Positions 1 to 64,000 of a DNA stretch of 64,000 nucleotides are shown here, one piece after another. Source of the DNA: Promethearchaeati archaeon SRVP18_Atabeyarchaeia-1. Its GTDB lineage: Archaea > Asgardarchaeota > Atabeyarchaeia > Atabeyarchaeales > Atabeyarchaeaceae. Positions within the stretch are counted from its first letter, which is position 1. The number at the start of each line of letters is the position of its first letter. The stretch spans positions 2,080,001-2,144,000 of the forward strand of contig CP147779.1 in assembly GCA_037308085.1 (NCBI GenBank), read 5' to 3'. Under the pieces are notes generated by a model. It was given only the letters and a program-made list of their open reading frames with translations. It had not been told where the DNA came from and searched no databases. A program made the position numbers and the translations under genes.

Positions 1-264
1 TGAAAGACATCGACGAAGAGAAATAGAAGAACGCCTATTGCGAAGCTTATCAGGAACGTTCTCACGCCTTCACTGGTCTTCCTCAAAGCTCTCCATGGAG
101 CGATACCCAAGTACACAGGGATAAGCCCTGCGACGACTCCAAGGAAAGCGGCATAGAATGGATCCACGCTCATCTATTGTCACACCCACCCAGCATTTCA
201 GAGAATCGGTGGCCAATTGCACTGCAAACTTATTTAATCCCACGCAATATATATATCTGTTATA

Positions 265-1293
265 GTGGAGGGGAACCATCAGATCACCCCGCTGCAGGAG
301 TTGCCTTCGATGCCTGCCAAGTTGCCAACCTGGGAAGAACTGTTCAGTGATAAGCTCGCGGAATGGCTTCTTGAGGGGGAATGTTGGGTAGTCTACCGCG
401 TGCTGACGGATCTAATGGAAAAAGGTGCAGAGGACAACCGTGTCGCCACCGCGCAGATGGCGACCTACGGCCACCCTCTCATAAAGAAGATCTTCGAGGC
501 CCAGAATGAGGAAGGCTACTGGGGAAAGCCTAGGGACATCCACACGTGGTGGCCGAAGAAGAACACCACTTTCTGGATCCTCCCTGTACTCGCTGATTTC
601 GGCCTAACTGTAGCCGACAATAGGATAGCTCGAGCCTGCGAATACGTCTTTACTACCCAGCTCGAATCGGGGGGGTTCGGGTGGGATCCACCAACGAAGC
701 CCGCAGAATGCCACACAGCAATCCTAGCAGAGTCTTTGGCTAAGCTTGGGTTTCTTGGTGATCCGAGGCTGCAGAAAGCTTACAACTGGCTTGCCAGCCG
801 CCAGCGCCTAGACGGCGCATTCTGGTGCAAGGAGACGGGGCAAGCATCGGGACCGAGGGAGAAGGAGCCAGGGTGCGCCTTCGCCACAACCTTCGTGCTG
901 GGCGCATTAGTCCAGAACCCTGATATGAAGAACACCGGGACCGCTAATGAGGCAATCGACTTTGCCTTCCAGTGCTGGAATAACCGGAGAAAAGTCAAGT
1001 ATGCTGGGCATGACAGCAGCATCGGTACCGACTGGGATAGGTTGAAGTACCCTTTCACCGACTACAAGATCCTTAAGTTCCTCGATACCGTTTCCATGTT
1101 CGATCAAGCCCGGGAAAGACTTCTCGAATCAGGGATCGTCGAGCTGCTCCTCAAGAAGCGGAACAAGAATGGTATGTTTAAACCCGAGTCCATCATCAAG
1201 GTGTGGTCTGACTTCGACTTCGGGCAGAAAAAGGAGCCTTCCAGATGGATTACTTTTCTTGCTCTCCGAGTATTCAAGAGGATTCTCAAATAG
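265..1293 (+). CDS. Prenyltransferase/squalene-cyclase-repeat (alpha/alpha barrel) protein
   Basis: QW-like repeats (QNEEGYWG, QLESGGFG, QRLDGAFW, RNKNGMF) and C-terminal PSRWITFLALRV; start may be the ATG at 310. Confidence 0.7.
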   Translation: MEGNHQITPLQELPSMPAKLPTWEELFSDKLAEWLLEGECWVVYRVLTDLMEKGAEDNRVATAQMATYGHPLIKKIFEAQNEEGYWGKPRDIHTWWPKKNTTFWILPVLADFGLTVADNRIARACEYVFTTQLESGGFGWDPPTKPAECHTAILAESLAKLGFLGDPRLQKAYNWLASRQRLDGAFWCKETGQASGPREKEPGCAFATTFVLGALVQNPDMKNTGTANEAIDFAFQCWNNRRKVKYAGHDSSIGTDWDRLKYPFTDYKILKFLDTVSMFDQARERLLESGIVELLLKKRNKNGMFKPESIIKVWSDFDFGQKKEPSRWITFLALRVFKRILK

Positions 1294-1501
1294 AAAAAGA
1301 CGGAGAGTAGCTCATTGGCTTGAGACTACTCGATACGCTATTCCATCCTTGGCTAACGATGCGTCTCTATTCTCCTACTGGTATGGGATGATGTTTGGCC
1401 AGCCAAGTTCTTCTTCGAGCTCCGTGTGGCAATTCAGATCCGCTGCGTACTGGAATCCCAGGAGGCCACAACGCACACCAGCGAGCTACCGATTTCTTGA
1501 A

Positions 1502-2227
1502 TTACCGCCCACCCTTCTTCTGGCGTCGAAGGATCATCCGACGCGTTTTTTGGCTCCTAAATTCCTTAAGCGCATCTGAGGCAATCCATCTTTCACTCCT
1601 TGAGCCTCCGCTTAGGAGTCTATTCGCGGTTTCGGTCGCTGCGCTGTTGAGGTCTGGGCTTCGCTTTCCAATCTGCCTTAGTGCCCAACTGACGGCTTTC
1701 CTTGCATAGTTTCTCTCATCTTCCGCGCCGCTTTCAACGATATTCAGAAACCTGATGAATTCTGCATTGTCAGCCTTTTTATCATGGACAGCGAGATTGG
1801 CCATAAGAACGAACCCTGCCCTTTTGACGAACTCTCCTTTTCCCGTGCTCCATTCTTTGGCTTTCCTGTATGCGAACGGGGTCTTTGAGAAGAGGTTGTT
1901 GCAGGTCTGGTCGCATACGTCCCATGAATCGAAATCTCTTGCCCACATGTCCATTTGCCTGTCGGTGACAGCTTTAGGATCATCGATCATGCTTGCGAGC
2001 ATCTTGGCATCGTGGATGCCTGATGTCCAAAGTTGCAGGGCCAGTTCATGGTCTGTGCCTATCTCCTTGGCCATTTCCCTAAGCTTGTGAACTGAGACCC
2101 CGTAGTTGTCATTGGTGTTGATTCCGTACCTTGCCATTCCCTTTATTGCCTCGGGATTGCGCATCGATCTCAGCTTGCCGAGTATCTCCGTGATTGCTGT
2201 TTCCTTTTCGAACATAAAGAGCACCAT
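1502..2227 (-). CDS. AlkD-family DNA alkylation repair protein
   Basis: Motifs FDSWDVCD, EFVKRAG, DERNYARKAVSWALRQIGK. Confidence 0.85.
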   Translation of the reverse strand: MVLFMFEKETAITEILGKLRSMRNPEAIKGMARYGINTNDNYGVSVHKLREMAKEIGTDHELALQLWTSGIHDAKMLASMIDDPKAVTDRQMDMWARDFDSWDVCDQTCNNLFSKTPFAYRKAKEWSTGKGEFVKRAGFVLMANLAVHDKKADNAEFIRFLNIVESGAEDERNYARKAVSWALRQIGKRSPDLNSAATETANRLLSGGSRSERWIASDALKEFRSQKTRRMILRRQKKGGR

Positions 2228-2552
2228 TCAACTGCTCGAACCAAAACAAAGAATGAGGGTTAGCGATCATAAGAATCTGCTGAATTGTCCAAGTAACCAA
2301 CGTGACCCGTCGATGGGGGGCACGTACCTCCGCGATTGTCTCCAATCTACTGAATGGAATCTAATAGTCCGGAACCGTTTTGACTAAAGATGAATTCTCT
2401 CGGGTTTCTTGGCACCCGTTCTATTCGTGTCAACCCGCTTGTGACTATGGCTAACGGTGTCCCGAGGAAAATCTCAAATACACCCTGTTCTAACCTTATA
2501 ACGGCTACACACTGATGAATACACCGGAAGAAGCAGAATAGAGGGGTATGTG

Positions 2553-2906
2553 ATGTCTCAAAAGAAAGAAAAAGTGGCAGATGAAGTTATGTAGACTGTC
2601 CAGCAAAGACTCAACGAAAACAAGGACGCAACCAAAGGCTGGGGCAAGATGGTTCAACAGATTTTCAGTGATATCGGCATCGGATATCGCATGAAATTCG
2701 CCAAGGATGGAACGGTGGCGGTGGAAAAAGTGAAGGCGTCGGAAATAAAACCAAAAGACGCGGCAGCGACGGTCACCGTCGATGTGGACACAATGAAGGA
2801 TTTAATCGATGGGAAGCTGCCTCCAATGGAAGCGATGGGAACGGGGAAAATCAAGGTCGACGGCGATCTGAATGCGCTTCTGAAGCTGTTGCCAGCGTTT
2901 GGATGA
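2553..2906 (+). pseudogene. SCP2 sterol/lipid-binding domain protein interrupted by an in-frame TAG (pseudogene, sequence error or readthrough)
   Basis: SD-like GAGGGG then ATG 2553; MSQKKEKVADEVM*TVQQRLNE continues in frame into ORF 2649..2906 with the SCP2 motif DLIDGKLPPMEAMGTGKIKVDGDL; TAG at 2592-2594. Confidence 0.75.
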
Positions 2907-3249
2907 AGAGTATCCTGAATAATGTGGTCGACACTCAAATGACTTCAAGCTCGAGATCCACCGAAATCCTTCCTTTCTTCAATTCGATTCCTCTCCTTTT
3001 TCATTGACGAGCCCAGAAATAAGCGGGTGACTGGCGACGATTCCCGTAGCCATCGATGCCGAGTCAGCAACTGACACTTGTGTCAATGAGCCAGTTACCG
3101 ATTCTGAACTCTGATATGACAGCTCCTGCGACCGGGCTTTGTGTAGATCTTCCCAGCATCTCTTTGTGGTCCATTGCGATCACACCTATCAGCATTTAAC
3201 CTTATTTCTAACATTAGACATATAGTAGAGGGCGACAGGCGACACGCTT

Positions 3250-4065
3250 GTGCCCCCTAACAAAACCCTAACCTATAATCCAATTCCAGAATGGGTGTCA
3301 GAAATGCCAAGCACGAAGCCCACAATGCCAGTGACAGGAAAGATCCCGGAACACATACCCCCAAGCGACGTAGTTGTTCTAGCGCAACTCGTCGCTGGGA
3401 AAGACGGAGTTACGGGAAAAGACATCGACAAAATCCTCGACAATCGAGGTACAAGAAACTGGGCAGACATCGGTACATCATCAGTATACAACTGCCTAAA
3501 CAGACTTGAGATGTACGCTTACGTTAGAGGCGAGCAGCAGAAAAGAGGGGGACATGAGGTCAAGCTCTATTACGTGAATTCGACTGGCGTGGAAGCCCTC
3601 ATGAGGGAACTGAATTATCGGCTTAGCACGCCCAAGGTGATTCATGACGACATAGACGTATCCGTAGCGCATTTGCCTCTGCTAAAGAAGCAAGACGTGC
3701 TGAAAGCCTTGAAGTCTTACATGGACTCGGTAGACGAGATATTGCAGCATTCGGAATCCCTCATCTTTCCCTTGAAGCAGTTCAGCTTTCTGCTGCAGAA
3801 TGATCCTGGTCGACAAATCGCCGACAGGAGGATCGCGGATATCGATCCGCGCGATGTGGAGCTGATCCTCGCTCTACTTGAACGCCCTTACCGAGAGTTG
3901 CGGGCTAGGAAGCAGTGGCTGAGAGAGTTCATAGAGAAGGTTAGCGATGGTTATGTGTGGTGCGCAGACCAGCAGCCAAGGGCGCAAGCAATTCCACAAG
4001 ACAAAACACAGAAGGACCTTGAAGAGAAGAGGAAAGAGAGGGGTAAGAAAGGCATACTGATATAG
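3250..4065 (+). CDS. PadR-family winged-helix transcriptional regulator
   Basis: RNWADIGTSSVYNCLNRLE...KLYYVNSTGVEAL wHTH followed by a helical C-terminal domain. Confidence 0.75.
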   Translation: MPPNKTLTYNPIPEWVSEMPSTKPTMPVTGKIPEHIPPSDVVVLAQLVAGKDGVTGKDIDKILDNRGTRNWADIGTSSVYNCLNRLEMYAYVRGEQQKRGGHEVKLYYVNSTGVEALMRELNYRLSTPKVIHDDIDVSVAHLPLLKKQDVLKALKSYMDSVDEILQHSESLIFPLKQFSFLLQNDPGRQIADRRIADIDPRDVELILALLERPYRELRARKQWLREFIEKVSDGYVWCADQQPRAQAIPQDKTQKDLEEKRKERGKKGILI

Positions 4066-4088
4066 AACCGCCTCCCTTGGAGGCAGTT
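4066..4088 (+). terminator. Stem-loop immediately after the PadR-like stop codon
   Basis: aacc-GCCTCC-ctt-GGAGGC-agtt. Confidence 0.4.
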
Positions 4089-4620
4089 TGCTTATGCCAC
4101 CAGAAACGACAACCCAGAAATCCGCGAAGACCGACAGGAATAGGCTTCCTCTAGTTGACTATGGCAAGATGGGAGCAGCCGGAGAAGTCATCAGCGTTGA
4201 GAGCTTCAGGCATTTTCTTGGCACCAACTGTCAATTCTCCAGTCTGCGAAAAGCCCTAGCCTACCAAGGATGGAATTGCTCTGAGGAAGTAAGCTACCAC
4301 CTATCGGAATAGGGGGTTTCCATGGGAGTCGGCTCAGGGCCCACGGCACCGAAACCGGGTCCCTCATCGGAACGCAACAGTCGATTTATAGGGACTGGCC
4401 TGCTGGTAAGCTGGAAGAAGGCACGCTGGCTGAGAGTGTACCCGATCTCCTTCCGCATCAGCAGGGATTTCACGGCGATAGTCAGGCTCGCCTTTCTATC
4501 GCTGTCAGAAGAAGCTCAGCATGTGGCAAGTTGTCATTCTGACTTGGTCCACCGAACGGAGAAAGTAGAATAGTGGGGACCTGCAAGAAGCACGTTCCCA
4601 CATATTTGATGCGATTTCCA

Positions 4621-5286
4621 CTAGGCGAGTTTTGCACCGCACTCGCCGCAGAATCTTGTCCCAGGCTGGTTGTCTGCCCCGCACTTTGGGCACTTCACCA
4701 AGTCTAGGGGTGCGCCGCAGTTGTTGCAGAACTTTCCTGTTCCTGCTGGTTTACCACAACTTGGGCAGATAGTCTGCCTACCTTTGATCTCTCCTTTGAA
4801 CACCTGTGTGGTCTTTGCCTTCTCCTCTATGTCTTCTACCCTCTTCTTTGCTCTGGCAGCCGTCACCTCAACAGCCTCGCGAGGGGCATCGTCAACGCAG
4901 AGGTTCTCCTCTTCATTCCAGTCGTTGTCGCACACGTACTTCTTGCACTTTGGACAGCGGTGGAAGTGCCCTTTCGCTTCGTTCTGGGCAGCTTCAAACG
5001 CGGCTTCGTGCTCCTTTTGCCACTGAGGGGACATCCCTGTGAATCTCTCCCCGATTATGTCTGTCCCGCTGCTGGCTGCATATCCAGCGGAGCTTTTCCC
5101 AGCTAGCGATGCGCCTATGGATGCGGCTCTTCCTAAGCCCTTTATGAGCCCTCCCTTCTTGTATGTCTTTGACTGCTGGAACGACGTCTTGAATCCGTCT
5201 CCACAAAGGTCGCAGAAGAAGGTAAACTGGAATCCAGCTTCAGTGCTGTTATCGGCAAAGTTCTTCGTGAATGGCTTTAGTGACAT
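4621..5286 (-). CDS. Multi zinc-ribbon (double zinc ribbon) protein
   Basis: CDLC, CPKC, CPSC/CNNC, CPKC/CGEC pairs; GGAGGTGA SD before ATG 5286. Confidence 0.8.
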   Translation of the reverse strand: MSLKPFTKNFADNSTEAGFQFTFFCDLCGDGFKTSFQQSKTYKKGGLIKGLGRAASIGASLAGKSSAGYAASSGTDIIGERFTGMSPQWQKEHEAAFEAAQNEAKGHFHRCPKCKKYVCDNDWNEEENLCVDDAPREAVEVTAARAKKRVEDIEEKAKTTQVFKGEIKGRQTICPSCGKPAGTGKFCNNCGAPLDLVKCPKCGADNQPGTRFCGECGAKLA

Positions 5287-5364
5287 TCCTGTCTTTTCAC
5301 CTCCCACTACTTCCATTGCTTGATAGGTACATGAATTCTTTCAGCAGATTGTTGGCTTGATCTT

Positions 5365-5628
5365 CTACTTCCGGAGAACACCGGCAAGAGGAGCACCGCA
5401 GTGTTCACAGTAGTCGCCGAAGAAAGTTGCCTTGTGGCACTTCGGGCATTTGACCTCCAGCGATAGTCCGCATTTGCCGCAATTCTTCCAGCCTTTCTCA
5501 ATTGGGCTTCTGCACTTGGGGCATCTTGGTGGTCCGATAGGATTGACCTTTCCGCAAGCTGGGCAGGTGTTTGACTCCGGCGGGATCATTGCGTTGCAGT
5601 ACCTGCATGGCTTCTTGTACCCGTACAT
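5365..5628 (-). CDS. Small double zinc-ribbon protein
   Basis: Six CxxC motifs in 87 aa; co-oriented with the downstream zinc-ribbon gene. Confidence 0.8.
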   Translation of the reverse strand: MYGYKKPCRYCNAMIPPESNTCPACGKVNPIGPPRCPKCRSPIEKGWKNCGKCGLSLEVKCPKCHKATFFGDYCEHCGAPLAGVLRK

Positions 5629-5990
5629 GGGCGCAACTCCTCTCTATGCCTTTACAAGCGTATCCATTACGCGATTCTGGTATAAATACGCCGCTATGCA
5701 TCTTTTCAGACTAATCTTCTATTGGCACGCAACCTTCCCCGCCATTGCGTCTTGGGGTGCCTTACTCTGTCCCCCACGAAGACTTCCAATTGAACCACAC
5801 AAATAGGTTTATTATCTAAGTCTTCTCTAAATAATGACCGAGGTAGATGCGTCCGAGGAGCTACTCTGGCCGTGGAACCCGATGCTTCCGGGCTTCTAGG
5901 GTGGTATGATCACAGGCGCGGTGTTGCGGCTGTAGGGAGGTACTTCTAATAGGTGACCAAAGGCAGGGTCATGGGTGGTGCTTTTCCTTC

Positions 5991-6386
5991 ATGGTTCGAT
6001 TCACTAAGGTCAAAGAAGCGCATGAGACGACCATGGCGGAAGACGATATCGAGAGCATCATAGACGAGCTCCGAAGCGTCTTGAAGAGCGCGGCAGACTC
6101 TGACGAAGCGGATCGAAAGGTTATCTTGGATCTCACGAAGACCATCGAGGATCTCACTGAACGTAAGGTTGACAAGATGCGGGACTGGGATCCCGCCTAT
6201 GGCCAAGCCAGCGCAAACTCATTGACAGACAAGAGACAGGCGCTCCTCAAGCACCTTCAAGAAGTAGAAGAGAAGCTGCCAAAGGCTCCTGCCGCGAAGA
6301 AGAGGAGGAGAAGAAGGCAAAGAGAAAGAGGGGGAACGTCCCTGCGCGGGATAATTCGGTCACTAATAGAAAGACTGTCAGGGTAG
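5991..6386 (+). CDS. Hypothetical helical protein with an Arg-rich C-terminal segment
   Basis: Coiled-coil-like charged sequence and KKRRRRRQRER; probable start at MAEDD (6033). Confidence 0.55.
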   Translation: MVRFTKVKEAHETTMAEDDIESIIDELRSVLKSAADSDEADRKVILDLTKTIEDLTERKVDKMRDWDPAYGQASANSLTDKRQALLKHLQEVEEKLPKAPAAKKRRRRRQRERGGTSLRGIIRSLIERLSG

Positions 6387-6498
6387 TCTAGGGGCCTGCT
6401 TTTCGCGCTGCGAGTCTGGGTCCGCTGCGCACCCTGCCCTTTGCAGTTCCGAAAACTTGCTGAGAGCCTTACGTGTCAAATCTCTTGAGGGGTTAGCT

Positions 6499-6822
6499 AT
6501 GAATCGATGTCCGAGATGCGGAGAGAATACTGATCCCAATATAATGAATTTCTGCCCAAGATGCGGTGAGCCACTGCAGAAGATGACGCAAGAGGAGTAC
6601 TCTGTCTCCTCAGACGACCTTGTGGCGAAGGTCAGGCAACTGCTTCACGAGGGCAATGTAAGAAGGATTGTGGTTAGGGATGAGAAAGGAAAAACCCTGC
6701 TAGAGATACCACTGACTCTGGGAGTCGTAGGCTTCATACTGGCGCCATGGATGGCAGCACTTGGGGTCGTCGCCGCGATGGTGTCCAAGGCGAAGATCGT
6801 AGTAGAACGAAAGGAAGAATAG
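6499..6822 (+). CDS. Zinc-ribbon plus DUF4342-like protein
   Basis: CPRC..FCPRC then LVAKVRQLLHEGNVRRIVV...LLEIPLTLG; GAGGGG SD before ATG 6499. Confidence 0.75.
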   Translation: MNRCPRCGENTDPNIMNFCPRCGEPLQKMTQEEYSVSSDDLVAKVRQLLHEGNVRRIVVRDEKGKTLLEIPLTLGVVGFILAPWMAALGVVAAMVSKAKIVVERKEE

Positions 6823-6857
6823 CCGGCAACTCCCTTTGGGCCATGAATCTTTCTTCT

Positions 6858-7793
6858 CTATTTCTCATGCACATCTGCGAGCGCAGTTATCACTTCGTCC
6901 AAGCTTCTGTAAGTCCCTTCAGGTAGCTCTCTGAGGATTTCTGAGGCGTGAATTCTCTCTGACGCCGCGGAGTCGAAGACCTTCCACCCCTGATCCTTGA
7001 TCAACTCCCCCTTTGTCAGTGGAAAGCGGGAATCCTCCCTCAAGACTTCTCTGAGTGATGATAGCCCCACCGCCTTCGAAACGGGCGGAAACCCGAGGGT
7101 CTGATTGTAGACCTTGAATCTTGCGGCGTCGATGTACATCTTCAAGCCATGGAAGGATAACACCACCTTCTTCGCCTTGCTCTTCTTGACCTTCTCATCT
7201 ATTAGCTTCAGTTCCTTATCGTCAAATTGGTAGACGTTATGTCTTCCTTTGCCAAAGAGCCGCGTGTAAACCACGTCGGTGCTGTAGGCAGGGTCATCCC
7301 TCGACAGGTCGACGCAGTGTATCATCTTCAAATCCTGCATAGTCCTCAACAAGTGTTCTGGTAGCGCTCCCTGTCGGGTCTTTGCCCTCACCTCAAACGC
7401 GACTCTTATTCCAGCCATGTCCGAGGATTCAAACAGATCCCTGATTGCTGTCGCCTTGGGCTTCGTTACTTCGAAGCTTGGCGACGTCTGCATCTGCAGA
7501 ATTGTTGCATGAAGCGTCCTGCAGATCTCTATGTCCTTCCTCAATACTCTGTGGGAATCATCGGTCGGCTCAAACTCGTACTTGTGCGTGAGGTCTCTGT
7601 GGCACCTGACCGAGAACTCAAAGTCTTTCGGAACCCTCTCCCTCCACGCCGCAACCGTGTTCATTCCAGGCGTCTCATAGAACGTGGAGTTGACTTCCAC
7701 GAAATTGAAGGCTCTTGAGTACGCCCTCAGGGAGTCCACACCTGGAACCTGGAAGTAAGCCCAGCCACCAGCGCCAATCCTATATTCCGCCAA
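6858..7793 (-). CDS. DUF72-domain protein with a C-terminal DUF2795-like domain
   Basis: IGAGGWAY, FVEVNSTFY, YTRLFG; C-terminal FPLTKGELI...LPEGTYRSLDEV. Confidence 0.8.
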   Translation of the reverse strand: MAEYRIGAGGWAYFQVPGVDSLRAYSRAFNFVEVNSTFYETPGMNTVAAWRERVPKDFEFSVRCHRDLTHKYEFEPTDDSHRVLRKDIEICRTLHATILQMQTSPSFEVTKPKATAIRDLFESSDMAGIRVAFEVRAKTRQGALPEHLLRTMQDLKMIHCVDLSRDDPAYSTDVVYTRLFGKGRHNVYQFDDKELKLIDEKVKKSKAKKVVLSFHGLKMYIDAARFKVYNQTLGFPPVSKAVGLSSLREVLREDSRFPLTKGELIKDQGWKVFDSAASERIHASEILRELPEGTYRSLDEVITALADVHEK

Positions 7794-7958
7794 GCCCCAT
7801 CAGACCAACACAATTCTTCATAGCCGAGCCAAGTGCTCTGCTACTCCTAGACACGCACCTCCAGTATTTAATCTACCATTTTGCTCCGCGCCATGGATTC
7901 TGGGTCAACTTCATTGAAGAGCGGGGTGGAAGTCTGCGCCTCCTTCTCAGTCCGAATC

Positions 7959-8597
7959 TCAGCCGGAAAGAAAGCAGTAGGCACCCACGGCGCCCACAAG
8001 GATGTTCAGCGGTTGAGCCGCCAGGTACGAGAAGAACGGGTCTACGGTTGCCATGCATGAGAAGACGTATAGGATTCCCGCGACGAGCCACAGGTCACTG
8101 TGCTTAGAATACTTCCGGAAGACGAGGAAAAACGCTCCCAGTAGCCCAGCGGTCAGACCAAGAAGAATGCTATATGAGAAGAAGATTTGCCATCCGAGTG
8201 TAGTCAGGGTGTACGATCCGGGATACATGGTCGAGACTATTGCTCCGGAGTAGACCAGAAAGTGGTAAAGGATGCCGGCAACTGCAGCATTAAGGCCAAA
8301 TATGGCTGCTGCTAAGCCCACGGCGTTTCTCTTGGTTCTCGACGCAACTCTCGCCATGGAAATGAACAGCAACAGGACAAAGAGTACGAAGAGAGGATAG
8401 TCAATAATCGCAATTAATGGGCTGATGAGGACTTCATATGGGAATCCTACCATGGAAATCGTGGCAGAGGCAAGATAGAGAACCGCGAAGTAGATCGCAA
8501 GGAGTGACTGCGCAGCTCCTCCGACGGCGAGCTCGTGCTGAGTCAGCAAGGTCGGCTCTCTTCTCGTAGGTTCGCTGGGTTCCGATTCGGTCATCAT
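7959..8597 (-). CDS. Multi-pass membrane protein, paralog of the upstream gene
   Basis: About 6 hydrophobic helices; shares GG.AQ, S.LWL.AG..YV and G.VGA.CFLSG with 8609..9421; GAGGAG SD before ATG 8597. Confidence 0.7.
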   Translation of the reverse strand: MMTESEPSEPTRREPTLLTQHELAVGGAAQSLLAIYFAVLYLASATISMVGFPYEVLISPLIAIIDYPLFVLFVLLLFISMARVASRTKRNAVGLAAAIFGLNAAVAGILYHFLVYSGAIVSTMYPGSYTLTTLGWQIFFSYSILLGLTAGLLGAFFLVFRKYSKHSDLWLVAGILYVFSCMATVDPFFSYLAAQPLNILVGAVGAYCFLSG

Positions 8598-8608
8598 CTC
8601 TTGCTCCT

Positions 8609-9421
8609 CTACGTTTTTTGGGTTGCTCCGCCGCTCAGGAAGCATGTAGCACCCACGATTCCGGCGACAACAGTGGTGCTGGGGAACTCAAAGATAATCG
8701 GATACGCAAGTCCTGATATCCCTGCCATTACATATATTAGACCCGCTATCAGCCAAAGCTCACTATCCGAGTAGAGCCTCCTGTGCACCATCAGGAAGAT
8801 GCCGGTTGACACCAGGGTCAGGTCAACGGATATGGCGCCTATTGTCTGGAGGGACAGCAAGAACTGACCCATGGCACTGAGGTAATAGACTGGGAAGGCA
8901 ACTGCTTGGCCAAGTAGCAGACAGCCATAGAAGAACGCCATGGTTATGAAGGCTATGAGCCCAAGCGCAAAAACCGCTGTTCCTAGGCGACGTGGGGGAA
9001 AACGTCCATCGATTCGCCCGCTTGAGACTCTGAAGGCTATTACAAAGATGAGGAAAATGAAAGCCACGAATATGCCCACTAGCGACATCGACAAGTAACC
9101 TCCGGTGATGTAAATTGGGGCTATATATCCGTAGTAAAAGTATGCCAGGTTCATCAAGATTGCTGCAACGACAAGAAAAGCTTGGGCGACGCCGCCAGGA
9201 ATGAGATCTGGGGCAGTTCCTCCCGAGACAAGCGGAATGGTTCTTCCGCCGCGAATCTGGCTCCGGATCTCGTCGATACTGAGAGATTCTGCGATTATCC
9301 TGATCAGCTCTTCTTTGGAAGCCGAAGACTGGACTTGAGATCTTGACGCCTCCCTGGCCATCTCCGCCAGCTGGCCATGGCTGAGCCCACGAAGTGCTCT
9401 CTCCTTTTTACCCTCTGGCAT
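8609..9421 (-). CDS. Multi-pass membrane protein with an N-terminal helix-extension-helix-like (Rho-N/SAP/LEM-type) motif
   Basis: LRGLSHGQLAEMARE...ASKEELIRII followed by about 6 TM helices. Confidence 0.65.
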   Translation of the reverse strand: MPEGKKERALRGLSHGQLAEMAREASRSQVQSSASKEELIRIIAESLSIDEIRSQIRGGRTIPLVSGGTAPDLIPGGVAQAFLVVAAILMNLAYFYYGYIAPIYITGGYLSMSLVGIFVAFIFLIFVIAFRVSSGRIDGRFPPRRLGTAVFALGLIAFITMAFFYGCLLLGQAVAFPVYYLSAMGQFLLSLQTIGAISVDLTLVSTGIFLMVHRRLYSDSELWLIAGLIYVMAGISGLAYPIIFEFPSTTVVAGIVGATCFLSGGATQKT

Positions 9422-9682
9422 CTCAGCCCCCTCTTCAGTCGCTATAAGCTCTGAGCCAACTTGTATTTAATAATTCCGAAGCGATTACCCTGAGAATCCG
9501 CGAAGGTGCTATCCTCCCCATTATCGACAGGACCTGCGCCTTACCATAAGCTGCTTTTCTCCGTCTCTCCAGTGCGCCAGGTCCGCGGCTCATCCTGGAT
9601 CATCTTCTCATTCTTCAAAGGGTTGGCCATTCTCATTGCAGGATCGCTATTTTAATAGTCTTCAGCGGTCTCTCTATGAGTA

Positions 9683-10876
9683 GTGGTGGGCCTCTCTTTG
9701 GGAGATATAATGCTTGGGACATCGGGCTGGTCATACGAGGAATGGGTGGAGCCTTTCTACAGGTTCAGGAAGATAAGCAAGCTCCGCTACTACAATAGTG
9801 TGTTCAAGACAGCCGAGATAGATTCCACCTTCTACCGGTACCCAAACGAGGGCACAGTTTTCGGCTGGCTCAGGTACACGGACCCCCGATTTGTCTTCAC
9901 TGCAAAGCTTCCGCGGCTAATTACTCATGACAAGATGCTTGACCTAAATCAAGGCGTCGAAGATGACCTTAACAGGTTCTGCCAATTGATGCGTCGCCTG
10001 CTTGATGCTGGCAAGCTTGGATGCCTCCTGATCCAGCTTCCTCCAAAGTTCACGGTGAACGAGATCGGGGATCTGGAGCGGTTCCTCGAGATTCTACCAA
10101 GAGAGTTCCAGTTCGCTGTAGAGTTCCGAGATCTGTCGTGGATAGTTGAGGATACCTGGAATCTCCTCTCAAAGCACAAGGTTGCTTATACTATTGTAGA
10201 TGAACCGCTCTTGCCCCCTGAGATAAGGGTCACTTCGAAGATTGCGTACTTCAGGTGGCATGGCAAGGGGCGCAGACCTTGGTTTGACTACAGGTACAAG
10301 ATTGAGGAGTTGAAGCCATGGGTACCAAGAGTCAAGGAGGTTGCTACCAAAGCAGAGAAAGTCTACGGCTACTTCAACAATCATTATCACGGCTATGCCG
10401 TCGAGAATTGCCTACAGGTGCTTGAGATATTAGGTGCTTTGACCCCCGAACAATCCCGTGCCAAAGCGCACGTGGAGGCATCCTTCGCCAAGCCACAGAG
10501 AAATCTAAGATCTGAAGCTAAGGCAGGCGCACTTGATCAGTGGATGGGGCAAAGTCGCGAGGAGATAATCGAAGAACTCGCAGGTCAAGAGAGAATGAAG
10601 AGGGCCAGGAAGATCAAGGACGAGGAGATCAAGATCGAGGAGGCTACCGACTCTATTCTAAGGGCGACAGTCCGAGACTACCACGTTGTCATCGACACTG
10701 AGAACAAAGTGATACTCCACGACTGTGCAGACTGGGACAGGTTGATTCCCGAGAAGAAGCTGTGCAAGCACATGGCGAAGCTAATGCTCTTCGTAGACGA
10801 GGAGATCGCATCTAGCATTGTCAAGAAGATCCGCTCTGAGGTGGATCGATGGGAATTCAAGCCATACACTTCATAG
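9683..10876 (+). CDS. DUF72-domain protein with a C-terminal SWIM-like zinc finger
   Basis: LGTSGWSY, EIDSTFY, LIQLPP, VEFR, YFRWHG, YFNNH; C-terminal HDCADW...LCKH. Confidence 0.85.
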   Translation: MVGLSLGDIMLGTSGWSYEEWVEPFYRFRKISKLRYYNSVFKTAEIDSTFYRYPNEGTVFGWLRYTDPRFVFTAKLPRLITHDKMLDLNQGVEDDLNRFCQLMRRLLDAGKLGCLLIQLPPKFTVNEIGDLERFLEILPREFQFAVEFRDLSWIVEDTWNLLSKHKVAYTIVDEPLLPPEIRVTSKIAYFRWHGKGRRPWFDYRYKIEELKPWVPRVKEVATKAEKVYGYFNNHYHGYAVENCLQVLEILGALTPEQSRAKAHVEASFAKPQRNLRSEAKAGALDQWMGQSREEIIEELAGQERMKRARKIKDEEIKIEEATDSILRATVRDYHVVIDTENKVILHDCADWDRLIPEKKLCKHMAKLMLFVDEEIASSIVKKIRSEVDRWEFKPYTS

Positions 10877-10959
10877 CTTTCTATCTGGGTGTTTGGCCTC
10901 GAAGGGTGACCTGCGAGAAAAATAGTTAGGGGGAGAGTAGTCCCATCTCTATGCGTCAC

Positions 10960-11418
10960 TCACTCCTCTACTCTAACTGCCCCAGGTAAGAATGCGCCAA
11001 GCAGATCTCTCATGTGCTCAAACTCTTCATGACCACCCATAGAGATCTCTATTTCCTTCCCTTGCGTCGGCCTTATCTTGATGTGCCCGCGATGCAATGT
11101 GCCTGGCTTCTTAATCTCTATGTACGATATGTTCTCCTTGTAGACCTCAAAGTCCTTATCCTTCTCCAATTCCTTGATCTGCTTTGCTCCTTCGTCCTTC
11201 GTGAACGCCTGCGCAAAGGCGGATCTCAGTATGTCTCCTTTGACCGTGCCAGCGTGCCCGCCCATCAGGCCTGCGACCATCCAGCCACCTAAGACGCCTC
11301 TTCTCTTCTTGACGCCGATTATCCTTCTGCTCGTGGCATAGACTCCATAGCCCGACATGTGCCCTTTCTTGAAATTGGCGCTCGTCATGCCGCCGAAGTA
11401 CACTTCTTCTTGTTCCAA
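10960..11418 (-). CDS. Hypothetical protein, possible PH-like fold
   Basis: VYATSRRIIGVK...ISYIEIKK...GHIKI plus a C-terminal helix; probable TTG start at 11418 after GGGGT. Confidence 0.55.
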   Translation of the reverse strand: MEQEEVYFGGMTSANFKKGHMSGYGVYATSRRIIGVKKRRGVLGGWMVAGLMGGHAGTVKGDILRSAFAQAFTKDEGAKQIKELEKDKDFEVYKENISYIEIKKPGTLHRGHIKIRPTQGKEIEISMGGHEEFEHMRDLLGAFLPGAVRVEE

Positions 11419-11616
11419 GTACTTACCCCCATTTCCATTCGCTACTGGATCATATTCGGTGCAGAATTCCCAATAAAGGTTACTGCTTGCTTGCGGAATT
11501 CCCAACAAAAGAAGGCAAAGCATCAGCTCTTCTTCCTAGAGTCTGCATGAGATTCTAAAATCTGGCGCTGGTGGATCACCAGAAGAAAAGCTCCGCAGGA
11601 TGGCTTGTCCTGCGAT

Positions 11617-13434
11617 CTACTTGAGCTGTGCTGCAACGTCATTGAGACCGAGCTTCTTCAGGGTAGCTTGTGTGGGTATCCCATTCTTGTCCCATCCACG
11701 CTTCTCGTAATAGAGGCTTAGCATTGAGTCGTACTGCGACTTGTCGAGTTTCGATCCCTTGAGTGGACCCTGGGTAATTGCCTCCTCGAACCAGCGCGCT
11801 GGCGGCTGGTCCATTGCCCTATTCCATGATTTGCCGAACTCCCGGACCCAGAATGCTCTGATGAGATTCCAGACTCGGTCTGCAACCTCAAAGAGGTTGT
11901 TCATCGTATAGCTTACTCCCGTAACACTCTTCAGGATCTTTGGGTAGAATCCGAGGTCGAAGCCAAGCTCAACCCACGGCAGTCTGCATGCAGTTAGACA
12001 CTCGAAGAGCCCGCCTCTGAGTCTCTGGAGCTCTATGACTTTGTCGACCTTGTTAGCGCCATACCCCGGCCCTCCGGTTGTCACCTCCCAGGATATGACC
12101 CAAGCGTCTTTGTGGTGCGCCCCTATTGAGCATGTTCCAAATGATAACGCCATGGCGGGCATCGCATGGCAGTCATATGCGGAGATCTCAAGTCCCTTGA
12201 CGTGCATAGCCCACTTTTCGGACCCGTTTCCAAGTTGCCGGGCTGCCGCCTTCACCCCCTGGGCAAGCAACCTGCCGAGTGGTGTACGTTGCTCAGCTAT
12301 GTCCTCCAACAGCTTCCGCGCAGCTTTGTAGTCTCCCCATTCGATGCCTTCCTGAATGATCCTCTTCTGAGAGGCTTCCATAGCAAAGCCGATTGCGTTT
12401 CCGACGGAGATAGTGTCTACACCGTATTCGTCGCAGAGCCTGTTTAGAGCGGCCACCTGCTTGAGGTCGCCGATTCCTAGGTTTGAGCCCAGGAGCACTG
12501 CATTCTCGTAGTCAATCTCTGCCGTTTCGCCATTGCAGTCTTTCACGACATTCCCGCAAGTCATATTGCAGTTGGGGCACCCCCTGTTGTCGGTCTTGAT
12601 CTTCTCCATGGCGTCACCGCCGATTGCGGAGCCTTTTTCGAACACGCCTTCCTTGTAGTTTAGCGTGGGCATGACGCCGTGCTCTTGGCTCCACTCTACA
12701 GTGGACATTGTTCCTTGGCGCTTCCAGAATCCGTAGTTGGGCTTTCCAAGGACCTCCTTGTAGCCTTCTGCCCCAAGCTTCTTGACTTCCTCCGGATTGG
12801 CGAACTTTATTTCGCGGTTGCCTGAGATTACGATAGCCTTGAGCTTCTTTGATCCCATGACTGCGCCCATGCCTGGGCGCCCACCAGCTCTGCCCTCCTG
12901 GGATATGATGTTGGCGTACTTGACGAGTCCCTCGCCAGCCTTTCCTATCACCAGGACTCCTATCTGCTTCCCATATTTCTCGCGCAGTTTCTTTTCGACT
13001 GTGAAGGTCCCTTGCCCCCACAAATCGTCGGCGCTTACTATCTCGCTCTTCTCGTTTTCCACGTGAAGGTACACTGGCTTCCCGCTGGCTCCGCTGATCA
13101 CTATTGCCTCGTATCCAGCTTTTCTCAGATACACTGAAGCTAACGTCCCAATGTTACCGTCACCGTATCCTCCCGTCAATGGGCTTTTCGCGGCAACTAC
13201 GAGTTTCCCCGGGCTTGGCAAACCCAGCCCCGTGAGGGGCCCGGCTGCCACAATCAACTCATTACCAGGGGAGAGGGGATCTGTTCCTGGTTTCAGGTCG
13301 TCCCACAGTATTTTCGCCGCGAATCCTCTGCCCCCTAGGAACTTGGAGGCAAAGCCAGCATCATATTCCTGAATTGTGGACTTACGGGTTGTAAGGTCAA
13401 CGCGGAGAATCTTGCCATTCCATCCCTTCAACAA
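11617..13434 (-). CDS. Tungsten aldehyde:ferredoxin oxidoreductase family enzyme (FOR/AOR-like)
   Basis: GKILRVDLT, FLGGRG, KSPLTG, GGRPGMGAVMGSKKLKA, CPNCNMTC, DEYGVDTIS, YYEKRGWD. Confidence 0.92.
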   Translation of the reverse strand: MLKGWNGKILRVDLTTRKSTIQEYDAGFASKFLGGRGFAAKILWDDLKPGTDPLSPGNELIVAAGPLTGLGLPSPGKLVVAAKSPLTGGYGDGNIGTLASVYLRKAGYEAIVISGASGKPVYLHVENEKSEIVSADDLWGQGTFTVEKKLREKYGKQIGVLVIGKAGEGLVKYANIISQEGRAGGRPGMGAVMGSKKLKAIVISGNREIKFANPEEVKKLGAEGYKEVLGKPNYGFWKRQGTMSTVEWSQEHGVMPTLNYKEGVFEKGSAIGGDAMEKIKTDNRGCPNCNMTCGNVVKDCNGETAEIDYENAVLLGSNLGIGDLKQVAALNRLCDEYGVDTISVGNAIGFAMEASQKRIIQEGIEWGDYKAARKLLEDIAEQRTPLGRLLAQGVKAAARQLGNGSEKWAMHVKGLEISAYDCHAMPAMALSFGTCSIGAHHKDAWVISWEVTTGGPGYGANKVDKVIELQRLRGGLFECLTACRLPWVELGFDLGFYPKILKSVTGVSYTMNNLFEVADRVWNLIRAFWVREFGKSWNRAMDQPPARWFEEAITQGPLKGSKLDKSQYDSMLSLYYEKRGWDKNGIPTQATLKKLGLNDVAAQLK

Positions 13435-13724
13435 TAATCATCACCACTTAACTCGTCAGACAAACTCTACTCACGATTCACGATCTTATAAAACTGCATA
13501 TGGGGCACTCACAATTTGGGCAAATCCGCGGCGGGGCTTACAAATATACGGTTGGTCTATCCGCCACAAATCAATAACCATATTATCGAGACATAACGAA
13601 GTTCGTTGGGTCCTGCCGGATCCCAGATGTGATCGTCCCCTGGCAACGGGAGAAAACGCGGCGGTGCCAGCTCCGTCATGGACGGTGGAAAAGAGTAGAA
13701 GAGTTCTACCGACCCTTCCCCCGG

Positions 13725-14483
13725 CTATTTCCTTCTGCCGAAGGCCAAGGTTCCAATGACTATCATGATTGCGTCGAAAGCAACGACAACGAGGATGTCG
13801 ATGTAGAGTGGAAATAAGGCAACGCCTGGGACGGATCCGATTATGATCGTTCTCAGCGCGTCGACTCCATAAGTCATTGGGTTGAAATAGGTGACCGTCT
13901 GAAGCCAACCGGTGGCGCCTAAAACGGGAAAAAGCGCGCCACTCGTGAAGAATATTGGCAGCGTTACGAAGCTTTGTATGACTCCGAAGCTCTCAAGGCT
14001 TGACATTGAGCTGGCTATGGATAGTCCAATGCAGACAAGTCCGAAAGTCACCATTACCATTAGCGGAAGAGCGATTAGAAATATCAGGAGGTTCAGGGGA
14101 ACCTGAATTATGAAGCCCAGCATGAAAGTAATGACGCCCTGGATTAGCGCGTCGGTGCTGTTTCCCAGCATCTTACCTATAAATATCGAGCCTCTCGATA
14201 CGGGCGCCACGAGTATCTCCTTGAGAAAGCCAAACTCCCTGTCCCAGATCACGGAGATGCCCATGAACATTGACGTGAAGAGCATGGTCTGCGCGATTAT
14301 CCCAGGAAAAAGGAACTCCTGGTAGGGAATTGGGAGTCCTTGAATTGTTCTGCCAAAACCAGATCCAAATATCAGTAGCCAAAGTGCGGGCTGAACGAAA
14401 GAGCTGATAGGTCGCACTCTCTCTCGGAAGTACCGCTTGACCTCCCTCAGCCACAGCGTATATATTGCTCTTGCCTCGGTCAT
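13725..14483 (-). CDS. ABC-2 type exporter permease (DrrB-like)
   Basis: DREFGFLKEILVAPVSR, SGALFP, NPMTYGVDALR; GTGA/ATGA-type overlap with the ATPase stop. Confidence 0.92.
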   Translation of the reverse strand: MTEARAIYTLWLREVKRYFRERVRPISSFVQPALWLLIFGSGFGRTIQGLPIPYQEFLFPGIIAQTMLFTSMFMGISVIWDREFGFLKEILVAPVSRGSIFIGKMLGNSTDALIQGVITFMLGFIIQVPLNLLIFLIALPLMVMVTFGLVCIGLSIASSMSSLESFGVIQSFVTLPIFFTSGALFPVLGATGWLQTVTYFNPMTYGVDALRTIIIGSVPGVALFPLYIDILVVVAFDAIMIVIGTLAFGRRK

Positions 14484-15469
14484 CTCACAGCTCTCCTCCT
14501 GGCGGCGGCTACGCCATGATACTCCTTGCCTTCTTCCTCCCTAATCGCTCTTCCAGTGTAGTGGAGAAAAACGTCCCCCAAGTCGGGTTCGTGAAGCGAT
14601 ATAGACTCGACGCGTATGCCAGAACTTGCAGCAGTCTCAACGATCCTTGGCAGAGTCTCGTGCCCGTTCTTGACGTGCACTGTGAGTTCATTCTGAGATG
14701 TGGAAGCCTTGCTTACCAGCGCCGACCTTTCCAGAAGTTGGGATAGCTTTTCAGCTTCGGAAGTCTTTATGGCAATTGTCTCTTCTCCTAGGCTCTCCTT
14801 CAGTTTGTCCGGGGTGTCTAGCGCGACTATCTTCCCATAGTCGATTATGGCTATTCGGTCGCAGAGCTTGTCTGCTTCCTCCATGTAGTGCGTTGTGAGG
14901 ATTATGGTTATGTCCTCTTTCTTGCTTAGCTCCTTTATGTAGGTCCAGATGTGCTCACGGGTCTGCGGGTCAAGGCCGATCGTTGGCTCATCCAGAAACA
15001 GCACTCTTGGGTAGTGTATAAGACCTCGCGCTATCTCCAGTCTTCGGCGCATGCCGCCGGAGTACGTTCGCAGCAAGTTGTCTGCCCTCTCGTCCAGCTG
15101 AACGAGTCTAAGCAGTACTTCGATCCTCTCTTTCGCAACGCCACTATCTACTCCGTAGAGGTTTGCGTGCATCGACATGTTCTCGCGGCCCGTCAGTCTG
15201 TCATCAACGCTAGGTTCCTGAAATACAATTCCTATGGATTTCCTCACCTGACCGGGTTGTTTAACGATGTCAAATCCATTCACGGTCGCTGTCCCAGATG
15301 TTGGCTTTAGGATCGTGCAGAGCATCGATATCGTGGTGGTCTTGCCGGCGCCGTTCGGGCCGAGAAGACCGAATACTTCACCATGATTGACCTCGATGTT
15401 GAGGTTATCGACAGCTACCAAATCTCCAAACGCTCTTGTGAGGTTCTTTGTTTCAATAATGTAGCTCGT
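14480..15469 (-). CDS. ABC exporter ATP-binding subunit (DrrA-like); start probably non-canonical, upstream of TTG 15421
   Basis: GPNGAGKTT, YSGGMRRR, LFLDEPT, TTHY; conserved IIETKNLTRAFGD lies upstream of the first canonical start. Confidence 0.9.
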   Translation of the reverse strand, partial: TSYIIETKNLTRAFGDLVAVDNLNIEVNHGEVFGLLGPNGAGKTTTISMLCTILKPTSGTATVNGFDIVKQPGQVRKSIGIVFQEPSVDDRLTGRENMSMHANLYGVDSGVAKERIEVLLRLVQLDERADNLLRTYSGGMRRRLEIARGLIHYPRVLFLDEPTIGLDPQTREHIWTYIKELSKKEDITIILTTHYMEEADKLCDRIAIIDYGKIVALDTPDKLKESLGEETIAIKTSEAEKLSQLLERSALVSKASTSQNELTVHVKNGHETLPRIVETAASSGIRVESISLHEPDLGDVFLHYTGRAIREEEGKEYHGVAAARRRAVR

Positions 15470-16130
15470 GATGTTTCCACCATCCGCCCAGAACGTGCAG
15501 ATCGGGGATTGAGACCCAAGGGAGGAAGACTCATCCCCCAGCTCTAGGCAGGCTCCGAGTAGAAAAGCCTTCTGTTTATTTGGATGAGCGAATGTTCGTC
15601 AACCTTAAGCAGGCTAATTGGCGGTAAATGGTGCCGCGCGGTCGGTGGACATGGTTAGAATGGAGGGAGCCTTTGAGAGCGCAGTACTAGTTCGCGGGCG
15701 CTGGACGCTTACTGGCAAACAGCTTCTTCGTCGCGTCATTGAGTGCAAGAGTATCAACCGAGATCTACCTGCCGCAGCCAACCCGATGACGAAACTCTGT
15801 CTCACTTCCCCCTATGCGGGCAGTCCACGCGTCGGATCAAGTACCTGCATCGCTCTTCTGCATCGTTGTCCTCGCCACCGAATCGGAGTTCTTTGCTTTT
15901 CACAGGAACATATTTATTATCTAAGGACGGCGCAATAACCAGTTAATCAATATGACTAGAGACGGTGGGGTCAGGAGCGAGTCCTAGAACGAAGGCCGTG
16001 GCGCAGTGCCTCCGGCCAGAGTCTTGGGCTGGTTCACTCAAGTCTTTTTGAGACAAAGCTTAAATATAGTTGATAAGATAATAAGAACTAAACCCATAGG
16101 TTCCTTCCATAAATCAGGAGTGAAAAGTTA

Positions 16131-17036
16131 GTGGGAGAAGGCGAATCCTCGTCAGGTGATGATGAGGACTCTGATTCGGATTCCGATCCGGGCCCAGGTC
16201 CGGATTGTGAGTCCAATGGACTGGTAGCAAACCGCTCGATTTTTGGCGACCGATGCGCGAGCTTGTACTTTGGTGACGCGACTAGCTCTCCCGCGGTCGG
16301 TGCGGGCAGAGAGACTCTGAACTTGCTGGTCGTCTCTGACTTCAAGCTTCAGTTGCCAGGAGTAAAGGTAGTGGGAACAAGGAGTTTCCTTGGATGCCTT
16401 AACAGGCAGCCATCGGTTGTGAACATTAGCCCAGACTACCGCTACATGAAAATGGGCTATTACGTCTCATTGCACGCAGACTTGATAGGTAGCCCGGTAA
16501 TCCCGAGGTGCGCGGATGCCCTCGACGTCTACCGTACTCCAATTTCGTTGCTCAGGGCATCGAAGGCCGGAATACCTGTGGTGCCTTACTTGGTGACAGA
16601 CTCCGCGGAGGAGGTCATCTCTGGATTTGACCTTCCAGTTATGATCTTTGCAGTCAACCCATTCCCGACTTATGGCTTCCAGGTGGCATACTCGAAAAGC
16701 GGGCTATACGCGGTAATGAAGCGCCTAACAATGAATAAGCGCTACATGGTCTGCGCAATGCCAGTTCTCGGGGAGCTAGTCTCACTCAAGACTCTCTTCG
16801 GCATTCCAATTAATCTCTTAACAAAGAATGTGTGCGACGGAGAGGTGCGGAGAATCTCCGAAATGGTATTTGAGGAATTCAGGGTTCCAATGTTCAAATC
16901 GTACATGCAGCGCAAGGGCGATCAGCTCTACTTATGCGGCTTAGATCCACTGAAAGATTCCGGTAGGCTCAACGCAACGGAGTCTGCCCTTATCGAAGAA
17001 GGGGTAACCAAGGCAGGTGAGTCGCTTGGCCAATAA
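16131..17036 (+). CDS. RimK-like ATP-grasp N-terminal (RLAN) domain protein with a degenerate ATP-grasp
   Basis: VVNISPDYRYMKMGYYVSLHA...VIP; acidic Ser/Asp N-terminus; start uncertain. Confidence 0.75.
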   Translation: MGEGESSSGDDEDSDSDSDPGPGPDCESNGLVANRSIFGDRCASLYFGDATSSPAVGAGRETLNLLVVSDFKLQLPGVKVVGTRSFLGCLNRQPSVVNISPDYRYMKMGYYVSLHADLIGSPVIPRCADALDVYRTPISLLRASKAGIPVVPYLVTDSAEEVISGFDLPVMIFAVNPFPTYGFQVAYSKSGLYAVMKRLTMNKRYMVCAMPVLGELVSLKTLFGIPINLLTKNVCDGEVRRISEMVFEEFRVPMFKSYMQRKGDQLYLCGLDPLKDSGRLNATESALIEEGVTKAGESLGQ

Positions 17037-17919
17037 CGGTCACAAGAAGATCGCCTGCTTCGTCGAGACGTACAACTTCCTGCGCAGCGATGAGGCAACG
17101 GCACTCAGAAACTTCAAGTTGGCAGCAGAGAAGAAGGGCCATAGGTTCGACTTCATATTCAAGAAGGACATATCCAAGATACCGGAGTACGATTCGGTCT
17201 TCATCAGGGCAACCACCGATCCAACCTACACCGCCTACATGGTTTCAAAGATCGCCTCAGAGAACGGCCTTAAAGTCGTTGATTCGCCACAGTCGATCCG
17301 TATCTGCGGAAACAAGATTAACATGTACGGTCTCCTGGAAAGGAATGAGGTACCCTACATACCTACGGTGATATTCTCGAAACAGGATCTTCGGGCTAGA
17401 AACATAAGGTTCCTGTTCAGACTGTTTGGCTCACCCCTCGTGTTGAAGGCGCCCTACACCAGCTTCTCGAAGTACGTTGAGAAGGTGGCGAGCGAAACGA
17501 GCTTCAGAACGATCGCAAAGAGATTCTTCAGGAGATCAGATGCCATAGTGGTCCAGAAATTCATGCCAACCACGTTCGACTGGAGAGTTGGAGTTCTCAA
17601 CGGCAAGGTGCTTTACGTCTGCAAGTACAACATGATCAAGGGTAAATGGAAACACGGTGCTAAGAGGAGAGGCAAGAAGAGTTTCATCTGGGGTGATGCC
17701 TTCTCGATCAGAAAGGAGTACGCCCCCGAGGAACTTAAAGAGGTGGCGCTCCGAGCCTGCGCCGCAATCGGAGACGGTCTCTTTGGTGTCGACGTGAAAG
17801 AGATAGATGGCAACTACATCGTAGTAGAGGTCAATGACAACCCAAGCATCAACGCCGGATACGAGGATCACTCAGACGCAGACGTCTACGAGAGAATAGT
17901 CGACTACCTAGCCAGCTAG
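17017..17919 (+). CDS. RimK-family ATP-grasp peptide ligase
   Basis: FIRATT, VLKAP, QKFMP..DWRVGV, GVDVKE, EVNDNPSI; overlaps the RLAN gene. Confidence 0.88.
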   Translation: MSRLANNGHKKIACFVETYNFLRSDEATALRNFKLAAEKKGHRFDFIFKKDISKIPEYDSVFIRATTDPTYTAYMVSKIASENGLKVVDSPQSIRICGNKINMYGLLERNEVPYIPTVIFSKQDLRARNIRFLFRLFGSPLVLKAPYTSFSKYVEKVASETSFRTIAKRFFRRSDAIVVQKFMPTTFDWRVGVLNGKVLYVCKYNMIKGKWKHGAKRRGKKSFIWGDAFSIRKEYAPEELKEVALRACAAIGDGLFGVDVKEIDGNYIVVEVNDNPSINAGYEDHSDADVYERIVDYLAS

Positions 17920-17997
17920 TTATTCCCATGGCGAGTAAAGCTCACTTCGATCAGATGTATCTACCATTGTTGGGGCTGATTACCAACGTACAAAGCC

Positions 17998-19182
17998 TTG
18001 GAGGTCCTAGGACCTGAACACGAGTTCTCCGTAGTCGACGATGAATTGCGCGCCATGCCCATCGTAGACACAATAATGAAGGATCTCTATGGACGCGTAG
18101 TCAACGCGGTCGAATATCCCAGATACGTCGTAGGGAAAGAACTGCAGTCGCACGTCTTGGAGCTGAAATCGAAGAAACCCTTCTACTCACCTGTGGATTT
18201 TGAGAATGCGATGCATCAAGGAGTGCTGTTTGTCTCGGACTTCATCAAATCAAAGTACGGGGCATCTCTTCTGGGCACCGGCATGCACCCTCTAATCAGA
18301 ATCAATGAGGCAAAGATCTGGTCTCACCGGCATCGAAGCATCTACAGAGCCTACGAGAAGATCTTTAACGTGAGGCAGCACGGATGGCTCAACATCCAAG
18401 CCTTCCAGCTCAACCTCCCCTACGGCGGAACCAAGAAGGGTCCGACCTTCCACAATCTTCTGGCGAGCATAGTACCTTACATTCCCGCGATCACAGCCGC
18501 TTCACCAATCTATGAGGGGAAGTTTGGAGACTACGTTGACAACAGACTGCATTTCTACAAGAAGAATCAAATCGAGATTCCAACCTTGGTGGGGGACGTG
18601 ATCCCGGAATACGTGAACTCCACGGATGAATACGTTGAGACCGTCATTGGGAGATATTCCAGGGACCTTGCTCGCGCGAATGCCTCGAAGTGTATCATCA
18701 ATGTCGAATGGATTAATTCGCGCGGAATAGTGTTCAGATTCGACCGCCATGCAATCGAGATAAGAGTAATCGATGAGCAGGACTGCATAAAGAGTGACGT
18801 AGCGGTAAGCTGCCTGATAAGGGCGGCTATGAGAGGACTACTCAGAGACGACGATAAGTTGCAGTTGCCGCCACATGAAATGTTGGTGAAGGACTTCAAC
18901 TCCGTGATGAGACATGGCCTAGACGCGAAGGTCCAGCACCCAAAGGGTTCTACAAGCCGCGATGTTTGTCGCTACCTATTTCAACTAGCCAGTAACAACG
19001 CCCTTGATGAAGAGAAGGCTTATCTTCCAATAGTGAGAAGAAGAATAGAAGAATGCAACCTCTCACAGGCGATAGCTAGGAACGTGGAACGGGGATCACA
19101 AAAAGTGGGTATGCATGAGGCGATATTGAAGACATACCTGGACCTCGTCAAGAGCCTTAGGGAGAACAAGCCGTATTTCTGA
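17998..19182 (+). CDS. Glutamate--cysteine ligase family 2 (GCS2) carboxylate-amine ligase
   Basis: GPEHEF, KELQSHVLELK, GTGMHP, QLNLP, AASPIYEG, NSRG..RFDRHAIEIRVID. Confidence 0.85.
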   Translation: MEVLGPEHEFSVVDDELRAMPIVDTIMKDLYGRVVNAVEYPRYVVGKELQSHVLELKSKKPFYSPVDFENAMHQGVLFVSDFIKSKYGASLLGTGMHPLIRINEAKIWSHRHRSIYRAYEKIFNVRQHGWLNIQAFQLNLPYGGTKKGPTFHNLLASIVPYIPAITAASPIYEGKFGDYVDNRLHFYKKNQIEIPTLVGDVIPEYVNSTDEYVETVIGRYSRDLARANASKCIINVEWINSRGIVFRFDRHAIEIRVIDEQDCIKSDVAVSCLIRAAMRGLLRDDDKLQLPPHEMLVKDFNSVMRHGLDAKVQHPKGSTSRDVCRYLFQLASNNALDEEKAYLPIVRRRIEECNLSQAIARNVERGSQKVGMHEAILKTYLDLVKSLRENKPYF

Positions 19183-19209
19183 ACGGCCGCCAAAGGGAGT
19201 CAGAGAACG

Positions 19210-19776
19210 ATGGACAAAAAGCAGCACGCCGACAGGCAAAGCAACTTCTTCGACGTTTGCGGGCAGTGCAAGATTAGTTGCTGCAGGGACGCGAGACCAC
19301 CTACAACCCCAGCGAGACGGAAGCTCATAGAAGAACGGCTCGGTAAGAAGCAACTTGTGGGAGTGGAACCGCCGTACTTCGTGAAGGATAACAACTACAC
19401 TCATCCAAGGGAAACGCCGGACGGATTCTGCATATTTTACGACAAGAGCACGAGACTCTGCAGAATACACGACATTAAGCCTGAGACCTGCGTAGCTGGA
19501 CCGATTACGTTCGATATCAATCCGAAGACGGGGAAGCTCGAGTACTTCTTGAAAATGGAGAAGATATGTCCCTTAGCCGGCAAGATCTACAAGGCAGATG
19601 GCGAGATTCTTGAGAGGCAAGTGGCTTCTGCCAAGACCGAGATCCGAAGGCTCCTAGCCGGCATAGAGCCTGAAGCATTGCGGGCGATACTTAAGATCGA
19701 TGAGCCAGACACGCTCAAAATACACGAGGAAGAGAATAGAGACGCTGGCAAGAAGCTTGATTCCGCGCCAGAATGA
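19210..19776 (+). CDS. YkgJ-family cysteine-cluster (putative Fe-S/Zn) protein
   Basis: CGQCKISCC, GFCIFYD...LCRIHDIKPETC..GP, CP. Confidence 0.82.
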   Translation: MDKKQHADRQSNFFDVCGQCKISCCRDARPPTTPARRKLIEERLGKKQLVGVEPPYFVKDNNYTHPRETPDGFCIFYDKSTRLCRIHDIKPETCVAGPITFDINPKTGKLEYFLKMEKICPLAGKIYKADGEILERQVASAKTEIRRLLAGIEPEALRAILKIDEPDTLKIHEEENRDAGKKLDSAPE

Positions 19777-19798
19777 TCTCCTGGGTTAACATTCCGTT

Positions 19799-20872
19799 CT
19801 ACTTCTTTGTCTTGGCCATCAGGTAGGCTACGATGAGTGGCAGGGCTATCGTTGCGTCGCAGTAACAGATCGACGTCCTTGCCTCTTCCTTTATCTTTCC
19901 CCAGCTAATCGCTTCTCTCAGTGTTGCGCCTGAAAGCCCTCCCCACTGCGGTGCATCAGTAGTTATCTGGGCAGCGTACTTGAAACCACACTGCTCGGCT
20001 TTTGGAAGCGCCATAGAGGTCTGGAGAACGAAGTTCTTCGGCGTACCCCCGCCTATTATGATGATTGCACGGTCCTTGTGCTTCTCCATGTCTGCAAACA
20101 GGGTATCATATTCGGATATCATGTCCACGACCAGTCTCGCTTGATACTGGGGCTGTAACACTTCCATGTTCGCATAGTGGAGCCGTATACCATAGTCGCA
20201 GTCTACAAACGCGGGGCAGATGACTGGCACTTTGTTCTTGTACGCCGTGGCTAAGACGCCATCATCATTTTTCTCTGCCAGCACTTTTCCGAGGCTGCTG
20301 AAGAATTGGGCAGGCGTGATCTTCACCTCTTCTATTTGACCACTAGCAGCGCTACCCTTCCTGCCCGACGGCGCCTTTGCAGGATTAGCAGCTTTGTTGC
20401 CGACTCCGCTTCTGTTCTTGACGAAGCTCGGGAAAAACGTGCTATCAAGCCACTCCCCGAATTCCGCCCATCTGTCGTTCGAGAGAAATATGTCGTAGAT
20501 TCTGAAAAGCCCCTGCTTGAAAAGCTGTGCGTCGTCAGCATTCTCGGTTCCAATCATGTGAGCCTGATAAGTTCCTTTTATCGCGTCGTGAACCATGTTT
20601 GCTCCAGTTGTGGCAAGAAAATGAATAAAGTTGTTCTCTATTGCCTGAGCTATGGCTCTCCGCATACCCGCAGGAGTCATTGCCCCGGCCAATGTGAAGT
20701 AAATGCGGGAGCCTGACTTGACCGCCTCCAGCCAGATGTTAGCAACCTCAAAGAGCTTCCGAGCATTATAAGAAGTCCCTCCGAGCTCCTCCACCAGCTC
20801 AGAGACTGTCAGATCCCCACTTAACGCAATGTCCTTAACAAGGCGTTGGTTTTCGTCATGATCCTCAGGCAC
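19799..20872 (-). CDS. dys: Deoxyhypusine synthase family protein
   Basis: AGAMTPAG, TTGANMVHD, RIYD, GGGTPKNF, ITTD.PQWGGLSGAT..EAISWGK (catalytic Lys present), DATIALPL; GTG start at 20872 after GGAGGT. Confidence 0.85.
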   Translation of the reverse strand: MPEDHDENQRLVKDIALSGDLTVSELVEELGGTSYNARKLFEVANIWLEAVKSGSRIYFTLAGAMTPAGMRRAIAQAIENNFIHFLATTGANMVHDAIKGTYQAHMIGTENADDAQLFKQGLFRIYDIFLSNDRWAEFGEWLDSTFFPSFVKNRSGVGNKAANPAKAPSGRKGSAASGQIEEVKITPAQFFSSLGKVLAEKNDDGVLATAYKNKVPVICPAFVDCDYGIRLHYANMEVLQPQYQARLVVDMISEYDTLFADMEKHKDRAIIIIGGGTPKNFVLQTSMALPKAEQCGFKYAAQITTDAPQWGGLSGATLREAISWGKIKEEARTSICYCDATIALPLIVAYLMAKTKK

Positions 20873-21213
20873 CTCTGGCACACCTCCCACCAAGACGAGC
20901 TTCCAGAGACTGGGAGCACAGGCCAATTTGCGGACAAGGACCCCTAAACTATTATCGGCTAACACTCCAACTCATTAACGCACGTGGGAACTCCCAAATC
21001 TCAATCGCTACTCATTTGTCGCTCATCTTATATAAGTATCTACGGGATCGACGTGCAACATTCTTCCACTAGTTCATGACCTTAGAGCACGAGCTTCCTG
21101 CGAGGAGGAAAAGCCGGTCAGGTAATCTCGACGTGAGCTGAACCCTTTACTGCTTTCATGCCTCGCAGTCAAAGCCTCGACTCCAGAAGCGGGCATGATA
21201 TGGGTTTCTGCCT

Positions 21214-21936
21214 TCATCCTGTCTTCCCAGAAGACTTACTCTGGGTTGGCGAAGGATAACTGTCCATTGACTCCATGACAATTCTGCCAATACCCGCGCC
21301 AAAAAACAAAAATGCAATTGCGCCAACCAGACCCGCAAGTATCATGACTCCCGCCATTGGGGCTGCATCTCGAAGGAACTCGATGTCAGTTTTTCGCGCC
21401 ATAGTGTAGGCTGTATTCATCAATGCGAGTAAGGCGAACAACTTGATTATGTTGCTTATAACACTCGCAAGTAGGAAAGGCGAGAACTGCAATCCATTTC
21501 TGATCCAAGCGAGGAAGGTTGCCACAATTGAAAAGGAAGAGGTGATCCAGTTATCTGGGTATACGACGAGACCTGAGTACATCGTCGTTAGTGATATCGT
21601 CGACAGGAGGGCTACCAAAACCGCGGTGGCGATCCACACCACTCCCAGATTTCTCAACTCTCTGATCCGCCGCTTTCCCGAGCTGTAGCACATATAGCCG
21701 AAGATAAAAGAAAGTGCTGCGCCGACCGCTACAACCACGATCACAATTGGGGTGGCGGCCTCAAGTGCCTAAGAGGCGGAATAATGGTAAGTAGCGACCA
21801 AGTCATACGCATACTGAGCGACTGATAGCATAACCAAGCCTTCGATGATGATCCAAGCGCTGATCGGGTAGCATGCGTTTGTCACCCTGTGCAAAAGCAT
21901 GATGAAGCGTTCATCATCGTCTTGATCTCTTGACAA
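21214..21936 (-). pseudogene. Multi-pass membrane protein split by an in-frame TAG
   Basis: ORFs 21769..22038 and 21214..21744 are in the same frame (YHYSAS*ALEAATPIVIVVV); TAG at 21769-21771; GGGGTGGGG SD before TTG 21936. Confidence 0.6.
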
Positions 21937-22157
21937 TTCTATCCCCACCCCTGCCGTCAAAGTCGATCCTTGTCGAGCGAGTTGACCGCGCAAGCCAAGT
22001 AATCCGCTTGCTTCCTTCGCCGGGAAGTAGGTGCGCAACTCTCAGTATTAAATCTATCTGAATCGGTGACATCCACTGGAATAATCGTGAACCCCTTCTC
22101 TGCTGCCAATGATGTATCTGCCTTAGTTATCGAGCTTGGGATGCCGCCTAGGCTAAG

Positions 22158-23963
22158 CTAGTCCGTGGCATGCCTGCAGGGCGCAAGCGGAATCTGGGCG
22201 GATATGGGGAATCTGTAATACTGCTTGTTCCATATGTACGCGAGCCCCGTGGGAAGGTTCGAAAGCCTTGCCATGTCTCTTTGGTCAAAGTGTGGAACGA
22301 GTTCTCTGAGCTTGTCGAAGTCTTCTCCCATTCGATGGATTATCATGGAGTGGCACTGCCCCAGAACGTGCTTCGCCTCAAACCCAGGCAGATCCTGAGA
22401 CGCGAAGAACAGTCCGAATCTGAGTGATCTGCCTTGGCGGGCTATGCGTTCAACCCCCTGAAGGGTAGCCTCATCCTTGAGGATCTTCCACGCCTCGTCG
22501 ATTATCACGACTGTTGGCGGATAAGCCTTCCCAAGGGAGTGCAGACTGTGAATATGATCATAGAGAGCCCAAAGAACATACGAGACTGTGACTTCCTGTG
22601 CGTCTCTCGTCAGGGGAGCAACGTCAACAACCGACACCCGACCGGGTTTAACGAGTTCGTTTATTGGAATGGTGGGCACTTTCGGATCATCGAAAAGATC
22701 CATGAGGAGAAGCTGCTCCAGACCTCTGAGGATGCTTTTGGCAGTCTGGATGTGAATCCCAGCGGAGCTTGTCGGTCCTGGGATCTTGATCTCCTGATCC
22801 TTAGATATCTCAGCCTCCCTGATCAGAATTGATAGAAGCCTAGTTATTTCTCTGAGGTTGTAGCTTCTTCCCTCTTTCTCAAGAATGTATTTGATAAGGT
22901 CTTTGGCGTGGATGAATGAATCGATTCCCATGCCTGAGACCCGGTCCTTCAGTATCTGCTCAAGGTAGCTGTCACCCAGCGCTTCCAGCTCAAGATCAAA
23001 GCTGTTCCACGCCCCGTCCCTGCGTGTGCATTCTCTGCCCTTCAACACGTAGAGCCTGAAGTCCCGCACTCCCGCGGGCCGGATATTGAGACCCTTCCAA
23101 ACTGCGGCTCCGGTGGGTGTTCGCTTGAAATTCGCATCCATGACCTCTTGCTGGCACGGCTGATCGAGGTACAAGAATTCGCTGCCCTTGACGTTGAACT
23201 GTACGACTGCGAGGCCGCACTCGCTAAGCGACTTGTCGAAAGCGGCAATGGTGTTGGATTTTCCTCCCCCGGTTGCGCCCACGATGATGCCGTGGTACCA
23301 CATTGCGTCCATCGGCAAGTCGATTACTACGTAGGGCCTGTAAATTGACTCTGGGTTCGCGTAGAGACCTATCGGAATCGTCAGCGTGCTCTCACGTGGT
23401 TGCTCTACGATTAGGGCTATCTTAATGTCCTCTGCATTCGCCAGGTAGACGGGGCTTTCTCTTTCAGGCGGTCTCAAGGGCCCAACGACCCTTCCCTCTA
23501 GGAGCTGCCCTAAAGATTCAACTTCCAGTATCTCCGAATCCTCTCTCCAAGTTACGTCTCTCTCCCCGCCTTCGCCATAGTAGGAGACCATCGCCATGTC
23601 CTTGGCGCTCTTATATGAGAGACCAGGTTGAATCACGATCCGCTTGATCTTGCCGAGGACAGGGGTCCTCGATCTGTCGATGGCATCCACCCTAACAATC
23701 GTATCAATCTTCAGGTCACCCACAATCCTCCTTTTCGACATAGAAGGGACTATGACTTTAAACACCTCAGTCTCTATTGGCTCTTCAAATCCGCCTGCGA
23801 CGACGCCGATGAATTCTCTTTCGGCAGGCAAGGTCTTGGCGTCCATTTTCTCTTCTCTCGGAGAGGTAGGAGCGGGTCTCAACTTCGAGGCTGAAGCGTG
23901 GTTTTGCGAGCGATTCAACGCAGAGTTTTCATCGGGATCATAATCACTGATCTTCTTGGACAT
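22158..23963 (-). CDS. herA: HerA/FtsK-superfamily ATPase (HerA-like, DUF87)
   Basis: Walker A GATGGGKSN, Walker B VIIDEAW, RQGRS..GLFFASQ, SNLPTGLA; N-terminal HAS-barrel-like region; TGATG overlap with the nurA-like stop. Confidence 0.82.
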   Translation of the reverse strand: MSKKISDYDPDENSALNRSQNHASASKLRPAPTSPREEKMDAKTLPAEREFIGVVAGGFEEPIETEVFKVIVPSMSKRRIVGDLKIDTIVRVDAIDRSRTPVLGKIKRIVIQPGLSYKSAKDMAMVSYYGEGGERDVTWREDSEILEVESLGQLLEGRVVGPLRPPERESPVYLANAEDIKIALIVEQPRESTLTIPIGLYANPESIYRPYVVIDLPMDAMWYHGIIVGATGGGKSNTIAAFDKSLSECGLAVVQFNVKGSEFLYLDQPCQQEVMDANFKRTPTGAAVWKGLNIRPAGVRDFRLYVLKGRECTRRDGAWNSFDLELEALGDSYLEQILKDRVSGMGIDSFIHAKDLIKYILEKEGRSYNLREITRLLSILIREAEISKDQEIKIPGPTSSAGIHIQTAKSILRGLEQLLLMDLFDDPKVPTIPINELVKPGRVSVVDVAPLTRDAQEVTVSYVLWALYDHIHSLHSLGKAYPPTVVIIDEAWKILKDEATLQGVERIARQGRSLRFGLFFASQDLPGFEAKHVLGQCHSMIIHRMGEDFDKLRELVPHFDQRDMARLSNLPTGLAYIWNKQYYRFPISAQIPLAPCRHATD

Positions 23964-25159
23964 CAAATCTCGCTCCCCACGAAGTACTGAGATGCAAAGT
24001 GACCTAGGCTCAGTCGAGCATCCTCGACTCCCCTGTCTTTTATCCACTCGGACATTAATCGCCTCAGGTGTATAAGCAATGCGGATCGCTCAACTCTAAC
24101 CATTCTGTGGATGCACATCAGAGGATGCGGGACGCCCTCTGCTGCGGACGCCAAGCTCATAGCGTATACCGCCTTTGAGATCAGGTCTTCCCTTATCCCC
24201 CAGCGCTCCCAGCAATAATCAGGGATCTCAACCCTGAACGGTGCGGACCACTTGGTAGGCTTGATGTAAAAAAAGACAAACGATATAGGACTCGAGTAAG
24301 GCGTTGCACCAAATATCCTTGGGGGTCGAAAATGGAAGGCAGCACTCCTCTCGCCAGGCTTCAGCCTGAATGCATATAGCGAGCAGTCAGTGGGGAAGCT
24401 TGCATCGAACTTCTCTTTGGAGTTGCTCCTGAGGTACTCCACGACCACGTTCTGCGAAGGCCTCTTAACGATCCCTATGACCATTGCATCTTTCTCGAGG
24501 AAGACCTGGTAATACTTTTCCTCAAGCTGGGATATCTGCTGGTAGGACGATGACATGTTGTGCTTCGGGTCAGCATCCCACCGTGACTTCGGTCCATACA
24601 GGTTCCCGTCCCGAATAATCATGCCGCCCCGATCGGTGTAGTCGAGAGCCTCCAAGGTTGTTTCGTTCTCAGCGTAGGTCCGGAGCAAACTGATGAAGCT
24701 ACCGATCTCGAAGGGATCGACATTGTCTCTTACTAGAGACTTCAGGTCTTCAACATCTTCACTGACAAAGCCCTCGGAGTCACCGAAAAGCAACTTGGAG
24801 TAGTAGAGGAAGAAGGGGGGATACCTCTCGCATGATACGAGATACTCCGTGGGCGGGCTTCCAGCGCCCGAGAAATATCGTCTTGCCGCTCCTGCCCGAC
24901 CCAAGAGGAGAGTGCCGAACGGGAGCACCCAGAAATTGCTGCCGCCATCAATACTAATCGTGCTTCTCCCCCGCATTATGTGGCTGTCCAGAGCGATCGG
25001 AATGCCCTTAAGAGGATCAGCGGATTCAACGGGTTCAAGTTTGCCTAGCATTATCTGCTGGTTGTACTTGAGGTCAGTGAGTTCGGCGAGCGCTGAGACT
25101 GGAAGAATGCTCGGTAGCCGTTCAAGCTTCTCCCTGATCACCCTAAATGGCAAAGACAT
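23963..25159 (-). CDS. nurA: NurA-like 5'-3' nuclease
   Basis: ISIDGGS, IIRDGNL, IGIVKRP, FRVEIP, GVPHPLMCIHRMVRV. Confidence 0.78.
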   Translation of the reverse strand: MSLPFRVIREKLERLPSILPVSALAELTDLKYNQQIMLGKLEPVESADPLKGIPIALDSHIMRGRSTISIDGGSNFWVLPFGTLLLGRAGAARRYFSGAGSPPTEYLVSCERYPPFFLYYSKLLFGDSEGFVSEDVEDLKSLVRDNVDPFEIGSFISLLRTYAENETTLEALDYTDRGGMIIRDGNLYGPKSRWDADPKHNMSSSYQQISQLEEKYYQVFLEKDAMVIGIVKRPSQNVVVEYLRSNSKEKFDASFPTDCSLYAFRLKPGERSAAFHFRPPRIFGATPYSSPISFVFFYIKPTKWSAPFRVEIPDYCWERWGIREDLISKAVYAMSLASAAEGVPHPLMCIHRMVRVERSALLIHLRRLMSEWIKDRGVEDARLSLGHFASQYFVGSEI

Positions 25160-25243
25160 GTTTGACCAGTCCTCAGCTTCGCGCCCTGTAAGGTGTAACT
25201 ATCCTTTTCTCTCGATTTCTCTACGCACAGTTGCTGTGCGACG

Positions 25244-26257
25244 CTACTCTCTAGCGACCAGAAGTCTGCCCCTAGATGTGTCAAATCTCATCTGGTAACC
25301 GAGTCTTATGAGACGCTGGATCTCAGCCGCAACCATCCTAGAGTCTCTCAGGTACCTTTCCTCAAGGTCAACCACCGGAACCACCGGTGGAAGGTCTCCG
25401 ACGTAGTCGTCAATCCCTCGAAAGCCTGATGGTGCCGTAGCTTTTCCCAAGACCAGCTCAGTCAAGTGATTGCCTAGCGCACTCTCCAGCTTCTCCATGA
25501 CCTCATCTGAAAGCAGCACTGACTCTTCGGCTGTCAGCCTGCCGGCTGAGACACCTATGACTCCTCGTCCCTCCGGGGCCGAGATGCGCATTGTGACAAT
25601 TCTGCCCACCCTGTCGCTTTCCCAGCGGTATCCTGCCCCTTCCAGTGGCGATGAACCAATCTGTGTGACATGGTCGATCCTCTCATAGATCTCGGATTTC
25701 ATAAGATCCGAGCCTTTGAGCTCCACTTCGACGTCTTCCACCGTTGCCCGGACCTTGTAGACTTCGCTACCAGGAAGCGTCTGTAAGTAGTGGTCGCATA
25801 GGCACTTCAAATCCTCACTCCGCGGGACAAACCTTTCGAAGCCGTTTGGAGACGGAAGACACATGTCGAGAACCGCCGAGATCGCTTCCTCTGCAACGTT
25901 TGTGTTTAGAGGTCCCCCCAAAGACGATACTATAATGGCTCCTCTCTGAGGAAGCGCCATCAATCGAAAAGCATAGCCCACGAAACCCTCTTCGACTGCG
26001 GGCTTGCCCCCCTCAAACTCGTGGACAAGCTCTTCAAGACCTGGCTTCTTCTTCTCCTCATACTTCTCAAGGTAGAACACTGCTGTTGCGGCCACGGGAA
26101 AGCGCATTTCGATAAAAGGCGCTCTGAACCCCCGCCTCGGCCTCGGACACCCAAAAGACAGCACGCTCTGCTTGCTCCGCCACCTTGAGAGTATCTTCAC
26201 CGGAGTCAGAGATGTAAACTCCCTATGCCTGCTTGGCAGATATATGCCGAGCTGCAT
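25244..26257 (-). CDS. Hypothetical protein upstream of nurA-herA (possible RdgC-like fold)
   Basis: Long ORF co-oriented with nurA; GAIIVSS...AEEAISAVL and VELKGSDLMKSEI recall RdgC-type motifs (weak). Confidence 0.6.
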   Translation of the reverse strand: MQLGIYLPSRHREFTSLTPVKILSRWRSKQSVLSFGCPRPRRGFRAPFIEMRFPVAATAVFYLEKYEEKKKPGLEELVHEFEGGKPAVEEGFVGYAFRLMALPQRGAIIVSSLGGPLNTNVAEEAISAVLDMCLPSPNGFERFVPRSEDLKCLCDHYLQTLPGSEVYKVRATVEDVEVELKGSDLMKSEIYERIDHVTQIGSSPLEGAGYRWESDRVGRIVTMRISAPEGRGVIGVSAGRLTAEESVLLSDEVMEKLESALGNHLTELVLGKATAPSGFRGIDDYVGDLPPVVPVVDLEERYLRDSRMVAAEIQRLIRLGYQMRFDTSRGRLLVARE

Positions 26258-26274
26258 GGAGGAACCGCCTCTTT

Positions 26275-26405
26275 CTATCTAATAATCTTGAGTATAACGT
26301 TATGTTTCCTAGAGTAAGCTCATGTCACTTCTCTCATATAAAGGTTTATCATGTATTATCATATTAAACCCTTAAGAATCATCTAAATCGTAATGAATAA
26401 GCCAT
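26275..26405. promoter_or_regulatory. AT-rich divergent promoter region
   Basis: Sharp AT enrichment with several TATA-like boxes between the divergent genes at 26257(-) and 26617(+). Confidence 0.45.
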
Positions 26406-26616
26406 CAACACAGCAATGCAGGCAAATCCGCCAACCACAGGGGCGATCCGTCCAAGCATGACTCTGTGGCATCTCTATTGGGACCGAAAAGGTTGATTTC
26501 AGGCGGAGAAAAGCTCAAGCGAGCAATGCTTAAGAGGTTCGCAACACACTGCAAAGTCTCATATTGACGGAGCGCCAAGTGACGCTCACTCACCATAACC
26601 GGGAGGTTGTAATCAT

Positions 26617-27822
26617 ATGGCTCTAGTTATCCCTGGGATTGACGCAATCATTACGATGATTGTGAAGCCACTTATCATGAATCGAGCTAAAGCCTTCGCA
26701 AAGATGATCTACGCAAAACTCAAGGGAAGGGCTGACGAGAATGCACTCGCAGACGAGCTCATCAACGCCATCGAGATGGGACAGGTTGATTCCTTCATAA
26801 TGAAATATGAGAAGTCCATCCCCAAGGAAGTGATCGAGAAGATCCGCGCCCTCGCAAACATGAGGGAACTCTTCAACAAAGCCTCCAGAATAATCAGCGC
26901 ACAAAAATACAGCCAAGATGCCGCGAAAGTCTTCATCGACCTAGCCAGAATACTCGATGATGTAATGGTTGGCATGTCCTTCGAGGAAGCTGGCATAGAG
27001 GACGTTACCGTGCAGGATGCAGAGACAAACGACCAGATTCATGTTACGAGCGAGGATTACATGGTCGCTCTCCTCTTCAGATATGCTGCTGCTGTCTGGA
27101 CGCAAATTGCAGCAATGGCCACCCCCATGGCAAGGGGATGGACCCTTACATACGATGCCAAAATGGAAGTCACCTTAGGTAAGCCACAAGTAAATATGAA
27201 GAGAGCCGCAGCACCCCCAATGGCATCCATCGCAAAAGACGAGAGCGCTGCAGGCAGAGAAATGGGAGGGCCCAGACCTGGATTCCTTGAATTCAGAGCA
27301 GCCTATGAGAACCTGATGCCACTTTACCGGAATGGACTAGCGATACGAGATCAGTACCTGGACTCGGTCTCCTGCTTGAAGACTGCCCTGATCAAGGTGA
27401 AGAGCATAAAGAGAGGGAGACAAGATAAGATGCACAAGCACATGGACCCGAGGCATCTAGAAGGCCTGATTCTAGCATTCAGGGGGGAAGCCCAGTACTG
27501 GCAATACCGCGTTTCAGACGAGCTCGCACAATCAGCCGCCGCCGTGAAGAACTTCTTCGAGGAAGATTCAAAGCAGGTGAAGGAATGGATGAACTTCATG
27601 GACGTCCCGAAAGAAGGCTTCAAAGAGTTCCTCGACGCGCTGACACTTTACAGGAACTTCCCAGAAGGACTGGCTGGCGCGCTCAGGCTGTACAAGGAAG
27701 GAGCCGAAAAATGCGTGGACGGAAAGGACCGAGACATGATATTCAGCAGAATAGGCGACTTGCAGGCAGTCTCCTCTTACAAGCCAGCCGTATTCGTCCC
27801 CGATCCAAGACCAATCTTATGA
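26617..27822 (+). CDS. Hypothetical all-alpha protein (TPR/SNAP-like helices)
   Basis: GGGAGGT SD before ATG; 401 aa, Ala/Met-rich helical pattern. Confidence 0.7.
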   Translation: MALVIPGIDAIITMIVKPLIMNRAKAFAKMIYAKLKGRADENALADELINAIEMGQVDSFIMKYEKSIPKEVIEKIRALANMRELFNKASRIISAQKYSQDAAKVFIDLARILDDVMVGMSFEEAGIEDVTVQDAETNDQIHVTSEDYMVALLFRYAAAVWTQIAAMATPMARGWTLTYDAKMEVTLGKPQVNMKRAAAPPMASIAKDESAAGREMGGPRPGFLEFRAAYENLMPLYRNGLAIRDQYLDSVSCLKTALIKVKSIKRGRQDKMHKHMDPRHLEGLILAFRGEAQYWQYRVSDELAQSAAAVKNFFEEDSKQVKEWMNFMDVPKEGFKEFLDALTLYRNFPEGLAGALRLYKEGAEKCVDGKDRDMIFSRIGDLQAVSSYKPAVFVPDPRPIL

Positions 27823-27965
27823 TTCATGTGAGGCGGAAAAGCTCCAAGGCTGCCTGGAACCTTTCGTCTCGCGCTGAACTTTTTCCTGAGGCAAGCCTAG
27901 GCTTGAAGCCTTCCATCGTGACGTATTCGCTGCGCGTTGCCTTCTCGGGAAGGCACAGCTCTTTC

Positions 27966-28364
27966 TTAGGTTTTCGCCCCTCTTCGCTTCTTTAGCGCGT
28001 CCAAGAGACCGGAGCGATCGAAGTAGACTTCGTTGCGCGTTATTTTGCTTGTGCGTATCTCCACAATATCCATTCCATTCTCGATTATGGTCTCTGGACC
28101 AATAGGGATCGTGGCTCTCCATTTGCAGGTGAATCCGTGGTCGGTCGGGAAGACTTCGATTGCTTCCCACCTCCAGTCTGGATTGGCGGCAAGCAGTTTT
28201 CTGAAATACTGGAGGATCTGGTCGCGCCCCCTAATTCCCTCTTTGTTTGCAGGATCGACATAGACAGCGTTGTCCGAATAGAATTCTATCAAAGCATTCG
28301 CCTGGTTGCCCGTCCAAGCTGGAAGCCACTTCCCGCAAAACTCCTCCGCTTCTCTCCTCTTCAT
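27966..28364 (-). CDS. SnoaL/NTF2-like protein
   Basis: AW...FYSDNAVYVDP...GRDQI, GMDIVEI...ITRNEVYFD. Confidence 0.85.
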   Translation of the reverse strand: MKRREAEEFCGKWLPAWTGNQANALIEFYSDNAVYVDPANKEGIRGRDQILQYFRKLLAANPDWRWEAIEVFPTDHGFTCKWRATIPIGPETIIENGMDIVEIRTSKITRNEVYFDRSGLLDALKKRRGAKT

Positions 28365-28635
28365 ACTGCGTCACCATTAGTCTTCCACATTGCCCATCGC
28401 ATCATTTGAATAATGGTTGCGGCAAACTCCATATTACGCTTTGTGGCAGGGCCTGATTCTTCTTGTTGTCCAAGTCAACCCCAATGTTTAAGAACCTCAG
28501 CAAACTATAAGTCACGAGATACCTGTTGTTAAACTTGTTTTTAGGAGGCGTTCAGCGCTCACCGACTTAGGGTCTACGAGTCATGACAGCAATGCGGAAG
28601 GCCACGGCGTTGCCTCTGATCGTAAGAAGAGTGTC

Positions 28636-30327
28636 GTGCTAGTTACGGCGGCTCTGCCCTATGCAAATGCGGACCTGCATATTGGTCACGTGACCAGCAC
28701 CTATATTCCGGCAGACGTCTACTCCCGTTTCAGGCGTCTTAAGGGTGACGACATTCTCTTCGTGTGTGGTAGTGACTATCACGGTACTCCAATCGAGGTC
28801 TCAGCGCTAGCCATGGGCAAAACGCCTGCGGAGCACGCGGAGTATTACAGATTGAGGGAGATACATGACTTTCAGCAACTCAACATCTCCTTCGACAACT
28901 ACTACTATACTGGCAGTGAAGAAAACCGGGTCCTGACGGAGGAATTCCTGAACTCCGCTTACGAGAAGAATTACATCTACCAGAAGGAGGTCGAACAGTC
29001 ATACTGCGAGAAAGACAAGAGGTTTCTCCCCGACCGCTTCGTCAAAGGCCAATGCCCGTACTGCGGTGCAGCAGACCAGTATAGCGACGTGTGCGAGGCC
29101 TGCGGGCGTGTCATTGAGCCTGGCAAGATAATCAATCCGAGTTGCATCATCTGCGGCACGCCCCCGGTCAAGAGAAAGGCGAAGCACTTCTTCTTCAAGC
29201 TTAGCGCACTCTCGGGGTTTCTGTCCGACTGGCTCTCGAAATCGCGAGACGGCGATTTCCCGAGGGAAGTAGTGAACTACGTGCTAAACTGGGTAAAGAG
29301 TGGCCTCGAAGACTGGGACATCACCAGGGAAGACTACTGGGGTTTCAGACTTCCATTCAAGGGTGCCGCCCCCAATCAGTATGCGTACGTTTGGTGGGAC
29401 GCGCCCATAGGTTACATCGCATCCACCGTGAACCTGTGCAGCAGGCTCGGAATAAGCTGGGAACGCTATTGGAAAAGCCCTGAATCAAGGATAGTCCATT
29501 TTATTGGCAAGGACATTATCTACCACCACCTGCTCTTCTGGCCAGCTATGCTCAAAGTTGCAGGCTACCCTCTGCCCAAGAAGTACGTTGTCAACGGGTA
29601 CCTTACGCTTGAAAGCAGGAAAATGTCCAAGAGCAGGAAGTGGGGAATCAACCTCCGCTACGTTCTGGACCGCTACCCATCCGACTATATCAGGTTCTAC
29701 CTAGCAACCAAGGCTGCCAACAGCATCGGGGACAGTGACTTTTCGTGGAAGGAGTTTCAAGACAGGATAAACACGGGGCTTGCGGATGCGATCGGCAACC
29801 TCGTGAACAGGGTGCTCAAATTCACGACAGATACTTTCGGTGGTGAGGTTCCGGAACCTCAAAGTAGCCTGGCAAGCGCAGAGGACAGAGGATTCAAGGA
29901 ATTCATTACGAGGCTTCCCAAGGAATTCGAAGAGCTGTACGAAAAGGTAAACCTCACAAAAGTCGTCGGAAAGATCGTCGACTCCTTCGGAGAAGGGAAC
30001 AGGTACTTCAATGCAAAGGAGCCTTGGAGAAAGATCAAAGCCGGCGACAGGGAAGGAGAGGCATCTGCCAGGACAACTCTCTACTTGAACGTTAACCTGA
30101 TCCACGACGGAGCCTTATACCTCTATCCAATCGCCCCAAACACGGCGACGCAAATCCTATCTCAGATATTCGGATCTGGGAAGGGAATTCTGTTGTCCTG
30201 GGACATACTAGGCAAATTCGCAGTGACGCCTGGCACCAAAGTGGGCAAGCCGAAGCCAGTGGCGGAAAAGATCAAAGATGAAGATATAAAGAAGGAGACC
30301 GAAGCCCTCGAAAAAGGAATAGCCTGA
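28636..30327 (+). CDS. metG: Methionyl-tRNA synthetase (short form, no C-terminal OB domain)
   Basis: TAALPYAN, HIGH, zinc knuckles, YVWWDAPIGY, GKDI..HH, KMSKS. Confidence 0.96.
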   Translation: MLVTAALPYANADLHIGHVTSTYIPADVYSRFRRLKGDDILFVCGSDYHGTPIEVSALAMGKTPAEHAEYYRLREIHDFQQLNISFDNYYYTGSEENRVLTEEFLNSAYEKNYIYQKEVEQSYCEKDKRFLPDRFVKGQCPYCGAADQYSDVCEACGRVIEPGKIINPSCIICGTPPVKRKAKHFFFKLSALSGFLSDWLSKSRDGDFPREVVNYVLNWVKSGLEDWDITREDYWGFRLPFKGAAPNQYAYVWWDAPIGYIASTVNLCSRLGISWERYWKSPESRIVHFIGKDIIYHHLLFWPAMLKVAGYPLPKKYVVNGYLTLESRKMSKSRKWGINLRYVLDRYPSDYIRFYLATKAANSIGDSDFSWKEFQDRINTGLADAIGNLVNRVLKFTTDTFGGEVPEPQSSLASAEDRGFKEFITRLPKEFEELYEKVNLTKVVGKIVDSFGEGNRYFNAKEPWRKIKAGDREGEASARTTLYLNVNLIHDGALYLYPIAPNTATQILSQIFGSGKGILLSWDILGKFAVTPGTKVGKPKPVAEKIKDEDIKKETEALEKGIA

Positions 30328-30381
30328 GACATGTCAGGGCAGATCCCGCACTCCCTCAAAGTCATCCTCTTCGGGTGGCTC

Positions 30382-30663
30382 CTAGGCGCCCTTCAAGAGG
30401 GCACGTTTGATCTCGATGATCACTGACGGGATCTTATGATTCCTGGCACCTTCGCCCGCAGAAAGATCGCACCAAGTGCTCCTAGGGAAGGCGCACCATG
30501 ATGTGCCATCGATCGTGCACCTACGCGTCTTCTCGTTGTAGAACGAGCAGAACTGCAGCCCCTTCGACAATCCGCTTTGCATGATACACGAACCTCCCGA
30601 TACTTTTCTCCCCGAAACCGGTTGCGAATCTCGCATGCATGCCTCCAAATTCGTCTTGGTCAT
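30382..30663 (-). CDS. Small Cys-rich hypothetical protein
   Basis: Six Cys in 93 aa; TATA-like TTTTTATAA upstream; fills the intergenic gap. Confidence 0.4.
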   Translation of the reverse strand: MTKTNLEACMRDSQPVSGRKVSGGSCIMQSGLSKGLQFCSFYNEKTRRCTIDGTSWCAFPRSTWCDLSAGEGARNHKIPSVIIEIKRALLKGA

Positions 30664-30873
30664 GCATTGATCCGCTGTCTGTTTTCTAAAAAATGGAACA
30701 ACTCTTATAAAAAACTATTGGGTATCGGTATTACGTGGATATTCTTACAAGACTCTCTCAATACATACGGTCATTTTCCACCTGTTTTCCCCATCCGCGA
30801 CGCGTCTCAGCGCCCCCTGTCACCGGGACAACCCCACTGGAAGCTATCACCAGTCATTGAGCCAACGGCAGCG

Positions 30874-31425
30874 CTAAATGACCCTCCTCAGCTCCTCGAG
30901 AAAAATGGCGTATGTCTCTGCATCATAAAGGCAGATAACAACTTCCTCCAAACTCCTTCTTCGCCCCCGCAGGAATGACTTGGCAGTAGCGAGCATTATC
31001 TTGGCACATCTAGCTTTTGGAAATCCAAATATGCCCGCCGAGATCGCTGGCAGCGCTACGCTCCTGAGCCCACTTGAATCAGCAAGCTTCAAGCAGTTCA
31101 GTGTCGCACTGCCAAGCTTCTCATCTTCGTTTCCCTCCCCGAACCTTGGCCCGACAGCGTGTATAACGTAACGAGCCTTCAGCTTGCCTCCGGAAGTGAT
31201 TACCGCTCCACCCACAGGGCAGTACCCGATCCTGTCACACTCATCTTGGATTGACTTTCCTCCTCGCCGTAGTACTGCCCCGGCAACACCGCCACCCATC
31301 TGGAGACGTGAGTTTGCCGCGTTCACTATAGCGTCAACATCCAGCTCAGTTATGTCTCCCTTGACGAGCCGCAAGATCGAATTACCTATTCTTAGCACGT
31401 CTTCCGCAACCAACTGATACCCCAC
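30874..31425 (-). CDS. Macro-domain protein (ADP-ribose binding/hydrolase, YmdB-like)
   Basis: GDIT...DAIVNAAN...GGGVAGA, VIHAVGP, PAISAGIFGFP. Confidence 0.93.
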   Translation of the reverse strand: MGYQLVAEDVLRIGNSILRLVKGDITELDVDAIVNAANSRLQMGGGVAGAVLRRGGKSIQDECDRIGYCPVGGAVITSGGKLKARYVIHAVGPRFGEGNEDEKLGSATLNCLKLADSSGLRSVALPAISAGIFGFPKARCAKIMLATAKSFLRGRRRSLEEVVICLYDAETYAIFLEELRRVI

Positions 31426-31451
31426 CGATAAAGCCAGGTCACAAAGTACTG

Positions 31452-32708
31452 TTAGCGAGTCTTCCTGTAGGCCACATAAACCGCGACAAAGAGTAGTGGA
31501 CTCAGGGCCAGCGTCAGCATAAAAGGCAGCTGCCTAGAATATGCGTAGAGGGTTCCCCCCAAGTAAGGCGTCGTAGCCTCAGCCGCATAGACAAATGTCC
31601 CAATTACGCCATAGGTCCTACCCACCCTTCTCCCAGCACTCAGCTCACCTATTGTGCTATATATAAGCGGGAACACTGCCCCGACTGAGCCCAGAAGCAC
31701 AAAACTCACAGGCAGGATTAACGAGTTAGAGTTCGGAACGAGGATCCAATACCCGAGAACAAGTGAAACGATGGGAACGGTCACTAGCGCGAGTTTCCTC
31801 GCTGGAGCGTATTTATCACTGAGTTTTCCGAGCAAGCTCACAATCACAACTGCTGAGAGGTTCGATACTGCATACATTACTTGTACGGAGAAGAAACTGA
31901 ATCCATATTCCTCGCTCAAATATAGAGGAATATAGGACCAACCCAAGTACACGACCCCCATGAAAAGACAGCTTAACGCAACCATCGGCGCAAGCCGCCT
32001 GAGAACGCTGCTCCCTTCGCTTGGTCCACGCTCTTTGCCACTATCGCCCCAACTTCCTCCGGTCCGCAATGTGTCCACGTTGCTTTCACTTGATAGATCG
32101 TCCGCGCCCCGAGCGGAAGCATCTACCTTAGTTGAGAGATCCCCCGGCAGTCTGGGAATCGCCAGAACAATGGCGGTGGATGCAAGATAGAGGATGAATG
32201 CGATGAAGAATATGGTGGTGAATCCGTACGCATCGTAGACCAGCCCGCCGATCAATGGAGATGCAATTAGACCTATTGACCCGGACGAGACTAGTATACC
32301 AAATGAGAGACCACGCTTTCCGGCGGGTGCGGCTTCGCTGGTGTATGACTGGACCGCTGCGACGCCTATCCAGCTTGAGCCAAACAGCGCAACACCTGGA
32401 AGCGCGTATAACCATGAGTTAGAAAGCTCGGCCAGAATAAAGAAGAAAGGAGCGAAAACGGGTAGTAACCATGAAGCTATTACGAGTGTCCTTCTGTGAC
32501 CGGCATCACTAAGAACTCCACCTGGCAGAAGGGTGAGGGCCATCGATGCAGACAGCAATGTCGCTACTAGGCCAATCTGAGGTGGGTTTGCATTCACGGT
32601 TGCCAGGAAGTTCGGAAAGATGTACCCGTAAATTCCATAGCCTAGCGTGAACACCACGTTGGACACGGCGAGTATATAGACAGCCCTCATCCGGCCTTCT
32701 CGCTTCAT
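31452..32708 (-). CDS. MFS transporter (12 TM)
   Basis: GVLSDAGHRR and GKLSDK motif-A loops; ATG 32708 after GGGGT. Confidence 0.85.
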   Translation of the reverse strand: MKREGRMRAVYILAVSNVVFTLGYGIYGYIFPNFLATVNANPPQIGLVATLLSASMALTLLPGGVLSDAGHRRTLVIASWLLPVFAPFFFILAELSNSWLYALPGVALFGSSWIGVAAVQSYTSEAAPAGKRGLSFGILVSSGSIGLIASPLIGGLVYDAYGFTTIFFIAFILYLASTAIVLAIPRLPGDLSTKVDASARGADDLSSESNVDTLRTGGSWGDSGKERGPSEGSSVLRRLAPMVALSCLFMGVVYLGWSYIPLYLSEEYGFSFFSVQVMYAVSNLSAVVIVSLLGKLSDKYAPARKLALVTVPIVSLVLGYWILVPNSNSLILPVSFVLLGSVGAVFPLIYSTIGELSAGRRVGRTYGVIGTFVYAAEATTPYLGGTLYAYSRQLPFMLTLALSPLLFVAVYVAYRKTR

Positions 32709-33086
32709 CCCGGTCAACCCCAGTGTCACATGCGTGCCAAACGCGCGCCCAGAGCCACGATCACTTCGGAAAGGCAGATTAAGCTTATCCTGCCAAAACC
32801 AAGCTGGGAAATAGGTCTCAAAGGAAACAGTTACACGAATCCGCTTAGTATTAGAAGGAGCCCCCAAATATACCGGCGGCTTCGAGCGCTGATGGCTAGT
32901 TCTTTCTCAGAGATCTCCGGGGAATCATTTTCCTGTAGGCTGTCCTCCCTGACGAACCATCTCACCCCAGAATCGATTGTCTATTCTACCAGCCACGTGT
33001 AGGAAGATGACAATCCTGCCAAGCATAATCCAAGAAGACACGCTGAGAAGTAGATGCCAGGCAACTCAGAGTATCCAGTGTTCCCT

Positions 33087-33620
33087 CTAGTTGTGCTGCG
33101 CCCTTTCGGTCATCTTGTTGGCAAGAGCCTTGAAGGCTTCATCTACGCCTGAATCAATTTTCGCAGATGTCTCAACATATGTTGAATCGTATTCTGTCGC
33201 AAATTGAGTGCCTTCTTCGACTGGAACTCCGACTATTCCCTCACCTGGGTTTCTCAAATCCACCTTGTTGCCAACGACTATCATGGGTATCTTGCCGAGT
33301 ATCGCCTGGACTCTCTCGATCCAGTCAACTAGTCGATCCATGGAAGCCTTCCTGGTCACGTCGAAGACGGCCAGCATCCCCTTCGCACCCCTGAAATATA
33401 TGTCTGCAACTTCTTTGAAGTGGGGTTGTCCTCCCAGATCCCAGATCTGGAGGATCATGTCTCCAGCCCCATTTGATATCTTTTTGACTGAGAGGTCGAC
33501 TCCAATGGTCATCTTCATGTCTTGCGCGAAGGCGTCATCCACGTACTGCCTCACAAGGGACGTTTTGCCAACGCCGCCTTCTCCAATGACGATGATCTTG
33601 AAGACATTCCTTCTTATCAT
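33087..33620 (-). CDS. Rab/Ras-like small GTPase
   Basis: G1 GEGGVGKT, G2 TIGVD, G3 WDLGGQ, YFRGA, G4 NKVD, G5 ETSAK; no C-terminal prenylation Cys. Confidence 0.93.
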   Translation of the reverse strand: MIRRNVFKIIVIGEGGVGKTSLVRQYVDDAFAQDMKMTIGVDLSVKKISNGAGDMILQIWDLGGQPHFKEVADIYFRGAKGMLAVFDVTRKASMDRLVDWIERVQAILGKIPMIVVGNKVDLRNPGEGIVGVPVEEGTQFATEYDSTYVETSAKIDSGVDEAFKALANKMTERAQHN

Positions 33621-33623
33621 TGC

Positions 33624-35138
33624 CTACCGTTTCCTCCGCTCATAGAACCATCTGTCGAACCTTCCAGAGACACCCAAGAAGAAAATCAGCGCGCCAAGGA
33701 GAGCAAAGACGGCCCCCAATAGGCCAAGCAGCGAGCCCACGTACGCTATCGGGTCAGGGGTAAAGGCACTTATGACCTCAAGGGGAGAGGCGAATATTAG
33801 GAAAAGGAACCCTATGAAGATTCCCAGAACTCTTCCCCTTCCTCTCTCTTTTGCCTTGCTCATCCTCCGCAACAAGACACCGAACATTGCCCCTGGGGTC
33901 ACCGTTATCGCCAGACCCGCAGCTGCCATAATAATCAGAAACCACACAGGCATTGGATACAACATGATCGATATTATGACAAGTGGCGCAATGACTAGGG
34001 CAGGAGCCAAAATCAGGGATTTGCGGTCCAGAGCATACATGGCCGCAACAAATAGGAACCCACCAGTCAACATTCCAACTGGCAAGGCGATCATGTCGAA
34101 CCAAGGATAACGCGCCCCTGACAAGGCATAGATATCCTGACCCACGACAGACAACAAGAAGTCTAACCCAGCGAAAAATGAGAACAGCGAAAGCGCCAAG
34201 GTTTGTTTCGAACGACTCTCCCTGTATCGCCCATAGACGTACGAGCCACCCAGAATGAATATCATCGCCGCAATAGTCGTCAAGACCAAGCTGGCGACAT
34301 ATAGGAACGGAAACGCTCCAAGAAACAGAAGCAGGATGTAGATCTCCAGGCTCACCACCGGCATGGTAATCGTGTACCCGATGATCTCCCCGCCGATTTT
34401 TCTCTCGGAGTACTGGAAGAACCAGTAGATCAACGACAGCGAGGCGACCCCTATGAAGATCATCATCGGCATAAGTGAGATGAGATCCTGATACAGCGCG
34501 ACGTGACGGAAGTATTCTGGCGGAACTAGGTAGAAGCCAAGATATCCGATGTATTCGGACACCGTACGTGTATAGTAAAAGAAATAGGCATAGTATATGA
34601 TCAGCCCCAAAAACATGCCGAGAGCGGTTTTACGCTTAGTTCTCCTCCAGAGATATCCGAAGAGAACCATCGGTATCAGAAGCAGTAGTGAAACCGTGGC
34701 CACCCATATTGACAGATACGGGTCATCCAGAGGATGTTTTGGTGAGAGTAGTGACAAGGCGTAGGCGATTGCTAGCAGGCCCACAGGCAGCGCGTAGAAC
34801 CGGGGTCTTCTAAGAGAACCAACTACAGCTACAAGAAGAGCGAAGCCAAACAGCGGCATTGCTAACTCGGAGATCAGGTTCCACGGATACAGCGCGTCAA
34901 TAGAAGAAGGAGGAAGGATCGCAGGGGGGGATGGAAGAGCCAGAAATGAGTAGAAGGTAACCAAACTTGAGATCAACCCAAGCAAGAAGGAAAGTGAAAT
35001 AACAAGTGTAGGCGTGAGCGCCGATCTTTGGTCAACCGGGGTCTTACCTACTCTACCCCTATAGAAATTCAGTACAGATACGAAGCTGAATGCAAAGTTG
35101 AATCCCATGATAACTGCAGCAGCAGAAAGCGCATCCAT
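33624..35138 (-). CDS. 15-TM membrane protein with internal 7TM+1+7TM duplication
   Basis: AGGAGA SD before ATG 35138; 15 hydrophobic segments; repeats YPW..AMP/YPW..ALP, PMVLFGYLWRR/PGAMFGVLLRR, ALGMFLG/VLGIFIG. Confidence 0.8.
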   Translation of the reverse strand: MDALSAAAVIMGFNFAFSFVSVLNFYRGRVGKTPVDQRSALTPTLVISLSFLLGLISSLVTFYSFLALPSPPAILPPSSIDALYPWNLISELAMPLFGFALLVAVVGSLRRPRFYALPVGLLAIAYALSLLSPKHPLDDPYLSIWVATVSLLLLIPMVLFGYLWRRTKRKTALGMFLGLIIYYAYFFYYTRTVSEYIGYLGFYLVPPEYFRHVALYQDLISLMPMMIFIGVASLSLIYWFFQYSERKIGGEIIGYTITMPVVSLEIYILLLFLGAFPFLYVASLVLTTIAAMIFILGGSYVYGRYRESRSKQTLALSLFSFFAGLDFLLSVVGQDIYALSGARYPWFDMIALPVGMLTGGFLFVAAMYALDRKSLILAPALVIAPLVIISIMLYPMPVWFLIIMAAAGLAITVTPGAMFGVLLRRMSKAKERGRGRVLGIFIGFLFLIFASPLEVISAFTPDPIAYVGSLLGLLGAVFALLGALIFFLGVSGRFDRWFYERRKR

Positions 35139-35164
35139 TTTCTTGCAGACTCTCCTTTTATGCC

Positions 35165-35557
35165 CTATAGACCCACTTCTGCCCAACTAGCCACCCTATC
35201 TCTTAGGCTGATCTTCTTCGTCACGGCATCCCTGATCTCCATCTCGACTAGTTTGTCCGCGAAGCTATTCTGATGATCCTCTATAATCTTGCAGACCTCA
35301 TGCAGCCGCCACTTGGCATCCTGGTCGCCTTTGTCAGCCACGAGGGCGACATATACGTGCCCATTTGCCTTGATGTGGAACTTGAAGTCCTTTACGTTGA
35401 TCTCCTCGATATCACCCTGTGCGATCTTCTTAGAGAATGACTCCATTGCAGAAAGGAATCCAGTGAGAAGGGTGCTGTCGGCCTCAATGCTTCCGAGTTT
35501 CATGGTTACGAGAGGCTCTCCGTTCTCGCTGAATACATACACATTATGGACTGTCAT
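35165..35557 (-). CDS. Longin-like domain protein
   Basis: VYVFSENGEPL...DSTLLTGFLSAMESFS...IEEI...VYVALVAD pattern typical of Asgard longin-fold proteins. Confidence 0.72.
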   Translation of the reverse strand: MTVHNVYVFSENGEPLVTMKLGSIEADSTLLTGFLSAMESFSKKIAQGDIEEINVKDFKFHIKANGHVYVALVADKGDQDAKWRLHEVCKIIEDHQNSFADKLVEMEIRDAVTKKISLRDRVASWAEVGL

Positions 35558-35605
35558 TCTCTCATCTCCACCCTCGTTGCCTTTCCGTGCAGGTGGGATT
35601 CTCGC

Positions 35606-35857
35606 TCATAGTTCCGCGATCCATTTTCTGGCTTTGTCAAGTCCACCCTCTGTCTTCGGATCAACCAGCGGCTCTGCATCCCTTATCTTGAACTGTCTGT
35701 CAACATAGAGTGCAACATCGTGCTTGCTTGGGCATCTTGCGGGCACAAGTGCCGGAGTGCGCTTAGAATCAAGTATATCTTCCTCCTTGATTATTATCCC
35801 CGTGATCATCGTCTTGCAGACCGGGCAGGGGTACCCAGCAAGTTTTCTTTCAGGCAT
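35606..35857 (-). CDS. Small putative Zn-binding protein
   Basis: CPVC...CPSKH..ALYVDRQFKIR. Confidence 0.7.
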   Translation of the reverse strand: MPERKLAGYPCPVCKTMITGIIIKEEDILDSKRTPALVPARCPSKHDVALYVDRQFKIRDAEPLVDPKTEGGLDKARKWIAEL

Positions 35858-36382
35858 AGCCCAAACAGACCTCTAGCTTCGATGTCTCCCTTTGTAAGAC
35901 GTGTTGATCTTGGAGTTCTGGGTTAGTTTCCTAAGGCAGTTTACTCCTATTACTCACTTATAGGGGATGGTATTTTTAAGATGTTCTGGCTGTGCTCGAT
36001 CCGTGAGCCCTTCTGTTGCGGAGGTCGCATTATTAGAATAAAAATTCGCTGTTGCGACAAGCTGCACTTCAAAGAAAGAAGAGATTCTGCATCCACTTCT
36101 CAGAATTCCCGTACTGCCGATTTCCAGTTCCGCGCAAAAATCGCCGACTGCCCTTCCGCGCGCGTGTTTCCTCCGACATGCGCCCCACGCACCCAGAGTC
36201 AAGCATTCGAACGAACCTAGTTCCGCCTTCATTCTGAACCCAGGACAAAGACCACACACTTATATTCACATGCCTTCACTCAGAGAAGGGAAGTGAGCGA
36301 CTCGCTGCGTATGACCGTCAATGCGAGAAGAGGCATGCCAGAGGAGCATTGCGCTTGAGCCCTTGCCGGAGGAAAGCAGGAA

Positions 36383-37798
36383 TTGGAGAGCCCGCCGAGC
36401 CTTAGAAGAACTGCGCTACTAATCGCTTCGCTGAGTTCCTTTCTTACGCCCTTCATGGGTTCTGCGATAAGCCTAGCGGTCCCACCCATCGCCGCGGAGT
36501 TCAACATGGATGCGGTCTCGCAGGGCTGGATCGTAACAGCCTATCTTCTGGCGGCCGCCATGTTTCTCGTTCCACTAGGAAAAGCAGCAGATATCCACGG
36601 AAGAAAGAAGGTTTACCAATACGGCATAATCCTTGATGCACTTGCAACTATTTTGTGCGCGATATCGTTCTCCTCGCCCTGGCTCATTTCCTTCAGGGTT
36701 CTACAAGGTTTCGGAGACGCAATGATATTCGGCACCAGCTTGGCAATTCTGATCGCCGTCTACCCATTCAGAGACAGGGGGAAAGTTCTTGGCATATCCA
36801 CGGCGGCAACTTACATCGGACTATCCTCTGGACCCTTCATAGGAGGATTCCTCACGCAGAACTTCGGGTGGAGAAGTATCTTCATCTTCATTCTCATTCT
36901 AGACGTAATCATAATCGTTCTACTGTTCTCTTGGCTCAAAGGAGAATGGAGCGGCTCGAAGGGTGACACGTTTGACTGGGGTGGAGCAGCAGTCTATGCC
37001 CTGATGCTTTTCCTGGCAATCTACGGTTTCACGCTCCTGCCACTCGTTCAAGCGTACTGGGTAATCGCAGGAAGCCTCTTGTTTCTCCTATTCTTCGCGC
37101 TTATAGAATCCAAGGTGAAATCTCCCGTATTGGAGCTGAAGCTCTTCAGGCACAACCCGGTATTCGCCTTCTCGAACCTCGCCGCACTCATTAACTACAG
37201 CGCGACATTCGCGGTGACCTTCCTCATGAGCCTCTATCTGGAAGATGTAAGGGGCTTCTCCCCGCAATATGCGGGAGTGATACTCGTGTCGCAGCCAATC
37301 ATCCAAGCGATCTTCTCGCCGATAACGGGTCGCCTATCGGACAGGGTTGAGCCGCGAATTGTCTCCTCCATCGGCATGGCAGTGCTGGTTTTCGGCCTCT
37401 ACCTATTTGTGCCCATAGACAGCTCAACAGATCTACAATTCATCATCGGGAATCTGATGATCCTTGGCTTCGGCTTCGCACTCTTTTCATCCCCAAACAT
37501 GAACGCGATCATGAGCTCGGTTGAAGGAAGATATTATGGGGTCGCCTCTGCAACGGCAGGAACGATGAGGCTTGTCGGCCAGTCGCTAAGCTTGGGGATC
37601 GCAATGCTCTTCTTCGCGCTAATCATCGGTAGAATACTCCCTTCCAACCCGCTCTATCCGGCCCTTCTTGTTAGCAGCATGAGGGCGCTATTCGCCATCT
37701 TCGCCGTGCTATGCTTCATCGGAATATTCGCGTCGCTGGCAAGAGGCAGAGTGAGAAGAGAGAACCAACGCGAAGGCAAAATGAAGGCGCATGATTAA
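36383..37798 (+). CDS. MFS drug:H+ antiporter (14-TM, EmrB/QacA-like)
   Basis: GKAADIHGRKK, GPFIGG...GWRSIF, GRLSDR, SSPNMNAIM. Confidence 0.9.
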   Translation: MESPPSLRRTALLIASLSSFLTPFMGSAISLAVPPIAAEFNMDAVSQGWIVTAYLLAAAMFLVPLGKAADIHGRKKVYQYGIILDALATILCAISFSSPWLISFRVLQGFGDAMIFGTSLAILIAVYPFRDRGKVLGISTAATYIGLSSGPFIGGFLTQNFGWRSIFIFILILDVIIIVLLFSWLKGEWSGSKGDTFDWGGAAVYALMLFLAIYGFTLLPLVQAYWVIAGSLLFLLFFALIESKVKSPVLELKLFRHNPVFAFSNLAALINYSATFAVTFLMSLYLEDVRGFSPQYAGVILVSQPIIQAIFSPITGRLSDRVEPRIVSSIGMAVLVFGLYLFVPIDSSTDLQFIIGNLMILGFGFALFSSPNMNAIMSSVEGRYYGVASATAGTMRLVGQSLSLGIAMLFFALIIGRILPSNPLYPALLVSSMRALFAIFAVLCFIGIFASLARGRVRRENQREGKMKAHD

Positions 37799-37903
37799 CA
37801 GGAACACGCCGACACTCGCGGCGGACTCTCTCCTTCACAGGCACAGTAACCCGAGCATCATTCGAAGAAATCTTATATAGCCAGTCTAACCTAAGAGGAA
37901 ACC

Positions 37904-38311
37904 ATGGCAGTATATCTTGCATCTACTCTGGACCTGATACTCCAATCAGCCGTTCTCGTGATCCTAATCGCTGGCATAGGATTGGAAAAGCGGAATCGCA
38001 AGCTAGGAATGACGCTGCATCACAACTTGATGGCCACTGCGATCCTTCTGAACATTATCGGTTTCATATTAGCAATGCTGCCCTCCATGATCTATTTCCT
38101 CTCAGAGCTTGCAGCGCTTGACGGTACGACACTCTTGCTCGCCATGGTCCATGCAATCTTCGGAGCACTGGGGATAATCTTCGGCGTCGCCTTCGTCGTC
38201 AAGCTCTTGCCAAAGAAACTCCAACTCTGGATGCGTCTTACCGCGCTCTTCTGGTTCGTCGCACTCGCCTTTGGATTCCTGCAGTACTTCCATTTGGCGG
38301 GGGTATTCTGA
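37904..38311 (+). CDS. 4-TM membrane protein (DUF420-like, conserved His)
   Basis: HHNLM...AMLPS...VHAIFG. Confidence 0.6.
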   Translation: MAVYLASTLDLILQSAVLVILIAGIGLEKRNRKLGMTLHHNLMATAILLNIIGFILAMLPSMIYFLSELAALDGTTLLLAMVHAIFGALGIIFGVAFVVKLLPKKLQLWMRLTALFWFVALAFGFLQYFHLAGVF

Positions 38312-38535
38312 GCACCCGGGGCGTCGTCCAGCGGTGGTGCACCTGAAGCACCCACTATTACCTAAGCGAATCAACGTCAGAACTGCCAAGAGAGTTCCGT
38401 ACTCTTCGCACCCTGCAAACTTATCGCCTATATGCCATGCTCGTGAGCCCACGCAAATCCCTAAGGATAGATAAGACTTAATTACGGAATATGTAACATC
38501 TATTCAACGCAAAACCAATATCAAAAACGTGAAAG

Positions 38536-38877
38536 ATGAAGAGGGTGATACTAGTAGTGGCAAAGTCAGATGACAAACCCGCAGCAGATTCTTCAAGGAG
38601 ATTGAGACCAGGAGACCTAGTACAGAGAGTGCCCTGGTCAGAGCTCCGGAAGCAAATGGTAACCTCAATAGGGACGGCTTTCGGCGTACTCATCGGTTTC
38701 GTCTGGACTGGGGTCGTTACACAGGCCTTTACAGCAGCCGGACTGATAGTCGCTGGAAGCGTTACCGGCTGGGGCAGCTGGATTGGAGTTGCATTTGGTG
38801 CTGTCCTTGTGACCATCATCAGTGTTTTCGCCTTGGTAATAATCGCAAGGTACCAGGCAAAGCAACCGCAGAAGTAG
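38536..38877 (+). CDS. Small membrane protein (DUF5654-like)
   Basis: ELRKQMVTSIGTAFGVLIGFVW plus a second TM helix. Confidence 0.55.
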   Translation: MKRVILVVAKSDDKPAADSSRRLRPGDLVQRVPWSELRKQMVTSIGTAFGVLIGFVWTGVVTQAFTAAGLIVAGSVTGWGSWIGVAFGAVLVTIISVFALVIIARYQAKQPQK

Positions 38878-39114
38878 TTCTGGCGAATCCTGAAGCGTTG
38901 GTTGGCCGTAAGGCTAAATGGATTTAAGTCCTTGGCAGAGCGCACTGCATCCATCCCGCCAGCACTTCTTTTTCTTTTTGATCTCATCGTGACGTGAGTT
39001 GTTGCACAATACATAACATCGGTAGCTGACGCGGTTCTGATTGGAGGCAAGTATTTATCCCTTGTAGGCGAACAATCTCTGTTGTGACTAGGTGTGATCA
39101 GGTGATGGAGTGTC

Positions 39115-41676
39115 ATGAGTTCGAAAAATGTTGGTGGCACCTGCTATTTTCTGGGTCATAGTCACATTGATGCCGCGTGGCTTTGGACCTTCCCGGATAC
39201 GATGAATGTTATTCATGATACCTTTGAAACTGTCCTCGCCCTCATGGACAAGTATGCTGGGTTCATCTTCTGCCAGAGTAGCGCCCAGTACTACAAGTGG
39301 CTGGAGGAGAAGCACCCAGAAACCTTCGACAAAGTCAGGAAGAGGGTGAAGGATGGTCGCTGGGAAATCGTCGGGGGCTCGTGGGTGGAGCCAGATGGAA
39401 ACCTTCCTTCAGGAGAATCGTATGTGAGGCAGTATCTCTATGGAAAACGGTACTTCAAGGAGAAGTTTGGTGTCGAAGTCAAAGTTGCATGGATGCCTGA
39501 CTCATTCGGATATGCTTGGACCCTACCCCAGATAATGAAGAAGGCTGGAATGCTTTACTTCCTTACCCAAAAAATGAGTTGGAACGACACAACAGTTTTC
39601 CCCCACCACTTCTTCAAGTGGGTGGCCCCCGACGGCTCCTGGCTCTACGCTCACCAGAATGTGGGCTCATATAGTGAGACCGTTGCTGAGCAGGACATGG
39701 TCAGGCAGATGAAGGATTTGCGGTCTAGTCAGCAACTGGACGATCTGTTGGTCCTCTTCGGGGTTGGAGATCATGGAGGAGGAGTCACAGAAGATATGAT
39801 CAAGAATGCGACAGAATTCGTCGATGGGAAGAAGCAACTGAAAGGTGTCTTCACAACGGCTCACGATTTCTTCAACACGATAATCAAGAAAACTCAGGGG
39901 AAGATCCCAGAACTCAACGACGAGATGTATCTCGAATTCCATCGTGGGACTTACACGACGCAGTCAAGGACAAAGAAGAACAATAGAAGGGCTGAATGCC
40001 TCCTAGAAACTGCTGAGAAATTCTCAACTCTTGCAACGATGTATGGTTATAGGTATCCAATCGCGGAATTCAGAGACTGTTGGGAGAAGCTTCTGCTGAA
40101 CCAGTTCCATGATGTCCTGCCTGGGTCGGCAATATCGGATGTCTATAGGGATTCCGAAGAGTACTTCAAATCAATCTTCGGGACGCTGGACTCGGTAACC
40201 TCAAGATCTCTGAAGGCGATTGCATCCAAGATTGACACATCTGGGGAAGGCAGATCGCTACTTGTATTCAATCCTCTGTCGTGGGAGAGAACTGATGTGG
40301 CCGAGTTTTCTCTGAAGGATACCGGGGACATATCCGAGATCTACGACGAAAACGGGCAGTTGATCCCATCGCAAATAATCGAGGAGGAAAGAAAGCTCAT
40401 TTTCGTAGCAAAAGGCGTGCCATCGATTGGCTACAAGGAGTACAAGGCCAAACGTACGGGTCAAGTGAGGAAGAAGCTAACGACCGACATATCCGCAAAG
40501 GAGACAGACAGAGAAATCAAAATGGAGAACGATTTCCTTATACTCAAGATTGACAAGGAGACCGGACTAATAAGCAGCGTTTTTGACAAGACGACGCAGA
40601 AGGAAATCGTTCGAGGTGAAGCAAACCTAGTCCAGATCTTCGACGACACCCCTGTTAGTGGAAGAACCAGCGTTGCCTACCCTATCGATGCATCGATGTT
40701 CGACGCTTGGGAAACCTTCATCCACCAACAAAAGGGCGGATCAAAGTGTACCGAATTGAGCCATCCAGTCATAGTAAGACTGGCAGAGAATGGACCAGTG
40801 AGAGCGCGGATCCAGGCTAAACACCAGTACAGCCAACAAGGCAGACAGGACTCGGCATTTGTCCAGGAGATAATTCTACATCATGGGATTCCGTTGGTGC
40901 AGTTCAAGATAAGCGTAGACTGGCACGCGGAGCACAGACTCGCGAAGGTAGCTTTCCCGCTGAGTATCCGCAGCGATCATACGACCTACGAAATCCCCTA
41001 CGGTTTCATTACCCGCCTCGACCCCACCTCACCCAAAGCAACGAAAGCTGAAAAAGCCAAGTACGAGGCCTCAGGTCAGAAATGGATCGACCACACTAGC
41101 GAAGATAACAGCTACGGCGTCAGTCTCCTCAACGACTGCAAATATGGCTTCGATGTGGCCAGTGACGTGATCAGAATGACGCTCCTAAGAAGCGCCTCCT
41201 ATCCCTTTGGATTGCGCCGGCTCTTCGGTCTTCCAGTAGATGATGCCACGCTATCGCAGCTAACCGACCAGGGAGCACATACGGTCTCATACGCACTCTA
41301 CCCACATGGATCGAGCTTCAAGGAAGCTCTGACAGCCAGAAAGGCCTATGAATTCAACTACCCACTGGTTGCCGTTCCGGAGCCAAGCCACAAAGGGGAT
41401 CTGCCTAAATCACACTCCTTCATCACAGCTGAACCAGACAACGTAATTATCACGGTCTTCAAGAAGGCAGAAGACTCAGAAAACACAATCCTAAGATGCT
41501 ACGAAACCAATGGAAAAAATGCGAAACTCACCATACGGACGCCCGAAGCATTCAAGAAGGCCTCCGAGACCGACCTCATGGAAAACCAAACATCCACCCC
41601 CGTCGCCAATGAGAAAATAGTCAACCTACCGATATCCAAGCACGAGATAAAGACACTAGAGCTCAGCAAGAGCTAG
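39115..41676 (+). CDS. GH38 alpha-mannosidase (cytosolic class)
   Basis: HSHIDAAWLW, WMPDSFG nucleophile, GVGDHGGG, HRGTYTTQ, NQFHDVLPGS; no signal peptide. Confidence 0.93.
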   Translation: MSSKNVGGTCYFLGHSHIDAAWLWTFPDTMNVIHDTFETVLALMDKYAGFIFCQSSAQYYKWLEEKHPETFDKVRKRVKDGRWEIVGGSWVEPDGNLPSGESYVRQYLYGKRYFKEKFGVEVKVAWMPDSFGYAWTLPQIMKKAGMLYFLTQKMSWNDTTVFPHHFFKWVAPDGSWLYAHQNVGSYSETVAEQDMVRQMKDLRSSQQLDDLLVLFGVGDHGGGVTEDMIKNATEFVDGKKQLKGVFTTAHDFFNTIIKKTQGKIPELNDEMYLEFHRGTYTTQSRTKKNNRRAECLLETAEKFSTLATMYGYRYPIAEFRDCWEKLLLNQFHDVLPGSAISDVYRDSEEYFKSIFGTLDSVTSRSLKAIASKIDTSGEGRSLLVFNPLSWERTDVAEFSLKDTGDISEIYDENGQLIPSQIIEEERKLIFVAKGVPSIGYKEYKAKRTGQVRKKLTTDISAKETDREIKMENDFLILKIDKETGLISSVFDKTTQKEIVRGEANLVQIFDDTPVSGRTSVAYPIDASMFDAWETFIHQQKGGSKCTELSHPVIVRLAENGPVRARIQAKHQYSQQGRQDSAFVQEIILHHGIPLVQFKISVDWHAEHRLAKVAFPLSIRSDHTTYEIPYGFITRLDPTSPKATKAEKAKYEASGQKWIDHTSEDNSYGVSLLNDCKYGFDVASDVIRMTLLRSASYPFGLRRLFGLPVDDATLSQLTDQGAHTVSYALYPHGSSFKEALTARKAYEFNYPLVAVPEPSHKGDLPKSHSFITAEPDNVIITVFKKAEDSENTILRCYETNGKNAKLTIRTPEAFKKASETDLMENQTSTPVANEKIVNLPISKHEIKTLELSKS

Positions 41677-41887
41677 CATATGGCGATAATTCCACTTTTG
41701 ACCTGACCTTCTGCGAGTATCGCATGCGAATACTCAGCCTTTTAAGACTATAGCGCGTCCTAGCATCCGAGCTTCACGTAAGGAATGTGGATGGTCGGGT
41801 TTCCAAGAAAAGATACAGCAACCGCCTCGCAGGGAAAACCTGACTTACACTCTCGGTGACCGAGGCAAACTGGAGGATCAGTGCACG

Positions 41888-42274
41888 ATGAGTGAAAAAA
41901 AGAGTCTAAAAAAAGAACTGGAAACCGTTTTGAAAGACATGGAGCAGGCAATTGGAGACGTCGAAGGAGCGGCGGTCGTAAGAACCGATGGCTTGATCGT
42001 AGCTTTCGCAATGCCTAGAGAAACAGACGAATCCCTTGTCGCCGCAATGTCAGCTGCCCTCCTGAACATTGGCTCCAGAACTGTCAAGGAGCTGGCCCGA
42101 GGGGACCTCGAAAAAGTCATAGTTAGCGGAACCAAGGGCGACGTCGTACTCATGGGAGCTGGCCAGGACGCAGTACTGTCTGGCATTACGAAGCAGAGCG
42201 CAAATATCGGTCTCGTGCTGGTAGAGATGAAGAGAACCAGCGCAAAACTAGGACAGCTAATGAGAGGAAGTTAG
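41888..42274 (+). CDS. Roadblock/LC7 (MglB-like) protein
   Basis: VEGAAVVRTDGLIV, VAAMSAALL, ELARGDLE, ANIGLVLVEMKR. Confidence 0.92.
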   Translation: MSEKKSLKKELETVLKDMEQAIGDVEGAAVVRTDGLIVAFAMPRETDESLVAAMSAALLNIGSRTVKELARGDLEKVIVSGTKGDVVLMGAGQDAVLSGITKQSANIGLVLVEMKRTSAKLGQLMRGS

Positions 42275-42327
42275 ACTGTAACTCGACCTTCCTAAGCGTC
42301 CTTCCCTATTTTTGTATTTAACCGGCA

Positions 42328-42606
42328 TCATCCATATTCCCAGACGACCCCCGTCCCCCCGTCTGGATAGGAGAAGTCGATGGCGTCAGACCTACAGACG
42401 ACCCAGCAACTTCCACACTCAACGCACTTCTTGCGATAATCCGGCGACAAGACTGCCTTGCCTTTTCTCAGTCCCCATATGTTCATGGGGCAGACCTTGA
42501 CGCATCTTGCGCACCCTGTGCATCGAGACTCACTGTAAGCTATGAATTCTCCTGTCTCCCCTACTCTTCTGACAAGCTTTCTAAGGTCAACTTCTTTTGT
42601 AACCAT
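42328..42606 (-). CDS. 4Fe-4S ferredoxin (FixX-like)
   Basis: CTGCARCVKVCP, CVECGSCWVVC, YPDGGTGV.WEYG. Confidence 0.88.
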   Translation of the reverse strand: MVTKEVDLRKLVRRVGETGEFIAYSESRCTGCARCVKVCPMNIWGLRKGKAVLSPDYRKKCVECGSCWVVCRSDAIDFSYPDGGTGVVWEYG

Positions 42607-42609
42607 GGT

Positions 42610-44004
42610 TCATACCTCGAATGATGGTGTTACGCCTCTTCTCTTTCTAGTTCTTAGCCACTGTGCCCCCAACTTCACCAGTGTCCTCATCATGGGGACT
42701 TTGGCCTTGTGCAGCAAGGGGAACAAGAAGCTCTTGGTGAATTCCAGGATGAACGGCAGATCCTTGGAGTACTGACGTAGTTCGTCCTTGAGATTCTCTA
42801 TGTGTGGATTCGACCAGCTGGCCCAGAACATCAGGTTATTTGCCATCGGGGTGATCTTCCTCCATTGGGGTGGATCGAAGAAGATCCCAGCCCACAGGTC
42901 AGCCCATTCTCTTGCGGCCGAGAACTCTTCTCCAATAGTGGAATTCTTCCATCTATTCTCGTAGGTGCTAAGGCTCTCGCTCGACGTGTCCCCTCGAGAG
43001 ATGGCTTCCGCAGCGCATTCCGCAGCGATCTTTCCCGATAGCATGGCATAGTGTACTCCCTCAGCTTCAAGCGGGCATGGAAAACCCGCTGCATCGCCGA
43101 TCAGCATTATCCCGTTTCCGGAGGTATTGGTCGGCATTCTCGGCATCCACGGGAGAAGATGGGAATGGAATTCACGAGGCTTCGCTTGGAGTCTACTTAG
43201 GAACCCCTGTAATGGCTTGGAGCGAATGACCCGCCTCAGATATTCGTATGGCCTCGAAGCGGACTTTGAGGTGAGTTTCCCGAGCCACTGCCCAAAGCCT
43301 ACGTGCAGCCCTCCTGGCATCATGGCAACATAGGTGGCGGGGTAAAGCGGTGAAACATATACGTGGTTACCGTACTCCTCTGGACCAACTACCTCATCGA
43401 TTCTATGCATCGGCGCCTCAAAGTCACAGTCAACGACCAGTGTTATCTCGTCAGGTGCCCACTTTTTCCGCAGACCAGCCTTGTTGGCGACGAGCGATAT
43501 CGCTCCATCTGCAGCAATAGTTATGGAGCCCTCTATTCTTTCACCTTTGTCCGTAACAACTCCAGTTACCTTTCCACCAGGATCCTTGATGACGTCCTTG
43601 ACTAGTGTCGAGGTTCTTAGTTCGGCGCCTGCATCAGTCGCCAGCCCAGCGAGGAACTGGTCCAAGTCACGTCTATAGACGTTCAGCTGGAAGAAGTCTC
43701 TTGCCTCAGGATACCGGGCCAGATCGCTGGGCGACCAGCGCATCGTGAACCTCTCATCCAGGTTATCGTCCAGCATGTGAAGAGACTGGTACCTGATCTT
43801 TAGGCTAGGTATCCTCATTTCTCTGATGAATTTGAAGTCTCTCCAAACCCTTGGAGCGAGTCCGCACCCAGACGAGGCTTTCTCGCCTGGTCTCCTCCCA
43901 CGCTCGATCAGAACCGTCTTTAATCCGCTCTCACATGCGGTCTTAGCGGCCAATGATCCGCCTGGGCCTGCACCTACTACGATGAGGTCATATTTCTTAA
44001 CCAT
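42610..44004 (-). CDS. FAD-dependent oxidoreductase, FixC/geranylgeranyl-reductase family
   Basis: VGAGPGG, RRDLDQFLA, IAADG, IGDAAG..CPLEAEGVHYAMLSG. Confidence 0.85.
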   Translation of the reverse strand: MVKKYDLIVVGAGPGGSLAAKTACESGLKTVLIERGRRPGEKASSGCGLAPRVWRDFKFIREMRIPSLKIRYQSLHMLDDNLDERFTMRWSPSDLARYPEARDFFQLNVYRRDLDQFLAGLATDAGAELRTSTLVKDVIKDPGGKVTGVVTDKGERIEGSITIAADGAISLVANKAGLRKKWAPDEITLVVDCDFEAPMHRIDEVVGPEEYGNHVYVSPLYPATYVAMMPGGLHVGFGQWLGKLTSKSASRPYEYLRRVIRSKPLQGFLSRLQAKPREFHSHLLPWMPRMPTNTSGNGIMLIGDAAGFPCPLEAEGVHYAMLSGKIAAECAAEAISRGDTSSESLSTYENRWKNSTIGEEFSAAREWADLWAGIFFDPPQWRKITPMANNLMFWASWSNPHIENLKDELRQYSKDLPFILEFTKSFLFPLLHKAKVPMMRTLVKLGAQWLRTRKRRGVTPSFEV

Positions 44005-44327
44005 TTGCTTTCCCCCGCCTCAGCTCACGGCAAACGTCTTCAATGGTCATGGTGGGTTCGCGCCCTTGGGACCTACGTGACGATAGGGAATCGAGTCGCG
44101 ACCTCGACATTGCCCTAAGAAGAAGTGCACGTGTTAATAAAGCAGTATTATTCGTCCGAGGCTAGGTGCCTGGGGTAATGCTCATCATTGAACTCAAGTA
44201 AGAGACAACTCAAGTCTTTTCGTAGAACTATTGCTCTTCAACTATCATGGAATGAGAGATCGCCACCCAGTGGTACGCCGATGCAGAGAAGCTCAGTCAG
44301 ATAGGAACGCGAATGCGGACAGAGGAA

Positions 44328-44470
44328 GTCAGCTACCCACCCCTGAAAGGCGTGGGGTTCCCCACAGTAAGCGCCGTGAAGCATTAAGGTGGAAATCTCC
44401 AAGGGGGGAATCATGCCCTGAGTCCTTGCTGGCAGAGCTATTCCCAGGCGTCTTTAGACCGTAATCACAG
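44328..44470 (-). mobile_element. Orphan IS200/IS605-type right end / omegaRNA-like remnant
   Basis: Minus strand ends GGGAACCCCACGCCTTTCAGGGGTGGGTAGCTGAC (typical subterminal hairpin); further stems GGGAAT/ATTCCC and TGCC/GGCA. Confidence 0.6.
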
Positions 44471-44494
44471 GCAAGTCTTCATCGTTGAGTTCTG

Positions 44495-44523
44495 AAAAAA
44501 GAAGGCTGAGGCTCGAAGAGCCG
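44495..44523 (-). terminator. Hairpin plus T-tract after the gene ending at 44557
   Basis: Minus strand GGCTC-ttc-GAGCC...CTTTTTT. Confidence 0.45.
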
Positions 44524-44556
44524 AATCTTGACGCTCGGCGTCTCCCATCTGCTTTG

Positions 44557-45234
44557 CTACTTTCTGCGCCGCCGGAGTAAGAGCATGATAAGCAAGACAA
44601 CTATGATCGCTGCTTCGCCTAGGATAATAAGGTTAGGCAGTGTGAAGAAGTTCGACGCGCTCCAAGCTGTTGTGGATGTCATGGTGAAGTTAAACCAAGC
44701 AATGAGCCAGAACTCCATCTCTGTTATCAGACCAGTCTCCTGATCCCAGTACCAGTCAACTCTCCAGCCCAAGCCCCAGTAGTTGGTGAGTGCCACATGG
44801 TTCTGAGGTCTGCTTGAACCCGCAACTCCTCTTGTGACCGTGTCGTTGATCGTGATTGCCGCTCCGCTGTAGATCGGGTCGTGAGGTTGCAGGTTCGCTG
44901 CTATCACGTAGTTGATGAGAAGCATCCCGATGAGAACGTCGTCCTGAAGCACTTCCGTGAGATTAACCGAGCCACCCGGATTGTAGAGCGTTCTGTTGAG
45001 TGTGACTATGGATCCTACTACTCCATAGACGTATAGATGCATTTTGTTGACGGCGCTCCACGTCTGGCTATATGTATAATTCGCTGTGGCGCCGAGGTTT
45101 ACTCCGACCTTAGTGTAATCTGCTGCCCTCGCAGGATTCGAGCCAAGAGTCGCCGATAAAACCAGCAGAACAGAGAGCAAAGCAAAGGAACATATTAGCT
45201 TCCTTCTCACAAAGAATCCTCCATCTCTGCCCAC
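44557..45234 (-). CDS. Secreted, C-terminally membrane-anchored protein
   Basis: N-terminal signal peptide, several N-x-T sequons, C-terminal TM plus LRRRRK. Confidence 0.75.
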   Translation of the reverse strand: MGRDGGFFVRRKLICSFALLSVLLVLSATLGSNPARAADYTKVGVNLGATANYTYSQTWSAVNKMHLYVYGVVGSIVTLNRTLYNPGGSVNLTEVLQDDVLIGMLLINYVIAANLQPHDPIYSGAAITINDTVTRGVAGSSRPQNHVALTNYWGLGWRVDWYWDQETGLITEMEFWLIAWFNFTMTSTTAWSASNFFTLPNLIILGEAAIIVVLLIMLLLRRRRK

Positions 45235-45542
45235 AGTATCGCGTTAATTTCACTTAGTGCTGAGGATCCTAATTAGGATTGCTTCCTCCGTCATTCACCA
45301 TGCCGCGGCCGTTCTGAAGCACTGCTAATTTTGAGGCCGTTGGAAAAGGATGGAAGGGCGCTTGAACACTCTCCTCCTTGCCTCCGTGGGTTAGAGGAAG
45401 TTGAGAGGCAGGCAATTTCTCACAGTATCTCCAAAGGATTTAAGCAGGCGCTGGCTCTAAGCGTCCATTCTGGAGTCTCACTGCGGGTCCTGCCACCCCC
45501 AAGGGGGCGTGGGCTTCCTCGCGGCGCTGAGGTGAAGGAGCA

Positions 45543-46115
45543 ATGGTTAAAGTGGAGCGAAAACGCTGTGGATGGGGAACGGCGAATTCCTGGGAGACTA
45601 GATACCATGATGAAGAGTGGGGCGTACCATCACACGACGATAGTAAGCTCTACGAACTTCTCACACTTGAGGGCGCGCAGGCTGGGCTTAGCTGGCTCAC
45701 GATCCTTAAGAAACGGGAAAACTACCGCAAAGCCTTCGCCAACTTCGATCCAGCTAAGGTCGCTGAGTTCAAAGAAGGAGATATCAAGAGGCTTCTCCAA
45801 GACGAAGGAATAGTCCGGAATCGCCTCAAAATAGAATCTGCCTTAGGAAATGCCAGAAAGATCATTGGAATTCAAAGAGGGTACGGGTCCTTTGACAAGT
45901 ATATCTGGCAGTTTATAGGGGGCAAACCCATCAAGAATAGATTCAAGTCGGGCAGAGAGGTCCCTGCAACAAGCATGGAATCGGATGCCATGAGCAAAGA
46001 CCTGAAAAAGCGGGGATTCAGATTCGTCGGTTCCACAATTTGTTACTCTTTCATGCAGGCTGTTGGAATGGTGAACGACCATCTAGTAGACTGTTTTCGA
46101 TACGATGAAGTATAG
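45543..46115 (+). CDS. tag: DNA-3-methyladenine glycosylase I
   Basis: RCGW, YHDEEWG, LEGAQAGLSW, IVRNRLKI, GMVNDH..C. Confidence 0.95.
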   Translation: MVKVERKRCGWGTANSWETRYHDEEWGVPSHDDSKLYELLTLEGAQAGLSWLTILKKRENYRKAFANFDPAKVAEFKEGDIKRLLQDEGIVRNRLKIESALGNARKIIGIQRGYGSFDKYIWQFIGGKPIKNRFKSGREVPATSMESDAMSKDLKKRGFRFVGSTICYSFMQAVGMVNDHLVDCFRYDEV

Positions 46116-46347
46116 AGCACACTCAGGTTGGCGAGCTACGGAAATGCAGGCCGTGTCATACAGTACCGGCCGCAGCTCGGGTGAAGACAAATCGCTGATA
46201 TTCCAAGATAGGGAAGGAGCGCCGACTTGAGACCTAACCTCACAGAATAGGTCGGATGAGCTTGCTTTTCCCTAGGCAACTCTACAGTCGTCCTTCTCAG
46301 TTCGTCGTGTGTGTCTTCTCGTTGAGTAGATGGAACCAAAGCTTTTT

Positions 46348-46791
46348 TCAGCGGGGCTTTTTGGCGATGTCGATTTCAAAGAGCCTGCGTTCTGGCGCGG
46401 ATGCGATCACTTCAGCCAGGGCCTCGTTACGCGTCCCTTTTGATATTCCCTCTGTCACTTCTTTAACTACTTCGGGGTTGACAGTTATGGTTACGGCGTT
46501 TTCTGAGGATGCCGTCACGAATCTCGCAGCTATTCTTCGCCGCGATTCCTTCACTTTCAATCTCTGGTTTCCAATGGTACACTGCGTAGTCAATTGTATG
46601 CCGTCAAGGGTGCATGAGAACGGCGTCCGAAGGTGCACTTGGACATACGCAAGCAGCTCCATGTCTGGCTGATTTCCAGGGTTCAGGAGCTGCTTGGCGG
46701 CTCTTCCCATCCTGACGCCGATAACGAGAAACGGCCCCAAATGGCCGTGCAGCTCCACAGCGTCTTCAATTTGCGATTCTAGTTCCTTCAT
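46348..46791 (-). CDS. FmdE-family protein
   Basis: LHGHLGP...GVRMG, SCTLDGIQ.TT.CTIGN. Confidence 0.85.
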   Translation of the reverse strand: MKELESQIEDAVELHGHLGPFLVIGVRMGRAAKQLLNPGNQPDMELLAYVQVHLRTPFSCTLDGIQLTTQCTIGNQRLKVKESRRRIAARFVTASSENAVTITVNPEVVKEVTEGISKGTRNEALAEVIASAPERRLFEIDIAKKPR

Positions 46792-46795
46792 CTCT

Positions 46796-47335
46796 TCAGT
46801 CACCCTTGATCTTTCTAACGTCTGCCCTCTCAAGCAACCCTATGACAGGAAACGTTATGACAATTGCAATAGCCCCTCCCACCGCATGCCACACTCCCCA
46901 GAATACCAGGGCCAATTCCAGCCCCATCCCCATGAAGAAAAGGCCGATGACTACACCGGCAACGTAGGCTGATAGTAGGACCGCAATGGCGGTTATAGTC
47001 AAGCTGAACACAGAGAGGCGGATTCTGTGATGGTTTGCAATCAGCACGAGATCAAAGATTATTGCCGCAGGTAGGAAACCGATCATAAGAGTCATGCCAG
47101 ATATGAGCATGGCGAGCGTTGAGCCTATGATTCCCGTCATTGAGCTAGTGCCGAATCGCCCCGTTATCCATGCTACCAGCAGAAGTGTGAAGAAAACCCC
47201 GAAATCGTGAATTATCGGGAGGCCGGTCAGCATGAAACTCAGGGGTCCAAGCGTCAGGTTTAGGATCACCCAGATGGCGCAGAAGATTCCTGTTAGCGCG
47301 ATATCCTTTGTAGTGAGATAGGGATCGTCACCCAT
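46796..47335 (-). CDS. ECF-transporter S-component-like membrane protein
   Basis: TTKDIALTGIFCAI N-terminus and 5-6 TM helices; GGTGA SD. Confidence 0.65.
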   Translation of the reverse strand: MGDDPYLTTKDIALTGIFCAIWVILNLTLGPLSFMLTGLPIIHDFGVFFTLLLVAWITGRFGTSSMTGIIGSTLAMLISGMTLMIGFLPAAIIFDLVLIANHHRIRLSVFSLTITAIAVLLSAYVAGVVIGLFFMGMGLELALVFWGVWHAVGGAIAIVITFPVIGLLERADVRKIKGD

Positions 47336-47412
47336 TCTTTCACCTCAGGAACGTTCTCTTTGGCAAGTGGTTACAGGTGATCCCGCGCTTCTTGGTAATA
47401 AATTTTTGCCAC

Positions 47413-47455
47413 ATAGTAATACTAATCGAGCGAATTCTGTCAAAATAGTAGTACT
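47413..47455. promoter_or_regulatory. Direct-repeat candidate operator upstream of the ECF-S/fmdE genes
   Basis: ATAGTAATACT (47413-47423) and ATAGTAGTACT (47445-47455), 32 bp apart, next to a TATA-like box at 47396-47402. Confidence 0.4.
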
Positions 47456-47731
47456 CGCCCTCGCGCACGGCGAGCGCATGCCTTGGACCTTTCGGCGAAG
47501 CGCGAACATCCTACGCGCAACGCGCTCGACTCTGAGCCAGACCGCACTTCGGCGGAGAGGATAAGCGACGAGTTCCAACGAAGTCAAAAAAAAAGTAAGT
47601 GCAGCGCATATGCGGACTATCGAGAGCCGATCTCCAGCATACCCTCAGAGTAAAGGCACGACCCTATATGCCAACAAGAGGCAAGGAATAAGGCCGATTT
47701 GCCCCGGGAAACGGGGAGAGAAACCTAGAAC

Positions 47732-48361
47732 CTACGGCATATACCAGCTTGGGGTTGAGTTGACCTTGTAGAACTGCGTGGCAAAGGTGGCTTTAGCTGA
47801 CGGCGTAAAGACGTTGTAGGGGCATATCGCGTTGCTATTTGAGAGAACACCGAAGTGAACGTGGGCGCCATTACCAAACACAAGTAGATTGCCGACCGTC
47901 TGGTTCGCCACAACGAGTTGACCCAAAACAACCGAAACTGCATCTGCCTCCAGGTTCCCATATGTTTCATTCAAAGCCCAAGATTCGAAGATGATCTCGA
48001 TTGCCCACTGCGAGTTGATCCAGAGCCGGACATTCGTCTGCCAATGTCCGCCCTTGTCATTGAACCACGTCCTGACCTCGTCAACGTAGGCGCTGAAAGG
48101 GCAAACGAAATTCGTCGTTCCATTCACGGAGAAGTCGATGCCGTTGTGATAGTAGGTTGTATTATCTAGGCGGTGAATGTTTCCGAACCCGCCGATCATG
48201 TTGTTATGAGAGAAATCATATAGTGGGAGACCTATGGCTGGAGTCTCTCCAAGAGGTAGGGTACCCGGATGCCTGAATAAGAAGAGCCAAGCCAACCCGC
48301 TGCCGACGCAGAGAAGGGAAACTATCACGGCGCTAGCAGCGATCTTGACCTTCCTAGACAT
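47732..48361 (-). CDS. Membrane-anchored M23/LytM-like metallopeptidase
   Basis: N-terminal TM, HNGID (HxxxD) and HVH (HxH) zinc motifs, GQLVVANQTVG. Confidence 0.7.
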   Translation of the reverse strand: MSRKVKIAASAVIVSLLCVGSGLAWLFLFRHPGTLPLGETPAIGLPLYDFSHNNMIGGFGNIHRLDNTTYYHNGIDFSVNGTTNFVCPFSAYVDEVRTWFNDKGGHWQTNVRLWINSQWAIEIIFESWALNETYGNLEADAVSVVLGQLVVANQTVGNLLVFGNGAHVHFGVLSNSNAICPYNVFTPSAKATFATQFYKVNSTPSWYMP

Positions 48362-48544
48362 ATTGACTCCCCGCATATTCACATAGCGGAGGTTTAGTTG
48401 ACCAACTATTTAACCTTTCCAACATCAACCCAACTTGATCTAGGGAAGTGGCGATCATGCGGATGGCAGCTTAAATACTTCTGTACCGCACTGACTTCTG
48501 CGGAAAACCTGAGATGGTTGCGCAATTGGTGGCTTGGGGTAGCA

Positions 48545-49657
48545 ATGCCTAATCGCCGACCCTCGTACGACAGGAGAGTATCTAGAAAGACGGCCTTTGA
48601 GGCCTTATTTGGCGCCTTCAGGTCCCTGACCGAGGGTGGATCCCTCAGGCAAAGAATCGAATGGCTGGGCGAGTATCCCCTTCTAGCCATCGCTTCCCCA
48701 AGAGAAACACTTCATGCATTTCAGTCTCTGTGCAGTCCCTCGTTGGAAGACGGAGACGTATCTGGCGCTCCGGATCCAATGCTGTCTGCGATAATCGGGC
48801 GAGACCATGACTCAATTAGGCGATTACTTGAGGGGGAGCACTTCGTCGCATTCAGTTATCTGGAATCGAAGACGGGATCGCTGACAAAGAGATGCGAGAC
48901 TCTATCGGAACAGCAGCAAGCGATCAGAGAGCTTTTCAGAGAGAAGTATGGTTCAGGGCTTGCCACAGTCGTTAGAAGTGACAATCTGCACTCGAACGGA
49001 TATAACTCAATTAGAGAAAGTGTAACTAACCTAATTTCAGCCGATTTCTTCATGTCAAAAGGCTACATGACGCAAGGCGACACTGGGTCTGGGCCAGACG
49101 TAATAGTATTCAAGACTAGCCTAGTCAATGAACTTAGGGAACGGAGATTCATAGGAACAGGAGCAAGCATACTAGAGCTTGCAGCGATAAGAGCACTGGG
49201 CAAAGTGCATGAGACCTTCAAGGATGGTGCTGCAGAAGATGAGGTTATTGCAGTCGAGTCCGAATCCGTTAGTCCCCTGAAAGGAATAGGCCAGCTAGGG
49301 GGAGGATATGGCAGCAGGGCATTCGCTTACATGGGATTCTTTGATCGGAGAGTCCTTGCCGCGCCCTTCCTCAGCCAAGGCGCCGCGAATCTTGATATAC
49401 TGACCTATGGCCCACACGGCATAGAATATCGAGCAAGCGGCAAGACAAACCCTGCGTCCGATTTCTGGAAGAGCAAGAAAAGCGCATTCATAAGAGCCCT
49501 GCACGATTCGATGAAAGCGACGCTGCTGCTGAACCTCGACTTCGAGGAGATCTCCAGCATGATCTCTCGCCGACCGCCAACGGCGCGCCAAGTTCTCCGA
49601 GAGATGCCAACGTTGAAGCTGGAAAAGATCCTAGACAAGATTGAAAGCGCGATCTAG
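48545..49657 (+). CDS. Hypothetical protein, possible PD-(D/E)xK nuclease fold
   Basis: RESV...FFMSKGY...GPDVIVF...VIAVESES. Confidence 0.55.
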   Translation: MPNRRPSYDRRVSRKTAFEALFGAFRSLTEGGSLRQRIEWLGEYPLLAIASPRETLHAFQSLCSPSLEDGDVSGAPDPMLSAIIGRDHDSIRRLLEGEHFVAFSYLESKTGSLTKRCETLSEQQQAIRELFREKYGSGLATVVRSDNLHSNGYNSIRESVTNLISADFFMSKGYMTQGDTGSGPDVIVFKTSLVNELRERRFIGTGASILELAAIRALGKVHETFKDGAAEDEVIAVESESVSPLKGIGQLGGGYGSRAFAYMGFFDRRVLAAPFLSQGAANLDILTYGPHGIEYRASGKTNPASDFWKSKKSAFIRALHDSMKATLLLNLDFEEISSMISRRPPTARQVLREMPTLKLEKILDKIESAI

Positions 49658-49740
49658 ACAACAACTGAAATCCCAAACTCGTTTGAGACTTCTGACATCA
49701 AGAAGCAGCAGCATAGATGCGCTTTCGTAACCAGTGGGGG

Positions 49741-50223
49741 CTACTTCTTCTTTTCGGGCTGTTTCCCACTCATGTACTCTATGTCTATTCTGCCTATGAG
49801 CGCATCCTTTAGCTTCTCCGCGCTGAGCTTTGCTATCTGGGATTCAGGGTCCTTCTCGAGTTGCCTCATCATGCACCTCATAGCCATGACTTTCTCTTCT
49901 GGTTTGGAGATGAAGGATACCTTACCTGAGAAATGCACCGACGAGAAAAGGTGATTGCATTGCCCCTCGTCGTAGCCGTGGTCTATGAAGGACTGACCCC
50001 ATACCCTGTTGTTCGAATTAAGGTAGTCGATCTTCTTACCCTCCGCCGCACAGTGGAAGTAGATGCAGTTGTGTTTATCATCGTACCCGTGGCTCAGGGT
50101 CACAAGATACGGTTGATTATTTTTTGAGAGCGCGATGGTGATATATTTCGTGGACTTCAGTATTCTTCTCAGCTCACTCGCGTCCGTTATCTCCTTGTCT
50201 TTTCGCCTCATATGATATGTCAT
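49741..50223 (-). CDS. Pyridoxamine 5'-phosphate oxidase-like (NimA-type) flavin-binding protein
   Basis: MRRKDKEI, PYLVTL, IYFHCA.EGKKI, SVHFSG, MSGK. Confidence 0.88.
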   Translation of the reverse strand: MTYHMRRKDKEITDASELRRILKSTKYITIALSKNNQPYLVTLSHGYDDKHNCIYFHCAAEGKKIDYLNSNNRVWGQSFIDHGYDEGQCNHLFSSVHFSGKVSFISKPEEKVMAMRCMMRQLEKDPESQIAKLSAEKLKDALIGRIDIEYMSGKQPEKKK

Positions 50224-50555
50224 TACTCTTCAACTCCAGGCAAAACCCACTGACTTGAGGCTCTGCCACTCATCTCATTCTTCTCACGGTGAGCATTCAA
50301 ACGCAAAGATGCCAGCACCGACGAATCGTCAGGATGCGTTTTGCATGACAAACGTGAGACGGTGTCTCAACTAATTGAAGTTCTACTGGGCACAAACTTA
50401 TAAGCGCATCCTGCAAACGCCAGCAAATGCGATAATACTCAGATCGCATGCTACGTGGGCCCATGCCCGATTCTCGACTTATGGTAAGTGTTAAATCTCC
50501 AAACCCAGCATCATAAACCCATCTCAACTGTGGGAAACCTGAGGGTGAGGAGAGA

Positions 50556-53234
50556 GTGAAAAAGGAACTGGCAGGACTGGTTATTGCCGGTGTTTTCGTA
50601 GTAGCCTTCTTGGCGCCGATACCAAGTCTCTATAGCCCTTCGTCACTTCTGGGCTTGTCCAATCCAATGACTGGTGTCTGGGGGAGCATAGACACAGCCA
50701 GATACCCAGAGCACGATACGATAATGATTCCAGGGATGCAGCAAAACGCAACTGTCCTAATCGACAATTACGGAGTTCCGCACATATTCACACAATCGGA
50801 GAAGGACTTGGCATATGTCATGGGGTACCTGCACGCGCACGACAGGCTCTTCCAGATGGATATCCAGAGGAGATTGGTTGAAGGCAGGCTTTCTGAGGTA
50901 CTCGGCTCGATCACGTACGACATCGACGCTCTCTACAGGACTCTGGGACTCTACAGGGGCGCTGAAAAGATCATAGATGTCTTAGAGAACATTTCTCGAG
51001 GGATACCAGTCACCTATTACCCACAGATGGACGTTTCGCTTATTAGGAGCGACGCCGCGAAAGTCCTTGGCCTTGCCCAAGCGTACTGCGTGGGAGTGAA
51101 CTATGCGATCCAATGGATGGAAAGTAGAGGCGCTCTGCCGATCGAGTTCAAGCTGCTGAAGTATTCGCCAGAGCTTTGGACAGTGCAGAACATCTTTGAA
51201 ATGGATAGGCTAATGACCTGGGGCCTCACTGGCGGATTCTATGATCTTAGCTTGTACATGATCCAGCAGGGTCTCGTTGGAAGATATGGAGTGCTAAATG
51301 GAACGAAGTACCTCCTTGAGTACTTCCCGATCGATAGGAAGATTGACCACTTCATAGTCCCAGATGGCGTGAATTGCTCATACAGTGTAAGTCCGAGTGA
51401 CCCTCCAGCTGCTCTGAGTTCTGCAGCATTATCGGCCAATGTTGACTTCAAGGGTCTAAGTGAGATTATCGCTTGGGCTAGAAGCGCGGATCCGATGATG
51501 GCGCCGATAAAATCCATGATTGGATCGAATGACTGGGTCGTTGGCGGCAACCTAACCAACACTGGGAAACCAATCTTGTGCGATGATCCGCACCTGGGAT
51601 TGTCAAGCCCTCCAGTCTGGTACGAGATTCAGTACGTCACGCAGTCACCTGACATCGGTACTATCAACGCAAGAGGCGTCTCATTGCCGGGCATCGGATT
51701 CATAGTTATTGGTTCAAACCAGTACGTCGGATGGGGGTTCACCAACGTGATGGCTGACCACATTGACTTCTACGGCTACAACTGGAACGGTGCAGGCCAA
51801 TACCTGTACAAGGGCGTTTGGAGAGACGTTGAACAGGCCCCGATGCAGATTCTCGTAAAGACTGATGGCGGAGTTGTAAGTCGCACATTCCTGCTGAACT
51901 TCACCGTTCATGGACCCGTTGTTGAGCAGGGAGGGCAGAAGTTCGCGATGTGCTGGATGGGTGAGAGATACGGCTCGACAGAAGGCATCGCGATGATGAA
52001 GTACATCCACTCAAAGAATGCGCATGACTTCTTGAAGGCAACCTACTACTTCCAGATGCCTCCACAGAACCATGTCTTCGCGGACATATACGGCGACTTC
52101 GGTTGGCGTGCAGTCGGATGGTACCCGAATAGGACCCACCCTAACGGCTTGATGGCGATTAACGCGTCTAACCCCATGACGGCATTGACGAACAGGCTAC
52201 CTCTCAATGGAAGCGCCGCCGACGTAGTAGAGTGGAACGTAAGTCACTGGATTGACGCAAACCAAGCGCCTACCCTATGGGACCCGACTCAGGGCTACGT
52301 CGTTACCGCGAACAATAGACCCGTCAATAGCTCGTACCCGCTAATCTACGACATTGCCTGGGGGTTCGCAGACTATTACAGGTCATACAGAATAGACCAG
52401 CTCATTAACCAGACGGTAAAGAATAAGGGAAGCGTTTCGGTCGATGACATGAAGAAAATCCAGAACGATGTCCTTCTCGTGCCTGCATCGACTCTAGTTC
52501 CCAAGATACTTGATGCGTATTCAGGCGGTGCCAGCGGAGACATTCAAACTGCGCTCAACTACCTCAGCACTTGGAACTACACGATGCTTCCTGATCTCGT
52601 TGCTCCAACGATCTTCGCCGAGTGGCTTCCGATCTTCAAGGACATGACCTTCGCCGACGAGTTTATAGACATAAACCAGACGGTTCCTGGCTTCTTCATC
52701 ACTAGAAGCGACCTCGACAACATTGTAGACTCGCTCCCTACAAGCAGCATAGAAGCGCTCACGCTATTTGATCCCAACAACCACTGGTTCAACAATGCGC
52801 TAACACACTCGACGCAGAATTCTACATTAGTCATACGCGCCAGCTTAGACAAGACCATTCAAGTCATGAAAGGCAAATACGGGAACGACATGAGCCAATG
52901 GAAATTCTCAACCAAACACACGCTGCAGATCAAGCACCAACTGCTGAGCATGTTCGACTACCCGTACTGGAGCGCTCGAGGTTGGAGTGACTGTGTGGAC
53001 AATATAGCGAGCACTGGTGCACACGGACCGTCTTGGAGAGAGATACTAAACTACGCGAATCTCAACCAGAGCTTCTGCGTACTCCCAGGTGGCCAGTCAG
53101 GCAGCCCCTTCAGCCTGCATTACTATGACCAGCTCCATATGTGGGTCAATGGGCAATACAAGCCGATGGCCTTCCCGGCGACTCGTGATGGCGTGGCGAA
53201 CGTGGAAAGCGTACTCGACTTCGTTGCGAGGTGA
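50556..53234 (+). CDS. Penicillin acylase family (S45 Ntn-hydrolase), secreted
   Basis: DNYGVPHI, HAHDRLFQMD, GSNDW nucleophile Ser, DDPHL, TVHGP, TANN, PGGQSG; many N-glycosylation sequons. Confidence 0.92.
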   Translation: MKKELAGLVIAGVFVVAFLAPIPSLYSPSSLLGLSNPMTGVWGSIDTARYPEHDTIMIPGMQQNATVLIDNYGVPHIFTQSEKDLAYVMGYLHAHDRLFQMDIQRRLVEGRLSEVLGSITYDIDALYRTLGLYRGAEKIIDVLENISRGIPVTYYPQMDVSLIRSDAAKVLGLAQAYCVGVNYAIQWMESRGALPIEFKLLKYSPELWTVQNIFEMDRLMTWGLTGGFYDLSLYMIQQGLVGRYGVLNGTKYLLEYFPIDRKIDHFIVPDGVNCSYSVSPSDPPAALSSAALSANVDFKGLSEIIAWARSADPMMAPIKSMIGSNDWVVGGNLTNTGKPILCDDPHLGLSSPPVWYEIQYVTQSPDIGTINARGVSLPGIGFIVIGSNQYVGWGFTNVMADHIDFYGYNWNGAGQYLYKGVWRDVEQAPMQILVKTDGGVVSRTFLLNFTVHGPVVEQGGQKFAMCWMGERYGSTEGIAMMKYIHSKNAHDFLKATYYFQMPPQNHVFADIYGDFGWRAVGWYPNRTHPNGLMAINASNPMTALTNRLPLNGSAADVVEWNVSHWIDANQAPTLWDPTQGYVVTANNRPVNSSYPLIYDIAWGFADYYRSYRIDQLINQTVKNKGSVSVDDMKKIQNDVLLVPASTLVPKILDAYSGGASGDIQTALNYLSTWNYTMLPDLVAPTIFAEWLPIFKDMTFADEFIDINQTVPGFFITRSDLDNIVDSLPTSSIEALTLFDPNNHWFNNALTHSTQNSTLVIRASLDKTIQVMKGKYGNDMSQWKFSTKHTLQIKHQLLSMFDYPYWSARGWSDCVDNIASTGAHGPSWREILNYANLNQSFCVLPGGQSGSPFSLHYYDQLHMWVNGQYKPMAFPATRDGVANVESVLDFVAR

Positions 53235-53238
53235 TCAA

Positions 53239-53607
53239 GTGAAAATCGAACAGCTTAATCTCCCGCCATGCTTACTAATAACTTTCCTCGGGGCGACGCT
53301 GGTTCAGGCAACAATGATATGGCAATTGATAGTGGTTGCTGGCGTCGTCGGTGGAATGCTAGCGAAAGACTTCAAAACCGCCATTCTGTCAGGGGTTCTA
53401 GGATTCATTTCAACTTGGTTGTTGTTTCTTGGGCTCATTGATTTATCAGCGCCCGGCAGTTTTGGGTTGGCTTTCTCTTTCTTCTCAATGTTCTTCGTCA
53501 TCGGGGTCGTCCTCATAGCAATCTTTGGGGCCGCAAGTGCGTCGTTAGGCTACTTCTTGATGAGAGTAATAGGTGAAGCGAGGTCGACGAACAAGAGGAA
53601 AAGGTGA
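53239..53607 (+). CDS. Small multi-TM protein coupled to the acylase gene
   Basis: GAGGTGA SD overlapping the acylase stop, GTG 53239; 3-4 TM helices. Confidence 0.6.
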   Translation: MKIEQLNLPPCLLITFLGATLVQATMIWQLIVVAGVVGGMLAKDFKTAILSGVLGFISTWLLFLGLIDLSAPGSFGLAFSFFSMFFVIGVVLIAIFGAASASLGYFLMRVIGEARSTNKRKR

Positions 53608-53705
53608 AACACGACCTCCCTCTCTTTTGTTAATGAGGCGTTACCGAGTCGTGTTCGCATCTTCACCACGGAACCCTTACTGGCAAAGGCTGGCAGCATC
53701 CGTCA

Positions 53706-54551
53706 CTATATCGCGCTGATCCCGAGTAATATCGAAGCAGTAACAGCAATCGATATTATGGCAATGGTCTCCAGAAGAGTCACTTTCCAGTGAACCTTTG
53801 TTATCCTGGAGCGATAGCGGACCAAGAAAATGCCCACCACAGCTCCGACTATGCAAAGGGATGCAAAGAGACGGTAAGGATCCGGCAGCGTCAAATAAAC
53901 GACTATGGGCATGAAGCCAGCAACAAAGGTCGTCGTGCCGCACAGTACGGCTGCCAGAAGGTTCGAACGGCTTATCTCCTTGTGTAAGAGATCAAATAGC
54001 TCTTTGACCAACCTGAGCGACCGATCCCGCTTGTCAATGTCAGGAATTCCGTGCAGGCTATAGTTAACCAGATTTCGTAGAGTTATCATATCAGCTATGT
54101 CCTCGGTTATTCCGCCAAGCAGAAAGCTGGAAAAGTTCGTTATAGCAACAGAGGCGAGAGTCAGAAATGCAGCAAAAACAGCAACACCGGTATGTAGGTT
54201 TGCGATGAAAGCAGATAGAATAACAACCAGCCCTGTAATTGAGCCATCAGTCAGACCTGCAACGACTTCTATGATGGGTTGCTTCTTTAATAGAAGGCTT
54301 CGCCAGTCACTACCCAGCTTGGCGCCCTTTTCGGTCAGCCTACTAATTCCGTCATGGTGGCGGATTAATCCCTCATGTTCCATGGAATCAAGAGCCCTGT
54401 CGACATCCCTCGTCTCAACACACACGTGATTCGCGCAGATTCTGTCGACTCTCTGCTTCAGCTGGGTTGTCTGGATCTTCTCATCCTTGCCTATGTTAAT
54501 CAACGTTATTATCTTGATGACATCTATCAGATCACGGATCGCAATCGACAT
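53706..54551 (-). CDS. VIT1/CCC1-like membrane domain fused to an N-terminal winged helix
   Basis: VDRALDSMEHEGLI....RLTEKGAKL wHTH; EVVAGLTDGSITGL VIT1-like TM1; about 5 TM helices. Confidence 0.65.
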   Translation of the reverse strand: MSIAIRDLIDVIKIITLINIGKDEKIQTTQLKQRVDRICANHVCVETRDVDRALDSMEHEGLIRHHDGISRLTEKGAKLGSDWRSLLLKKQPIIEVVAGLTDGSITGLVVILSAFIANLHTGVAVFAAFLTLASVAITNFSSFLLGGITEDIADMITLRNLVNYSLHGIPDIDKRDRSLRLVKELFDLLHKEISRSNLLAAVLCGTTTFVAGFMPIVVYLTLPDPYRLFASLCIVGAVVGIFLVRYRSRITKVHWKVTLLETIAIISIAVTASILLGISAI

Positions 54552-54654
54552 GACAGAGCGGCACCTATTTAGCTCACACAGACAGATCGGGACTAATAAA
54601 TATTGTCAACCAGAATGTGATTTCTCGGTTTCTGAAAGCGCTCTTTCTCGAGAG

Positions 54655-55065
54655 TCATTTCTTAAAGTATTCCCTCAGCGGTTTCCAATAGAAATCCGTC
54701 CAACCCTGCTTGTAGTCATCAGCCTGCTCCGCTGGGACATTCGAATGAACCATCGAGAGTTGCGTTCCGCCCTTGACTTTCTTGAGGGTCAGCTCTAGCT
54801 TCGAAGCCGGATACCCCTCTGGCCATTCAGTAGTCATCCACTCCTGCACTATCCGCTTTCCCGTCTCCAACACCAAGTTCTTTCCAAATATGTATCCATC
54901 CCAAGCAGTGAACTCTCCTCCAACCTTGCCGCTACCGGTCGCCTTGCTACCAGTGAATGCGCTGTGCTTCTTGGGATCCACGTAAGCGTCGTAGATCTCT
55001 TCAGGTTCCGCTGGAATAATCACCTCATCACGTATTGTCGTCAACTCCAAGCCTAAACCCTCCAT
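54655..55065 (-). CDS. SRPBCC/AHSA1 (START-like) domain protein
   Basis: PEEIYDAY, GGEFTAWDG, RIVQEW, GWTDFYW. Confidence 0.88.
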   Translation of the reverse strand: MEGLGLELTTIRDEVIIPAEPEEIYDAYVDPKKHSAFTGSKATGSGKVGGEFTAWDGYIFGKNLVLETGKRIVQEWMTTEWPEGYPASKLELTLKKVKGGTQLSMVHSNVPAEQADDYKQGWTDFYWKPLREYFKK

Positions 55066-55114
55066 TCAACGGGGATATATGTCCAGTACCTTTCTTTTCT
55101 TCTCTAGACTAACT

Positions 55115-55847
55115 GGATCTGTTACCTCTGCGGTTGGTGAGTTTAAATGGGATTTTTGGCTTATTTAGTTTTATGCAGGCAGTTAAAGCGGTGCAGGTAC
55201 CATACGAGCCTACAAGTGGTGTTCTCAGCCTCCTTGAAACCTTCAGAACCATGGTTAACCACTGCATCCGCGTCGGCCTGGAGAGGAATGCAACTTCCAG
55301 GCTCAGGCTGCAGAGCGAGACGTACCACCAGCTAAGCGGCTTCGGTCTCCACACCTGGTAAAGCCTCTCAGCCATCGAGGCTGCCACCGCCATCCTGAAG
55401 AACTACCGGAAAGCGAAAAGAAGGCGGCAGAACATTCGAGTGCCGAGGGCCAAGAAACTCACGGCCAAACTGGGAAACCAAGGCTAAAAAGTCGTTGATG
55501 GCAGACTGGGAATTCCGATCAAGCCCAGAGAGTACTTCTACGTTCCCCTGCATAAGAGGGCTGCGCAGTTCCTATCGGATGCCGCGCCCAAGTTGGGCTC
55601 AGTGACCTTGACTGCCTGCACGGTTTCAGTGGTTTTCTCAAAGACCCGAAAGCAAGAACCCTGGAATGCTGCGGGATAGGCCGCCACGTAAATGCCTGCT
55701 TGAACATGCTGAAAGCCCAAGATGAAAGCCTGCGGTTCAGGCTGGATCGCTCCGCACATGTAGCCGTGATTAGTCCCCTAAGCAAGGCTATGAGCCAAAG
55801 CGGAGAAGTTAACCAAACCGGTTATCAACCGCAGAGGTAACAGAACC
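55115..55847 (+). mobile_element. Non-autonomous element with terminal inverted repeats carrying a decayed tnpB
   Basis: Perfect 19-bp IR TCTGTTACCTCTGCGGTTG (55118-55136) / CAACCGCAGAGGTAACAGA (55826-55844), extending to GG..CC termini. Confidence 0.75.
55173..55840 (+). pseudogene. tnpB: tnpB (RNA-guided nuclease) pseudogene with nonsense codons and an internal deletion
   Basis: LLETFRTMVNHCIRVG...AATAILKNYRK...LGSVTLT; stops at 55359, 55485, 55677; resumes in another frame at RuvC-III-like RHVNACLNML. Confidence 0.78.
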
Positions 55848-56062
55848 TCAAAGCCATTCGAGTTAGCCTAAGGTTTTGGTAGAGATCGCTGGAGATCTAC
55901 CTGATATTAATGGCTGGTGGGAGGCTAGTAGAGAACCAACTGAGAGGAACAGGCAGGTCTGAGGCGGGAGATTGATTGCAGGTGGTACAACAGGATCGGT
56001 ACCCTCATCGTCCCCGACCCAACTCTAAGTGGGAACATGGGAAGGAGAGATATCAATGGTTC

Positions 56063-57235
56063 TCAGAGTTCAGACTCTGGGAACTGTATTCGCTGGAAGT
56101 ACTTCTTCATGTGCTCCCTATCCAGTTCGAATTCCTTTGTCTTGATGAATTGCCTTTCAAGGTGCTCGAGTGCCAAGTGGAAGGCTTCGTCCAAGTTGTA
56201 GCTGTCGCTTGCGCTATAGAAGTTGCCGTTCTTCGCCCTGAGCTGAAGCTTGACGTGGATGAGTTGATCGCCTTTGTGGGTCTTCCCATGCGTCTTGATG
56301 TACACGAAGAGAGTCCCGGATTCGAGTAGAGGCTGGTATCTCTCTGAGAAGGTCTTGAAGTCCCTCACCAAGTACTCCCTTTGGAAGTCATCCAGCTGAA
56401 CTTCCTTTGCAGCGAATTGCACGTTGACCGTTTTTTCCGCCATTTCCCTCTGCGCGAGCGGTTCAAGAAAGTCCCGTTTCGTAACAATTCCAATCGGATA
56501 GTCATCAACTACGACAACCAGCGAGTGCACATTGTTCTTGTGCATGAGTTGCTCTGCGTCCTTCAAGGTTGCCTGGGGGGACACTGTGATTACGGGGGAA
56601 GACATTATCTCCTTTGCTGATCCGCCTAGGGTCTTAGACCGTTCAGCGCTGACACCGCTCTTCCTCGGGCGCTCCAAAGGCTTAAAGATATGCTCAATAA
56701 AGTCCGCGACACTTACCATCCCAACGAGTCTTCCTTTGTTCATCACGAGTGCATGTGAGATGTCATGATCCCTGAAGAGCGTCAAGATGGATGCGACAGA
56801 GTCATCCTCATCGACGAAATAGGGCTTCCTAGTCATTATATACTGGACGTCACTGTTGCCCCATTCGTCCATGACGGCAGAGTGAATAACCTGCTCATCA
56901 CTAACGAATCCCAAGAGCTTCTCGCCCTTGAAAACCGGAAGTTGCCTTATGTTACTCTCGATCATCATCTTCGCTGCTTTGCTTATAGGGTCTCGAGGCT
57001 CAAGAGTCGGGGCTGACCGCATGAGTACCTGAACCTTCGCCGTCGAGAGGTCAAGCCCAGACCTTCTTACCCAGCGCTCAGCCAGTACGCCCTTATACTT
57101 CCCTTCCTTGTCTAGGACGGCAAGTACTGGTGACTTTTCCTTCTCTAGAAGCTCGAGACACTTTGAAAGCATATCATTCTCATGGACGCTTGCGTAGGTC
57201 TTCGAATATATCTCTTCAACTGTCTTTGGCGCCAT
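56063..57235 (-). CDS. 4xCBS-domain protein with a C-terminal HPF/RaiA-like domain (ribosome hibernation factor candidate)
   Basis: Four CBS repeats; C-terminal IHVKLQL...FYSASDSYNLDEAFHLALEHLERQFIK. Confidence 0.78.
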   Translation of the reverse strand: MAPKTVEEIYSKTYASVHENDMLSKCLELLEKEKSPVLAVLDKEGKYKGVLAERWVRRSGLDLSTAKVQVLMRSAPTLEPRDPISKAAKMMIESNIRQLPVFKGEKLLGFVSDEQVIHSAVMDEWGNSDVQYIMTRKPYFVDEDDSVASILTLFRDHDISHALVMNKGRLVGMVSVADFIEHIFKPLERPRKSGVSAERSKTLGGSAKEIMSSPVITVSPQATLKDAEQLMHKNNVHSLVVVVDDYPIGIVTKRDFLEPLAQREMAEKTVNVQFAAKEVQLDDFQREYLVRDFKTFSERYQPLLESGTLFVYIKTHGKTHKGDQLIHVKLQLRAKNGNFYSASDSYNLDEAFHLALEHLERQFIKTKEFELDREHMKKYFQRIQFPESEL

Positions 57236-57372
57236 TGTTCCATCTCCTTTCCTCCTCCATACTCACGATCTGATTTAAGGATTTTCATCAAGCCGTATGC
57301 ACATGACAGTACGGGCAGAAAGTCTTTATCCCAAACGAACTATTCAATACTTGGCTTGAGGAGGCACCGCAG

Positions 57373-58509
57373 ATGAGCTCCCAGATCGCTGAGTCAATCG
57401 TCAATACGCTGAGAGCAGCTAACATAAGCTTCTTCGCCATGTTTCCATGCGAAAAAGTGAGGCGCCTATATGACCTAGTAGGAAAGCAGTTCAGGCATGT
57501 TGCGGTCTCCAGAGAGGAGGAAGGGGTTGGGATGTGTGCTGGCGCGTATCTCGCTGGCGCGAAACCAGCCATGCTTGTCCAGAGTTCTGGCATAGGCAAC
57601 ATGATTAATGCCCTCTGCTCCCTGACGATGGTCTACAAGTTGCCCCTCTTGATCCTGGTCAGCTGGAGAGGAGTCTACAAGGAGAGAATACCAGCCCAGA
57701 TTCCGCTGGGAAGAAGCCTCCCAAAGCTTCTAGAGGCGTTGGGCATCAAGTACACTGCTGTAAGAAGGAAGGGGGACATCGCCCCGATATCAAAGTCTGT
57801 TGCCGAAACCTATTCGAGAAGCAGGATCCATGCGCTCCTACTCAGCCCCTCAATATGGGAAGAGGAGGCCAGCGCCTCTCAGAGCGTAGCCGACACAGAG
57901 ACTCATCCAGACTTTAAGCGTTCAAAGCCCGATGGAAATGATACTACTTATGGTGCGCTTACCCGATTCGAGGTGCTCAAGACTATCGCACCTTACCTCG
58001 AGAACAAAGTAGTAGTCTGCAACCTCGGCATCCCAAGCAAGGAACTCTACTCGATAAAACATCAGAAATCCAATTTCTACATGCTTGGAAGCATGGGACT
58101 AGCATCATCAATAGGACTCGGAATCTCGTTGTTCACATCAAAACAGGTTGTCGTCATCGAGGGAGATGGAAGCCTACTAATGAACTTGGGTGCGCTCTCG
58201 ACAATAGCGACTGCTCGGCCGCCGAATCTAACAATTCTCGCGATAGATAACGGCGTACATGGATCGACCGGGAACCAGCCAACCGCTACAAGCCTTTGCG
58301 TCGATCTGGAAGTCGCTGCCAAGGGGCTTGGCATAGAGAAGACTTCAAAGGCTGCAAGTCGGGAGCAAATACTCTCGGCAATTCAGAGCCTAGATGAAGG
58401 ACCAAACTTTGTGCATATACTTGCCAGACCCGGGAACTCCAATGTAAGTGATATCCCGCTCTCTCCCCTCGATATAAAGAAGAACATAATGGAATCGTTG
58501 AGGAGATAG
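57373..58509 (+). CDS. comDE: Fused ThDP-dependent sulfopyruvate decarboxylase alpha+beta (or phosphonopyruvate decarboxylase-like)
   Basis: SREEEGVGMCAGAYLAG, QSSGIGN, SWRG, NLGIPSKEL, FYMLGSMG, EGDGSLLMN, DNGVHGSTGNQPT. Confidence 0.82.
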   Translation: MSSQIAESIVNTLRAANISFFAMFPCEKVRRLYDLVGKQFRHVAVSREEEGVGMCAGAYLAGAKPAMLVQSSGIGNMINALCSLTMVYKLPLLILVSWRGVYKERIPAQIPLGRSLPKLLEALGIKYTAVRRKGDIAPISKSVAETYSRSRIHALLLSPSIWEEEASASQSVADTETHPDFKRSKPDGNDTTYGALTRFEVLKTIAPYLENKVVVCNLGIPSKELYSIKHQKSNFYMLGSMGLASSIGLGISLFTSKQVVVIEGDGSLLMNLGALSTIATARPPNLTILAIDNGVHGSTGNQPTATSLCVDLEVAAKGLGIEKTSKAASREQILSAIQSLDEGPNFVHILARPGNSNVSDIPLSPLDIKKNIMESLRR

Positions 58510-58549
58510 GGTCCTGGACTCCTTGGGAAGCGCAAAAACAGAGACATAA

Positions 58550-61135
58550 TCACGCTCGTGCCGAATGAAAAGGTTTCGATACTGACGTCTGCTCCATCCT
58601 GTACGCATACCGCTTGTAGAACAATCTCTTCACGAGTTCAACTATCGCGAGGTAGCTGACGATCATAATTGCGAGAAAAACGAAGAACGCCTTGGGTAGC
58701 ACCACGAAGTGGAACAGTTCATCGCCGACACCTGTGAATGGAAGCAAGATAGCGAATGTCACGATACCAATGCTGCTAGCGGCAAGCGCCTTGCTGGGTC
58801 GACTCCGATAGAACGGCGTCTTCCTCGTCCTTATGACGAAGATGACGAGCGTCTGCGTGGAAATGGATTCAACGAACCAGGCTGTCTGGAACAAGAACTC
58901 ATTCTGTGAAGCGTTGAACACGAATAGCATGATGAAGAAAGTTAGAAAATCAAAGATGGAACTTATGGGGCCCAGGAATATCATGAATTTCCTCACTCCT
59001 GCAACATCTAGCCTCTTCGGAGACTCAAGGTACTCTTTGTCAACATTGTCAGTTGGAATAGTCGTCTCAGACACATCGTAGAGGAGGTTATTCAGAAGTA
59101 TTTGCGTTGCCGTCATTGGCAGAAATGGCAGGAATATCGATCCACCTGCGACGCTGAACATGTTGCCGAAATTGGAGCTCGTACCCATCCTGATGTATTT
59201 CATCGTATTTCCGAAGGTCTTCCGACCTTCAAGCACACCTTCATGAAGAACCATGAGGCTCTTATTGAGCAGGATTATGTCAGCGGACTCCTTTGCCACA
59301 TCGACCGCGTTATTGACGGATATGCTTACATCAGCTGTCTTGAGCGACGGCGCATCGTTTATTCCATCTCCGAGAAACCCGACCACATGCCCATGAGATT
59401 TAAGTGCGTTCATTATTCTGTCTTTCTGAGCAGGGGTGACCCTAGCGAAGATATTTACCCGGTCAGCGACTCTTCCGAGAGCGTCGTCGTTAAGCTCATA
59501 GATCTCGCTGCCGGTGACAACACCCTTTATCTTGAAACCCAGCTCCTCGCACACTTTCCTGGTGACCAACTCGTTGTCGCCTGTTAGGATTTTGACTTCC
59601 ACGCCAGCCTTAGCTAGTTGCCGCAGGGCTTTCTTGGCAGTGTGTTTTGGTGGGTCCAGGAACCCGATCATCCCCATGAGCGTCATGTCACGCTCATCGC
59701 CCACAGAGCATGTCTTTTCCTCTTTCATATTCTTGTAAGAGACTCCGAGTACCCTGAATCCTTGTGCGCTCAGGCGGCTGTACTGCTTCTCAATCTTCTG
59801 ATGCAGCTCTGGTGTCAAGTCTAAAATCTTGCCTTTGACTTCAACCTTCGTACAGATTTTGAGAACATCCTCAGGAGCGCCCTTCGTTATGAGAAGTTGA
59901 TCCTCTGCCTTCTCAACGACAACCGAGACACGTCTTCTCGTGAAATCGAATGGGACTTCATCTATCTTTCTGTACGCAGTAACGTCAACCTCCTTGGCGT
60001 GCTTGAGCAGCGCATCGTCGAGAGGGTTCTTCACCCACGACTCGAAGTAGCTGTTCAGGTACGAGTAGGTGAGGACCCTGTAGTCATCCTCACCATCGGT
60101 GTTGACATGGAGAACCAGTGAGATCTCGTTCTCCGTGAGTGTCCCTGTCTTGTCAGTACACAAGACATCCATGCTACCTAGATTCTGTATTGACGCCAAA
60201 CGCTTCACGATAACGCCTCTATGCGACATCGAAAGAGCGCCCTTTGAGAGGTTTATGGAGACGATCATAGGCAAGAGCTCAGGGGTCAAGCCAACGGCGA
60301 GGGCTACTGAGAAAAGAAATGAATCAAGTATTCTACCCTTAAGTAGCGCATTCATGAAGAAGACGAAGATCACAAGAAGAAAGGTGACCTCCATCATCAA
60401 GTAGCCGAATCTTCTAAGGCCCCGCTCAAACTCGGTCTCAGGCTCTCTCGCGACGAGCGTCTTCGCGATTCTGCCATACTCGGTCTCCCCCCCAGTATTA
60501 ACGGCCACAGCCACTGCCGTCCCGCCCGTCACGGATGTTCCCATAAAGAGGAAGTTATTCCAATCAGTTATCATTCTACTCTTGGCCTTTATCGGTTTGT
60601 CTATTTTCTCTACGGGGAAGGATTCTCCTGTCAGCGCAGACTGGTCAACAAAAAGGTCCTTCTCGTTGAGAATTCTTGCATCGGCCGGAACTATGTCACC
60701 TGCTGACAGATGTACCACGTCGCCGGGCACTATCTCGGATAGCTTCACCTCCTCCTTGACGCCGCTACGCACGACTGTCGCGGTTGTGGTCACTTTCTCC
60801 TTCAAACTGTCGGCTGCCTTGACGGCCTTGGATTCCTGGTAAGTGTCGAGAGCCGCACTGGCAAACACGATCCCCAGTATAATGGTGGCATCAATAAGGT
60901 CACCCAGATAAATCGATAAGAAGGAGGCAAAAATTAGTATCACGAGGAGAGGACTTCTGAAGCGAAGAGCGAACTTTACTGCCCCAGTCCTCCTCTTTCT
61001 TCTTGCAAGCTCATTGTAACCGAACTTCTCTATGCGCCTGCTTACTTCGTCATGTGTGAGACCTGAAATGGACGTGTCCAGACGTCCGAGAACCTTCTCG
61101 CCAGTCAGACCCAAGAATTCCTCCGCACTGGCCAT
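58550..61135 (-). CDS. mgtA: Mg2+-transporting P-type ATPase
   Basis: TGES, VGLTPELLP, DKTGTLT, EVPFDF.RRR, TGDN, GDGINDAP, SSNFGNMFS. Confidence 0.92.
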   Translation of the reverse strand: MASAEEFLGLTGEKVLGRLDTSISGLTHDEVSRRIEKFGYNELARRKRRTGAVKFALRFRSPLLVILIFASFLSIYLGDLIDATIILGIVFASAALDTYQESKAVKAADSLKEKVTTTATVVRSGVKEEVKLSEIVPGDVVHLSAGDIVPADARILNEKDLFVDQSALTGESFPVEKIDKPIKAKSRMITDWNNFLFMGTSVTGGTAVAVAVNTGGETEYGRIAKTLVAREPETEFERGLRRFGYLMMEVTFLLVIFVFFMNALLKGRILDSFLFSVALAVGLTPELLPMIVSINLSKGALSMSHRGVIVKRLASIQNLGSMDVLCTDKTGTLTENEISLVLHVNTDGEDDYRVLTYSYLNSYFESWVKNPLDDALLKHAKEVDVTAYRKIDEVPFDFTRRRVSVVVEKAEDQLLITKGAPEDVLKICTKVEVKGKILDLTPELHQKIEKQYSRLSAQGFRVLGVSYKNMKEEKTCSVGDERDMTLMGMIGFLDPPKHTAKKALRQLAKAGVEVKILTGDNELVTRKVCEELGFKIKGVVTGSEIYELNDDALGRVADRVNIFARVTPAQKDRIMNALKSHGHVVGFLGDGINDAPSLKTADVSISVNNAVDVAKESADIILLNKSLMVLHEGVLEGRKTFGNTMKYIRMGTSSNFGNMFSVAGGSIFLPFLPMTATQILLNNLLYDVSETTIPTDNVDKEYLESPKRLDVAGVRKFMIFLGPISSIFDFLTFFIMLFVFNASQNEFLFQTAWFVESISTQTLVIFVIRTRKTPFYRSRPSKALAASSIGIVTFAILLPFTGVGDELFHFVVLPKAFFVFLAIMIVSYLAIVELVKRLFYKRYAYRMEQTSVSKPFHSARA

Positions 61136-61432
61136 TGAACGCGCCCCGCAAAGTCTCGCCTGCACCTAAACTTCCCTAAAGTTGCCGTCTTCATTTATAA
61201 GTGTTATCGTGCGATAACAGGCTACTTTTCTCATAGAGGATCCTTTGTCGACAGAGAGGCCCATGATCATGCTGGCTCGAGGTGAGAATGCAGGGAAAAG
61301 AGTTGAGCAAATGCTTTGTAGAGCAGGCATGGCGCGCCTGCACAGGATGTTTGCGCGCGCGTATTATCGGAAGGCTTATTATATCGTGTCAATCAACGCG
61401 TGCCAGACATATCTCTGGAGGAGCTTCCACTT

Positions 61433-61951
61433 ATGCAAGTATGGAAAATTGTTCTGCTAAATCCTACGAACGACTGGGGTAGGTTTGTCAAAGAGAAAGC
61501 GGTATTTGTAGGCAAGTTCGGACCCGAGGACCTTAATGAATTAGACAAGTTCTCCTGTAAGGAGGACATCGAAGAGTTTCTCTCGGAAGGGGCCGCCGCC
61601 GAATTGTGGAAATTCTCGCACGATGTCATGATAGGCGACGCGGTTATTGCTGCAACCGACAAGGAAATCCTTGGAGTGGGAAAGATCACTAGCGGGTATT
61701 CATACGACTCCATATTCGACCCCACGGATAAGTGCTACAATAAGGCTCACACGAGGCGCACAGAATGGGCGGAGCTGAAACCCCACTTGGCTAGGGAAAC
61801 AGGGGATCCACTTTTCAAGCCGCTCCCCAAGGAATTCGAGTCGCTCAACAACCAAATCAAAATAGCAGAGCTCTCCCTAAGGGAATGGGAAGCTATCGGC
61901 AAGAGATACCCCAAGGTCAAGGAAGCATCGCAGAAGTTGGGCATCAAGTGA
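61433..61951 (+). CDS. Stand-alone PUA/EVE-like domain resembling N-termini of McrB-type/restriction proteins
   Basis: WKFSHDVMIGDAVIA...ILGVGKITSGYSYD...HTRRTEW; GGAGGAG SD before ATG 61433. Confidence 0.6.
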   Translation: MQVWKIVLLNPTNDWGRFVKEKAVFVGKFGPEDLNELDKFSCKEDIEEFLSEGAAAELWKFSHDVMIGDAVIAATDKEILGVGKITSGYSYDSIFDPTDKCYNKAHTRRTEWAELKPHLARETGDPLFKPLPKEFESLNNQIKIAELSLREWEAIGKRYPKVKEASQKLGIK

Positions 61952-62212
61952 GAATTACAGCAACCATGTCACCGCTCGGCATACTCACCTGTTTCTATTT
62001 CTTGTCCCAGAGGAAATGGTAGGTTAGAAGCGCTGACGAATGAGAGTTTCGTATCGGGGCTTCGACGGATTTCACCCTACAGGTGAGAGTCTCGACCCCA
62101 GAACTGTAAGATTTAAGTGTTTCACCAGCTCCTCCCTACGTGAACTCGATTAAGTAGATCTCACTCTGTTTCTCGCAAAGATGCGGCGCGGCTCAGACTA
62201 GTCCAAGTAAGC

Positions 62213-63172
62213 ATGAGGGAAAACTTAATGGCGCCAATGAGAATAGGGCATCTCTCGACAGCGTACCACACAGCCTTCGTACTCATGGGAGCTGAGCTGC
62301 TAGAAAGAAAGGCCCGAATTGAGGCCAGCTGGCGATTGTTTCCCACAGGACCCGAGATGATAAAAGCATTCCAGAGAGAAGAGCTGGACATAGGGTACAT
62401 AGGTCTACCTCCGGCCATGATAGGTATTGAGAAGGGCCTTAAGATTAAGTGCATCGCCGGAGGACACGTCGAAGGAACCATGATGGTGTCAGCCCGCAGA
62501 TTCATAGACCTGAACGCGTTGAACGACGTGAAAGCGACTCTCATGCAGTTTAAGGGAAAAACTATCGGGACTCCGGCTAAGGGCTCAATCCACGATGTCA
62601 TAATCCGCCATCTCGTAGAGGCGGCTGGTCTCCAAGATGAAATAGCCGTCAGGAACTTTCAATGGGCGGATTTCATTCTAGAGGCCATGGAGGAGAAACT
62701 GGTTGACGCGGGCTGTGGAACTCCGCCATTAGCGGTGCTTGCCTCGAGGTTCCTCGACTCGAAGATAATACTACCTCCGCACGCAATGTGGGCGTACAGC
62801 CCAAGTTACGGCATCGTTGCCGCGGAGCACGTGATCCACGATTCACCCGACACATTAGATCTCTTCCTAAGGTTGCATGAAGACGCCTGCAACCTGATAA
62901 GGCTCAAGCCCCTTGAAGCGGCAAAGATGGGCGCGCATGCAATAGGACTAGTGAAAAAGGACTTCTTGTTGGACGTGTTTAAGGTCTCACCCAAGTACTG
63001 TGCAAGCGTTCCGAAGGAATTCGTAGAATCCACCCTAGCCTTTATCCCAGTTCTTAAGAAGATGGGGTACATATCAAGGCCGTTGAAGCGAGTCGATATC
63101 TTCGACACAAAGCTTGTCGAAAGCACCCACAAGGAGAAGCCACACTACGACGACCCCGGAAAACTCATCTAA
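62213..63172 (+). CDS. ABC-type substrate-binding-fold protein (SsuA/TauA/NMT1-like), orphan
   Basis: RIGHLST.YH, TGPEMI, LDIGYIGLPP, IGTPAKGSIHDV; no signal peptide, no permease nearby. Confidence 0.78.
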   Translation: MRENLMAPMRIGHLSTAYHTAFVLMGAELLERKARIEASWRLFPTGPEMIKAFQREELDIGYIGLPPAMIGIEKGLKIKCIAGGHVEGTMMVSARRFIDLNALNDVKATLMQFKGKTIGTPAKGSIHDVIIRHLVEAAGLQDEIAVRNFQWADFILEAMEEKLVDAGCGTPPLAVLASRFLDSKIILPPHAMWAYSPSYGIVAAEHVIHDSPDTLDLFLRLHEDACNLIRLKPLEAAKMGAHAIGLVKKDFLLDVFKVSPKYCASVPKEFVESTLAFIPVLKKMGYISRPLKRVDIFDTKLVESTHKEKPHYDDPGKLI

Positions 63173-63177
63173 AGCGA

Positions 63178-63471
63178 TCATCCACCAGCCACAGGAGGCA
63201 TCATTGCGAGGACACCTCCAGCGCGAAGCTTTGTCTTCAAGCCATCCAGCTCCTCGATGTTCTGGCTATCCAGAAAAAATAGTACTCTGAGACCTCTACG
63301 ATCTCTTCCGGAGAGGACGTAGTTCTCAAATTCCTTTCCATATTCTCTGCTCAAAGCAGAAAGTACATCTTCTATGGTCGAGTCTTCCTCCACCGAGAGT
63401 TTCTCTTCGTGCCTGCCCGTTATATTGCGCAGCAATGTAAAGTAGCGGATGGTGACTTCCATAGCGCGCAT
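63178..63471 (-). CDS. MoaD/ThiS/SAMP ubiquitin-like protein
   Basis: VTIRYF.LLRNITG, C-terminal PPVAGG; GAGGAGGAG SD before ATG 63471. Confidence 0.9.
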   Translation of the reverse strand: MRAMEVTIRYFTLLRNITGRHEEKLSVEEDSTIEDVLSALSREYGKEFENYVLSGRDRRGLRVLFFLDSQNIEELDGLKTKLRAGGVLAMMPPVAGG

Positions 63472-64000
63472 CTCCTCCTCAGAGACTAAATGCAGCGATA
63501 TATAAGGATGATGAGGAGTCGTTCCTCGCACCGAGATGAGGAAAGTCAATTACCTGCGGAAAAATGTGAGCTGCCAAAAAGCCTCAACCCTTTCTGGTTC
63601 GTAACCAATGCTTCGCCCCCTCGCGCGGACACAAGTACCACAGCTCTTATTGGAGGCTTCATTGCATGCGTTCTTCCTCGCTAGCTTCTTAGCCCCCAAG
63701 GAATACGGTGGCTGCAACCTTGTTTCCCAGAAATCGAAACCCAGAAGGGAATTGACAGAATGCGTAGAGCGAGACCAACCATGCCGATCAGCCACCCGAT
63801 AGGTTCGGGGCCTGCCTAGCGCGCTTGGAAGCCAACACCCTTCAAGCACTTGGCAGCTTACTTTTTGTGAGTTGCTTTCGTCCTAACCCTTTCTTGGTTC
63901 GTTCGAGTTCTGGCGGACTAGCATGCCTTCTCCACTTATTTATCAAGTTCTCGGGCCAACCAATGCGGGCTAGTCGATTGAGTTTGTCTTCGGTGATCTT

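Follow-up and report, generated by a model that had tools for sequence, protein, structure and literature searches.

A four-gene Asgard archaeal operon joins a predicted double seven-helix membrane protein to a longin-like protein and a Rab-like GTPase

Gene content and conservation of the operon

The window analyzed here, a 64,000-nucleotide stretch of contig CP147779.1 from Promethearchaeati archaeon SRVP18_Atabeyarchaeia-1, carries four consecutive genes on its reverse strand, separated by gaps of 48, 26 and 3 nt. The first gene of this operon (35606..35857) encodes a zinc-ribbon-like protein of 83 aa, and the second (35165..35557) encodes a longin-like protein of 130 aa and lies 26 nt upstream of the third. 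The third gene (P0001, 33624..35138) encodes a protein of 504 aa with 15 predicted membrane helices, hereafter the 15TM protein. The fourth encodes a Rab-like small GTPase of 177 aa (33087..33620), which, as read from the junction sequence, starts 3 nt past the stop of the 15TM gene. TATA-like, A/T-rich stretches (TTAAAAATA, TATAAG) are located on the same strand at 35945..35980, ~90-120 nt upstream of the first gene, and may represent a candidate archaeal promoter. For the function of the 15TM protein, the surrounding operon gives the main clue, and the original prediction for this locus made no use of it.

The 15TM reading frame starts with ATG and ends with a stop codon at 33624-33626. A longer form of 520 aa, starting from a TTG 48 nt upstream, was rejected because it overlaps the stop of the upstream gene and because all aligned homologues (15/15) begin at the position of the ATG, with MDAL or MDPL. 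Close homologues number 19, all of them hypothetical proteins of Asgard archaea; they derive from Njordarchaeota and Candidatus Atabeyarchaeum deiterrae. When 1.84 billion representative proteins were searched exhaustively with HMMER, only 21 relatives reached E <= 0.001. Distant homologues are ~450-470 aa in length, share 20-28% identity and align along their full length, lacking only an outer insert at residues 193-218. When the C-terminal half served as query and targets were limited to 128-408 aa, every match was a fragment of a full-length family member. Four Thorarchaeota paralogues each contain one TAG inside the profile match and were examined for stop-codon recoding; the TAG proved to be the ordinary end of the gene, and the match reads a few residues past it.

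Each of the three neighboring genes was examined for family membership. The GTPase matches Pfam Ras at 3.8e-45, and its best PDB matches are the Thorarchaeota Rab 7ezb, Rab18, Rab1a and Sec4. Motifs G1-G5 are intact, including DxxGQ with its catalytic Gln, and a C-terminal Cys, the site of lipidation, is absent from the 177-aa protein. It is a Ras-family small GTPase and no G-alpha, Rab-like rather than MglA-like. For the 130-aa protein, Pfam matches among 27 orthologues lie under the gathering score yet recur: Fuz_longin_1 appears in 10/27 (best E 0.0016), Robl_LC7 in 3/27 and Sybindin in 1/27, all of them sub-threshold. A PDB profile search likewise lists longin domain 1 of MON1 (E 0.17) and Bet5 (E 0.46). 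We therefore describe the protein as longin-like, on matches that are sub-threshold but recurrent. The 83-aa protein has no Pfam family. Across 26 orthologues its residues C11, C14 and C42 are invariant and H46 is near-invariant, a pattern for which it is taken as a putative zinc ribbon. The longin-like and zinc proteins resemble each other at the C terminus, where both carry the motif (K/R)A..W and then four or five further residues.

Inspection of ~35 loci reveals that the order of the zinc, longin-like, 15TM and GTPase genes is kept in nearly all of them, among them L010, L012-L040 and the loci of Atabeyarchaeia, with the zinc gene always upstream of the longin-like gene. The closest relatives of the window share flanking genes as well (MFS, macro domain, tRNA synthetase), and those loci are therefore not independent. 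The four-gene order also holds in distant homologues of ~22-25% identity with different flanking genes. At L010 it is conserved amid quite different flanks, which indicates that the order is not only inherited synteny. Departures from the full arrangement were seen at L005 and L006, where the zinc, longin-like and 15TM genes are present and the GTPase neighbor is absent; at L009, where a lone 15TM paralogue stands apart from all three neighbors; and at L003, where the 15TM gene is duplicated in tandem.

The tandem 15TM protein was found in 53 of 400 Asgard genomes, with one to three copies in each. By family, it is present in 3/3 genomes of f1, 3/19 of f12 and 44 of about 89 of f31, and the families that bear it are labeled Atabeyarchaeum/Njordarchaeota, Thorarchaeota, Hermodarchaeota and Promethearchaeota. 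A wider scan covered one genome per prokaryotic species and used two peptide patterns taken from the f31 (Thorarchaeota) group. This gave 21 loci, mostly from Thorarchaeota, with three from Promethearchaeota, one from Hermodarchaeota and two labeled uncultured archaeon; because the scan depends on f31 patterns, it is no proof of absence elsewhere.

Architecture of the 15TM protein and its internal repeat

The 15TM protein was modeled with AlphaFold2 from 16 homologues (pLDDT 85.6, pTM 0.82). The model shows 15 long membrane helices, in agreement with the 15 hydrophobic segments counted originally. TM1-TM5 span residues 3-32, 35-67, 85-109, 112-131 and 141-167; TM6-TM10 span 170-200, 223-245, 251-271, 278-308 and 311-340; and TM11-TM15 span 345-369, 378-392, 398-429, 434-459 and 470-490. 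Two extra helices are modeled, a short outer helix at 206-220 and a C-terminal amphipathic helix at 493-503. The helices are arranged as a first seven-helix unit with its N terminus outside (TM1-TM7, residues 1-246, at 34401..35138 of the reverse strand), a linker region (residues 247-277, 34308..34400, same strand) that holds TM8 (251-271) according to the AlphaFold2 helix list, and a second seven-helix unit (TM9-TM15, residues 278-504, 33627..34307, same strand). The basic amphipathic helix that ends the second unit is predicted to occupy a position like that of GPCR helix 8.

Analysis of charge indicates a strong asymmetry across the membrane. When segments are labeled as inside or outside from the predicted model, Lys and Arg number 33 in the cytoplasmic segments of the window protein, 3 outside and 1 in the membrane segments. 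Across 49 family members the means are 23.1 inside and 1.5 outside, and no member has more than 3 outside. The original prediction had noted basic loops after every odd helix and a basic C terminus and, by the positive-inside rule, had oriented each unit N-out/C-in. The counts bear out the first statement and lead to the second, with which two AlphaFold2 models agree as predictions. Where each unit is N-out/C-in, an odd helix is needed to return the chain to the outside and keep the units parallel, and the proposed role of TM8 as that linker follows from the orientation.

Sequence comparison of the halves was used to address the internal repeat. BLASTP self-alignment places residues 81-180 on 341-445 with 28% identity (E 0.002), and the motif pairs quoted between the halves in the original prediction are present in this alignment. 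Profile-profile comparison gave E 4.3e-7 with 16 homologues and E 6.8e-11 with 36 (probability 97.1%, 177 columns, residues 3-198 on 279-465). Controls with reversed profiles gave E 0.14 and 0.26, and the repeat signal is therefore not one of hydrophobic composition. A block-shuffle control scored 27-50; this control retains local motifs and is not a clean null, such that the reversed profile was relied upon. The lack of a significant repeat had been named as a point on which the prediction would fall, and the difference between E 6.8e-11 and the controls supports a genuine internal duplication of the seven-helix unit, as judged by profile comparison. The correspondence proposed for TM1-7 and TM9-15 stands for TM1-6 with TM9-14; TM7 and TM15 lie outside the aligned stretch, and their equivalence rests on the models. 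The 15TM protein is, in its predicted structure, a covalent parallel pair of homologous seven-helix bundles joined by a linker helix.

Relatives consisting of a single bundle (~200-290 aa) occur in 68 of the 400 Asgard genomes, mainly in families without the tandem form (f9, f10, f15-17, f20). The single-unit profile matches the C-terminal half of the window protein at E 2.9e-5, and the relatives align starting just past TM8. Since such single units exist, the tandem duplication of the 15TM protein likely started from one of them. A longin-like gene adjoins the single unit in 3 of 30 loci, which belong to two other families, and at one of them twice in tandem; 27 of the 30 have no longin or GTPase neighbor. 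The link between longin and seven-helix proteins thus predates fusion in at least some lineages and is not general.

The longin-like domain family is itself very large, being found in 392 of the 400 Asgard genomes with several copies in each. Elsewhere in Asgard genomes, single proteins combine this domain with a Ras-like GTPase domain (L101, 326 aa; L102, 339 aa), and these fusions provide independent evidence that such longin domains work with such GTPases. The fusions were obtained by genome search; a profile search of a 5.8-billion-protein index returned no longer proteins holding the domain. No 7TM part was found in seven sampled long ORFs that contain the longin-like domain.

Fold, family membership and conserved surface

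To place the predicted bundles among known structures, the models were compared with the PDB. Foldseek gave no match at E <= 0.001 for the whole 15TM model or for its N-terminal half, and the weak rows mix GPCRs with microbial rhodopsins at TM-scores of 0.4-0.54. The best structural matches of both halves are GPCR-like, with the Z-score of the N-terminal half in a range common for helical bundles. The predicted models behind this GPCR-like fold were built from shallow alignments of 16-40 sequences. Both units are predicted to be seven-helix bundles whose packing may resemble that of GPCRs. The likeness is confined to the predicted fold; as a comparison of predicted with solved structures, it says nothing certain about ancestry.

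Profile searches place the protein outside the families considered. In Pfam, the 15TM protein and 49 family members gave no family at E <= 0.1 beyond chance-level matches (DUF6442 at E 0.016; p53-inducible11 in 3/49 members), and no GPCR profile was among the matches. The protein has no match to the bacteriorhodopsin-like sequence family, and searches of it for a soluble domain, HATPase or HisKA returned none. A retinal-binding rhodopsin had been dismissed from the start for want of a lysine, and correctly so: direct reading of TM7 (223-245) and TM15 (470-490) finds no Lys in either helix, and thus none at the retinal position. Identity as a PAQR/hemolysin III protein was rejected, as the orientation of the 15TM protein is the opposite one (predicted N-out) and the structural rows are weak. 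No family-conserved His or Asp of the PAQR metal site is present in the membrane helices across the 49-sequence alignment. We consider the 15TM protein a new family of unusual covalent double seven-helix architecture, outside any described family.

NCBIfam gave the 15TM protein a single, far sub-threshold match, to the MFS H+ antiporter subfamily model TIGR00900, which scores 25.8 bits (E 6e-6) where the cut-off is 319.6 bits, and nothing meaningful for 49 relatives. One reading considered is that of a transporter or transceptor, in which the parallel repeats would form a solute pathway that the GTPase module regulates or reports on, as happens for SLC38A9 or the transporter part of LYCHOS with the Rag GTPases. 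In its favor are this weak match, the internal repeats, a common trait of secondary transporters, and the MFS genes that flank the operon; LYCHOS/GPR155 also heads the Foldseek rows for the whole model, at a non-significant E of 0.08. However, the NCBIfam score falls far under its cut-off with no accompanying Pfam MFS match, and a parallel 7+1+7 arrangement corresponds to no known transporter architecture. The top structural matches of either half include no transporter fold; a match to a known one with a different helix count was among the outcomes that could have overturned the original prediction. The membrane core also lacks family-conserved charged or polar residues. Weighing both sides, we judge a transport function to be quite improbable.

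Conservation was next mapped onto the predicted topology using the 49-sequence alignment. Mean conservation is 0.557 in cytoplasmic segments, 0.475 in membrane segments and 0.243 in outer segments, the last of which contain 35% gaps. The 40 positions of highest conservation comprise 21 in the membrane, 18 on the cytoplasmic side and 1 outside. Invariant residues include E251 and Y255, where TM8 starts on the cytoplasmic side, R304 after TM9, P379, P415 and G492. Conserved residues of the membrane core are prolines and small residues only, with no charged or polar residue among them. As the inner face is conserved and the outer loops are not, constraint falls where soluble partners would sit. 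Judged from the alignment, the outer side, on which external ligands of a classical receptor would be bound, appears free of such constraint.

This concentration of conservation on the cytoplasmic face bears on whether the 15TM protein is an unrelated neighbor, with a role of its own in membrane structure, lipid handling or PAQR-type enzymology, that is co-transcribed with the other genes for shared regulation only. Such a protein would not be expected to keep its place in a four-gene order that survives to ~22% identity and across different flanks. A PAQR-type enzyme in particular would be N-in with a His/Asp metal site, in contrast to the 15TM family with its lack of such family-wide residues. 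We regard this as the least probable of the readings.

The same inner face could instead serve a receptor that contacts the GTPase directly and catalyzes nucleotide exchange, as GPCRs do for G-alpha; on this account, the protein possibly shares ancestry with eukaryotic GPCRs. GPCRs are the best structural matches of both bundles, the C-terminal helix is helix-8-like, the equivalent of intracellular loop 3 is strongly conserved, and the GTPase gene begins only 3 nt past the 15TM gene. In contrast, there is no GPCR sequence-family link, the Foldseek searches were without significant match, and no conserved ligand site is evident in the outer loops, given their short length, variability and many gaps. 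The longin-like protein, being of the usual GTPase regulator type, would make catalysis by the receptor unnecessary, and L005 and L006 hold the zinc, longin-like and 15TM genes with no GTPase. Direct coupling of this kind is therefore unlikely, if less so than transport.

Proposed role and relation to known systems

We propose, with a probability of about 0.55, that the 15TM protein is a membrane platform or receptor for the longin-like/GTPase module of some Asgard archaea. We favor this reading because of the repeat architecture, the conserved operon, the conserved inner face, the longin-GTPase fusions and the absence of a lipid anchor on the GTPase. The double bundle would serve as a platform at the cell membrane, with the cytoplasmic loops and C-terminal helix of the 15TM protein holding the longin-like protein and probably the zinc protein too. 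Docking could perhaps occur via the similar C-terminal helices of these two proteins; with two tails and two bundles, each (K/R)A..W tail might dock on one unit. Longin and roadblock proteins elsewhere act as GTPase exchange factors or activators. The longin-like protein would act on the GTPase in one of these two capacities, and the GTP cycle of the anchor-less Rab-like GTPase would thereby be placed at the membrane.

The bundles might, in addition, sense and relay a stimulus, be it a ligand bound inside them, a lipid or the membrane's own state. Sensing is possible, and no conserved outer surface points to it. A more demanding version casts the protein as a putative receptor, where a signal sensed in one or both bundles would directly control the nucleotide state of the Rab-like GTPase while the longin-like and zinc proteins act as cofactors docked through their C-terminal helices. 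This version we consider doubtful, though less so than the GPCR-like catalysis discussed above.

In its logic, the system closest to the Asgard operon is the actinobacterial conservon CvnA-D, which has been likened to G-protein-coupled regulation since 2006 (Komatsu 2006, cited in PMC12236503; PMC4316618). A conservon likewise comprises four genes, which encode a membrane protein, a protein of the roadblock/longin superfamily, a small uncharacterized protein and a Ras-superfamily GTPase; the Asgard partner matches models of that superfamily only below threshold. The conservon membrane protein resembles a histidine-kinase sensor and has HAMP and ATPase domains, in contrast to the seven-helix bundles of the 15TM protein. 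The two systems differ further in that the conservon GTPase is MglA-type whereas that of the Asgard operon is Rab-like with a catalytic Gln, and in that CvnC is a DUF742 protein with no zinc ribbon, in another domain of life. Beyond the GTPase superfamily, no sequence relationship between the conservon and the 15TM operon was found.

Longin or roadblock proteins also meet Ras-superfamily GTPases at membranes in Mon1-Ccz1, the TRAPP core (Bet5/Trs23), Ragulator-Rag (SLC38A9, LYCHOS) and MglA-MglB. The longin-like protein has its weak matches to MON1/FUZ longin domain 1 and Bet5, and LYCHOS contains a GPCR-like bundle. In contrast to the Asgard operon, which encodes a dedicated double seven-helix protein, these platforms reach the membrane through lipid anchors, lipid-binding patches or separate transporters. 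Eukaryotic GPCRs (adhesion/secretin, class C and others) have the seven-helix N-out/C-in topology that is predicted for each unit of the 15TM protein, and differ from it in several respects. The 15TM protein belongs to none of their sequence families and carries two units and a linker helix in one chain. Its candidate partners are a Rab-like GTPase and a longin-like protein rather than a heterotrimeric G protein, and it presents no evident conserved outer surface for ligand binding.

Asgard archaea encode dozens of Rab-, Arf- and Rag-like GTPases together with many longin and roadblock proteins. Asgard Rabs are without the prenylation Cys and the prenylation machinery, and their route to membranes has been posed as a problem; so has the pairing of regulators with GTPases, which operons rarely bring together in MK-D1 (Tran et al., PMC10933270). 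An Asgard operon described earlier encodes a LAMTOR1-like roadblock protein together with a Rab-like GTPase and a DENN protein (Liu et al., 10.1101/2020.10.19.343400). Like the present operon, it is a conserved Asgard neighborhood in which a Rab-like GTPase adjoins a regulator assigned to the roadblock superfamily, in the present case on sub-threshold matches; it differs in having a DENN-domain protein and no membrane protein or zinc ribbon. The Asgard-eukaryote structural clusters listed in a 2026 preprint include '7TM proteins' and 'a class C GPCR', with no detail (10.64898/2026.10.28.762692). No description of a tandem 7TM protein or of a zinc/longin-like/15TM/GTPase operon was found in the literature searched, which excluded subscription journals. 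We view the operon as a membrane-linked small-GTPase module with the 15TM protein as its membrane-embedded member.

In this operon a single GTPase is grouped with one longin-like, one zinc and one membrane protein, and the four are kept together in Thorarchaeota, in Atabeyarchaeia/Njordarchaeota and in a third Asgard family. Because the four partners stayed together across families, they can be expressed and tested jointly. They offer a possible answer, open to testing, to the question of how these relatives of eukaryotes attach a GTPase switch that has no lipid anchor to the membrane. If the bundles only anchor the GTPase, the 15TM protein would give an archaeal Rab-like GTPase its first concrete membrane receptor. 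If they signal to it, the module would bear on the origin of eukaryotic receptor-coupled GTPase signaling. Should the receptor reading be true, the lineage closest to eukaryotes would possess, in this operon, a prokaryotic switch that runs from receptor to G protein, and the 15TM protein may possibly be related to the protein from which eukaryotic 7TM receptors descend.

Genes surrounding the operon

Inspection of the region downstream of the operon reveals genes for an MFS transporter and a macro-domain protein (window 30874-32867, minus strand), and the same two genes lie downstream in the Atabeyarchaeia relatives (loci L001 and L003). These shared flanks show extended synteny among close relatives, and the Atabeyarchaeia loci therefore cannot be counted as independent support for the operon. 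Immediately upstream of the zinc protein gene, L001 also carries genes for a GNAT acetyltransferase and a second Rab-like GTPase.

Tandem and single-unit forms of the membrane protein

The membrane-protein gene of L003 is present as a tandem duplicate (8264-9778 and 9864-11357, encoding 504 and 497 aa), flanked by longin-like and GTPase genes, and the two copies share ~54% identity with the window protein. One Thorarchaeota paralogue group of the tandem protein (L095-L100) stops directly after the GR.DR motif, such that the basic C-terminal helix is missing; the TAG flagged within these matches is their ordinary stop codon. Across the 15TM family, a conserved A-L-D/E-W/R-K/R motif closes helix three of the second unit; in the window protein it lies at the cytoplasmic end of TM11 (residues ~367-373; window 33960-34040, minus strand). 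The position of this motif is similar to that of the D/ERY motif ending TM3 of class A GPCRs, a likeness that may be coincidence.

Of 400 Asgard genomes, 68 encode single-unit, seven-helix relatives (~200-290 aa) of the tandem protein, and most of these occurrences are in families without the tandem form. Examples are encoded at L041 (3806-4874) and L073 (197-3157) on the minus strand, and at L042 (4377-5201) and L043 (2083-2868) on the plus strand. A few single-unit genes have a longin-like gene directly upstream, and in one case two such longin-like/single-unit pairs are consecutive.

Longin-like proteins and their C-terminal tails

The longin-like domain also occurs within longer proteins. 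In other Asgard families it is fused to a Ras-like GTPase domain in a single protein, as at L101 (844-1821, minus strand, 326 aa) and L102 (851-1867, minus strand, 339 aa). Proteins encoded on the plus strand at L103 (953-2272), L105 (92-1378) and L106 (979-1824) instead carry one or two copies of an unassigned ~130-aa domain after the longin-like domain, with the repeated motif ILLEVIASGKPL. No membrane helices were found in these three proteins, and their ~130-aa domain may be a GTPase-regulator module, either DENN-like or of another type.

The zinc and longin-like proteins end in similar conserved motifs, in which (K/R)A..W precedes the last 4-5 residues. The zinc protein has DKA.KW...F (window 35606-35640) and the longin-like protein has RA..WASKML (window 35165-35200), both on the minus strand. 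Because the membrane protein contains two like units, these tails might represent equivalent docking helices.

What the first reader, a model, noticed from the sequence alone, without database searches (positions are those of the whole stretch)
55115..55847. tnpB bounded by IS6-like terminal inverted repeats
Seen: a perfect 19-bp inverted repeat (26 bp with 3 mismatches) flanks a tnpB remnant; the right end reads GGTTCTGTT on the reverse strand and the tnpB stop codon lies inside it. Established: IS200/605 and IS607 tnpB elements lack TIRs, whereas IS6-family ends begin GGTTCTGTT or GGCACTGTT. Inference: this TnpB was mobilised by a DDE (IS6-like) transposase, with the TIR forming the 3' end of the omegaRNA and the flank after 55847 as guide. 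No 8-bp target duplication is visible (gactaact vs tcaaagcc).
Basis: partly seen in the sequence, partly recalled or inferred. Interest (0 to 1): 0.72.

Follow-up and report, generated by a model that had tools for sequence, protein, structure and literature searches.

The report
Broken TnpB element with IS6-like ends
This is a decayed, internally deleted copy of a small archaeal jumping element that carries only the RNA-guided nuclease gene tnpB and its guide-RNA scaffold between IS6-type inverted ends. An IS6-like transposase encoded elsewhere in the genome most likely moves the family.

Summary
A 22-nt inverted repeat with one mismatch (19 nt perfect) lies at 55115-55136 and 55826-55847 around a tnpB remnant, with no target duplication.

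The window copy (733 bp) is a mosaic relic of a ~1.29-kb solo-tnpB element. It has a 559-bp internal deletion and two in-frame stops. The element is present in at least 10 copies in this Asgard (Atabeyarchaeia) genome, alongside a second subfamily of about 40% amino-acid identity.

- All full copies end at the same GGTTCTGTT... repeats, and most have 8-bp target duplications.
- The genome's only two IS240/IS6-type DDE transposases sit in two cargo transposons with the same two repeat variants and 8-bp duplications.
- The right repeat forms the last stem of a covariation-supported guide-RNA scaffold.
- An asymmetric TTR motif precedes the left duplication. It looks like a TAM and fits TnpB homing into empty sites.
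- The same layout occurs in Bathyarchaeia and Thaumarchaeota.

TnpB on DDE transposons with inverted ends was published in 2023, but I did not find an IS6-like partner, the dual-use repeat or this TAM-duplication geometry in the papers I read.

This scan had already reported the family from eight other stretches of the same genome. I class it as a new variant of a known kind.

The parts
55115..55136 (+). Left terminal inverted repeat (TIR-A type, GGATCTGTTACCTCTGCGGTTG)
   Evidence: The same 22-mer bounds all family copies and the IS6-like transposon TnA.
55142..55148 (+). TATA-like box (TTTAAAT) about 28 nt upstream of the tnpB ATG; a possible archaeal promoter for a leaderless transcript. 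This is an inference.
   Evidence: Read directly. Not tested.
55173..55646 (+). 5' part of the tnpB remnant (equivalent to about aa 1-158), with in-frame TAA stops at 55359-55361 and 55485-55487. It is 95.3% identical to the copy at genome 2173232-2174523.
55642..55646 (+). Junction of a 559-bp internal deletion at an AGACC microhomology. The deletion removes the RuvC-I and RuvC-II region and shifts the frame.
   Evidence: Alignment to four full-length copies.
55647..55840 (+). 3' part of the tnpB remnant (equivalent to about aa 343-409 plus the stop TAA at 55838-55840). It is 97.5% identical to the copy at genome 950177-951465, so the element is a mosaic.
55719..55847 (+). omegaRNA-like scaffold, structurally intact. 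It has a hairpin with a GGUUC loop, a long-range stem, and a terminal stem that uses the right repeat.
   Evidence: Covariation on alignment A2. Model R1 hit at genome 2135719-2135847: 118.7 bits, E 9.5e-31. This copy was in the training alignment.
55826..55847 (-). Right terminal inverted repeat. It reads GGTTCTGTTACCTCTGCGGTTG on the minus strand. It encodes the last residues QPQR plus the stop of TnpB and forms the 3' stem of the scaffold.
55848..55867 (+). Flank that would serve as the guide if the scaffold is transcribed through the right end. This is an inference; no TAM-bearing target for it is known.
   Evidence: Position only; by analogy with the TnpB systems described in the papers read.

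Best explanation
The window holds a dead, mosaic copy of a non-autonomous transposon family. Each full element (about 1.29 kb) has three parts:
- 22-24-bp IS6-type terminal inverted repeats;
- a single gene for a catalytically complete TnpB;
- an omegaRNA scaffold embedded in the last ~130 nt of that gene.

Step 1, inferred from sequence signatures: an IS240/IS6-like DDE transposase supplied in trans by cargo transposons TnA or TnB binds the shared repeats. It inserts the element with an 8-bp target duplication.

Step 2, structure shown and expression inferred: transcription through the right end yields an omegaRNA whose last stem is the right repeat itself. Its guide is the duplicated 8 bp plus the downstream flank.

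Step 3, inferred from an insertion-site signature: TnpB with this RNA recognises TTR followed by that guide. This combination exists only at an unoccupied allele. At the occupied locus the guide-matching DNA is preceded by ...AACC, and the TTR is followed by the left end. Cleavage and recombinational repair from an occupied copy would copy the element in. This enriches surviving insertions that landed 8 bp downstream of a TTR in the right orientation.

The window copy has lost the nuclease core and has no target duplication. It lies where gene order differs from two relatives, so it is probably a product of recombination or deletion between copies. It keeps both repeats and an intact scaffold.
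For: Family and ends:
- The window copy matches at least 10 full copies over both halves.
- All copies end at the same repeat.
- In the own genome, 8-bp duplications score 8/8 or 7/8 at 8 of 9 sf1 and 3 of 3 full sf2 copies.
- In a pooled set of 48 independent insertions from Asgard, Bathyarchaeia and Thaumarchaeota genomes, selected for a duplication match of at least 6/8, 44 score 7/8 or 8/8.

TnpB:
- Matches Pfam PF07282 (7.7e-14) and NCBIfam guided_TnpB (2.3e-25).
- The RuvC-I Asp and RuvC-II Glu are invariant across seven aligned family proteins, and the zinc-finger cysteines are largely conserved. The RuvC-III Asp is present in six of the seven (Asn in the copy at genome 655232).

Transposase:
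- Only two PF13610 genes exist in the genome.
- TnA (genome 614149-618567) has perfect TIR-A ends and the duplication tgaaaaaa/tgaaaaac.
- TnB (549276-555829) has TIR-B-like ends and the duplication tggagaac at 8/8.
- IS6-like genes in Nitrosopumilus and Atabeyarchaeia-2 also lie next to GGTTCTGT ends.
- The published IS6/IS26 consensus is GGTTCTGTTGCAAA with an 8-bp duplication.

RNA:
- 20 pairs are 88.1% paired, against 30-42% when slid. The covariation score is 0.546 against at most 0.131, and 0 of 500 shuffles reach it.
- The terminal helix includes repeat positions 7-14.
- Model R1 finds 8 miniature elements that were not in the training set, at 87-108 bits.

TAM-like motif:
- TTG or TTA sits at -3..-1 before the left duplication in 31 of 48 insertions. 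The mirrored right side has 6 of 48 (Fisher p = 2e-7), and the flank background is 5.1%.
- The last base tracks the TnpB subfamily, not the repeat type. sf1 has A 8, G 0; the others have A 7, G 26 (p = 7e-5). TIR-A elements with sf2-like TnpB have TTG.
- Four of four omegaRNA-only miniatures with duplications have TTG or TTA on the scaffold-defined left side.

Window copy:
- 559-bp deletion at an AGACC microhomology, and mosaic identity of 95.3% and 97.5% to different copies.
- Relatives have 3.3-8 kb of other genes between the two flanking genes.
Against: - No transposition, RNA or cleavage was observed; everything is inferred from sequence.
- The transposase is never found inside a tnpB element: 0 of the roughly 110 fetched loci scanned hold both genes.
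- TnA and TnB could themselves be passengers of another enzyme.
- Harmer and Hall argue that archaeal IS6-like elements may not belong to IS6/IS26, so their mechanism is unknown. If it is purely replicative, the benefit of homing is less obvious.
- The NCBIfam IS6 score is 116 bits, below the curated cut-off of 125.
- The window copy lacks a duplication, has CTA rather than TTR on its left, and cannot make TnpB.
- No reciprocal partner for its flanks was found in the genome.
- One Asgard genome has the scaffold but no close transposase homologue, and two have the transposase without the scaffold.
- Insertions are independent events, but the elements are related, so the p-values are indicative only.
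Confidence: 0.82

Rival explanations
1. The elements are ordinary IS200/IS605 (IS1341-group) tnpB elements moved by a Y1 TnpA. The terminal repeats are incidental.
For: The genome has three Y1 transposase genes. A T-rich motif 5' of the left end recalls IS605 target sites (review).
Against: IS200/IS605 elements have no terminal inverted repeats and make no duplications. Here, variable 8-bp duplications separate the TTR from the left end at dozens of independent sites. The left and right ends co-vary as inverted repeats across lineages, and the same ends bound IS6-like transposons.
Confidence: 0.03
2. A DDE transposase other than the IS6-like one moves these elements, for example an IS630-like or IS5-like enzyme. 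TnA and TnB are merely further passengers.
For: The IS6-like gene lies mid-element in TnA and TnB, with no closer ends of its own. IS630-type DDE_3 genes are nested in some Nitrosopumilus copies. Published DDE partners of TnpB are ISL2, IS630 and IS1031.
Against: Of the repeat-bounded elements delimited in the own genome (tnpB elements, miniatures, TnA, TnB), only TnA and TnB carry a transposase gene; about ten solo repeat-like sites were not examined. The 8-bp duplication and the GGTTCTGTT tip fit IS6/IS26 and not IS630, which duplicates TA. The DDE_3 genes add about 1.1 kb to otherwise 1291-bp elements, or interrupt tnpB, so they look like secondary insertions.
Confidence: 0.08
3. The TTR motif is the target preference of the transposase, not a TAM. 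TnpB plays no part in which insertions persist.
For: TnA, which has no TnpB or scaffold, also sits after TTA. AT-rich intergenic targets are common.
Against: The motif is one-sided, although the ends are symmetric. Its last base follows the TnpB subfamily rather than the repeat type. It follows scaffold orientation in miniatures. TnB and most non-scaffold ends in Nitrosopumilus lack it. T-rich 5' motifs are reported as the TAMs of characterised TnpB elements; TTTR as a Cas12f PAM is from my own knowledge.
Confidence: 0.15
4. The window copy is still a working part of the system: a guide-RNA donor and a mobilisable miniature element that uses TnpB and transposase from other copies.
For: Both repeats are intact. 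The scaffold scores as high as those of intact copies. ωRNA-only miniatures of the family exist in 8 copies.
Against: It has no duplication and no TTR on its left flank, so its guide would have no TAM-bearing empty site. It is a single copy of this deleted form.
Confidence: 0.2

Closest known systems
DDE-transposase-associated TnpB branches (DDE-1 to DDE-6) and solo TnpBs with matching ends, Altae-Tran et al. 2023, PNAS (PMC10691335)
   Same: TnpB sits inside elements with inverted terminal repeats. The 3' end of tnpB lies close to the transposon end. Solo TnpBs share ends with transposase-bearing elements, which implies mobilisation in trans.
   Different: The partners named in the text and in a 2026 review are IS630, ISL2 and IS1031; IS6 is not named. 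Here the transposase is never adjacent to tnpB, so the link shows only through repeat identity. The 8-bp duplication, the TTR-N8 geometry and the repeat-as-RNA-stem were not described in what I could read. The supplement was not available, so I cannot exclude that one of the six branches is this clade.
IS6/IS26 family insertion sequences, including the archaeal IS6-like group (Harmer and Hall 2019, PMC6807381)
   Same: Ends start GG with G at position 7. The bacterial consensus GGTTCTGTTGCAAA shares its first 9 nt with these ends. Both make 8-bp duplications and use a DDE_Tnp_IS240-type transposase. Archaeal repeats are at least 18 bp.
   Different: Canonical members are 0.7-0.9 kb with one transposase gene. 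Here the transposase sits in 4.4- and 6.6-kb cargo transposons, and the abundant elements carry tnpB and a scaffold instead. The transposase scores just below the NCBIfam IS6 cut-off.
IS200/IS605 IS1341-group solo tnpB elements (for example the ISDra2 TnpB-omegaRNA system)
   Same: The only gene is TnpB, with a RuvC D-E-D triad and a zinc finger. The scaffold overlaps the 3' end of the gene and ends at the right end. The guide comes from the flank, and there is a T-rich 5' motif.
   Different: IS200/IS605 elements have no inverted repeats or duplications, and they insert directly 3' of the TAM. Here the TAM-like motif is offset by the 8-bp duplication, and the ends are DDE-type.
Eukaryotic Fanzor nucleases in DDE transposons (Bao and Jurka 2013, PMC3627910)
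   Same: TnpB homologues are carried as passengers in transposons with inverted repeats and target duplications that are moved by DDE transposases.
   Different: Those are eukaryotic or viral, usually sit in cis with the transposase, and belong to other superfamilies. The proteins are longer.

Membership tests
IS200/IS605 (IS1341 group) | No terminal inverted repeats | tested here: not met
   22-24-nt inverted repeats are present at every copy.
IS200/IS605 (IS1341 group) | No target-site duplication; insertion directly 3' of a 4-5-nt target | tested here: not met
   8-bp duplications in family copies. TTR is separated from the left end by 8 bp. The window copy itself has none.
IS200/IS605 (IS1341 group) | Encodes TnpB | tested here: met
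   PF07282 and guided_TnpB hits. The window copy is a remnant.
IS200/IS605 (IS1341 group) | Mobilised by Y1 TnpA | tested here: inconclusive
   No tnpA in the element. Three Y1 genes lie elsewhere in the genome. The end structure argues against their use.
IS6/IS26-like elements (as non-autonomous derivative) | Ends begin GG, with G at position 7 and the GGTTCTGTT consensus | tested here: met
   GGTTCTGTTACC... on the right and GGATCTGTTACC... on the left, against the consensus.
IS6/IS26-like elements (as non-autonomous derivative) | 8-bp target-site duplication | tested here: met
   Met for the family. Not met for the window copy (gactaact against tcaaagcc).
IS6/IS26-like elements (as non-autonomous derivative) | DDE_Tnp_IS240 transposase encoded within the element | tested here: not met
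   There is no transposase in tnpB elements. It is present only in TnA and TnB, which have the same ends.
IS6/IS26-like elements (as non-autonomous derivative) | Replicative cointegrate (copy-in) transposition | not testable with these tools
   Needs a transposition assay.
OMEGA TnpB-omegaRNA system | RuvC D-E-D triad and zinc finger | tested here: met
   RuvC-I Asp and RuvC-II Glu are invariant in seven family proteins; the RuvC-III Asp is present in six of seven; the zinc-finger cysteines are largely conserved. In the window copy this region is deleted.
OMEGA TnpB-omegaRNA system | Structured RNA scaffold overlapping the 3' end of tnpB and ending at the right end | tested here: met
   Covariation. 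Model R1 hits including 8 untrained miniatures. No Rfam family matched the region.
OMEGA TnpB-omegaRNA system | TAM 5' of the guide-matching target | tested here: inconclusive
   Insertion-site statistics point to TTR, but no cleavage assay was done. The window copy has CTA.
OMEGA TnpB-omegaRNA system | RNA-guided DNA cleavage, with the guide transcribed from the flank | not testable with these tools
   Needs RNA-seq and biochemical assays.
DDE-associated TnpB (Altae-Tran 2023) | Inverted terminal repeats around TnpB, with the gene's 3' end near the transposon end | tested here: met
   The stop codon lies 7 nt from the right end.
DDE-associated TnpB (Altae-Tran 2023) | DDE transposase gene in the same locus as TnpB | tested here: not met
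   None of the roughly 110 fetched loci scanned holds both an IS6-like and a TnpB match.

The most novel reading that the evidence does not exclude
A widespread archaeal clade of TnpB-omegaRNA modules has become an obligate hitch-hiker of IS6-like DDE transposons. It occurs in Asgard, Bathyarchaeia and Thaumarchaeota.
- One 22-nt sequence serves both as the transposase-binding terminal repeat (DNA) and as the guide-proximal stem of the omegaRNA.
- TnpB homing at TTR-N8 sites decides which DDE insertions persist.
- Gene-neighbourhood surveys would miss the partnership, because the transposase is always in trans.
Probability: 0.55. Interest if true: 0.72.

Novelty: new variant of a known kind. 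Interest (0 to 1): 0.58.

Why it matters
TnpB is the ancestor of Cas12. Its accepted role, restoring elements lost by scarless excision, was worked out for IS200/IS605 and IS607. Here the same module rides elements with inverted repeats and target duplications, and the transposase is supplied in trans.

- If the TTR-N8 geometry reflects homing, RNA-guided maintenance also benefits DDE transposons in prokaryotes. A 2026 review treats this as an open question.
- The family gives a natural case of one sequence constrained both as a protein-binding DNA end and as an RNA stem.
- It offers compact TnpBs of about 390-410 aa with a short predicted TAM for testing.
- It shows that partners linked only by shared ends are missed by neighbourhood-based surveys.

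The window copy adds only an example of decay and recombination.

Tried and rejected
- Rfam scan of 53000-58000 at E up to 1: no match.
- Search for closer repeats around the two IS6-like genes: none, so their ends are the distant ones.
- Search for a reciprocal partner that would explain the window copy's missing duplication, as seen for two Nitrosopumilus copies with swapped flanks: none found in this genome.
- Empty-site search in JGI metagenome contigs for the copy at genome 1251822, and a left-end pattern search for more sf1 insertions: both gave 0 hits.
- Supplementary tables of Altae-Tran 2023, to place this clade in their DDE branches: not held.
- Source names for the transposase and TnpB: none on record.
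- An autonomous element with both the IS6-like gene and tnpB: none among the fetched loci.
- The IS630-type DDE_3 gene next to TnpB in one Nitrosopumilus element was considered as the true partner. I rejected it as a nested insertion, because it adds about 1.1 kb to an otherwise 1291-bp element with an 8-bp duplication.
- Solved structures: only distant Cas12f and TnpB matches over the RuvC/zinc-finger region.

Full report
**Observation**

The region 55115-55847 is bounded by a 22-nt inverted repeat with one mismatch: GGATCTGTTACCTCTGCGGTTG on the left and GGTTCTGTTACCTCTGCGGTTG on the reverse strand at the right. Nineteen nucleotides are perfect, and the repeat extends to 26 nt with three mismatches. 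The TAA that ends the tnpB frame (55838-55840) lies inside the right arm. The flanks gactaact and tcaaagcc are not a duplication. The 22-mer with up to 3 mismatches occurs 31 times in the 2.81-Mb genome, and a reversed control pattern occurs 0 times.

**What the window copy is**

A search of the whole genome with 55100-55860 finds at least 10 places that match its first ~530 nt and, about 560 nt further on, its last ~205 nt. The window copy is therefore an internally deleted member of a ~1.29-kb family.

- Alignment to four full copies places a 559-bp deletion at an AGACC microhomology (55642-55646). It removes the RuvC-I and RuvC-II region and shifts the frame.
- Two Tyr codons upstream have become TAA, at 55359 and 55485.
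- The 5' part is 95.3% identical to the copy at genome 2173232 but only 83% to the copy at 950177. The 3' part is 97.5% identical to the 950177 copy and 86% to the 2173232 copy. The element is a mosaic.
- In two related genomes, the genes that flank it here (a SRPBCC-like gene and a CBS-domain gene) are separated by 3.3 kb and about 8 kb of other genes.
- No reciprocal partner for its flanks exists in the genome.

Together with the missing duplication, this suggests the copy arose by recombination or deletion between elements. That is an inference.

**The family**

Full copies encode one protein of about 409 aa that matches Cas12f1-like_TNB (PF07282) and NCBIfam guided_TnpB. In an alignment of seven family proteins the RuvC-I Asp and RuvC-II Glu are invariant and the zinc-finger cysteines are largely conserved. 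The RuvC-III Asp is present in six of the seven; the copy at genome 655232 has Asn.

A second subfamily (sf2) is about 40% identical in protein and is present in three full copies and one truncated copy. Its ends are of a related type, GGTTCTGTTAACTCTTCGGGTG.

Most sf1 and all full sf2 copies are flanked by 8-bp direct repeats that differ from site to site (8/8 or 7/8 matches). This is the signature of staggered cleavage by a DDE transposase. It is not a feature of IS200/IS605 or IS607, which have neither inverted repeats nor duplications.

**The transposase**

Only two genes in the genome match DDE_Tnp_IS240. Their best NCBIfam hit is the IS6 family model, at 116 bits against a cut-off of 125. 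Neither has nearby ends of its own.

- One lies in a 4,419-bp element, TnA (genome 614149-618567). Its two ends are perfect copies of the sf1 repeat over about 24 nt, and its duplication is tgaaaaaa/tgaaaaac.
- The other lies in a 6,554-bp element, TnB (549276-555829). Its ends differ from the sf2 repeat by one and four positions, and its duplication is tggagaac at 8/8.
- Both carry cargo genes.

There are thus two cognate pairs of transposon and tnpB subfamily. The published IS6/IS26 end consensus is GGTTCTGTTGCAAA with an 8-bp duplication, and archaeal IS6-like elements have longer repeats. IS6-like genes in Nitrosopumilus and in the sister Atabeyarchaeia genome also lie next to GGTTCTGT... 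ends.

Among 151 sampled Asgard genomes, the scaffold model hits 4 and close transposase homologues hit 5, with 3 in common. Those three are kin. No fetched locus has both genes together, so the link is visible only through the ends.

**Spread beyond this genome**

The sister genome is Candidatus Atabeyarchaeum deiterrae (Atabeyarchaeia-2), so the window comes from an Asgard archaeon of that family. Relatives of the TnpB in Bathyarchaeia, Thaumarchaeota (Nitrosopumilus, Nitrosotalea, soil lineages) and another Asgard genome show the same layout. Lineage-specific variants of GG(T/C)(T/A)CTG... sit at both ends, with 8-bp duplications. The left end follows the right end as the repeat diverges. 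This argues that the symmetry itself is under selection.

**The RNA**

The last 135 nt of 34 elements were aligned. A structure of three elements is supported:

- a hairpin with a conserved GGUUC loop;
- a long-range stem;
- a terminal stem that pairs an upstream AGUUAAC-like strand with positions 7-14 of the right repeat.

The support is 88.1% of cells paired against 30-42% when partners are slid, a covariation score of 0.546 against at most 0.131, and 0 of 500 shuffles reaching the observed value. Sixteen of 20 pairs change on both sides.

A covariance model built from this alignment finds the right end of every tnpB copy. It also finds eight ~260-380-bp miniature elements that were not used to build it, at 87-108 bits. 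The window copy scores 118.7 bits; it was part of the training alignment.

The right repeat therefore has three roles at once: the DNA end, the codons for the last residues of TnpB, and the guide-proximal stem of the scaffold. Whether the RNA is made was not tested, and Rfam has no matching family.

**A TAM-like footprint**

In 48 independent insertions selected for a duplication match of at least 6/8, the three bases just 5' of the left duplication are TTG (21) or TTA (10). Position -3 is T in 39, -2 is T in 43, and -1 is G or A in 41.

- The mirrored position on the right side has TTG or TTA in 6 of 48 (Fisher p = 2e-7).
- The flank background is 5.1%.
- The last base follows the TnpB subfamily: A in 8 of 10 sf1 and none G, against G in 26 and A in 7 of 38 others (p = 7e-5).
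- It does not follow the repeat type. Elements with sf1-type repeats but sf2-like TnpB have TTG.
- Miniatures that keep only the scaffold show TTG or TTA on the scaffold-defined left side in four of four cases with duplications.
- TnB and most scaffold-free ends in Nitrosopumilus lack the motif. TnA has TTA.

A symmetric transposase should not produce a one-sided motif that tracks the passenger. The simplest reading is that TTR is the TAM and the guide is the duplicated 8 bp plus the right flank. Only an empty allele then presents TAM plus target, and insertions that landed in this register are the ones retained by homing. This is inferred, not shown.

**Comparison with what is known**

Altae-Tran et al. 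2023 reported six TnpB branches associated with DDE transposases. All had inverted terminal repeats, and some solo TnpBs shared ends with transposase-bearing elements. A 2026 review names the partners as ISL2, IS630 and IS1031. It discusses why DDE partners are rare in prokaryotes. Fanzors ride DDE transposons in eukaryotes.

I found no paper that links TnpB to IS6-like elements. The study of mobile elements in these very genomes does not mention TnpB, IS6, inverted repeats or target duplications. The supplement of the 2023 paper was not available, so this clade may already sit unnamed in one of its branches.

The finding is best called a new variant of a known kind.

**Earlier notes of this scan**

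After reaching the reading above, I found that eight other stretches of the same genome had already been reported with the same interpretation. They agree with my results but are not independent support. This report adds:
- the anatomy of the decayed mosaic copy;
- the cross-phylum insertion-site statistics;
- the subfamily-specific last base of the motif;
- the finding that the transposase is never adjacent to tnpB.

**Verdict**

The window copy itself is a relic, and the interest lies in the family.

Noticed in passing
own genome 614149-618567 (locus L057 501-4919): Transposon TnA carries cargo besides the IS6-like transposase: a 272-aa protein with no family hit, next to a STAS-like DUF4325 protein; a retropepsin-like aspartyl protease; a DUF5678 protein; and an HxlR/PadR-like winged-helix regulator. 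Their function is unknown.
   Followed up: partly
own genome 537816-537951, 673143-673403, 763237-763617, 868840-869096, 1260433-1260701, 1526452-1526708, 2198749-2199010, 2205592-2205851: Eight miniature elements of 257-381 bp keep the inverted ends and a high-scoring omegaRNA-like scaffold but have no tnpB. Four have 8-bp duplications preceded by TTG or TTA.
   Followed up: yes
loci L145 and L178 (Nitrosopumilus sp. OZ245003.1, 1325308-1326598 and 1451399-1452689): Two inverted copies of the tnpB element have exchanged their 8-bp flanks (tagaaact and ttatgtta). This indicates an inversion of about 126 kb by recombination between copies. A similar exchange is seen for two 141-bp miniatures (L179, L190).
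   Followed up: partly
loci L181, L173, L177 and L182 (Nitrosopumilus sp. OZ245003.1): IS630-type DDE_3 transposase genes are nested inside or beside tnpB elements and IS6-like remnants. They could be mistaken for the TnpB partner in neighbourhood analyses.
   Followed up: partly
own genome 478195-478557, 1573364-1573714, 1955413-1955769: Three IS200/IS605-type Y1 transposase genes are present in the same genome. I did not examine whether they have their own TnpB partners.
   Followed up: no
own genome 619105-619482 and at least 8 other sites (for example 640565, 784312, 1464884, 1910804): An unrelated ~380-bp repeat family lies just outside TnA and recurs at 76-88% identity. It was not characterised.
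   Followed up: no
window 54655-57235: The SRPBCC-like and CBS-domain genes that flank the remnant are adjacent here. In two related genomes they are separated by 3.3 kb and about 8 kb of other genes. In one of these the intervening genes include the MgtA-type ATPase that lies downstream in this window. Local gene order is rearranged around the element.
   Followed up: partly
own genome 655232-656523: This sf1 copy has repeats of the miniature-element type (GGTTCTGTCAAGTC...) rather than TIR-A. It also has Asn in place of the RuvC-III Asp, so repeat types are exchanged between tnpB lineages.
   Followed up: no
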